Below are positions 1 to 32,000 of a stretch of DNA of 32,000 bases, in pieces; within the stretch, counting starts at the first letter, position 1, and each line of letters begins with the position of its first letter. Position numbers and translations under genes: made by a program. Origin of the DNA: an uncultured Chloroflexia bacterium (GTDB lineage Bacteria; Chloroflexota; Anaerolineae; Anaerolineales; Anaerolineaceae). Location: assembly GCA_963704755.1 (NCBI GenBank), contig OY969938.1, positions 4,050,001 through 4,082,000 of the forward strand. Reading direction: 5' to 3'. Under the pieces are notes generated by a model. It searched no databases and was not told the DNA's origin. It saw only the letters and a list, made by a program, of their open reading frames with translations.

Positions 1-1360
1 TTTCAACCATGTAGGGGGTCACGTTTAATTCGACGGCATAGCCGTTCTCAAGGTCGAACGCCTCGATTAAATTCTTGCCCGGGCGTTCGATCATGCGTTC
101 GAGCAGGCTGTAATACATATTGGGATTGGTGATCTTTTGGGCAATCACATCCAGGGCGCGGATACCGGGCATGCGCGCCCAGTTATCGTTCAATTCAAAC
201 ATCGCCTTCAGATGGCTGTTGCTCAAAATCACATTCATTTCACGGTCGATGACGAACATTCCACTTACGGTCGATTCGATCACCGCCCCGGTGAGCGCTA
301 CGGAACGGCGCAGGTCTAGCAGGGTCTTCTTCTGTTCGGTGATATTGCGAAAAAGCAGCAGGTAGCCGGTCCGTTCCTTTTCGTTGTTAATTATCAGGTT
401 CGCCCGGATCGAATAGAATTCTTCCACACCGCGTACGCGCAGGGCGATTTCTTCGGATTTCTGGTCATTATTGTAGCCTTCCGTATACCAGGATTCGGCC
501 AGCGGGAGAATGTCACCAACTTTTTTGCCGATCAAACGGGGGAAGGTCATGCCGGAAATCGCCAGCGCAGAAGGGTTGGCATCGATAACTCTTTTTTGGT
601 CATCCAGCACCAGGATTGCATCGGACATTTTCTCGATCAAGGTCTCGCGCGCAATCGGCACGATATCGAACAGGCGGAAACGGAACAGCGCCAGCCCGAT
701 GACCAGGTTGCTGATCCCAAAGGTAATGGGGGTCAGCTCCTGCAGCTTAATCTCGACCATCCCGGTCGCCGTCACGATTGAAGTGATCCAGGGGATGAGT
801 ATCGCAGCCAGGACGACCGCAACCTGGATGCGGTATAGCTGCGGTGCAGTCATGTAATTGACCACCAGGAACAGGCTGGCCAGGACAATCAAGGTGTAGG
901 CGTAAATGGTATACAACCCAAAGGCCGGTCCGTCCACAAAAACGAGTTTGGGCAGGGTCTCGCTGTATTGGATAATGGGGTTGGTGCGAAATAAATGGGT
1001 AAATAAATCGGTCCAGACCAGCAGCAAAACCAGGATGGCCAGGGGTAAGAGGTATTTCCAGTTCAGCCGGCTCAGCGGAAATTCGCGATAATTATAGTTG
1101 AGCGCGAATCCCAGGTAAAACAATGGCGCAAATACCGCACCCAGGAATTGCACATTGTTCCAGAACAACATTGTTGAAAGCTGTGTGCTCAAAAGCTGCA
1201 GGGTGTAGGCGAGGGTCCAGATAGCCTCGCTTATGGCAATTAATGCAAAAGGAGTTGCAGCTCGAACATTTCGCCTGTGCCAGGCGATTCCTCCAACCCA
1301 TATTGTTATCCCCGCTGATACCAGATAAGGGAGGATCAGTAATAAATTCCGATAGTTCAT
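1..1360 (-). CDS. Sensor protein, N-terminal portion. A multi-pass membrane domain (resembles the 7TM N-terminal region of histidine kinases) is followed by PAS-like segments. The C-terminus lies beyond the window edge.
   Basis: Not in the supplied ORF track because it is open at the window edge. Hand translation of the reverse strand from ATG (complement of 1358-1360) reads MNYRNLLLILPYLVSAGITIWVGGIAWHRRNVRAATPFALIAISEAIWTLAYTLQLL... through ...LLFRNITEQKKTLLDLRRSVALTGAVIESTVSGMFVIDREMNVILSN..., with no stop down to position 1. There are about seven hydrophobic segments in the first ~230 aa. Domain naming is from memory of the family. Confidence 0.7.
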   Translation of the reverse strand, partial: MNYRNLLLILPYLVSAGITIWVGGIAWHRRNVRAATPFALIAISEAIWTLAYTLQLLSTQLSTMLFWNNVQFLGAVFAPLFYLGFALNYNYREFPLSRLNWKYLLPLAILVLLLVWTDLFTHLFRTNPIIQYSETLPKLVFVDGPAFGLYTIYAYTLIVLASLFLVVNYMTAPQLYRIQVAVVLAAILIPWITSIVTATGMVEIKLQELTPITFGISNLVIGLALFRFRLFDIVPIARETLIEKMSDAILVLDDQKRVIDANPSALAISGMTFPRLIGKKVGDILPLAESWYTEGYNNDQKSEEIALRVRGVEEFYSIRANLIINNEKERTGYLLLFRNITEQKKTLLDLRRSVALTGAVIESTVSGMFVIDREMNVILSNSHLKAMFELNDNWARMPGIRALDVIAQKITNPNMYYSLLERMIERPGKNLIEAFDLENGYAVELNVTPYMVE

Positions 1361-1597
1361 TCCATTGATATTTCGATGTGCTTATCTAAATTTTGAGGCT
1401 GCCAGGTTTGCCTGGGAATAGCAGTTTTTGCGTTTTACGTAGTCAGCAGGTTCCGCCAAAAAACCACCCTTTGCAACCTAAGCTTGAGGAGAAATAAACT
1501 CCAATTATCATAACGGATTATCGGAATTTTGGGTTAATAGTTTTGCAAGGTGGGCAGCGGGGACTTGTTTAATCCAATTAACTTGTAATAACGGCGT

Positions 1598-1668
1598 TTC
1601 GCCCCCCATCCCCGCTTCTCCCCAAATCAAAACCCGATTTAGAGGAAAGGGCCGGATTTGTCTTGACA
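1598..1668. repeat. Dispersed intergenic repeat (CCCCAAATCAAAA-N-GATTT-GAGG-AAGGGCC core). A second copy lies at 23085-23157.
   Basis: Hand alignment of GCGTTTCGCCCCCCATCCCCGCTTCTCCCCAAATCAAAACCCGATTTAGAGGAAAGGGCCGGATTTG with GCGCTCTGCCCCCCTCTGCGCCGCTTCCCCCCAAATCAAAAACGGATTTGGAGGGAAGGGCCAGATTC gives roughly 80% identity over ~70 nt. Confidence 0.7.
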
Positions 1669-1778
1669 TTCTAATCGTCGCAGCTAAAATAGTGTAGATA
1701 GTACACTAAAAGACCCGACCAGAAGCCCTGGTCGATTTGTCGAAATTGCGTAATTGCTCAGAATCCTGTTGAAAAGTC

Positions 1779-1845
1779 CCTGAATTTGAGGTGTATGCGG
1801 GGGCAAAGCCCCCGCATACACCTCAAATTCAGGTTTCTTACCCCC
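1779..1845. repeat. Palindromic element (25-bp perfect stem) with a conserved 3' tail. Member of a dispersed hairpin family.
   Basis: CCTGAATTTGAGGTGTATGCGGGGG (1779-1803) pairs perfectly with CCCCCGCATACACCTCAAATTCAGG (1809-1833), followed by the tail GTTTCTTACCCCC. It lies in the divergent region between the sensor gene and the hydrolase gene, so it is not simply a terminator. Confidence 0.85.
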
Positions 1846-1884
1846 AGGTCGAGTAGTTACGCAACAACATTAAAGGAGCAAAAA

Positions 1885-2592
1885 ATGAACAACAGCCTGG
1901 CCGAGAGCAGTCGACCGTTTTTAGATTTCCTGGATACCTGGATAGAGCGCCTGCCGGACATCCAGTGGGACGATATTTTAAGCGACCCCCGCCGTACCGG
2001 TGTTATTTCTGTCGATATTATCGAGGGTTTTTGTTATGAGGGTCCCCTCTCTTCGCCGCGGGTTGCCGGGATCGTCGCGCCTATCCAGGCGCTTTTCGAA
2101 CACGCCTGGGACCTGGGTGTGCGCGATTTCGTGCTCACCCAGGACACCCATGACCCGCAGGCAGTTGAATTCGCCGCCTGGCCGCCGCACTGCGTCCGCG
2201 GGACGCGCGAAGCGCAGACTGTACCCGCCTTGCAGCAGTTGCCTTTTTTCGACCAGATCCAGGTGATCGAAAAGAATTCGATTTCGAGCACGCTGAACAC
2301 CGGCTTGAACGATTGGCTGGCCGCTCACCCTGCTATCGACACTTTCATTGTGGTTGGCGACTGCACCGACCTGTGCACTTACCAGTTAGCCATGCACCTG
2401 CGAATGGACGCCAACAGCCGCCAGCTCCAGCGCCGGGTGATTGTGCCGGCCAACTGTGTGGATACCTATGACATGGATGTGCCCACCGCCCAAAACGTTG
2501 GCGCTCTGCCGCATCCGGGAGAGCTGATGCACGCGCTTTTCCTTTATCACCTGGCGCTCAATGGAGTGGAAGTTTTCAATTCGATCGGATAA
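1885..2592 (+). CDS. Isochorismatase-family cysteine hydrolase (nicotinamidase-like)
   Basis: Track ORF 1786-2592, trimmed to ATG 1885 (MNNSLAESSRPF...), which is preceded by AAAGGAG. The upstream extension overlaps the palindrome. Family-typical D/K/C context is present: VISVDIIEGF, VIEKNSISS, IVVGDCTDLC. Confidence 0.85.
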   Translation: MNNSLAESSRPFLDFLDTWIERLPDIQWDDILSDPRRTGVISVDIIEGFCYEGPLSSPRVAGIVAPIQALFEHAWDLGVRDFVLTQDTHDPQAVEFAAWPPHCVRGTREAQTVPALQQLPFFDQIQVIEKNSISSTLNTGLNDWLAAHPAIDTFIVVGDCTDLCTYQLAMHLRMDANSRQLQRRVIVPANCVDTYDMDVPTAQNVGALPHPGELMHALFLYHLALNGVEVFNSIG

Positions 2593-3050
2593 GAAACATT
2601 CATGGAATAACCGCGTACGCTCGAGCAAAAGGGGTTTGCCACTGCGGATCACGGAAGCCTTTCTGCCTGGGCGACGCCGGTTAGATTTTTCCTACCTTCT
2701 CACCATGAAGATACCCATATATAATACTAAAACAGAGTAGAATAAGACCTTTGTGGCCGGACTCTTTAGCTGACTGGCGTTTTGAAACGAAAATTAATTT
2801 TCTGGAACTTTTTGTTTGCCCGAACGTCTTAATTAAAATCGATATCCATGCATTCGACTTTTTTCTCGTGCCGCACAGGCAACTTCGCTCGAGGTTTTAT
2901 CGTAAATAATAAGCTCTCATGCCGGGAATTCGTTTAATAAGAAACCTAACAAAAATGGATCAATGGTTCCATTGGAACCGCGGCTGCCCCTTGCTGCGAA
3001 GTTGGAATATCGAAAGCTGAATAAAGAACCAAAACTTAGGAGAATTGACA

Positions 3051-3710
3051 ATGAAAAGGATAATTCCGATAGCTTTATTGCTGGTAACCGTTCTACTGGC
3101 CAGTTGCACCCCAGGTGGAACCCCGGTCGCACCGACCGTGGATGTGGCCCCCACCATCGATGCTGCCCGCACCCAGGCTGCCCAAACTGTAGTGGCTGAC
3201 ATGGATTCCCAGGCCACCTCTACAGCGATGGCTGCCCCGACCGCAACTGAAATGCCCACTGCGACCGAGGTCCCAACTCTGGCTCCGACCAACACATTTG
3301 CGCCGCTGCCCACCGCCACCAACACCTACATTTATGTACCGCCAGCCACCTCAGTCCCGGCTGCCACCGCCACCTCTTCCGATTACAGCTGCTCCATCAC
3401 AGCGTCTTCCCCCGCCTACAATTCAAATGTAAGCCTGGGTTATGACTTCGATGGAAGCTGGACCTTGAAGAACACCGGTTCCAAGTCCTGGCCGGTAGGT
3501 GAAATGGACTTCAAGTATCTCTCGGGCGATAAACTGCAAAAATACGCCGATGACTACGACATTCCCAACACCGTCAATGTCGGCGACAGCGTCACCTTCA
3601 AGCTTGACCTGTTGGCGCCCGAAACAGCCGGCACCTATACCTCGGTCTGGGGCCTGGTCTATGGCTCCCGCACCGTCTGCCAGTTCGGCGTCACCATCAA
3701 AGTAAAGTAG
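3051..3710 (+). CDS. Secreted lipoprotein with a Thr/Pro/Ala-rich linker and a C-terminal Ig-like (NBR1-like) domain
   Basis: Track ORF 3045-3710 starts at TTG. ATG 3051 follows AGGAG (3039-3043). Signal peptide with lipobox: MKRIIPIALLLVTVLLASC. A low-complexity TP/AP linker follows. The C-terminal WTLKNTGSKSWP...GDSVTFKLDLLAPETAGTYTSVWGL pattern is typical of the Ig-like domain next to BRCA1. Confidence 0.7.
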   Translation: MKRIIPIALLLVTVLLASCTPGGTPVAPTVDVAPTIDAARTQAAQTVVADMDSQATSTAMAAPTATEMPTATEVPTLAPTNTFAPLPTATNTYIYVPPATSVPAATATSSDYSCSITASSPAYNSNVSLGYDFDGSWTLKNTGSKSWPVGEMDFKYLSGDKLQKYADDYDIPNTVNVGDSVTFKLDLLAPETAGTYTSVWGLVYGSRTVCQFGVTIKVK

Positions 3711-3728
3711 CCCGTAATTTTTCAAGCG

Positions 3729-3760
3729 ACAGGAGGGCATATTGCCCTCCTGTTTTTATT
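3729..3760 (+). terminator. Rho-independent terminator of the lipoprotein gene
   Basis: ACAGGAGGGCA (3729-3739), loop TAT, TGCCCTCCTGT (3743-3753), then TTTTTATTT. Confidence 0.75.
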
Positions 3761-4101
3761 TAAACAGGGAATGGAAATGGGGGAGAAAGATCGTTCCAAC
3801 CGGCTTGCATGCAGCCAGAACACTCATCTGCGAGAACAACGAGACAAGGATCGGAAGCGGGAACATCCGGTGGGTTTCTATCAGGATGGGAAAGCAAGTC
3901 AGGTGGTTTATGCACGGCGGGTTTGCTGAAAATTTCCGGATAAAAAAACATTCCGGGTTTCCGAACCGGCCCGAATGGTGATGAAATCGCTGTAGTTTTT
4001 CTGTAACGGAATCCAGAATAAATCGTCTTATTATTCGAAACCAAACATGGGGAAGAAGTTTTTTCATAATCCAAGCCATCAGAGTAATCTCGAGGCGTCT
4101 G

Positions 4102-4659
4102 ATGAGACAATTTGATATTCGAAATATTCGTTTTCATAAACCAGGGAGCCCTGCCAAACCCAAATTGGCTAAAGGCCAGGGGCTGGTCGAGTTTGCTTTA
4201 GCGTTGCCCGTTTTTCTATTTTTAATGGTCGGAGTAATCGAGTTCGGCTGGTTGCTGTTTGTTTACAGCCAGACCTATACCGCCAGCCAGGAAGCAGCGC
4301 GCTACGGGGCAGCCGTCCAAAATCTCGGGGATTGTGTTGGAATTGTCGATGCCGCGGTCCGCGTGGGGCATTTTGGCGGGGTTGCCAGCGGCAGCAATGT
4401 CCAGGTTTATTACGATAATAGTTCCGCCAGCGCCACTGACCTGGCCTGGAACAAAGACGATCCTATTCCGGATGATTTCAGGGCCTGCGATTTTATCGAC
4501 TACAGCAATCCGGAGAGTATTCAGTTGGGAGACCGGATCGTTGTGCAGGTCTCGGTAAACTTTGTTCCCCTGTTTGGCATCATCCCCCGGTCCACCGTTG
4601 TAACCGCCGCTTCCCGGACTGTCATTAAGGATGTTCAAGTCTATGCAAGCACGCCTTGA
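4102..4659 (+). CDS. TadE-like (Flp pilus assembly / pseudopilin-like) protein
   Basis: N-terminus ...KGQGLVEFALALPVFLFLMVGVIEFGWLLF matches the TadE N-terminal motif (G-x-x-x-VEFAL plus a TM helix). GAGG lies 6 nt upstream of the ATG. Confidence 0.8.
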   Translation: MRQFDIRNIRFHKPGSPAKPKLAKGQGLVEFALALPVFLFLMVGVIEFGWLLFVYSQTYTASQEAARYGAAVQNLGDCVGIVDAAVRVGHFGGVASGSNVQVYYDNSSASATDLAWNKDDPIPDDFRACDFIDYSNPESIQLGDRIVVQVSVNFVPLFGIIPRSTVVTAASRTVIKDVQVYASTP

Positions 4660-4693
4660 CTCTTTTTTCATCAACTTTTTGCGAAAACCGGCC

Positions 4694-5155
4694 ATGGAAA
4701 AGCAACCGCGTGAAATCAAACCGTCCGAAAAAGGACAAAGCCTGGTCGAGCTTGGTTTTGCCCTGGTCATCATGCTGATCTTGCTGGCAGGCGTGGTTGA
4801 CCTGGGCACGATAATTTTCGAATATGTGACGATGCGAGATGCCGGCCAGGAAGGGGCGGCCTACGCTTCGGTTTATCCCACCGCATGCAGCCAGATCGCA
4901 GAACGGGTTAAATCCAACCTGCGGGTTCAAGACAACACCGATACCGTGGTCACGGTCCAGATCAACGGAAACAATTGTTCGAGCGATGTGGCCTATACCG
5001 GCCTGGCCTGCGCACCGAACGCCATCAAAGTCATTGTGAGCCAACCCCATTACCGGATCACCACCCCGCTCTTAGGGACGATCCTGGGCTCCAACACGCT
5101 CAATATCAGAGCATCGATCACGGATACCATTATCAGGCCCCTGGCCTGTCCTTAG
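4694..5155 (+). CDS. TadE-like protein (second paralogue)
   Basis: Track ORF 4631-5155, trimmed to ATG 4694 (MEKQPREIKPSEKGQSLVELGFALVIMLILLAGVVDLG...). It has the same TadE N-terminal motif. Confidence 0.75.
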   Translation: MEKQPREIKPSEKGQSLVELGFALVIMLILLAGVVDLGTIIFEYVTMRDAGQEGAAYASVYPTACSQIAERVKSNLRVQDNTDTVVTVQINGNNCSSDVAYTGLACAPNAIKVIVSQPHYRITTPLLGTILGSNTLNIRASITDTIIRPLACP

Positions 5156-5156
5156 A

Positions 5157-5206
5157 CCTACCAGAAATCAGGTGTTTGAAGCCACGAACACCTGATTTCT
5201 GGTAGG
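5157..5206 (+). repeat. Intercistronic 20-bp perfect stem-loop between the tadE-like and tadG-like genes
   Basis: CCTACCAGAAATCAGGTGTT (5157-5176), 10-nt loop, AACACCTGATTTCTGGTAGG (5187-5206). The arm resembles the CCGAATTTGAGGTGTTTG arms at 1779 and 11155. Confidence 0.85.
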
Positions 5207-5219
5207 TACTTAATTATTT

Positions 5220-6600
5220 ATGCCAACTCAGTTGGAGGTTAATTTGAATATCCAAACCGTGCACCATAAAGGTCAAATTCTCGCTATTTTTACTGTGGTG
5301 ATCATGGTACTTTTGGGTCTCGCGGCCCTGGCGCTGGACGGGGGCATGATTTACGTCGACCGTCGCAATGACCAGAGCGCAGCAGACGCCGCATCCCTGG
5401 CCGGGGTAGGTAAAGCGTCGGTCTATTTCCAGACCCACAGCACTGATTGCAATGGTTCTATTCCGTTAGCCCGCACGGCAGCGATCAGCCTGGCCGGTGA
5501 AAACCATTTCTCCGGCCTCCAAGCGTATTCCCGCGAGATGGATGTGCCTGCGACCGGCGCCCATGGCGTTTGGGCCGAATGCCGCGCTGAGGGGAGCGAT
5601 ACCTATTTATACGTCCATACCTATATCACTACCCAGGTTTCGACCAATTTCGCGCACCTGTTTTATAAAGGCCCGATTGAGAATTCGGTCACGTCGGTTG
5701 CCCGGGTCAAATTACCGACGAATGCTGCCTATGGAGCGGCGATCACTTCGTTGAACACAAGCTGCGCCTCAAACAACGGGATGACCTATAACGGCGGCGT
5801 CGATATCCATATATCCGGCGGCGGGATCCATTCCAACTCCTGCATCACCAAGGATGGCACAGTGGGCGACATCATCGTGGATGAAGGCGGCGTCACCTAT
5901 GTAAACAGCGTCAATTCCCACGCCGCGTCGGATATCCTGCCAACACCGGAACAGGTCAGCGGCACATACGGCCGCCTGGATTACGGCACGGTCAACTGTT
6001 CGGCTTTATCCACTGGGGATTCTGGTGGAGATATCCAGGTTTCCAACCATCAGAGTAAGACCATCCACCCCGGGCGGTATTCACAGATCCGGATGACCGG
6101 AGGCAGTTTGACCATGGCAGCGGGCCTGTACTGTTTGAGCGGAAATTTTTCGGCTAATGGCGGTTCGCTCACGGCGAACGGCATTACCATTTATGCTTCA
6201 GGAAGCAATTCAAACATTAGCATTAACGGCGGCGTATCCACTTATTTGAGCGCCGCATGCGACCTTAACTGGACCGATGACCGGGCCTGTAAACCCTCCG
6301 AGGTCGCCGTTCAAAATATCCCGGCTCCAAACACCCCCAAGGCTGGCTTGCTCGTCATCTTCGCGGATGGTAACACCGGAAGCGTCTCGTTGGCCGGCGA
6401 TTTCGGGCTCTTCATTCATCGGGACGATCTATGTCCCGGATGGGGACGTCAGCGTAGGCGGCAACAGCGGGGTAGGCCAGACGTATAACACCCAATTAGT
6501 CGGCAATAACGTTACCGTGGGCGGGGATGCGAATATCGACATCCGGAATATCCCCCGCGGCGATTTCAAGCAGCAATCGGCTGTAGATATGTTCAAGTAA
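5220..6600 (+). pseudogene. TadG-like pilus-associated protein, interrupted by a +1 frame change near 6400 (true frameshift, sequencing error or recoding)
   Basis: ORF 5220-6488 begins with a TadG-type N-terminus (KGQILAIFTVVIMVLLGLAALALDGGMIYV). The family-typical C-terminal pattern (SSFIGTIYVPDGDVSVGGNSG...VGNNVTVGGDANI) is encoded in the +1 frame (track ORF 6277-6600). The frame-1 tail after 6405 (LFIHRDDLCPGWGRQRRRQQRGRPDV) looks out-of-frame. Confidence 0.6.
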
Positions 6601-6650
6601 GCTTTTTTCATTTTCGACAAAGATAAAAAAACTGCTCACAAGACCGGAAG

Positions 6651-6716
6651 GCAATACACGGAGGCAGCGGTTTCACCGCTGCCTCCGTGTATTGCTCAAA
6701 TTTAGGTTCCTTATCC
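6651..6716 (+). repeat. 20-bp perfect hairpin downstream of the tadG-like gene, with the family tail. Possible terminator.
   Basis: GCAATACACGGAGGCAGCGG (6651-6670), loop TTTCA, CCGCTGCCTCCGTGTATTGC (6676-6695), then TCAAATTTAGGTTCCTTATCC. Compare TCAAATTCAGGTTTCTTACCC at 1822-1842. There is no T-run. Confidence 0.7.
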
Positions 6717-6766
6717 GCGAGGCTGATCCGTTCCTATAGATTTTTTCCGAAAACCAATCAGTTTTT

Positions 6767-6805
6767 GTAACAAAAAATATATCCATTACGTCTTATACTT
6801 AGAAA
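6767..6805 (+). promoter_or_regulatory. Candidate promoter(s) of the ECF sigma gene: an ECF-like GTAAC-N17-CGTC and/or a TATACT -10 box 6 nt from the ATG
   Basis: GTAAC 6767-6771, CGTC 6789-6792, TATACT 6794-6799, ATG 6806. No SD. Confidence 0.35.
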
Positions 6806-7372
6806 ATGGCAAGTACTGACTCCCAAACTTCGAGCGATGAAGTCTTGCTCCAACGTGCAGCAAACGGCGATAAACAGGCATTTGGCATTCTCTACGATCG
6901 ATATCTGGCCGATATTTATCGCTACTGTTACTTCCGAGTTGCAAACCAATCCGAAGCTGAAGATTTAACCCAGATCACATTTCTAAAAGCCTGGGAGAAC
7001 CTCTTCCAAAGTGAAAAGGGGAAAGAGGTCAGGTCGTTTCGCGCCTGGATTTATCGAGTAGCCCACAATGCCATTATCGATCATATTCGCACCAGGAAGC
7101 CGGTTGAGGCCAGTGTTCACGAAGACCTTTTCGAAAGCGCATTCATTGACCCGGAAAAATCGCTCCAGGACCAGGAAGACAGCCAGACTGTTGCCAATGC
7201 AATCCAACAACTGGATTCGGTTTACCAACAAGTGATTGTAATGAGGTTTGTCAACCAGTATAGCCATACCGAAACTGCTCAATTACTGGGAGTCACGGCG
7301 AACCATATCCGGATTTTGCAATTTCGTGCATTGAAGAAACTCTCGGATATCTTACGAAAGAGAAAACCCTAA
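6806..7372 (+). CDS. ECF-type RNA polymerase sigma factor (sigma-70 family, regions 2 and 4)
   Basis: Region 2: FGILYDRYLADIYRYCYFRV...AEDLTQITFLKAW, WIYRVAHNAIIDHIR. Region 4 HTH: VIVMRFVNQYSHTETAQLLGVTANHIRILQFRALKKL. Confidence 0.9.
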   Translation: MASTDSQTSSDEVLLQRAANGDKQAFGILYDRYLADIYRYCYFRVANQSEAEDLTQITFLKAWENLFQSEKGKEVRSFRAWIYRVAHNAIIDHIRTRKPVEASVHEDLFESAFIDPEKSLQDQEDSQTVANAIQQLDSVYQQVIVMRFVNQYSHTETAQLLGVTANHIRILQFRALKKLSDILRKRKP

Positions 7373-7374
7373 GG

Positions 7375-9021
7375 ATGGATGATCGGTTAGCCCAAGAATT
7401 GGCGGAATGCCTGGATCTCATCGAAAATTCAGGCGCAAGCCTGGAGGAATGCCTGCGGCGTTTCCCGGAGGATGCTGCTGAACTGGCGACTTACCTGGAA
7501 ACCGTTCTTCAGGTGCATTCCTTCAGTGAATTACAGCCCAGCGAGAGCTTTTCCAGGAATGCTGCCAGTCGGTTGTTGGCCAAACTGCCAGATTATCCGC
7601 GAAAGCCGGTTACCCGACCGGCTGGCCGGCCTGTCCATCCCGCCCGTTTATCCCGGCAGCTCACCTGGATGACGTTGATCACGCTGTTCCTCATCCTGTG
7701 CACGGGTGTGCTGACTGTAAAAGCTGCCGATTACGCCTTACCCGGGCAGATGCTCTACCCGGTTAAAACCACCGTGGAAAATACCCGCCTGGCTTTGAGC
7801 AACGCGAATAATGCCGTTGCGCTTAACCTCCAATTTTCGGAACGCCGCCTGGCGGAGGCAGCCCAGTTGGAAGCCAGCGGTAAATCCGAGCTGATCCCGG
7901 TAACGGTGGCCAATTTCTGGCTGACCCTGGAGCGAGTATCCGCAACTGTCTCTTATTCTCCCCAGACCGCCGGAACCGGCGATGCCGCCCACCTGGCCAA
8001 TTTTACCGGCCTGGTCCAGGGGATGAGCTTGCTGATGAATAGAATGGACCCACAACAGCAAAACCAGGTCGTTCAAACGATGGCCGCCTATTCAACCCCG
8101 CCGGTTGTTTCCAACCAGGAGCCTGCCTTGAATTCCAACTGTGCAGCGGGCCAGACCGACGCGACCGGGAAAGTTATCGCCGAGCAGTACGGCCTGACTT
8201 ACGACGAGGTGATGGGCTGGGTCTGTAATGGTTCCACATACGGAGATATCATCATTGCCCTGGAAGCCAGCAAAAACACCGAATTATCCACCGGCGACTT
8301 GCTGCTACTCAGAGACCAATTGGGAAACTGGGATACGGTTTGGACCAGCTTGCACCGTCTCGATCCAAACCAGCATGGCTCCGAGACAGCCAGCCTGGAT
8401 GGCCAGACCCGCGGCCAGTACTGCCAGGCCAGCGCCCCGCAGCAGCCGGTCGCCGAAAACCTGGCCCAAACTTATGGGGTTTCGTACGAAAATGTCATTA
8501 ATTTGTTCTGCCAGGGATACGGTTTCGGAGAAATCATGCTGGCTTTACAAACGTCTCAGACCGCCAATTTACCGCCGGACAACTTACTCACGCTAAAGAA
8601 TGAAAGCGGAGGCTGGGGCCAGGTATGGCAGGATTTGAACCTGATCGGGAAGGATAAGCCCAAGGCCACCGAGACCGTAACACCTACAGAGGCTGAGCTT
8701 CCCAGTGCGACCTCGACCCCCGGGCCGGAACAGACCAAAGACCTGCCCGCCAACGCCGGCCAGAAGACGAAAGACCCTACCATCCAGCCTACTGAAAAGC
8801 CCACAAAAGCGGTTCCGCCCGGTCAGACCAAGACACCGCCGGGCAAGGAAGCCACGGCTAACGTCAACAAACCGACTGCCAAAGCCACGAATGCCCCGCC
8901 GGGCCAGGAAGCCACGGCCAACGACAACAAACCGACTGCTAAACCCACCAATGCCCCGCCTGGCCAGGAAAAAACCAAAGAAAATTCCACCCCCAAAAGT
9001 ACAAATCCACACAAACCTTGA
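7375..9021 (+). CDS. Membrane-anchored anti-sigma factor-like protein with a DUF5667-like segment, two copies of a ~58-aa Cys-containing domain and a repetitive Pro/Thr/Lys tail
   Basis: Starts 3 nt after the sigma gene stop. The N-terminal cytoplasmic segment is followed by a TM helix (LTWMTLITLFLILCTGVLTV). YPVKTTVENTRLAL...LQFSERRLAEA resembles DUF5667. Internal duplication at 8179-8352 and 8464-8647. Confidence 0.7.
   Translation: MDDRLAQELAECLDLIENSGASLEECLRRFPEDAAELATYLETVLQVHSFSELQPSESFSRNAASRLLAKLPDYPRKPVTRPAGRPVHPARLSRQLTWMTLITLFLILCTGVLTVKAADYALPGQMLYPVKTTVENTRLALSNANNAVALNLQFSERRLAEAAQLEASGKSELIPVTVANFWLTLERVSATVSYSPQTAGTGDAAHLANFTGLVQGMSLLMNRMDPQQQNQVVQTMAAYSTPPVVSNQEPALNSNCAAGQTDATGKVIAEQYGLTYDEVMGWVCNGSTYGDIIIALEASKNTELSTGDLLLLRDQLGNWDTVWTSLHRLDPNQHGSETASLDGQTRGQYCQASAPQQPVAENLAQTYGVSYENVINLFCQGYGFGEIMLALQTSQTANLPPDNLLTLKNESGGWGQVWQDLNLIGKDKPKATETVTPTEAELPSATSTPGPEQTKDLPANAGQKTKDPTIQPTEKPTKAVPPGQTKTPPGKEATANVNKPTAKATNAPPGQEATANDNKPTAKPTNAPPGQEKTKENSTPKSTNPHKP
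8836..8970 (+). repeat. 60-bp in-frame tandem repeat (about 2.2 copies) in the anti-sigma C-terminal tail
   Basis: CCGCCGGGCAAGGAAGCCACGGCTAACGTCAACAAACCGACTGCCAAAGCCACGAATGCC (8836-8895) is repeated at 8896-8955 with a few substitutions, and partially again at 8956-8970. It encodes PPG(K/Q)EATAN(V/D)NKPTAK(A/P)TNA. Confidence 0.85.
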
Positions 9022-9280
9022 GTGGTTTTTTTTGCTTTTATCTCCCTAAACGCCGGCGCTGACGATCCCCCTCGATCGCTCAGCGCCGGACTGTTTAGGA
9101 AACCTGGCGATTTGTTGACCGACGGTTCCACGGCTAACACTGATCTATTCCCGCTTTCTCTGCCTTCCCACCTTCATTGTTTTCCCATTTTCCCCAATTT
9201 CCTGATTCCCTTTTTGCCTTATTACTTATTGCCTGATTACTAATCCACTACTCTCTATTCTCTCTTCTCCGCCCTTTCCT

Positions 9281-9289
9281 TGATATAAT
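9281..9289 (+). promoter_or_regulatory. Extended -10 promoter element (TGATATAAT) upstream of thrS
   Basis: TGA+TATAAT at 9281-9289, then GGAGGTG (9301-9307) and ATG 9312. The -35 is poor. Confidence 0.45.
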
Positions 9290-9311
9290 TCACCTGTTAC
9301 GGAGGTGAAGC

Positions 9312-11123
9312 ATGGCTCAAGACCCGCAAGAACGCTATCAGGACAGCGACCTTTATCGCATTCGTCATTCGCTGGCCCACATTATGGCCCAGGCGGTTAT
9401 GGAAATGATGCCGGAGGCCAAATATACCATTGGCCCACCGATTGAAAACGGCTTTTATTATGATTTCGATCTTCCGCGTACCTTGACTCCCGAGGACCTG
9501 GAAAAAATCGAAAAACGCATGCGCCAGATTATCGCCGGGCGGCACGATTTCGTGCGCAAGGTCGTCAGCGCAGACGATGCGCGCCAGATCTTCAAAGACC
9601 AACCCTATAAACTGGAGCTGATCGATAACCTGGAAAAGGGGGAGACGGACGAACACGGCAACCCCCTGAGTGAAAAACCGGAAATCTCGATTTACACCTC
9701 CGACACCTTTGTGGACCTGTGCCGCGGCCCGCACGTGCAAAATACCTCGCAGATCAATCCCTCGGCCTTCAAGCTGATGAGCGTGGCCGGCGCTTACTGG
9801 CGCGGCGACGAAAAGAATGCCATGCTGCAGCGCATCTACGCGACTGCCTGGCATAACAAGGACGAGCTCAACCAGTACCTGCAAATGCTGGAAGAGGCCA
9901 AACGGCGCGACCACCGCAAGCTGGGCAAGGACCTGGAGATCTTTATCTTCGACGATGAAGTCGGCCCTGGCCTGCCGCTATGGCTGCCTCGCGGCGGCAT
10001 TCTGATCGAAGAGCTGGAAAAGCTGGCCAAGGAAAAGGAAGAAGAAGCCGGCTACGACCGGGTACGAACGCCTAACCTGACCAAGGAAGACCTGTTCTTA
10101 CGCAGCGGTCACCTGCCTTACTACGCCGAGAGTATGTATCCGCCCATGGAACTGGAAGGCGTGCGCTATTACGTCAAGCCGATGAACTGCCCCTTCCACC
10201 ACAAGATCTTTGCCAGCAAACCGCGCAGCTACCGCGACCTGCCCGTCCGCCTGGCCGAGTATGGCACCTGCTACCGCTACGAAAAGAGCGGTGAGCTGTT
10301 CGGGCTAATGCGGGTGCGCTCGATGCAGATGAACGACGCCCACATCTACTGCGCTGAAGACCAGTTCGAGCAGGAATTCATGGGTGTAATCGACCTGTAC
10401 CGTATCTATTTCGACCTGTTCGGTATCGAAAAATTCGTCATGCGCTTCAGCACCCATCACGCCAAGGGCCTGGGCAAGAAGTATGTGGATAACGAACGCC
10501 TGTGGCTGAAGACCGAAGATATGGTCCGCCGGGCCATGCAGAACGGCGGTGTGCCTTTCGTTGAAGTGGCCGATGAAGCCGCTTTTTACGGCCCCAAGAT
10601 CGATGTGCAGATCTGGAGCGCCATCGGCCGCGAATTCACCCTGGCCACCAACCAGGTTGATTTTGCCGTGCCCGAACGTTTCAACCTGACCTTTGTCAAC
10701 CGCAATGGCGAAGATGAAACCCCGCTGTGCATCCACCGCGCGCCGCTTTCTACCCATGAACGCATGGTGGGCTTCCTGTTGGAGCATTACGCTGGTAACT
10801 TCCCGGTCTGGCTGTCACCGGACCAGGTCAGCATCATCCCGATCACCGACTCGCATAACGATTTCGCCGTGCAACTGCAGAAACGCATGCGGGCAGCCGG
10901 CATCCGCGCCAAAGCCGACCTGGGCTCCGAGCGCATGAACGCCAAGATCCGCAATGCGCAATTGTTCAAAGTGCCCTACATGGCCGTCATTGGCGATCAG
11001 GAAATGGCCAACAACACGGTAGCCCTGCGCAAACGGGATGGCTCCCGCCAGAACGACCTGCCGATTGAGGAATTCATCCAGCAGGTTAGCCAGCGTATCA
11101 AAACCCGCTCGGCAGACTTATGA
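9312..11123 (+). CDS. thrS: Threonine--tRNA ligase (short form lacking the N-terminal TGS domain)
   Basis: 603 aa. Editing-domain motifs: RHSLAHIMAQAV and DLCRGPH. Class II catalytic core: RDHRKLGKDLEIF, MNCPFHHKIF, YRYEKSGELFGLMRVRSMQMNDAH. Anticodon-binding C-terminus. Confidence 0.95.
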   Translation: MAQDPQERYQDSDLYRIRHSLAHIMAQAVMEMMPEAKYTIGPPIENGFYYDFDLPRTLTPEDLEKIEKRMRQIIAGRHDFVRKVVSADDARQIFKDQPYKLELIDNLEKGETDEHGNPLSEKPEISIYTSDTFVDLCRGPHVQNTSQINPSAFKLMSVAGAYWRGDEKNAMLQRIYATAWHNKDELNQYLQMLEEAKRRDHRKLGKDLEIFIFDDEVGPGLPLWLPRGGILIEELEKLAKEKEEEAGYDRVRTPNLTKEDLFLRSGHLPYYAESMYPPMELEGVRYYVKPMNCPFHHKIFASKPRSYRDLPVRLAEYGTCYRYEKSGELFGLMRVRSMQMNDAHIYCAEDQFEQEFMGVIDLYRIYFDLFGIEKFVMRFSTHHAKGLGKKYVDNERLWLKTEDMVRRAMQNGGVPFVEVADEAAFYGPKIDVQIWSAIGREFTLATNQVDFAVPERFNLTFVNRNGEDETPLCIHRAPLSTHERMVGFLLEHYAGNFPVWLSPDQVSIIPITDSHNDFAVQLQKRMRAAGIRAKADLGSERMNAKIRNAQLFKVPYMAVIGDQEMANNTVALRKRDGSRQNDLPIEEFIQQVSQRIKTRSADL

Positions 11124-11154
11124 TTTTAACTACCCGGGTCATGTAAAATAGTCC

Positions 11155-11220
11155 CCGAATTTGAGGTGTTTGCGCGGGCGTTGCCCGTGCAAACACCTCA
11201 AATTCGGATTTCTTTCTGGG
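11155..11220. repeat. Palindromic element of the same family as 1779-1845
   Basis: CCGAATTTGAGGTGTTTGC...GCAAACACCTCAAATTCGG (11155-11207). The GC-rich tip pairs GCGGGC with GCCCGT (includes one G-U pair). Tail: ATTTCTTTCTGGG. Confidence 0.85.
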
Positions 11221-11244
11221 TGGGTTTAGTAATTATCCCGACCT

Positions 11245-11282
11245 AAAATCAGCGAACCGTGTTCAAGGTTCGCTGATTTTTT
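11245..11282. terminator. Bidirectional intrinsic terminator between thrS (+) and the TMEM175-like gene (-)
   Basis: AAAATCAGCGAACC (11245-11258) pairs with GGTTCGCTGATTTT (11267-11280). A-run and T-run sit on either side. It overlaps the last codons of the minus-strand gene. Confidence 0.7.
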
Positions 11283-11874
11283 CTTCCTGCTGGATCAACC
11301 GTTCGATGCGCCGGTCAGGAATCAGCCACATCGCAGACACGACTGCATAGAGCGCCACGGCCATCCAGGGGTAATAAAAAATGGCCAGCAAGATGGCCAC
11401 CGCATAAATCACCACTGAAATAATGCCCTTGAAATCGCCGCCGACGGCTTTGGCCAGCAACGATTCGCGCCCGTGCAGGCGGATCAGGGTATGGGTAAGC
11501 AAAAAATAGGCAATCGCAGAGAGCAGCAAAACTCCGCCATACACCGCCACCGGCAGGGCGGAAAAATGGTTTTCACCCATCCAGGCCGTGACAAAGGGCA
11601 CCAGGGTAAGCCAGAAGAGCAGGTGCAGGTTGGCCCACAACACCAGGCCGTTGACGTGTTTGACCAACTGGTACAGGTGATGGTGATTGTTCCAATAGAT
11701 GCTCAGGAATACAAAGCTGAGCAGGTAGCTCAAGAAGATGGGCACCTGCGGGCGTAAAGCCGACAAGTCGTCCCCCAAAGGGATTTTTAGTTCCAGAACC
11801 ATGATGGTAATAATGATGGCGATCACCCCATCACTAAATGTCTCCAACCTGCTTTTTCCCATAGGCTGCCCCAT
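11263..11874 (-). CDS. TMEM175-family (DUF1211) potassium channel
   Basis: Hallmark N-terminal RLETFSDGVIAIIITIMVLEL motif and six hydrophobic helices. Confidence 0.85.
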   Translation of the reverse strand: MGQPMGKSRLETFSDGVIAIIITIMVLELKIPLGDDLSALRPQVPIFLSYLLSFVFLSIYWNNHHHLYQLVKHVNGLVLWANLHLLFWLTLVPFVTAWMGENHFSALPVAVYGGVLLLSAIAYFLLTHTLIRLHGRESLLAKAVGGDFKGIISVVIYAVAILLAIFYYPWMAVALYAVVSAMWLIPDRRIERLIQQEEKISEP

Positions 11875-12070
11875 TTCGAAGTTTGCCGGCCCACCATTCT
11901 GGTGAGCTGCGAATAATGTACTAATATGCTCTATTTTATACGAAATGTTCCGTAAATATATTTATTCTACCTAAGAGGGTGTTGAAAAACTCGCCGCCCT
12001 TTAAGGGGCGGAGCTGGGGGTGGGGTCCCGAACGAGATATGGTCAAACTACTCAGCTACCCCAAAAGAGA

Positions 12071-12125
12071 GGGGTGTTTTATTATTTTTCGCGTGCAAAG
12101 CACGCGAAAAATAATAAAACACCCC
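12071..12125. repeat. 26-bp perfect palindrome with a 3-nt loop
   Basis: GGGGTGTTTTATTATTTTTCGCGTGC (12071-12096), AAA, GCACGCGAAAAATAATAAAACACCCC (12100-12125). Confidence 0.85.
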
Positions 12126-12183
12126 AGTATTATGATTTAGCTTCGGCAGTAACTTTTATTAGTTAATTTATTGGGCATTAAAG

Positions 12184-12222
12184 GTAGAGGCTGTCTCGAA
12201 AGAAATTCGAGACAGCCTCTAC
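12184..12222 (-). terminator. Hairpin downstream of the arylsulfotransferase-like gene (probable terminator)
   Basis: GTAGAGGCTGTCTCGAA (12184-12200) pairs with TTCGAGACAGCCTCTAC (12206-12222). On the minus strand it is followed by CCTTTAATG, only a weak T-run. Confidence 0.5.
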
Positions 12223-12263
12223 TCTTCAAACCTGTGCTACGCCGGAAGAACCGGCTTTTGCGA

Positions 12264-14078
12264 TCAAGATGAAAGCGGGCACTTCACCGCATCGGTCGAG
12301 ATCACCTGGGAGGGGGTCATCTCTTTCCCATTCTTGTCCACCGGCACTACCTGGAAGTAGCATTCCGCTGCCGGCAGGTCGCTGAACTGCGACTGGGTTT
12401 CGAATCCGGCCTTGTCCTTCTGCTCGAGCTGGGTGAGCGCATCCGCCGATTCGCCGCCCAGGACCTCGTAGCCGGCCACGTCGGTCGCGCCGTTCCAGGA
12501 ATAGCCCAGGGTCAACGTGCCGTTATCTTCCTTGTAGGCCAGGTCTGGCGGGGTGAGCGGGTCGCCTTGCCAGGGAAAGCGGAAAGCCCGGTAGCTGACG
12601 AAGGGTTCATCGAAAGCCAGCTCGAAAACGGTCTGGTTATCCGGCGTGACCTCGGTGATATTGGCGTAAGAAAAACCCGTATCGGTCGAGGGTGCGCCCC
12701 AATCCATCAAGGTGTTGCCGTTGGGCAGGCGTTGGGTGTCACCCATATAAGTGGCAAACACGGGTGGATCGTGCGAGAACTCCCAGACCTTCGTGGCGGT
12801 TTTCTGATTGACATCCAGTTTGTATTCTACGCCGCGTGAAGCGCCCGGGTGATCGAGGTTATCGAACACAGTAATTTCCCCATCCCCGATCACGGTCACA
12901 TCATGCTGGTGGCCAAACGGCACATCATTGGCGAAGGTGAACTGGTTTGCTTTGCCACCTAGCCGCCACATGATCTCGCCGGTTTGCAGGTTGATTTTGG
13001 TAATCTCACTCAGGTTCCGGCTGGAAAGCAGGATATTCCCGTCGGTATCCACGCTGAGCGCGTTGCCGTGGTCGTAATCGACCGTGTCGCCGGTCAGGGC
13101 TGTGCCCGAATCCGTGAAGGGAATATGGTCCCAACTGCGCCACTCGAAAATGACGTTCTTATCCGGGTCCAATTCCTGGATGACCGTCCCGATCACGGTC
13201 GCGTTGGTTTTGCCACCGGCGACATACTGGCTCATATCCACAGTTTGCGAATCGGCCACCAGCAGCAGCGCATTCCCATTGGGCAACAACTGGAAGTCGT
13301 GCAGATCGGCTTCGTAGCCATTGCCGGCCTGGAACGAATCGACGACCTGGTAATGCGAATCCATCAGATAGAAGGTCGAATCGGCCTGGCTGTAATACGA
13401 GAGCATCCCATTGGGCTGGAGCTTGAAATCGTAGGTGGAAATATCATCCTGGACCGATTTGTAATAGACGATTTGGCCCTGGTTGTCCAGAATGAGCAGG
13501 TACGATCCCTCGTCCGGGTGAACCCATTCATAAGGCGCGACGAAGATATAGCCATCCCCGGTCTCATCCGGCGTAGACGTGACCGTGTAATGGGGAATAT
13601 CCTGGGGAAGGGTCAAATCATCCGGGAAGGCCACTTTCATGGCCGGCTTGGAAGCCGCATCCCCCGATTGAGATTGGCCCGGCGCACCGGATTTCTGGTC
13701 GACCCCGATGGTAAACGAAAACGAATACGGTTTCTCCACGGGATCATTCGTTGGCGTAACGATACCGATTTTCGCTTTGACCGTTTCGCCGGGTGTGAAC
13801 GGCTGGTCCGGGGTAAAGATGATGGTTTTCTGGTCGTCGGCAAGGATGGTCTTGCCCTCGTGCGGGCCACTTAGCGAGCCCTCCGCGGTGAACTGCACCG
13901 ATGAAAGGATGTCCTTATTGAGTGTAGGGCCATAGCGGATGGCGATCGTTGTGCCCGTAGACACAAATTTTGCTCCTGGCATGGGAGAAATGTATTGCGC
14001 GCTGGTCGATGTACAGGCCGCGGCCAGGCCAAGCAATAACATTCCAATGAAGCCAGCCAGTAAAGACAGGTACCTCAT
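12264..14078 (-). CDS. Arylsulfotransferase (ASST)-like beta-propeller lipoprotein with an N-terminal Ig-like segment
   Basis: Lipobox LGLAAAC. HDFQLLPNGNALLL and DYDHGNALSVDTDGNILLSSRNLSEITKINLQTGEIMWRLGG resemble ASST family motifs. AGGAGG lies upstream of the ATG. Confidence 0.7.
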   Translation of the reverse strand: MRYLSLLAGFIGMLLLGLAAACTSTSAQYISPMPGAKFVSTGTTIAIRYGPTLNKDILSSVQFTAEGSLSGPHEGKTILADDQKTIIFTPDQPFTPGETVKAKIGIVTPTNDPVEKPYSFSFTIGVDQKSGAPGQSQSGDAASKPAMKVAFPDDLTLPQDIPHYTVTSTPDETGDGYIFVAPYEWVHPDEGSYLLILDNQGQIVYYKSVQDDISTYDFKLQPNGMLSYYSQADSTFYLMDSHYQVVDSFQAGNGYEADLHDFQLLPNGNALLLVADSQTVDMSQYVAGGKTNATVIGTVIQELDPDKNVIFEWRSWDHIPFTDSGTALTGDTVDYDHGNALSVDTDGNILLSSRNLSEITKINLQTGEIMWRLGGKANQFTFANDVPFGHQHDVTVIGDGEITVFDNLDHPGASRGVEYKLDVNQKTATKVWEFSHDPPVFATYMGDTQRLPNGNTLMDWGAPSTDTGFSYANITEVTPDNQTVFELAFDEPFVSYRAFRFPWQGDPLTPPDLAYKEDNGTLTLGYSWNGATDVAGYEVLGGESADALTQLEQKDKAGFETQSQFSDLPAAECYFQVVPVDKNGKEMTPSQVISTDAVKCPLSS

Positions 14079-14717
14079 TGAAGCCTCCTCCTTTTTTATT
14101 TTTCTCTTCTGGTTTCTATCATCTCAGGCTTGCGCAAGAAATTCAGGGATTCGGCCCGGCAGCCGGGGAGTCAATTCCGGGATTAAGAGCAATTGGCCTG
14201 ACTAAACAATCGCCGTGTAGATTCATGGCGGACCTTTAAGCGTTTTCAGGCGCGCTAAAAAATCGAAAACTCAATCAAAAAGACGCTTTTTTGATTGCAC
14301 TCTATCGATTGACAATGCAGGATATTGCATTGTCAGGAGAGTATGTCGATTTTTCAACCCGCCAATATCTGAATCCGACCTGTTGTTCTCTCAAAATTTC
14401 TATTTACTAAAAAGAAGGGCATTACCAATAAATTTATGTCCATTCTTTTATTTTCCCTTCTTGAAAAGGGCAAAACTGGTCATTACCCGGTCTTCTTTGC
14501 GCAGTAAAAAATGATATGTAGTATACCACCGCTGGAAAAAATACATTATTTTTTACAGTCTGCCCGCTGCTCCTGGGCATAGGCTGTGAAAGTGGTTGAT
14601 AAGCGCTCGAGACGCCAGGATTTGCATCACCGAGCGACAGGATGAGCTGAGAAAAAAGGGATCGTGCCGAATTTTGTGGTTCGAAAATTAACCACCCTTT
14701 TGGATTTTCCAATTTCG

Positions 14718-14746
14718 TTGACACTGATATACTGATTGCAAAGAAT
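14718..14746 (+). promoter_or_regulatory. Candidate sigma-70 promoter of the membrane-protein trio
   Basis: TTGACA (14718-14723), 17-nt spacer, AAGAAT (14741-14746). The ATG is at 14770, with GGGGGA upstream. Confidence 0.3.
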
Positions 14747-14769
14747 AGAATCCCAATACCAGGGGGACA

Positions 14770-15765
14770 ATGCGGAAATCACTTTCCTTCATCAAAGCCA
14801 TCAAATGGTGGACATTTGCGATCGGTTTTCTTTCAGGGCTTTTGGCTTTTTTGTTACTTCTGCGGAGTGGAAATTTAGCGGGGGATTTTACCTGGTCGTT
14901 ACGGGCTGCCCACAATTTGCTCAATGGCCAGAATCCGTATTTGGCGATAACGCCTGCGGGTGCCTATCCATTCGATGATTATTTTTATTATCCGTTGCCA
15001 GCGGCCTTAATTTCCATTCCTTTTGGATTTTTTTCGCCCTACCTGGCCGGAGCGATCTTCTTTGGGATAAGCTCCGGAATTCTGGCGTTTTCGATGCAGT
15101 CGCAACCCTGGCGATTACCGGTATTTCTCAGCGCGCCTTTTTTTGTCTCGGCTGAAGTGGCGCAGTGGGGGCCGTTGATCATGGCGTCGGCGCTTTTGCC
15201 GGCTGCCTTTGGCGCGATGGCCATCCTCAAACCCACCCTGGGCCTGATTTCTTTCTCTTACCGGCCTACCTGGAAGGCAATCAAGATCGGGTTGATTATT
15301 TTTGTCCTATCGCTGGTGATTCTCCCAAGCTGGCCTCTGGATTATTACCAGCCCTCGCGGCATTCGGTTGAAAGCGGGCGCTATTTAATTCCGCTTTTAT
15401 CGTTGGGTGGCCCGGTTTTGATTTTGTCCATTCTGCGCTGGAGAACGCCCGAGGGCCGGCTATTGCTGGTTTCATCCATCTTGCCGCGTAATCCATATTG
15501 GTATGACGGGTTATTGTTGTGGCTCATTCCGAAGAACCTGCGGCAATCGCTCTGCCTGTCTTTATTAAGCTGGATCGCATATATTGGTTGGTGGCTGGTC
15601 CAGACTACCCGGCCGCCGGACCCGAAAGCTTTTTTCGCAATGCCCTGGCAGGTCGGGTTGATTTATATTCCTGCTCTGGTAATGATCTTGTGGCCGCAGC
15701 ATTCAAGCCAGACCGCAAACTCATTGGAATTAAACCAAAGCGAAAAGAAAATTTCCAAAACGTAA
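14770..15765 (+). CDS. Polytopic membrane protein, DUF2029/GT87-like (GT-C fold glycosyltransferase candidate)
   Basis: About 9-10 TM helices. The N-terminal GDFTWSLRAAHNLLNGQNPY resembles the DUF2029 first-loop motif. The assignment is tentative. Confidence 0.5.
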   Translation: MRKSLSFIKAIKWWTFAIGFLSGLLAFLLLLRSGNLAGDFTWSLRAAHNLLNGQNPYLAITPAGAYPFDDYFYYPLPAALISIPFGFFSPYLAGAIFFGISSGILAFSMQSQPWRLPVFLSAPFFVSAEVAQWGPLIMASALLPAAFGAMAILKPTLGLISFSYRPTWKAIKIGLIIFVLSLVILPSWPLDYYQPSRHSVESGRYLIPLLSLGGPVLILSILRWRTPEGRLLLVSSILPRNPYWYDGLLLWLIPKNLRQSLCLSLLSWIAYIGWWLVQTTRPPDPKAFFAMPWQVGLIYIPALVMILWPQHSSQTANSLELNQSEKKISKT

Positions 15766-15802
15766 AATTCGATTACAAACCGATTCGCTATGAGTGGAAA
15801 AC

Positions 15803-16876
15803 ATGAAAGCAATCCAAACGAAATTTCTTTATAAATTCGGGCGTACTCTTTTACTGATAATTATTCCGATTTATATTACGGCGCTATTTTTCCAGTTTCC
15901 TGGGGTCGATGGATATTACCGGGCAGAATTTGGCGATTTAATCTGCGGAACGGCTTATCGTCCCTTTGTCTATCGATTCCTGACCCCTTTGCTGGTCCGT
16001 GGATTTTCTTCAATCTTTTCTCCAGCCTGCCCGCTTCTGCCGGGCGCTTCGCCATCCTTGCGGGCTGCGCCAATTTCACAGTTCATCGTTACTTTTATCC
16101 TTTTATGCGCTTTTCTTATCGGCTTTTTTCTGGCTTTTCGATACCTCTTTACGACCTTTTTTCGGGTTCCAGTAGTTCACCTGGATGTATTTTGCTTTAT
16201 TGTCCTGTTGGGGGTACCCACCTTTTTTATATATCATAGTTATCTCTATGATTTCTCGACTTTATTTCTGTTCACACTTTGCCTGGCGCTTATGGCCCGT
16301 CAAAAGTGGGGATTGTACGCCATCTTTTTTGTGGTCGCTTGCCTGAACAAAGAAACCACCATTCTTTTAACGGTGATTTATTTTTTATATTTTTTAAAAC
16401 GATTACCGAAAAAACAATTTGTCGGGTTATTGCTGGTTCAGCTCATCGCGTTCACTGTGGTTCGGGCCGGAATCCTTTGGGCATTTAGAAATAACCCGGG
16501 GACATCCATCGAATTCCACCTGATCGATCACAATATTCCTTATCTTATGCAGCCATATACGTTGTTTTCATTTTTGTCGGTGATCATTCTGGCCATTCTC
16601 ATTTATTATCATTGGTATGAAAAGCCTTCATTCCTCAAAATTAGCAGCCTGATTTTTTTCATCCTGTTGGGTACTGCGTTTTTCTTTGGCTATATCGAAG
16701 AATTGCGGGATTATTATGAGGTATATCCGATCTTTGTGCTGCTGATGATCCATTCGATTGCAAGAATATTGGAGATTGAAATAACACCTTTGTGGCAATC
16801 CGGCCATAACGGAAAGGAAGCGGTTTTGTCTAAAATTGATAACGCAGCCAGGGGAGACACATCAAACCGGCTATGA
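15803..16876 (+). CDS. Polytopic membrane protein of unknown function (GT-C-like candidate)
   Basis: Track ORF starts at GTG 15794. ATG 15803 (MKAIQTKF...) is preferred. About 10 TM helices, AT-rich codons, and a 4-nt ATGA overlap with the next gene. Confidence 0.5.
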   Translation: MKAIQTKFLYKFGRTLLLIIIPIYITALFFQFPGVDGYYRAEFGDLICGTAYRPFVYRFLTPLLVRGFSSIFSPACPLLPGASPSLRAAPISQFIVTFILLCAFLIGFFLAFRYLFTTFFRVPVVHLDVFCFIVLLGVPTFFIYHSYLYDFSTLFLFTLCLALMARQKWGLYAIFFVVACLNKETTILLTVIYFLYFLKRLPKKQFVGLLLVQLIAFTVVRAGILWAFRNNPGTSIEFHLIDHNIPYLMQPYTLFSFLSVIILAILIYYHWYEKPSFLKISSLIFFILLGTAFFFGYIEELRDYYEVYPIFVLLMIHSIARILEIEITPLWQSGHNGKEAVLSKIDNAARGDTSNRL

Positions 16877-18036
16877 AAAATTTCTTTGTAAGGTTTATTG
16901 ATGCAGCCAGAAAAGTTTTGCCGTATTTTGTAGTGCTGCCTTTGATCTTTCTTCTGCTGATCAATCTACGCCTGGTTCTCCTGCAGTCGGAATTGCTCGA
17001 TATGGGGTCGTTCTTTGCCGCCGGATTCGCCTGGGTCCACCACCTGAATGTATATGACCCGAACCTGCCATATTTACATAAATCGGTCGACCTTGTGACC
17101 GGACTGGTCAACACCGGGGTGAACGCCAATCCACCTGTAACGGCTTTCTTTTCGTCGATCCTAATGCTGTTCGATCCTCATGCGTTTCTGCTTGGATGGC
17201 GGATTTTTTCACTCATATTGTATGTGGCCGCTGTGGTTCTGCTTTCTCGCCGGTATCATCCGCACCTGCTCGTCGTCGTTTGGGCATTGGCTTTGCCGGG
17301 CCTCTGGCAGACCCTGGAATATGGCCAGATTTACATTCCGCTGGCTTTTCTGATGACAATTGCCTGCCTGGCAACCGATCGCAAGTGGGATTTGCTAGCC
17401 GGAATCGCAATCGGGATTATGGCAGCCGTCAAGCCGAATTTTCTGCTGGTCCTGTTCATTTTGGTTTTCTCCAGGTCCTGGAAAACCATCGCCGCGGGCG
17501 CCGGAACCTTTTTGTCCCTTTCCGTTCTGCCGCTTGTGCTGCGTGGGCCGGGGGTGTATTGGGACTGGTGGGAGGCTTTGAAAGCGATGCCTGCCGCGAC
17601 CAGCGATTTCAATACCTCGTTCGCGGAGCTATTCGGCAAAATGAGCAGTCCCTGGATTTTATACGGCTTTTGCGCGTTGTTCGTTCTGCTGGTTTGCCTG
17701 TTGATCCGCTCGCGGAATTTGTCCACCCGGGAGGCGCTTGCATTGGGATTAGTCGCGTCTTTCCTGGTTTCTCCAATTGCCTGGATTGGCTATACCAGCA
17801 TCTTGCTGCCCCTGTTCTTTAGCCGGAGGTGGTCGGCCGCGACCCTGCTCTCGGCGGTATTATTGGTGACCCCGCCCCCGATTATGCGCTCGATTGAGGC
17901 AACCTATCCAGGCCTTATTCTGCTGACCAGTTGGTGGTATGGCTGGAGTGTCTTCCTGCTCTTCATCGATACCTTTCTGGCAGACTCGCTGCCGCGCTTT
18001 CAGAGCTTCAAGGTTACCCTGGTCCTGGATAAGTGA
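16873..18036 (+). CDS. Polytopic membrane protein, DUF2029/GT87-like (GT-C fold glycosyltransferase candidate)
   Basis: Multi-TM protein. GQIYIPLAFLMTIACLATDRKWDLLAGIAIGIMAAVKPNFLL resembles the DUF2029 core. Translationally coupled to the upstream gene. Confidence 0.55.
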   Translation: MKNFFVRFIDAARKVLPYFVVLPLIFLLLINLRLVLLQSELLDMGSFFAAGFAWVHHLNVYDPNLPYLHKSVDLVTGLVNTGVNANPPVTAFFSSILMLFDPHAFLLGWRIFSLILYVAAVVLLSRRYHPHLLVVVWALALPGLWQTLEYGQIYIPLAFLMTIACLATDRKWDLLAGIAIGIMAAVKPNFLLVLFILVFSRSWKTIAAGAGTFLSLSVLPLVLRGPGVYWDWWEALKAMPAATSDFNTSFAELFGKMSSPWILYGFCALFVLLVCLLIRSRNLSTREALALGLVASFLVSPIAWIGYTSILLPLFFSRRWSAATLLSAVLLVTPPPIMRSIEATYPGLILLTSWWYGWSVFLLFIDTFLADSLPRFQSFKVTLVLDK

Positions 18037-18063
18037 AACGACTCAAGTCTTTGTTAGAAAGTT

Positions 18064-18118
18064 CCCGAAATTGAAGAAATTGCGAGGACTTTACCCTCGC
18101 AATTTCTTCAATTTCGGG
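18064..18118. repeat. Palindromic element (24-bp perfect stem) of the 1779/11155 family
   Basis: CCCGAAATTGAAGAAATTGCGAGG (18064-18087), 7-nt loop, CCTCGCAATTTCTTCAATTTCGGG (18095-18118). Left flank AGAAAGTT and right flank GTTCATTACC match the family flanks. Confidence 0.85.
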
Positions 18119-18128
18119 TTCATTACCT

Positions 18129-18154
18129 ATCGGGCTGGTTTTATCCAGCCCGAT
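18129..18154. terminator. Second hairpin between the convergent genes (10-bp stem)
   Basis: ATCGGGCTGG (18129-18138), TTTTAT, CCAGCCCGAT (18145-18154). Confidence 0.45.
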
Positions 18155-18175
18155 CCGACAACTATTTTCTACTCT

Positions 18176-19474
18176 CTACTCTCCCTTCCCCCCATACCAA
18201 TCCGACCGGCGTAAGGGCAGCCCACTGCGGCCGTTCTCGTCTGGCTTGACCAGCAGGGATTGGTACAGGTTCAGGCGGCGGGTTTCGAAACCGTGCACCG
18301 ACCCGCTCATGTACAGCCGCCAAACGCGGTAGGTCACTTCGCCGACCTCCTTGACCGCCTTCTCGTGATTGGACTCCAGGCGTTTCACCCACTGGCGCAG
18401 GGTCAGGGCGTAATGCTCGCGCAGGCTCTCCACATCGCGCACCTCGAAGCCGGTGTCTTCGGCGGTGGTCAGCGTCTGGCTGACCGGCAACAGCTCGCCG
18501 TCCGGGAAAACGTAGGTGTCGCTGAAGCTGTTGGGTTCGTCCGCATCGCCGGCCCGCTTGGCGATGCCGTGATTGAGAAAAACCCCGCCGGGTTTAAGCA
18601 GGCGCAGGGCCTTCTCGAAATAGGTGCGCAGCATCACAGCCCCGACGTGCTCGAACATGCCCACGCTGGCCAGGGCGTCGTAGGGGCGATCCTCGGCCAG
18701 CTCACGGTAATCGCGGACCTCCACCCGGCAGCGGCCGGCCAGCCCGGCGGCCTGGATGCGCCGGTTGGCCAGCTCGGCCTGCGGAGCGCTGAGGGTGATG
18801 CCGGTAGCGTCCACGCCGTATTTTTGGGCGGCATGCATGACCAGCCCGCCCCAGCCGCAGCCTACGTCCAGCAGGCGCATACCCGGTTGCAAACGCAGCT
18901 TGCGGCAGATGTAGTCGATTTTATTGAGTTGGGCCGTATCCAGGTCGGTCTGGGGTGTCTCGAAGTAGGCGCAGGAATAGACCATGCGTGAGTTGAGGAA
19001 GAGCTGGTAAAAGTCGTTCGATACATCGTAATGGTAGCGCACCGCCTGGCGGTCGCGCTCGATGGAGTGTAGTTTGCCGGAAAGATGTGCCGGTCCGCGT
19101 GGCGTCGCGGCGTGTTCTGGGCCGGCGGGCAGGCGCAGCAGATCGCGGGCGGCGCGGATCTTTTTGCTCCAGCCGCCGGTGGTCTCGACCAGGCCATCCA
19201 CCACGGCGAAGACACCGATGATGTCGCCTTCGACGTCGAAGTCGTCGTACAGGTAAGCCTCGGCCACGCCGACTTCGCTGCCGGGCAGGAACATGGCCCG
19301 CAGAGCGCCGGGATGATTGAGCACCAGGGTAGTCGCCTTGGGCCGGTCGTCCGGCCAGCAAGTGCCGTCCCACAGCCGGAAGCCGACCTTATCTCCAATG
19401 ATGGGTCCGAATAAATCATCCAGTAAATGGACGGATGTTTCCACAGCCTCGTTACTTTTAATAACAGTATCCAT
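18176..19474 (-). CDS. cfa: Cyclopropane-fatty-acyl-phospholipid synthase family SAM-dependent methyltransferase
   Basis: YDVSNDFYQLFLNSRMVYSCAYF, SAM motif LLDVGCGWGGL, and LTLRQWVKRLE are typical of the CMAS family. AGGAGG lies upstream. Confidence 0.9.
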   Translation of the reverse strand: MDTVIKSNEAVETSVHLLDDLFGPIIGDKVGFRLWDGTCWPDDRPKATTLVLNHPGALRAMFLPGSEVGVAEAYLYDDFDVEGDIIGVFAVVDGLVETTGGWSKKIRAARDLLRLPAGPEHAATPRGPAHLSGKLHSIERDRQAVRYHYDVSNDFYQLFLNSRMVYSCAYFETPQTDLDTAQLNKIDYICRKLRLQPGMRLLDVGCGWGGLVMHAAQKYGVDATGITLSAPQAELANRRIQAAGLAGRCRVEVRDYRELAEDRPYDALASVGMFEHVGAVMLRTYFEKALRLLKPGGVFLNHGIAKRAGDADEPNSFSDTYVFPDGELLPVSQTLTTAEDTGFEVRDVESLREHYALTLRQWVKRLESNHEKAVKEVGEVTYRVWRLYMSGSVHGFETRRLNLYQSLLVKPDENGRSGLPLRRSDWYGGKGE

Positions 19475-19757
19475 TTAATCCTCCTATGGTTATCTACTTA
19501 GTATAAGATTGGTCGTTGTGGGATTCAAGGGTATATTCTCGATCTCAAGGTCTTTCCGAAGAGGAGACCATGGTCACTGCAACAAAAGCACGAAACCCGA
19601 TCTACGCCCAGCCAGATCAACCGCCAGAGATCGTGCTGCGGGTCGTTACAACGCAGCGAGGCGCCTGACCGGCGCCGGTTTATGCGATACTTGTAACCAG
19701 CTAATTAACTACCATCACACCGCCAATGCCAGCGGATTCAGAAGGAGACGGCTGCCC

Positions 19758-20561
19758 ATGAATAAACTGATTGCCACCACCTGTATGGCCCAAAATATGG
19801 ATTTCTTCTGCCAGGAACTGATCGATTATTTATCCGGCCGGCTGCCCGTGGCGCTGGAACTGAAGATCGACCTGGCCTGGCAAGAGCGCGAACGCCTGCT
19901 GGATGCGGGCGAGATCGACCTGGCCTGGATTTGCGGGCTGCCGTATGTGTGGAAGGCCGACCGCACGCCCGGGCGGATCGCGCTGTTGGCGGCGCCGGTC
20001 ATGGCGGACGAGCGCTACGCAGACCGGCCGGTCTATTACTCAGATGTAGTCGTTCGAGAGGACAGCCGCTTTACCCGGCTGGCCGATTTGAAAGGCGCTA
20101 CCTGGGCATACAACGAACCCGGTTCGCATTCCGGCTATAACGTAGCCAAATATGCCCTGGTGACCCGGGGCTTTCCGGCCGACTTTTTCGGCCGGGTAGT
20201 GGCCTCAGGGGCCCACCAGGTCTCGCTGGAGATGATCCGGACCGGCCAGGTGGATGCGGCCGCCATCGACAGCACCGTGCTGGCGCAGGAGCTTTCCGAT
20301 CATCCCGAAATAGGTGCGTACATGCGCGTCATCGACACGTTTGGACCGAGCCCTATTCCGCCCTGGGTGATTTCCACCCGCGTGCCGGCGGGCCTGGCCG
20401 GGCAGATCCAGGCGGCTTTAAACGATATGGCCGCCGACCCGGTCGGCAGCGCTATTCTGGCCAGGGGCAAGCTGCGCCGTTTTGCCCGGGTCAGCGACCG
20501 GGACTACGACCCGATCCGCCGGATGGACGAGGTGGCGGCGGATTATCGCTGGAACGAATAG
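19758..20561 (+). CDS. PhnD-like (phosphate/phosphonate ABC-type) substrate-binding-fold protein without a signal peptide
   Basis: Track ORF 19509-20561, trimmed to ATG 19758 (MNKLIATTCMAQNMDFF...), which follows AAGGAG. The patterns EIDLAWICGLPY, GATWAYNEPGSHSGY and VDAAAIDSTV are typical of the PhnD family. Confidence 0.7.
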   Translation: MNKLIATTCMAQNMDFFCQELIDYLSGRLPVALELKIDLAWQERERLLDAGEIDLAWICGLPYVWKADRTPGRIALLAAPVMADERYADRPVYYSDVVVREDSRFTRLADLKGATWAYNEPGSHSGYNVAKYALVTRGFPADFFGRVVASGAHQVSLEMIRTGQVDAAAIDSTVLAQELSDHPEIGAYMRVIDTFGPSPIPPWVISTRVPAGLAGQIQAALNDMAADPVGSAILARGKLRRFARVSDRDYDPIRRMDEVAADYRWNE

Positions 20562-20581
20562 CCGGCTCGAAGGTTTGCGCT

Positions 20582-21037
20582 TCAGGCCGCCCTGGCGGAT
20601 ACGTCCAGGTGGATGATATCGAGGGGGTAAGCGGCGGCTTCTTTGACCGCTTTGGCGACGTAAAAGCGGTGGCAGCGGGTGTAATCGGCCTCGAAGCACA
20701 ACAAGCAGCAGCGCTGGTCGCGGGCTTTCTCGGCCAGGCGGGCGACTTCCTCGCCCTGGCTTGTTAAATATTCCAGGTAGCCTTGCGAAAATGTTTCCCA
20801 ATCGCCGGTCTGGTGATAGGCTTTGCGGATATCGCGCGGCACGCCCAGGCCATAGAAAGGAGCATACGCGATCCCGCGTTCGTTCAAGGCGGCAGCCAGG
20901 GCCTTCTTGGAAAATCCCGGCTTGCGGCTGTTGGGGTTGCCGCGGATGTCCACCAAAACCTCGACATTATTATTCTTTAACAATTCAATGAACTCATTGA
21001 CTTTTATACCTTCATATCCGCTCGTGTACAAATTCAT
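20582..21037 (-). CDS. DUF488 family protein
   Basis: MNLYTSGYEGIKVNEFIELL...VLVDIRGNPNSRKPGFSK...CCLLCFEADYTRCHR matches the DUF488 pattern. Confidence 0.85.
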   Translation of the reverse strand: MNLYTSGYEGIKVNEFIELLKNNNVEVLVDIRGNPNSRKPGFSKKALAAALNERGIAYAPFYGLGVPRDIRKAYHQTGDWETFSQGYLEYLTSQGEEVARLAEKARDQRCCLLCFEADYTRCHRFYVAKAVKEAAAYPLDIIHLDVSARAA

Positions 21038-21121
21038 TGTGTCCCTCGAGTTCTCTGGATTCTTTAAGTTTAACCATTCTGGAGGCAGAAAACAAATCTT
21101 TGAAATAACTGCTTAGCCAGG

Positions 21122-21228
21122 CGGGTAAGAACCCCGAATTCGAACTGCTTTCGGGATTTTTTAATAGGATCCCGGGTAGTTTCAAACCAGAAATGATAAA
21201 ATTCGTAACGAATTGGGTTTCTTACCCG
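21122..21228. repeat. Composite element: ~20-nt imperfect inverted repeats carrying the family tail motif, flanking a 66-nt core that contains a hairpin plus T-run
   Basis: CGGGTAAGAACCCCGAATTCG (21122-21142) versus CGAATTGGGTTTCTTACCCG (21209-21228). Inside, CCCGAA (21133-38) pairs with TTCGGG (21150-55), followed by ATTTTTT. Confidence 0.65.
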
Positions 21229-21271
21229 ATAAGCAACACAGTTATTAAAATTCTATCCATAGCAGACTTCC

Positions 21272-22111
21272 ATGAATAACCTTTTTCTTTCGAGTTTACT
21301 GGCCCTGAGCGCAGCCGCCTTTTGGGGCGCTGGCGACTTCAGCGGTGGTTTGGCTACCCGTCGTTCCAACGCTTTTCAAACGGTTCTGTTCTCTTATAGC
21401 ATGGGGCTGGTGCTGCTGGTGATCATTGCCCTGGCCCGCGGTGAACAGTTAACCACCCCGGCTGATTTAGGTTGGGGTGTCCTGGCCGGGTTATCCGGCA
21501 TGATCGGTATTGGATTCCTTTTTATGGGCTTTGCCAGAGGCCGGATGGGCATTGTCTCGCCGGTTTCCGCAATATTGGGCTCTGCCATCCCGGTCATCTT
21601 CAACGGGTTTACCGAAGGACTGCCCAGCCCGCTGCGCCTGGCCGGATTCGCTGTAGCCCTGGTAGGGATTGGGCTGCTTTCGCGCCCGGAACGACAGGGT
21701 ATTCGCCCGGATGGCCTTGGTCTGGCATTTTTGGCGGGCCTGGGTTTTGCGGGATTTTTCATCTGCCTCGACCAGGTTGGAGGAAATGCGGTTTTCTGGC
21801 CTCTGGCTGCCGGCCGATTGGCCGCTTGCGGTGTAATGCTGCTGGTTGCTCTGGTGACCCACCGTTCGATTCAAATTCGCAAATTGCCATGGGGGCTGCT
21901 GGCCCTGGTAGGCGTGCTAGATGTGACCGGCAATTTGTTGTTTCTGCTGGCCGTCCAAAACGGCCGGCTGGATGTGTCCGCGGTTTTGGTATCTTTATAT
22001 CCGGCCATGACTGCCCTGTTGGCCTGGGCAATAATCAAAGAACGGTTGACCAAACTTCAGGTCGCCGGTGTTGGCGCAGCCATCCTGGCCATTATGTTGA
22101 TATCCGTATGA
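21272..22111 (+). CDS. EamA/DMT-superfamily transporter
   Basis: Ten predicted TM helices. Two EamA-like halves (FWGAGDFSGGLATRR..., ...LLFLLAVQNGRLDVSAVLVSLYPAMTALLAW). Confidence 0.85.
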   Translation: MNNLFLSSLLALSAAAFWGAGDFSGGLATRRSNAFQTVLFSYSMGLVLLVIIALARGEQLTTPADLGWGVLAGLSGMIGIGFLFMGFARGRMGIVSPVSAILGSAIPVIFNGFTEGLPSPLRLAGFAVALVGIGLLSRPERQGIRPDGLGLAFLAGLGFAGFFICLDQVGGNAVFWPLAAGRLAACGVMLLVALVTHRSIQIRKLPWGLLALVGVLDVTGNLLFLLAVQNGRLDVSAVLVSLYPAMTALLAWAIIKERLTKLQVAGVGAAILAIMLISV

Positions 22112-22123
22112 TAGACTAATAGC

Positions 22124-22621
22124 ATGGAATCCTTCCTCACGAATGCCATCCCCTGGGTGATCGGCGGCATCCTGCTGACCGCCCAGCTCAGCATGTTCCT
22201 GTTGATCATCCCGGCACTGTGGGTCGAATGGGCAGTGGTGCTGGTCTATGGCTTGATCCACGGTTTCGATACGACCGGATGGGTCATTTTTTCCGTAATC
22301 ACAATCCTGGTCATCCTGGGCAGCCTGCTGGACAACGTTCTGATGGGGGCCAAGGCCAGGGGCAGCGGGGCAAGCTGGCTTTCGATCGCAGTCGCGCTGG
22401 TCGGCGCACTGGCCGGCAGCCTGCTTTGGCCTCCTTTCGGGGGCATCCTTCTGGCCCTGGCGGGTATTTTCCTGGTCGAGTTGATCCGCGCGCGTGACTG
22501 GCGCAAGGCGCTCAAATCGACCAGCAGTATGGCGGCTGGCTGCGGCTGGGCAGTGGTGCTGCGCTTCTTCATCGGCCTGCTGGTGATTGGCGCCTGGCTG
22601 TTATGGGTGCTGGTGTTCTGA
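22124..22621 (+). CDS. DUF456 family membrane protein
   Basis: Four TM helices. The pattern ...GSLLDNVLMGAKARGSGASW...GGILLALAGIFLVELIR... is typical of DUF456. Confidence 0.8.
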   Translation: MESFLTNAIPWVIGGILLTAQLSMFLLIIPALWVEWAVVLVYGLIHGFDTTGWVIFSVITILVILGSLLDNVLMGAKARGSGASWLSIAVALVGALAGSLLWPPFGGILLALAGIFLVELIRARDWRKALKSTSSMAAGCGWAVVLRFFIGLLVIGAWLLWVLVF

Positions 22622-22640
22622 CCCTGGGGGAAGAATTTCA

Positions 22641-22687
22641 CCGCGGAGAAGAAGATATTAAAAAAACGCGGAGGCACGGAGAAGAGG
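22641..22687 (+). repeat. GAAGAAGA-ATTAA-CGCGGAGGCACGGAGAAGAGG motif downstream of the DUF456 stop. An inverted partner lies at 23630-23676.
   Basis: CCGCGGAGAAGAAGATATTAAAAAAACGCGGAGGCACGGAGAAGAGG compares with the reverse complement of 23630-23676, GGAAGAAGAGATTAACCACGGAGGCACGGAGCACACGGAGAAGAAGG. Confidence 0.75.
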
Positions 22688-23282
22688 TTGGAAGTAGATA
22701 ATTTTTAATTATGTAGCCCGGCTTTCAAAGCCGGGGGGTAGCTGAGGCTGCCGGGGAGGGCAGGCAAAATCCCTCGCCGCTGCGGGAAGTGGTCAGGTGG
22801 GAGGCGAGGCTGGGGAATTAGGCCTTCGCTGGAGGAGAAACGCGATTTCAGGGCGGAGTTTACCCTCATCCCTACCTTCTCCCTGAGAGGGAGAAGGCGT
22901 TAAGTTCTACTCGCCAAAGTGAAGCGGATGAAAAAGGTATAGATTGATCCGTGAAGTTGCTTTGGGGACTTGCATATTTTCATTTGGCCAGGACCAGACC
23001 CTCAACCCCTTTCGGGTAAGGTCAAGTGAGAAGCGAGGCTGGCGAATTATGTCTTCGCTGAAGGCGAAACGCGTTTACGGACTGGCGCTCTGCCCCCCTC
23101 TGCGCCGCTTCCCCCCAAATCAAAAACGGATTTGGAGGGAAGGGCCAGATTCCTCCCCTAAAATCCGCACTTTGGATTTTTTGGGGGGTTAGGAGGAGGC
23201 AAAAAGCGCTGGACGACCAGGTCATTGGCGGGTAAAACTGGCGCTCTGCCTTTTTTCTTTTCTCGGTGAACCCTTTGGCAAA

Positions 23283-23570
23283 TCCTCTTTTCCACTTAGC
23301 ATGCTCTGCTCCTGCAACACATTAGCTGACCAGTCGATAAGAGCGGCCTCGGCCGACAGAAGGGAGGGAGAGACCGGGCCGATCTGCTTTGGGCATTCGT
23401 TCTTTTAGGAGGAATTTCTCTTCTTTTCCATACTCCACGATTGTCTTTCCTACTCAGCGTGCTCTGCGCCTCTGCGGTGCAATATCTGACCAGTCGATAA
23501 GAGCGGCCTCGGCCGACAGAAGGGAGGGAGAGACCGGGCCGATCCGCTACAGGCCATTGTCTTTTCGACC
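23283..23570. repeat. Two ~130-nt units, 160 bp apart, sharing a 59-nt perfect core
   Basis: CTGACCAGTCGATAAGAGCGGCCTCGGCCGACAGAAGGGAGGGAGAGACCGGGCCGATC occurs at 23326-23384 and again at 23486-23544. The flanks are diverged but alignable on both sides. Confidence 0.9.
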
Positions 23571-23629
23571 AGCAATTTTTCTTGCTTTCTTTTCTCTGCT
23601 CTCTCTGTGTACTCTGTGGTTAAATTCTT

Positions 23630-23676
23630 CCTTCTTCTCCGTGTGCTCCGTGCCTCCGTGGTTAATCTCTTCTTCC
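23630..23676 (-). repeat. Inverted partner of the 22641-22687 motif, starting at the ferritin stop codon
   Basis: See 22641-22687. Degenerate relatives on the same strand: 23590-23622 (AACCACAGAGTACACAGAGAG), 23450-23480 (GCACCGCAGAGGCGCAGAGCAC) and 23295-23325. Confidence 0.7.
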
Positions 23677-24161
23677 TAATCGCTGTGGCTGATGTAGGCT
23701 TCCAGCATGATCAGGTTACGCTCGCCGGCGCGTTTGACGATCTTGAGCAGGTTCTCCATGGTGCTGACTTCCTCGATTTGCTCTTCGACGTACCAATCCA
23801 GGAAGTTCTGGGCGGCGAAGTCGTTGCCTTTGTGGGCCATCTGGTAAAGGTTGTTGATCTGGTTGGTCACTTCGACCTCCCAGTTCAACGAAAGCTGGAT
23901 GGCCTCTTCGGCGGTGGCAAAAGTGGTCTTGGGGCCTTCGATGGGCGGAATAGCCACGTGCCCGCCGGTATCGACTACATACTTTACGAAGCGCATGGCG
24001 TGGTCGCGCTCCTCTTCGGCTTGCTTGTAGAAAAATTTAGCCAGTTTGGATAAGGCTTCGCCATCGAAATAGGTGGCGATATTGATATATTGCAAGGAAG
24101 CACCGAACTCACGCCCGATCTGGGCGTTGATTGCGTCATTAAAATCTGTGCTGATAAGCAT
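23676..24161 (-). CDS. ftn: Ferritin (non-haem, Ftn-type)
   Basis: Track ORF 23676-24281, trimmed to the ATG at 24161 (MLISTDFNDAINAQIGREFGASLQYINIATYF...EERDHAMRFVKYV...FLDWYVEEQIEEV). Ferroxidase-centre E/ExxH/E/QxxE context is present. AAGGA lies upstream. Confidence 0.9.
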   Translation of the reverse strand: MLISTDFNDAINAQIGREFGASLQYINIATYFDGEALSKLAKFFYKQAEEERDHAMRFVKYVVDTGGHVAIPPIEGPKTTFATAEEAIQLSLNWEVEVTNQINNLYQMAHKGNDFAAQNFLDWYVEEQIEEVSTMENLLKIVKRAGERNLIMLEAYISHSD

Positions 24162-24249
24162 GGTTTCATCCTTTCCCGGATTAAATACGATTTTTGTTAT
24201 CTGAATTGTAACAAAGAATACAGCGCCTATGGGAATGGATTGACCGCTT

Positions 24250-24287
24250 AAAAAATAAAGGGTTGGCAAAATGGATGCCAACCCTTT
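24250..24287 (-). terminator. Rho-independent terminator of the rarA / histidine phosphatase / ybaK-like operon
   Basis: On the minus strand: AAAGGGTTGGC, 9-nt loop, GCCAACCCTTT, then ATTTTTT (plus-strand coordinates 24250-24287). Confidence 0.8.
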
Positions 24288-24302
24288 ACGGGAAAAATCG
24301 AA

Positions 24303-24782
24303 TTAACAAACCTGGACGATGCTGCCGCCGGTCATACGCTCCAGGTCTTTGGGCTCCAGGCGAAAAACTGCATGCGGGGTGCCGGCTGCGGCCCACACCT
24401 CGTCGAAATGGAGTAAATCCTGGTCGATGTAGGTGGTCAGCGGCTGGGGGTAGCCCAGGGGGGCTACACCACCGATGGCGTAGCCGGTCTGCGCGCGGAC
24501 GAAATCAGCGTCGGCTTTCTCGATCTTTTCCCCCAGCAGGGCGCCGATCATTTTCTCGTTGACCCGATTGGATCCGCTGGCCAGCACGATCACGGCATTC
24601 CCGCTGGTCTTGGCCCGGAAAACCAGCGTTTTGACGATCTGGGGCACGGTGGTGCCGATGGTCTCGGCGGCTTCCTGGGCAGTCCGGGTGGAATCGGGCA
24701 GTTCGACGACCTTGCATTCCAGGCCAAGCTGGCTCAAGGCATTTTGGACGAGCAGGGCTTTGTCAGATAATGTTTCAGGCAT
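24303..24782 (-). CDS. YbaK/ProX-type aminoacyl-tRNA deacylase domain protein
   Basis: Track ORF 24303-24863, trimmed to the ATG at 24782 (MPETLSDKALLVQNALSQLGLECKVVELPDSTRTAQEAAETIG...KTLVF...GYAIGGVAPLGY). It overlaps the upstream gene by 8 nt. Confidence 0.8.
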   Translation of the reverse strand: MPETLSDKALLVQNALSQLGLECKVVELPDSTRTAQEAAETIGTTVPQIVKTLVFRAKTSGNAVIVLASGSNRVNEKMIGALLGEKIEKADADFVRAQTGYAIGGVAPLGYPQPLTTYIDQDLLHFDEVWAAAGTPHAVFRLEPKDLERMTGGSIVQVC

Positions 24783-25476
24783 GGTTTTTCTTCTTTCGAG
24801 ATGGTTTCTGTGAGGGTTGGGGTGGTTCCGGCCAGCTAAAGCCGGGAATCTGATTGACGGCAATAACCTGGGGCGGGCTTTTGGGAGAGACGTGCACGAT
24901 GGTCACTGAAGCCAGGCTGACGTGCAGGCGTTGAAAATCGTCCAGGGCCATGTTGAGGTAATGGGCCACTGCCAGGCGGACCACGTCACCGTGGGCGACG
25001 ACGGCGATTACTTTCTCGTGGGGTTCTTTGCCGTCCAGGTCGGCAGGGACGGGTTCGGGGTCGTCTTCCCTGGTGAGCGCTTCCAGTTGGGACACCACCC
25101 GGTTCTGCACCTCGATGAACGATTCACCCTGGGGCATGCGCACCTGGGAGGGGGCCACGGCCAGGGTTTTCCATAATTTCAGCCGGCTGAGCTGTTTGTA
25201 GGTGCGGCCCTGCCAGTCGCCGTAATGGACCTCGTTGAGCCCGTCGCAGATCTGTACGGGCAGGTTATGGCTGCGGGCCAGCGGTGCGGCCGTTTCCTGA
25301 GCGCGTTCCATCGGGCTGGAGTAGATCGCCTGGATTGGGGCGTGTTCCAACGCCTGGGCTAATCTTTCAGCTTGCTGGCGGCCGCTTTCGTTGAGGTGGA
25401 CACCGGGCAGGCGGCCGGCCATGCGCCGGTGCATGAGATCATTTTCCCCGTGGCGGATCAGCAGCAGAAGTGTCAT
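24775..25476 (-). CDS. Histidine phosphatase (phosphoglycerate mutase-like) family protein
   Basis: LLLIRHGEN catalytic motif, ...LNESGRQQAERLA..., and a later VVAHGDV motif. GAGGA lies upstream. Confidence 0.85.
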   Translation of the reverse strand: MTLLLLIRHGENDLMHRRMAGRLPGVHLNESGRQQAERLAQALEHAPIQAIYSSPMERAQETAAPLARSHNLPVQICDGLNEVHYGDWQGRTYKQLSRLKLWKTLAVAPSQVRMPQGESFIEVQNRVVSQLEALTREDDPEPVPADLDGKEPHEKVIAVVAHGDVVRLAVAHYLNMALDDFQRLHVSLASVTIVHVSPKSPPQVIAVNQIPGFSWPEPPQPSQKPSRKKKNHA

Positions 25477-25496
25477 GTGTGGGTTCCTCGTTACCG

Positions 25497-26840
25497 TTAA
25501 ATTTTAATCCCTAAAGCCTCGGCCTGGGCTTTACGCCAGCGGGCCAAACGCTCGGCAACGGCGGCTTCGTAACCCATTTCACCGGGATGGTAAAACTGGT
25601 GACCAAGTAAGTCGGTGGGCAGGTACTGCTGGCCGACGTGATGGCCGGGAAAGTTGTGAGGATACTGGTAGCCCTGGCCGTGGCCAAGGCCTTTGGCGTC
25701 GCGGCTGGAGTCCATCAGGTGGACCGGCACCGGACCGGCGCCTTCCTGTTCGATTTGCGTGCGGGCTTCATAGAATGAAAGGGTCGAGTTGGATTTAGGC
25801 GCGGTCGCCAGATAAAGAGTGGCCTCAACGATCGGGAAAATCCCCTCGGGCATGCCAATGTATTCGTAGGCCTGGGCGGCCGAATTGGCCACCACCACAC
25901 CCAGCGGGTCGGCCAGCCCGATATCTTCGCCGGAAAGGACGATCAGCCGGCGCAAGATAAAGCGCGGGTCTTCTCCCGCGGCCAGCATTTTGGCCAGCCA
26001 ATACAGAGCCGCGTCCGGGTCGGAGCCACGGACCGACTTGATGAAAGCCGAGATCGTGTCGTAGTGGGCGTCGCCGCTCTTGTCGTAGATCACCGCCCGG
26101 CGCTGGATCGATTCCTGGGCTACATCCAGGGTGACGTGGATCAGGCCGGTTTCATCCGGCGAGGTGGTCTCTACAGCCAGTTCTAATGCGTTGAGCAGGT
26201 TGCGCGCGTCGCCGCCGGCCACATGGGCCAGGTGCTGGCGGGCATCGTCGTCAATGCGTATAGCTTTGCCGCCGTAGCCACGCTCTGGATCGTGGAGGGC
26301 CTGGTCGAGAATGCGCTCCAGGTGGTCTTCGCGCAGGGGTTCCAGTTGAAACAGGCGCGAGCGCGAAACCAGGGCTGAAATGACGTCGAAATAGGGGTTT
26401 TCGGTGGTCGCGCCGATCAAGGTGATCATACCGCTTTCCACCTGGGGCAGCAGGGCATCCTGCTGAGCCTTGTTCCAGCGGTGGACCTCGTCCACGAAAA
26501 GGATGGTGCGCTTGTGGTACAGCCGCCGGCGTTCGGTCGCATCGGCAATGACCCGGCGCAATTCGGCTACCCCTACCAGGACGGCCGAAATACTTTCGAA
26601 TTCAGCCTGGGTGGAGTTGGCCACAATTTGGGCCAGGGTGGTTTTACCGGTGCCCGGCGGGCCGAAGAAAATGATCGACGAGAACAGCCGGTCGGCCTCG
26701 ATGGCTCGCCGCAGCAGTTTACCCGGGCCGATGATGTGCTCCTGGCCGATGAATTCGGCAAACGTGCGCGGACGCATCCGCGCGGCCAGCGGCGCTTCGT
26801 GCTCCAGGCGTTCTTGCATGGCGTGGTCAAACAGGTCCAT
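25497..26840 (-). CDS. rarA: Replication-associated recombination protein A (AAA+ ATPase RarA/MgsA)
   Basis: Walker A GPPGTGKTTLA, Walker B ILFVDEVHRWNK, and the MgsA C-terminal domain (DAHYDTISAFIKSVRGSDPDAALYWLAKML). Confidence 0.95.
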   Translation of the reverse strand: MDLFDHAMQERLEHEAPLAARMRPRTFAEFIGQEHIIGPGKLLRRAIEADRLFSSIIFFGPPGTGKTTLAQIVANSTQAEFESISAVLVGVAELRRVIADATERRRLYHKRTILFVDEVHRWNKAQQDALLPQVESGMITLIGATTENPYFDVISALVSRSRLFQLEPLREDHLERILDQALHDPERGYGGKAIRIDDDARQHLAHVAGGDARNLLNALELAVETTSPDETGLIHVTLDVAQESIQRRAVIYDKSGDAHYDTISAFIKSVRGSDPDAALYWLAKMLAAGEDPRFILRRLIVLSGEDIGLADPLGVVVANSAAQAYEYIGMPEGIFPIVEATLYLATAPKSNSTLSFYEARTQIEQEGAGPVPVHLMDSSRDAKGLGHGQGYQYPHNFPGHHVGQQYLPTDLLGHQFYHPGEMGYEAAVAERLARWRKAQAEALGIKI

Positions 26841-26846
26841 GGGTAG

Positions 26847-26876
26847 ATTCTACCATAAAGCAAGAGGGATTAGAAT
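26847..26876. promoter_or_regulatory. Divergent promoter region: extended -10 TGGTAGAAT for rarA (minus strand) and a mirror TAGAAT on the plus strand facing the repeat array
   Basis: On the minus strand, TGG+TAGAAT (complement of 26847-26855) ends 6 nt before the rarA ATG (26840). On the plus strand, TAGAAT sits at 26871-26876. TAGAAT-AAAA-ATTCTA (26871-26886) is a palindrome. Confidence 0.45.
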
Positions 26877-26884
26877 AAAAATTC

Positions 26885-27770
26885 TAGGAGGTGATGCGGT
26901 GTTTCGGTGTTGCGGTGGTTCGGTGTTGGGGCGTTGAAGCCCCCCAACAAAATCCGTTCCTTGAAGATATTGGCTTTCTCAATCTATCTGTAGGTTGGGT
27001 TGAGCGGTATTTTAATTGGCTTTGGTTGTTTGTGGCAAGAGCGAAACCCACCGGTTTGCCTCATTACCTTGTCGCCTCGTTGACTTCCTGCCGGCCTGTT
27101 GGGTTCGGGCAGGGCTTTCCCCGGTTGGCGTATTGCTCGTACGCAAATTTTTCGGATGGGCCCGAACCCAACCTACAAGCTAGGTGGTGATGCGGTGGTT
27201 CGGTGTTGCGGTGATTCGGTGTTGGGGCGTTGAAGCCCCCCCAACAAAATCCGTTCCTTGAAGATATTGGCTTTCTCAATCTTACTGTAGGTTGGGTTGA
27301 GCGGTACTTTAATTGGCTTTGGTTGTTTGTGGAAAGAGCGAAACCCAACGGTTTGCCTCATTGCCTTGTCGCCTCGTTGACTTCCTGCCAGCCTGTTGGG
27401 TTCGGGCAGGGCTTTGCCCGGTTGGCGTATTGCTCGTACGCAAATTTTTCGGATGGGCCCGAACCCAACCTATAAGCTAGGAGGTGATGCGGTGGTTCGG
27501 TGTTGGGGCGTTGAAGCCGCCCCAACAAAATCCGTTCCTTGCAGGTATTGGTTTTCTCAATCTTACTGTAGGTTGGGTTGAGCGGTACTTTAATTGGCTT
27601 TGGTCGTTTGTGGAAAGAGCGAAACCCAACGGTTTGCCTCATTGCCTTGTCGCCTCGTTGACTTCCTGCCGGCCTGTTGGGTTCGGGCAGGGCTTTCCCC
27701 GGTCAATACTCTTGCAATCAGCCATTGTTTAATAAGAGCCCGAACCCAACCTACGATTCGGGTCTTTTCC
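26885..27770 (+). repeat. Tandem array of three ~296-bp units (starts 26885, 27181, 27478), each built of three GTTGGG/CCCAAC stem-loops
   Basis: Direct reading. Units 1 and 2 differ by 12 substitutions plus one 1-nt indel in my hand alignment. Unit 3 lacks a 16-nt micro-repeat and has a replaced 34-nt loop. Details are in the findings. Confidence 0.95.
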
Positions 27771-27818
27771 TCATTGCCTCAATCCCTGTACCAACAAAAA
27801 GAAATCGCTTGTTTATAA

Positions 27819-27847
27819 TTGACTGACTGCTCACTCTTTGATATAAT
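27819..27847 (+). promoter_or_regulatory. Near-consensus sigma-70 promoter of tetR, producing a leaderless mRNA
   Basis: TTGACT (27819-27824), 17-nt spacer, TATAAT (27842-27847), then 6 nt (CGGAAT) and ATG 27854. No SD. Confidence 0.55.
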
Positions 27848-27853
27848 CGGAAT

Positions 27854-28420
27854 ATGGCCAGACCAAAAAGCATGGACAAACGCAACGCGCTCATGGCGGC
27901 GGCAGCCCGGGTGATTGTCACGCAAGGGCTGAGCGCACCGACGGCGATGATCGCTCAAGAGGCTGGGGTAGCCAACGGCTCGCTATTCACTTACTTCGAG
28001 ACCAAAGCCGATCTGTTTAACCAACTCTATCTTGAACTGGAAACCGAAATGGCGTCTGCTGCTATGCAGGGGCTTCCGGTCGAGGCTGGGCTCCATGAGC
28101 AGTTATTTCAAGTCTGGTCGAATTGGATGGACTGGGCAGTGTCCAGCCCTGAAAAACGGCGCGCGTTAGCGCAGCTCCAGGTTTCCGATGAGATCACACC
28201 GGCGAGCCGCGCTGCGGCGCATAAAACCAAGGCCGGCATCGCCGACCTGCTGGAACGGATTCGCGCCAAGGGTCCCATGCGCGACACCTCGATGGGCTTT
28301 GTCCTTGCGATGATGAGCTCGCTGGCGGATGCAACGATTGATTTCATAATCAGTGACCCAGCCAACGCGGACTCGCACCGCAAAGATGGGTTCGAAGCCC
28401 TTTGGCGGGTGATCGGATGA
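27854..28420 (+). CDS. TetR/AcrR-family transcriptional regulator
   Basis: N-terminal HTH: RNALMAAAARVIVTQGLSAPTAMIAQEAGVANGSLFTYFETKADLF. Confidence 0.9.
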   Translation: MARPKSMDKRNALMAAAARVIVTQGLSAPTAMIAQEAGVANGSLFTYFETKADLFNQLYLELETEMASAAMQGLPVEAGLHEQLFQVWSNWMDWAVSSPEKRRALAQLQVSDEITPASRAAAHKTKAGIADLLERIRAKGPMRDTSMGFVLAMMSSLADATIDFIISDPANADSHRKDGFEALWRVIG

Positions 28421-28689
28421 TTTTTTGTAACGCTTCAGGCGCCGGTTAAAATTCGAGGGTTTCCCCGGTCGGGTTGGACAGTCGCGATTTTTTTTAACCT
28501 TATAAATGACCGACTGGACAATCATCTAAACGAAGAAATCTGTCACGGACTGTCAGGTAACTTTTGGGACCGGCCGGAAAGGCAGCCGGTCCATCGTTGA
28601 ACTTCTCGGGTGAGGTTGCACCGGCCGGACCACGGTGTACAACCTCACGGATGTGCATAAAAAAATTCACTTGAAAGGTTAGGGTTAAC

Positions 28690-29490
28690 ATGGATTTGAA
28701 ATTGGCAGGAAAAAGAGCATTGGTGACCGGATCGAGTTCCGGAATTGGTAAAGCCATCGCGAATCTGCTCGCTGAGGAAGGCGTGGCGGTCGTGGTGCAT
28801 GGCCGCGATGAAGGGCGGGCCAACACGGTCGCGGAGACGATCCGTTCCGTGGGCGGGAAAGCCGAGGTAGCTCTCGGTGATCTCGCCAGCGACGCCGGAG
28901 CCGATGCGGTTGCCGCTGCGGTGCTCTCCGGCGGGCCGGTTGATATTCTGGTCAACAATGCCGGCGTCCTCAACTTCTCCTCGTGGACGGATGTGGCTGT
29001 TACCGACTGGGTCGAGAAATACAACATTAACGTGATTGCCGGTGTGCGCATGATCCAACGCCTGGTACCTCAAATGCGCGAGCGCCACTGGGGCCGGGTG
29101 ATCCAGATTGGGGGCGGCCTGGCGCTGCAGCCTTTTGCGGGCCAACCGGGTTACAGTATGACGCTGGCAGCTCGCCACGATCTTGCAGTATCTCTGGCGC
29201 GTGAACTGAAGGAGACCGGCGTGACTTCCAATATCGTGGCGCCCGGCGCGGTCTTGACAGAGGAGGGTCGGCCTGCGCTGGTCAGTATGGCGGCCGCTCA
29301 TGGCTGGGGGGAGACGTGGGAAGAAATCGAACGCAACGCTGCGCAGGCCATCGCTCCAAATGATGTAGGCCGGTTTGCCCGGCCGGAGGAAATCGCGGCG
29401 GCAGTCGCTTTCCTGGCCAGCCCTGTTGCCGATTATGTGAGCGGGGCTACCTTTCGTGTTGACGGCGGTACAATCCGCTCTGCTTTTTGA
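28690..29490 (+). CDS. Short-chain dehydrogenase/reductase (SDR) family oxidoreductase
   Basis: TGSSSGIGKAIA cofactor motif, NNAG, and an SDR-typical C-terminal FLASPVADYVSGATFRVDGG. Confidence 0.9.
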   Translation: MDLKLAGKRALVTGSSSGIGKAIANLLAEEGVAVVVHGRDEGRANTVAETIRSVGGKAEVALGDLASDAGADAVAAAVLSGGPVDILVNNAGVLNFSSWTDVAVTDWVEKYNINVIAGVRMIQRLVPQMRERHWGRVIQIGGGLALQPFAGQPGYSMTLAARHDLAVSLARELKETGVTSNIVAPGAVLTEEGRPALVSMAAAHGWGETWEEIERNAAQAIAPNDVGRFARPEEIAAAVAFLASPVADYVSGATFRVDGGTIRSAF

Positions 29491-29539
29491 CCCTGATCAT
29501 TCTCCAGGGGGGAGGATCGGTGTCCTCCCCCCTATTCTC

Positions 29540-29651
29540 GAGAGTGTTGAAAAACGCCTTCATATAAAATTTCTTTGTGTATATGTGGCGGGGCGGCCTC
29601 GCCACATATACACAAATCCGGATGATGAAAAGCTGCTTTTTCAACACCCTC
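29540..29651. repeat. Nested palindrome: a 15-nt outer inverted repeat enclosing a 15-bp inner hairpin
   Basis: Outer: GAGAGTGTTGAAAAA (29540-29554) versus TTTTTCAACACCCTC (29637-29651), with one mismatch. Inner: TGTGTATATGTGGCG (29576-29590) versus CGCCACATATACACA (29600-29614). Confidence 0.8.
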
Positions 29652-29711
29652 ATTCTCGTCTCTTCTCCTTTTTAACCTTCTGCATTAGAATGACGGCCTG
29701 GAAGGTTAAAT

Positions 29712-30911
29712 ATGAATGATTTTGATCAAGAACAGCCCGATCCGCAATCGGAGGTTACCCGCCCGATCCGGATTACGGTTGATCCGAATGAGCATTACCA
29801 GGCCGTGCGGACGGAATCGCCCCGCCCGGCGCAGAACAACCCCAACCCGGCCGTTCCTCAGCCTGTACAACCAGCGCCGGTCCAGCCTGGCCCGCAACAG
29901 TACGCCAATTATCCGGCCCGGCCGGCCCCGCAGCCGGTCAATGTGGTCCCCGGAACGCAATCCCCACATTTCCAGGCCAGACAGCCGGCTCCTCAGCCGG
30001 CTCGCAGTAACGCCGGCTGGCCTAATCAACAGCCGCAGCCGGTCAAAGTAGGGTTTGGGCCGCACCCGATTGCGGTACCCAAGCCGCCTAAAAAGCGCCG
30101 GGGCGGGGGTTGCCTGCTCACCTTTTTGATTGCCCTCGTCGCGCTGCTGGCGGTGTATTTCCTGGCGCCAGTGCGCACCAACGTGCTCCTGCTGGGCATC
30201 GACCGTGCCCCTGACGGCAGCTATACCGGGCGCAGCGACACCAATATTTTAATCAGTGTGATCCCGCTCAAGCCGACCGTCAATATGCTCTCCATCCCGC
30301 GCGACCTGTGGGTGACCATCCCCGGGGTGGGCGAGCAGCGCATCAATACGGCCAATTTCTTCGCCGAAGCGCAAAATCCCGGCTCAGGGCCACAGGCGGT
30401 CATGGATACCATTAAACAGAACTTCGGTGTGGACGTGCACTATTACGCCCGCGTGCGCTTCGACAGCTTTATGGATATTGTCGACGCGATGGGTGGGGTT
30501 ACCATCCACCTGAGTGAGCCCACGGCCGGCTATGACGCCGGCACCTACACACTCGACAGCACCCAGGCGCTGGCTTTTGCGCGCAATCGTACCGGCACCG
30601 ACGACTTCTTCCGCATGGCCCAGGGGCAGATCCTGCTCAAGGCGGCCATATCGCAGTTACTCTCACCGGCCTCCTGGCCGAAACTGCCAGCGGTGTTCAG
30701 CGCCTTGATGAAAGCCGTGGATACCAACATCCCGGCCTGGCAGTGGCCGCGATTGGGCCTGGCCCTGCTGCGGGCCGGTCCGAATGGCATCAACAACCGC
30801 ACGCTGGATCGCGAAATGGTCACATCCTGGACCACCAACGAAGGCGCGCAGGTGCTGCTGCCTAACTGGGACGCGATCAACCCGGTGTTAAAAGAGATGT
30901 TTGGGCAATAA
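29712..30911 (+). CDS. LytR-CpsA-Psr (LCP) family protein with a ~110-aa Pro/Gln-rich cytoplasmic N-terminus
   Basis: TM helix CLLTFLIALVALLAVYFLA. LCP core: LLLGIDRAPDGSYTGRSDTNILISV...MLSIPRDLWVTIPG...RINTANFF...ALAFARNR. Confidence 0.85.
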   Translation: MNDFDQEQPDPQSEVTRPIRITVDPNEHYQAVRTESPRPAQNNPNPAVPQPVQPAPVQPGPQQYANYPARPAPQPVNVVPGTQSPHFQARQPAPQPARSNAGWPNQQPQPVKVGFGPHPIAVPKPPKKRRGGGCLLTFLIALVALLAVYFLAPVRTNVLLLGIDRAPDGSYTGRSDTNILISVIPLKPTVNMLSIPRDLWVTIPGVGEQRINTANFFAEAQNPGSGPQAVMDTIKQNFGVDVHYYARVRFDSFMDIVDAMGGVTIHLSEPTAGYDAGTYTLDSTQALAFARNRTGTDDFFRMAQGQILLKAAISQLLSPASWPKLPAVFSALMKAVDTNIPAWQWPRLGLALLRAGPNGINNRTLDREMVTSWTTNEGAQVLLPNWDAINPVLKEMFGQ

Positions 30912-31057
30912 AGATCACTTATTCCGGATAACAACCTTATATTACCCGGTGAGCCTTACCCGCCGAAAAATTTATCTCCAGCGTGTTTTTGGATTATAAG
31001 GCTAGAAAAGGGGTCGTCCAAAAAGGATCTCCCCGCATAAATGAACCTCCATATATG

Positions 31058-31098
31058 GCGTCGGGGCAGGTCATTCGACCTGCCCCGACGGTTCGTTT
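31058..31098. terminator. Hairpin terminator between the convergent LCP and DUF4367-like genes
   Basis: CGTCGGGGCAGGTC (31058-31071), ATTC, GACCTGCCCCGACG (31076-31089), then GTTCGTTTT. Confidence 0.7.
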
Positions 31099-31163
31099 TG
31101 GGAATAGGATCCCTTTTGAGACAACCCCTTGGGTAAATGATTTAAAGGTGAATACTGCGGGGG

Positions 31164-31661
31164 TTAGCGGATTTCTTGCATGCTTTCAGCGATGGCGAAG
31201 AACGCTTCTTTTTCCAACTCCCCGGGCTGGTAGAGGTTAAGGCCGTAACCGATGCCATTCTCGTCCCAATACAGTTCCTGGCGGCAGTCGGTACCTCCCG
31301 TCACAGCGTCCCAGCACATCTTGCGATATACACCGGTCTGGCCGTTGACCGTGACATATTCGAAGCCACCCCAGGCATACACTTCGTCCAGGCTGCGCAG
31401 TGCGCCGCTTACCTGGCTGAAGACGAAGTTGTAGTCGATGCCACCGCGTACAGGTTTTCCTACTGGAGTGTATATCAGTGCGACCGCTTCGGCCGGGTTG
31501 CCCGGTTCCCCAGCGGCGCGGTCCATTTGGACGGCGCCTTGCTGGTACACGGCGTGCTCAAACTGGCTCCCGACTATCATTTGGGTAGGCGCTTTCAAGC
31601 TGAAGCCTGCCAGGGTGCTGGCGTCTTCCAGGGTCTCGAATCTTTCGCGGGTCGATTTCAT
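31164..31661 (-). CDS. DUF4367-like domain protein (possibly the C-terminal half of a frameshifted two-domain gene)
   Basis: ...LAGFSLKAPTQ...VTVNGQTGVY...LYWDENGIGYGLNLYQPGELEKEAFFAIAESMQEI resembles the DUF4367 pattern. Confidence 0.55.
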   Translation of the reverse strand: MKSTRERFETLEDASTLAGFSLKAPTQMIVGSQFEHAVYQQGAVQMDRAAGEPGNPAEAVALIYTPVGKPVRGGIDYNFVFSQVSGALRSLDEVYAWGGFEYVTVNGQTGVYRKMCWDAVTGGTDCRQELYWDENGIGYGLNLYQPGELEKEAFFAIAESMQEIR

Positions 31662-32000
31662 CGTCCGGAAGTGTGGCTACACCGGTCAAGTTCTCGGCCA
31701 GGTGTTGCATTTCGAGGCGGCTGATAAAGACACCGCCCTGCATCTGGTCCAGCATTCCAAAGATGACGTAATCCATGCCGCCAGACTGCCAGTAAAGGGC
31801 CTGGTTGGCGCTAAGGTCCTTCTGCGGGCACAGGTTGCCGGCGTTGACCCCATTGGTGATCAGCGTGCCTTGCCCGCCATCTGCGCCGCCGACTTCCACG
31901 GTCTCAGGAACGATAGGCAGGGTGATGATTTTACCGTCGCCAATATCCACCGTGGAGATGGTGATGTCGTTCAGGTCCAGCGGTCCAGCGGCCGGACGCT
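31558..32000 (-). CDS. DUF4367-like domain protein, 5'-partial (open to the window end)
   Basis: The frame of track ORF 31558-31950 stays open upstream to position 32000 (RPAAGPLDLNDITISTVDIGDGKII...). ...ALYWQSGGMDYVIFGMLDQMQGGVFISRLEMQHLAENL parallels the C-terminus of the downstream ORF. The last ~35 codons overlap that ORF and look out-of-frame. Confidence 0.5.
   Translation of the reverse strand, partial: RPAAGPLDLNDITISTVDIGDGKIITLPIVPETVEVGGADGGQGTLITNGVNAGNLCPQKDLSANQALYWQSGGMDYVIFGMLDQMQGGVFISRLEMQHLAENLTGVATLPDDEIDPRKIRDPGRRQHPGRLQLESAYPNDSREPV

Follow-up and report, generated by a model that had tools for sequence, protein, structure and literature searches.

The window analysed here, by which we mean the whole 32,000-nt (32-kb) stretch of DNA, contains a tandem array located in the 1013-nt intergenic region between two divergent genes. 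To the left of the array is a gene encoding a rarA-type AAA ATPase (25497..26840, minus strand; NF009881, 726 bits), and to the right a gene encoding a TetR-family regulator (27854..28420, plus strand), both of which are transcribed away from it. A candidate -10-like box, TATGGTAGAAT, directly precedes the rarA ATG on the minus strand and also precedes the ATG in the relatives L127 and L128, and a promoter-like site of tetR (27819..27847, plus strand; TTGACT-17-TATAAT, 11 of 12 consensus positions) ends 6 nt upstream of the start codon (ATG at 27854). As the two genes are divergent, the array is upstream of both promoters, and the mRNA of neither gene therefore covers it. The array has no conserved synteny with rarA: it is absent upstream of this gene in relatives whose RarA proteins are 81-82% identical, where the 106-126 nt upstream contain none of the core words described below.

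Three head-to-tail units make up the array, as the earlier note had described, with periods of 296 and 297 nt. Tandem Repeats Finder reported a repeat at 26884-27703 (period 297, 2.8 copies, 92% matches, score 1398), and the mean column identity in our alignment of the three units (A1) is 87%. Using both, we delimited the whole cluster as 26884..27756 (unstranded), with units at 26884-27179, 27180-27476, and 27477-27756. These starts count the C of CTAGGAGG; the starts given previously (26885, 27181, and 27478) are at the T. Each unit consists of about 110 nt of linker DNA, comprising an SD-like head, a 16-nt micro-repeat, and a small untagged hairpin, together with a 187-nt element that has the ends GTAGGTTGGGTT ... 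AACCCAACCTAC. In unit 1, the linker head (26885..26927, plus strand) is formed by TAGGAGGTGATG and two copies of the micro-repeat GCGGTGKTTCGGTGTT, with equivalents at 27181-27223 in unit 2 (two micro-repeats) and 27478-27504 in unit 3 (one micro-repeat); the reported 2, 2, and 1 copies are thus correct, and the chance expectation is 0.01. The head had also been described as AGGAGGTGAT, an anti-SD complement, which units 1 and 3 carry exactly, whereas unit 2 has AGGTGGTGAT; this 10-mer does not occur elsewhere within the window. The stem word that the hairpins were said to reuse, GTTGGGTT, is found 12 times in the window, with 1.35 occurrences expected, and all but one of these are inside the array. 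The description of the array as non-coding, with hairpins that reuse one stem word, is supported by our results. A CRISPR array was considered and rejected because the “spacers” are themselves repeated: the sequence between the stem words is 87-96% identical between units, which does not correspond to a CRISPR repeat/spacer layout.

Hairpin 1, located in the linker (26925..26948, 27221-27245, and 27502-27526; unstranded), pairs GTTGGGG with CCCCAAC in a 7-8 bp stem with a loop of about 10 nt, and it folds as single-stranded DNA with a z-score of -2.8 relative to shuffles. Its flanks contain no GTAG or CTAC. The 187-nt element is composed of two inverted hairpins with GTAG tags facing outward, arranged in each unit as GTAG, hairpin 2, 45 nt, hairpin 3, and CTAC, the first tag abutting hairpin 2 on its 5' side and the second abutting hairpin 3 on its 3' side. 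We refer to these tagged hairpins as REP-a and REP-b. REP-a is on the plus strand at 26990..27052, 27287..27349, and 27568..27630 in units 1, 2, and 3, and consists of GTAG and hairpin 2, which has an 8-bp stem and a 47-nt loop. In unit 1 it reads GTAG plus GTTGGGTT-GA-GCGG ... GC-GA-AACCCA(C)C, with the 3' arm mutated to ACCCACC, as previously noted. Hairpin 2 alone folds weakly as single-stranded DNA (z -0.3 in unit 1 and -1.5 in unit 2). REP-b is on the minus strand at 27098..27176, 27395..27473, and 27676..27754, separated from REP-a by the 45-nt spacer (27053-27097, 27350..27394, and 27631-27675; unstranded). In unit 1 it has a perfect 13-bp stem, GTTGGGTTCGGGC / GCCCGAACCCAAC, followed by CTAC, which is GTAG on the minus strand; the tag has degenerated to CTAT in unit 2, and stem and tag in unit 3 are as in unit 1. 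The 13-bp stem is intact in all three units, and hairpin 3 folds as single-stranded DNA far better than shuffles, with z-scores of -4.1, -4.4, and -5.4 for units 1, 2, and 3, respectively.

In unit 3, 33 nt of the hairpin-3 loop (27704-27736; A1 columns 268-300) are unrelated to those of units 1 and 2. The loop had been said to be swapped for an unrelated sequence of the same length, and both this and the more general claim that stems are kept and loops are exchangeable hold in our alignment. The outer arms of hairpins 2 and 3, GTAGGTTGGGTT / AACCCAACCTAC, are able to pair with each other, which agrees with the “mutually exclusive folds” proposed in the earlier note. Folding of the whole unit is no better than that of shuffles (z -0.3 as DNA, -1.65 and -0.84 as RNA). 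The unusual traits of this cluster are its long variable loops (29-62 nt), its site between two divergent promoters, and its one swapped loop.

Hairpins of the same type are associated with transposase genes at other loci. At L039, a 179-aa ORF matches NCBIfam NF047646, “REP-associated tyrosine transposase” (194 bits with a cutoff of 80, E 1e-57), as well as Pfam Y1_Tnp, and this RAYT gene has an inverted hairpin pair on its immediate flanks. The RAYT homologues at L124 (an Anaerolineaceae MAG), L125, and L126, which were fetched independently, have the same hairpin flanks, bringing to four the independent loci in which the hairpins directly flank a RAYT gene, and RAYT remnants lie beside a REP at L036 and L030. 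At L126, a REP immediately upstream of the RAYT gene has arms, GTAGGTTGGGTTGAGCGG...AGCGAAACCCAAC, identical to those of hairpin 2 of the window (alignment A2), while hairpin 3 of the window aligns with the right-hand RAYT-flanking REPs (alignment A3). The spacer is also partly similar (CGCCTC..CCAGCC, TTCCTGCC) to the L126 spacer and to sequence downstream of the RAYT gene, a resemblance that may be taken as suggestive only. A cognate RAYT in a REPtron is thus found at the level of the family; a tblastn search of the 32-kb window with the L039 RAYT gave no match, and none of the best 120 matches in each of two RAYT homologue searches was on the 4.87-Mb source contig. The window contains one REP cluster.

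The bounded two-hairpin element was identified in intergenic DNA as one copy each in two Litorilinea aerophila MAGs and one Anaerolineae MAG, in either orientation relative to the neighbouring genes, and L001-L003 carry the hairpin-3 stem plus tag; the pattern for the genome-collection scan was an exact 13+13 nt. A metagenome scan for GTAGGTTGGGTT-N30-60-AACCCAAC identified matches in at least 120 contigs. Among the matches listed, 22 of 97 hairpins are within open frames that span 150 codons or more, compared with 80% of bases so covered, which indicates an extragenic bias. For the 102 simple hairpins among these matches, the side of the tag tracks the dinucleotide that follows the core: a 5' GTAG goes with AG or GA in 38 cases and a 3' CTAC with AC or TC in 32. 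The inner stems of the matches listed occur as 77 variants, with 5.1 extra pairs kept compared to 2.2 when arms are re-dealt among hairpins, and in the long-loop members the core words are 29-62 nt apart (median 47). Short-loop members coexist with these in the metagenome set, forming classic doublets such as GTAGGTTGGGTTGAGGAACGAAACCCAAC-spacer-GTTGGGTTTCGTTCCTCAACCCAACCTAC. When whole units were compared by BLASTN with the 123 fetched loci, only the tag and core stem (15-23 nt) matched; the head, spacer, and loops were unmatched, and the linker (head, micro-repeat, and hairpin 1) had no counterpart in the other fetched loci. Apart from this, variable-number short repeats adjoin a hairpin arm at L004, L016, and L020, of which L016 and L020 are tandem arrays with 184-301-nt units that vary in the number of arm repeats, and a tandem array at L125 (10545-11146), with units of about 270 nt that contain three hairpins, adjoins the RAYT gene.

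We conclude that the array is very probably a tandem cluster of REPs belonging to the GTAG-tagged superfamily, similar in kind to the E. coli BIME clusters. It combines palindromic stem-loops, a GTAG tag that sets their polarity, and inverted dimers in a tandem cluster that includes flanking DNA. The earlier note could match the array to no family that it knew of, but there is a clear match to a described repeat family, as GTAG-tagged REPs form the outward-tagged dimer and the same elements flank RAYT genes elsewhere. According to Di Nocera, De Gregorio and Rocco (2013, PMC3733652), GTAG REPs are present in Chloroflexi and Cyanobacteria, dimers are defined by having their tags outside, clusters consist of tandem copies of such dimers that include stretches of adjacent DNA, and RAYT genes with flanking REPs are termed REPtrons. 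The elements in the window resemble the REPs of that study in being stem-loops with an unpaired GTAG at one end, in forming outward-tagged dimers and tandem clusters with flanking DNA, in being extragenic, and in the RAYT genes that carry the same repeats. Unlike those REPs, which are 20-40 bp long with loops mostly of 2-15 nt, the window hairpins span 63-79 nt (63 and 75 nt minus tags), with 13-bp or 8-bp stems and, in the family, 29-62 nt between core words, and the cluster lies between divergent genes, a minority situation for elements described there as mostly located between convergent or co-directional genes. The GTTGGGTT stem is likened to the GTAG superfamily, for which that study gives 24 numbered families, by its described organisation and not by a family consensus. 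The motif is not in the supplements of PMC3733652 or the text of Nunvar 2010, and a literature search for the strings GTAGGTTGGGTT, AACCCAACCTAC, and others returned only unrelated primer matches.

There are also parallels to other REP systems. In the REP/BIME arrays and TnpA-REP of E. coli, a GTAG tetranucleotide is 5' of and beside an imperfect palindrome, and inverted REP pairs with a linker are tandemly repeated (Ton-Hoang 2012, PMC3333891; Messing 2012, PMC3479197; Corneloup 2021, PMC8266576). A Y1/HUH enzyme is the cognate protein in E. coli, and the RAYT of the window family is its putative counterpart; the window differs from E. coli in its stem sequence and in its long and variable loops. 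As in the REPINs of Pseudomonas, two inverted REPs form the unit and their outer arms are pairable, but in the window every REP folds into a separate long-loop hairpin, and complementarity between the two is limited to the 12 outer bases.

The alternative closest to the earlier note is a novel structured ncRNA array, with three modular units and alternative folds in one transcript of about 0.9 kb, which we consider very unlikely. Hairpins 1 and 3 are indeed stable, the TAGAAT box (26871-26876) upstream and the weak CCCGAA/TTCGGG hairpin with TCTTTT (27739-27768) downstream are present as reported, the plus-strand RNA fold is marginally better than shuffles (z -1.65), and REPs in other bacteria are often transcribed, as stated in PMC3733652. 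However, the single structured transcript is not supported, as the unit folds about as well as its shuffles, the array is between divergent promoters and covered by neither flanking mRNA, and it is missing upstream of rarA in relatives. Related loci share only the REP stems and tags and not the loops, spacers, and head, and the elements are found in both orientations relative to neighbouring genes. The absence of an Rfam match anticipated in the earlier note was confirmed (0 at the gathering score across the whole window, Rfam 15), and the best sub-threshold matches in a permissive search of 26700-27950 had E values of only about 1-2.2. As tandemly amplified units of a RAYT-linked REP cluster, these sequences are therefore best read as an ordinary selfish repeat and not as a new structured RNA. 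The idea that the array is instead an assembly artefact, in which one unit was inflated to three copies, is extremely improbable. Such repeats do break or confuse assemblies, and the RAYT contigs of this family among the matches listed are mostly about 1 kb long, which suggests that the repeats fragment assemblies. Nevertheless, substitutions, indels of 16 nt and 1 nt, and the replaced 33-nt loop distinguish the copies, so they are separate sequences rather than one identical repeat joined wrongly; moreover, the source contig is 4.87 Mb long, and comparable arrays are present in independent assemblies.

Three further readings concern what the units might encode or derive from. The SD-like head and the same open frame (PQQNPFLEDIGFLNL...GFGQGF) in all three units would fit a set of three paralogous genes for small proteins (82-99 aa) in which a strong SD (AGGAGG) precedes each ATG or GTG, and the anti-SD complement AGGAGGTGAT is exact in two of them. 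We give this almost no credence, and the protein-coding reading of the unit ORFs was rejected, there being no coding signature behind the SD-like head: the distance from AGGAGG to ATG is only 2 nt, the SD of unit 2 is mutated and an extra C shifts its start out of frame, and most of the differences between units change the amino acid and fall at codon position 2 (non-synonymous versus synonymous, 5/2, 7/3, and 4/1). The frame also crosses the REP stems, with a different end in unit 3; its products have no NCBIfam match, and none of them has an exact counterpart in a collection of about 15 billion proteins. MITEs are likewise short, non-coding, dispersed elements with terminal inverted repeats that resemble a transposase-less derivative of an autonomous element, and the dimer, with its perfect 12-nt inverted ends and discrete insertion at different intergenic sites, could be viewed as a deletion derivative of a DDE-type IS with 12-bp TIRs (GTAGGTTGGGTT/AACCCAACCTAC) and no relation to RAYT. 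This is highly improbable, since neither the window nor L001-L003 shows an evident target-site duplication or direct repeat next to the ends, hairpins often occur singly with one tag, and the only transposase found repeatedly between or beside the elements is a RAYT, a single-strand Y1/HUH enzyme and not a DDE transposase. The core of integron attC sites has the consensus GTTRRRY / RYYYAAC. An integron-type cassette array or attC cluster was considered because GTTGGGT/ACCCAAC fits this consensus, and the only near-match in Rfam, on hairpin 1, is the integron-linked sRNA-Xcc1 (E 2.2, 19.5 bits). That score is far below the gathering score (19.5 versus 53 bits), the units lack cassette ORFs, and the elements are associated with RAYT genes instead. 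The attC reading, to which we assign a vanishingly small probability, was rejected on polarity, as the window has GTTGGGTT...AACCCAAC on either strand whereas attC has RYYYAAC...GTTRRRY.

The dimer resembles a RAYT gene locus, or REPtron, from which the transposase gene is missing, and the untagged hairpin 1 is possibly a degenerate REP. By analogy with E. coli TnpA-REP and the enzymes of IS200/IS605, the hairpins of this kind of REP cluster would form in single-stranded DNA such as the lagging-strand template, where a RAYT (an HUH/Y1 enzyme) encoded elsewhere would recognise the stem and GTAG. Cutting and rejoining at these sites, again as modelled on TnpA-REP and IS200/IS605, would allow the elements to spread in trans. 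One dimer plus linker would have given rise to three copies, most likely through unequal recombination or replication slippage between stem words, and the 2/2/1 micro-repeats and swapped last loop may reflect the same instability or an exchange with another REP copy. Simple duplication leaves the swapped loop unexplained, and this counts against a REP-cluster history.

The array need not have a host function, and if it influenced the divergent rarA and tetR promoters, through DNA structure or protein binding, this would be secondary. We also considered, as an unlikely extension of the REP-cluster interpretation, that the long-loop GTAG-GTTGGGTT hairpins form a distinct, undescribed REP subclass in which the 30-60-nt loop is exchangeable “cargo”, and that the cluster was perhaps co-opted by the host. 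Under this scenario, a RAYT that cuts and rejoins the DNA at the conserved stems could exchange “cargo” loops among copies, a process at which the replaced loop of unit 3 hints, and the cluster, located between two divergent leaderless promoters, might be a co-opted structural insulator or protein-binding platform. The main value of our findings is for annotation, as an ornate, RNA-like array is in this case a REP cluster and not a riboregulator or an operon of small proteins. The GTAGGTTGGGTT-tagged family to which it belongs, which is absent from Rfam, is very widespread in metagenomes, reaches into the Anaerolineae, and includes both short-loop doublets and long-loop forms. Within it, the swapped loop and the arm repeats of variable number provide concrete substrates for studying RAYT-REP DNA rearrangement.

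The array between rarA and tetR is, judged by its sequence, a REP/BIME-type cluster linked to a REP-associated tyrosine transposase (RAYT), which is a known class of repeat (REP, repetitive extragenic palindrome; BIME, a REP cluster of E. coli). Its form is a long-loop one that is found in Anaerolineae and is widespread in metagenomes. The head-to-tail arrangement is real, as Tandem Repeats Finder places an array at 26884-27703 (period 297, 2.8 copies, 92% matches), and the three units can be aligned over their whole length. Units 1 and 3 carry an exact copy of the Shine-Dalgarno (SD)-like head AGGAGGTGAT, which the earlier note had assigned to every unit, and the copy in unit 2 has a single mismatch; the head does not occur again within the window outside the array. 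Counts of the 16-nt micro-repeat, 2, 2 and 1 in units 1, 2 and 3, agree with those given before. The stem word GTTGGGTT has 11 of its 12 window occurrences inside the array, with 1.35 expected in the window. In folds as single-stranded DNA compared with shuffled sequences, stability is very high for the 13-bp hairpin 3 (z -4.1 to -5.4), moderate for hairpin 1 (z -2.8) and weak for hairpin 2 alone (z -0.3 to -1.5). The replacement of the hairpin-3 loop in unit 3 also held up: this loop (27704-27736) is unrelated to those of units 1 and 2, and the stem around it is intact. The hairpin-3 loops of units 1 and 2 each contain a small GCGTA..TACGC stem with AAATTTTT after it (27128-27144 and 27425-27441); a scan flags this as terminator-like, and the replaced loop of unit 3 lacks it.

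A feature left unused in the earlier note is a pair of tetranucleotide tags, with GTAG immediately 5' of hairpin 2 and CTAC immediately 3' of hairpin 3 in each unit (CTAT in unit 2). Because the tags recur in every unit, an element of 187 nt can be delimited in each, with GTAGGTTGGGTT ... AACCCAACCTAC at its ends. According to Di Nocera et al. (2013, PMC3733652), GTAG-tagged REPs are known from Proteobacteria, Cyanobacteria, Chloroflexi and the PVC group, REP dimers may carry their tags outside, RAYT genes with REPs on their flanks are termed REPtrons, and REPs lie mainly between convergent or co-directional genes. A Y1/HUH enzyme is reported to recognise and cleave REP hairpins with the GTAG tetranucleotide (Ton-Hoang 2012, PMC3333891; Messing 2012, PMC3479197; Corneloup 2021, PMC8266576). 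The description by Di Nocera et al. agrees with the array on the points tested except for element size and position: the elements here have long loops, and they lie between divergent genes.

The link to a transposase comes from related loci. In L039, one of the loci fetched from genomes and metagenomes, a 179-aa ORF is directly bracketed by an inverted pair of tagged hairpins; it scores 194 bits on NCBIfam NF047646 'REP-associated tyrosine transposase' (cutoff 80, E 1e-57) and also matches Pfam Y1_Tnp. RAYT remnants adjoin hairpins in L036 and L030 (tblastn). Homologues run to thousands. Of these we took L124 (from an Anaerolineaceae MAG), L125 and L126, which lie on long contigs, and each of these genes has such tagged long-loop hairpins on both sides. 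Window hairpin 2 has GTAGGTTGGGTTGAGCGG ... AGCGAAACCCAAC in common with the REP that immediately precedes the L126 gene, and window hairpin 3 can be aligned with the right-hand REPs flanking these genes. The window dimer (GTAG-hairpin 2-spacer-hairpin 3-CTAC) and the one adjoining the L126 gene align in 119 of 202 columns, parts of the spacer included, a likeness that is suggestive only. These related loci point to a RAYT as the cognate protein of the tagged hairpins. The earlier note could not match the architecture to any family; the tags, stems and RAYT-flanking copies place the array in the GTAG-tagged REP class. Among the matches listed, most RAYT homologues are on contigs of only about 0.9-2 kb, consistent with flanking REP clusters breaking short-read assemblies.

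Arms of hairpin 3 were matched in three species-representative genomes (two Litorilinea aerophila MAGs and one Anaerolineae MAG). Each has one two-hairpin element, whose tagged ends are those of the window element and which lies in a short gap between genes, in one orientation or the other. Scanning metagenomes for the tagged core interrupted by 30-60 nt gave at least 120 contigs. The matches listed take two forms, short-loop doublets, such as GTAG-GTTGGGTTGAGGAACGAAACCCAAC-spacer-GTTGGGTTTCGTTCCTCAACCCAAC-CTAC, and long-loop hairpins resembling those of the window. On the contigs of at least 3 kb among them, open frames of 150 codons or more make up 80% of the bases but contain 22 of 97 hairpins. 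For 102 simple hairpins among the matches listed, a 5' GTAG tag goes with an AG or GA dinucleotide after the core in 38 cases and a 3' CTAC tag with AC or TC in 32; tag side therefore pairs with dinucleotide class, and the two classes are mirror images of one asymmetric hairpin. The inner arms, of 77 different sequences among the matches listed, form a mean of 5.1 further pairs, compared with 2.2 once arms have been shuffled between hairpins. The behaviour of the elements is that of oriented, extragenic repeats with maintained structure. The window is not alone in having tandem arrays of this design: L125 has ~270-nt units of three hairpins each immediately downstream of its RAYT gene, and L016 (1-1100) and L020 (1-1320) have 184-301-nt units with a ~40-nt arm repeat, GTTGGGTGGTATGCGGCGGTTGGCAT..., in 1-4 copies. 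In L004 (5177-5264), a 15-nt repeat, GTTGGGTTTYGCAAA, occurs five times beside a REP. Slippage at the level of the arms seems general in this REP family, and the window micro-repeat is local instability of the same kind.

Other readings of the array fare less well. The earlier suggestion of a structured RNA is not borne out, since Rfam has no match for the array, the fold of the whole unit is not better than those of shuffled sequences (DNA, z -0.3; RNA of the two strands, z -1.65 and -0.84), and beyond stems and tags the units have nothing in common with the other fetched loci. Small proteins were rejected: differences in the frame common to the units are mainly non-synonymous and at second positions, SD and frame are both lost in unit 2, and the products have no family match and were not found in a protein collection. 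The polarity of the core words is opposite to that of attC sites; the sequence between the stem words is itself repeated, which argues against CRISPR; and the copies are distinct by substitutions, indels and one loop replacement, which argues against an assembly artefact.

The array's neighbours were considered as well. The RarA-type AAA ATPase gene is on the minus strand and the TetR-family regulator gene on the plus strand, so they are divergent and the array is upstream of both. A role as a conserved rarA regulator was rejected: Bellilinea, Longilinea and Anaerolinea have the closest RarA proteins (about 82% identity), and two such relatives have no core words upstream of rarA, in spans of only 126 and 106 nt. 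In the Bellilinea relative (L128 2620-5401), rarA has a LytR-CpsA-Psr gene as its divergent neighbour, at a distance of 106 nt; in the window the array, tetR and an SDR oxidoreductase gene (27854-29490 for the last two) separate rarA from this gene (29712-30911). Given these short gaps and differing neighbours, the array and its neighbours are lineage-specific, and the tetR-SDR pair may have come in with the repeats or beside them. Upstream of tetR (27819-27856, plus) is TTGACT-17-TATAAT, ending 6 nt from the ATG, and upstream of rarA (26841-26880, minus) is TATGGTAGAAT, 6 nt ahead of the ATG. A TATGGTA(G/A)AAT box also lies just ahead of the rarA ATG in both relatives (L127 and L128, upstream of position 4001), at 6 nt in L128. 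Both rarA and tetR appear leaderless.

The window contains other repeats. Long, near-perfect palindromes at 1764-1839, 11139-11214 and 18049-18124 form a second family, unrelated to the first, with arms of 24-26 bp, loops of 3-7 nt and a common core, GAATTTGAGGTG...CACCTCAAATTC. Two of its three copies are in short gaps between convergent ORFs (9312-11123 plus and 11263-11874 minus; 16873-18036 plus and 18176-19474 minus), and their appearance suggests bidirectional terminators or a further family of dispersed repeats. Repeated segments are 86 nt at 23320/23480 (87% identity; region 22791-23565), 57 nt at 22791/23020 (84%) and 57 nt at 1602/23095 (82%; 1602-1658), and a tandem repeat lies at 8827-8971 (60-nt period, 2.2 copies, 90% matches).

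By analogy with TnpA-REP and IS200/IS605, the REP hairpins of the array would fold on single-stranded DNA, where a RAYT acting in trans would cut and rejoin them. From its anatomy, the array most likely reached three units by unequal recombination or slippage, and the loop of unit 3 may derive from exchange with another REP copy or belong to an older REP already resident at the array's edge.
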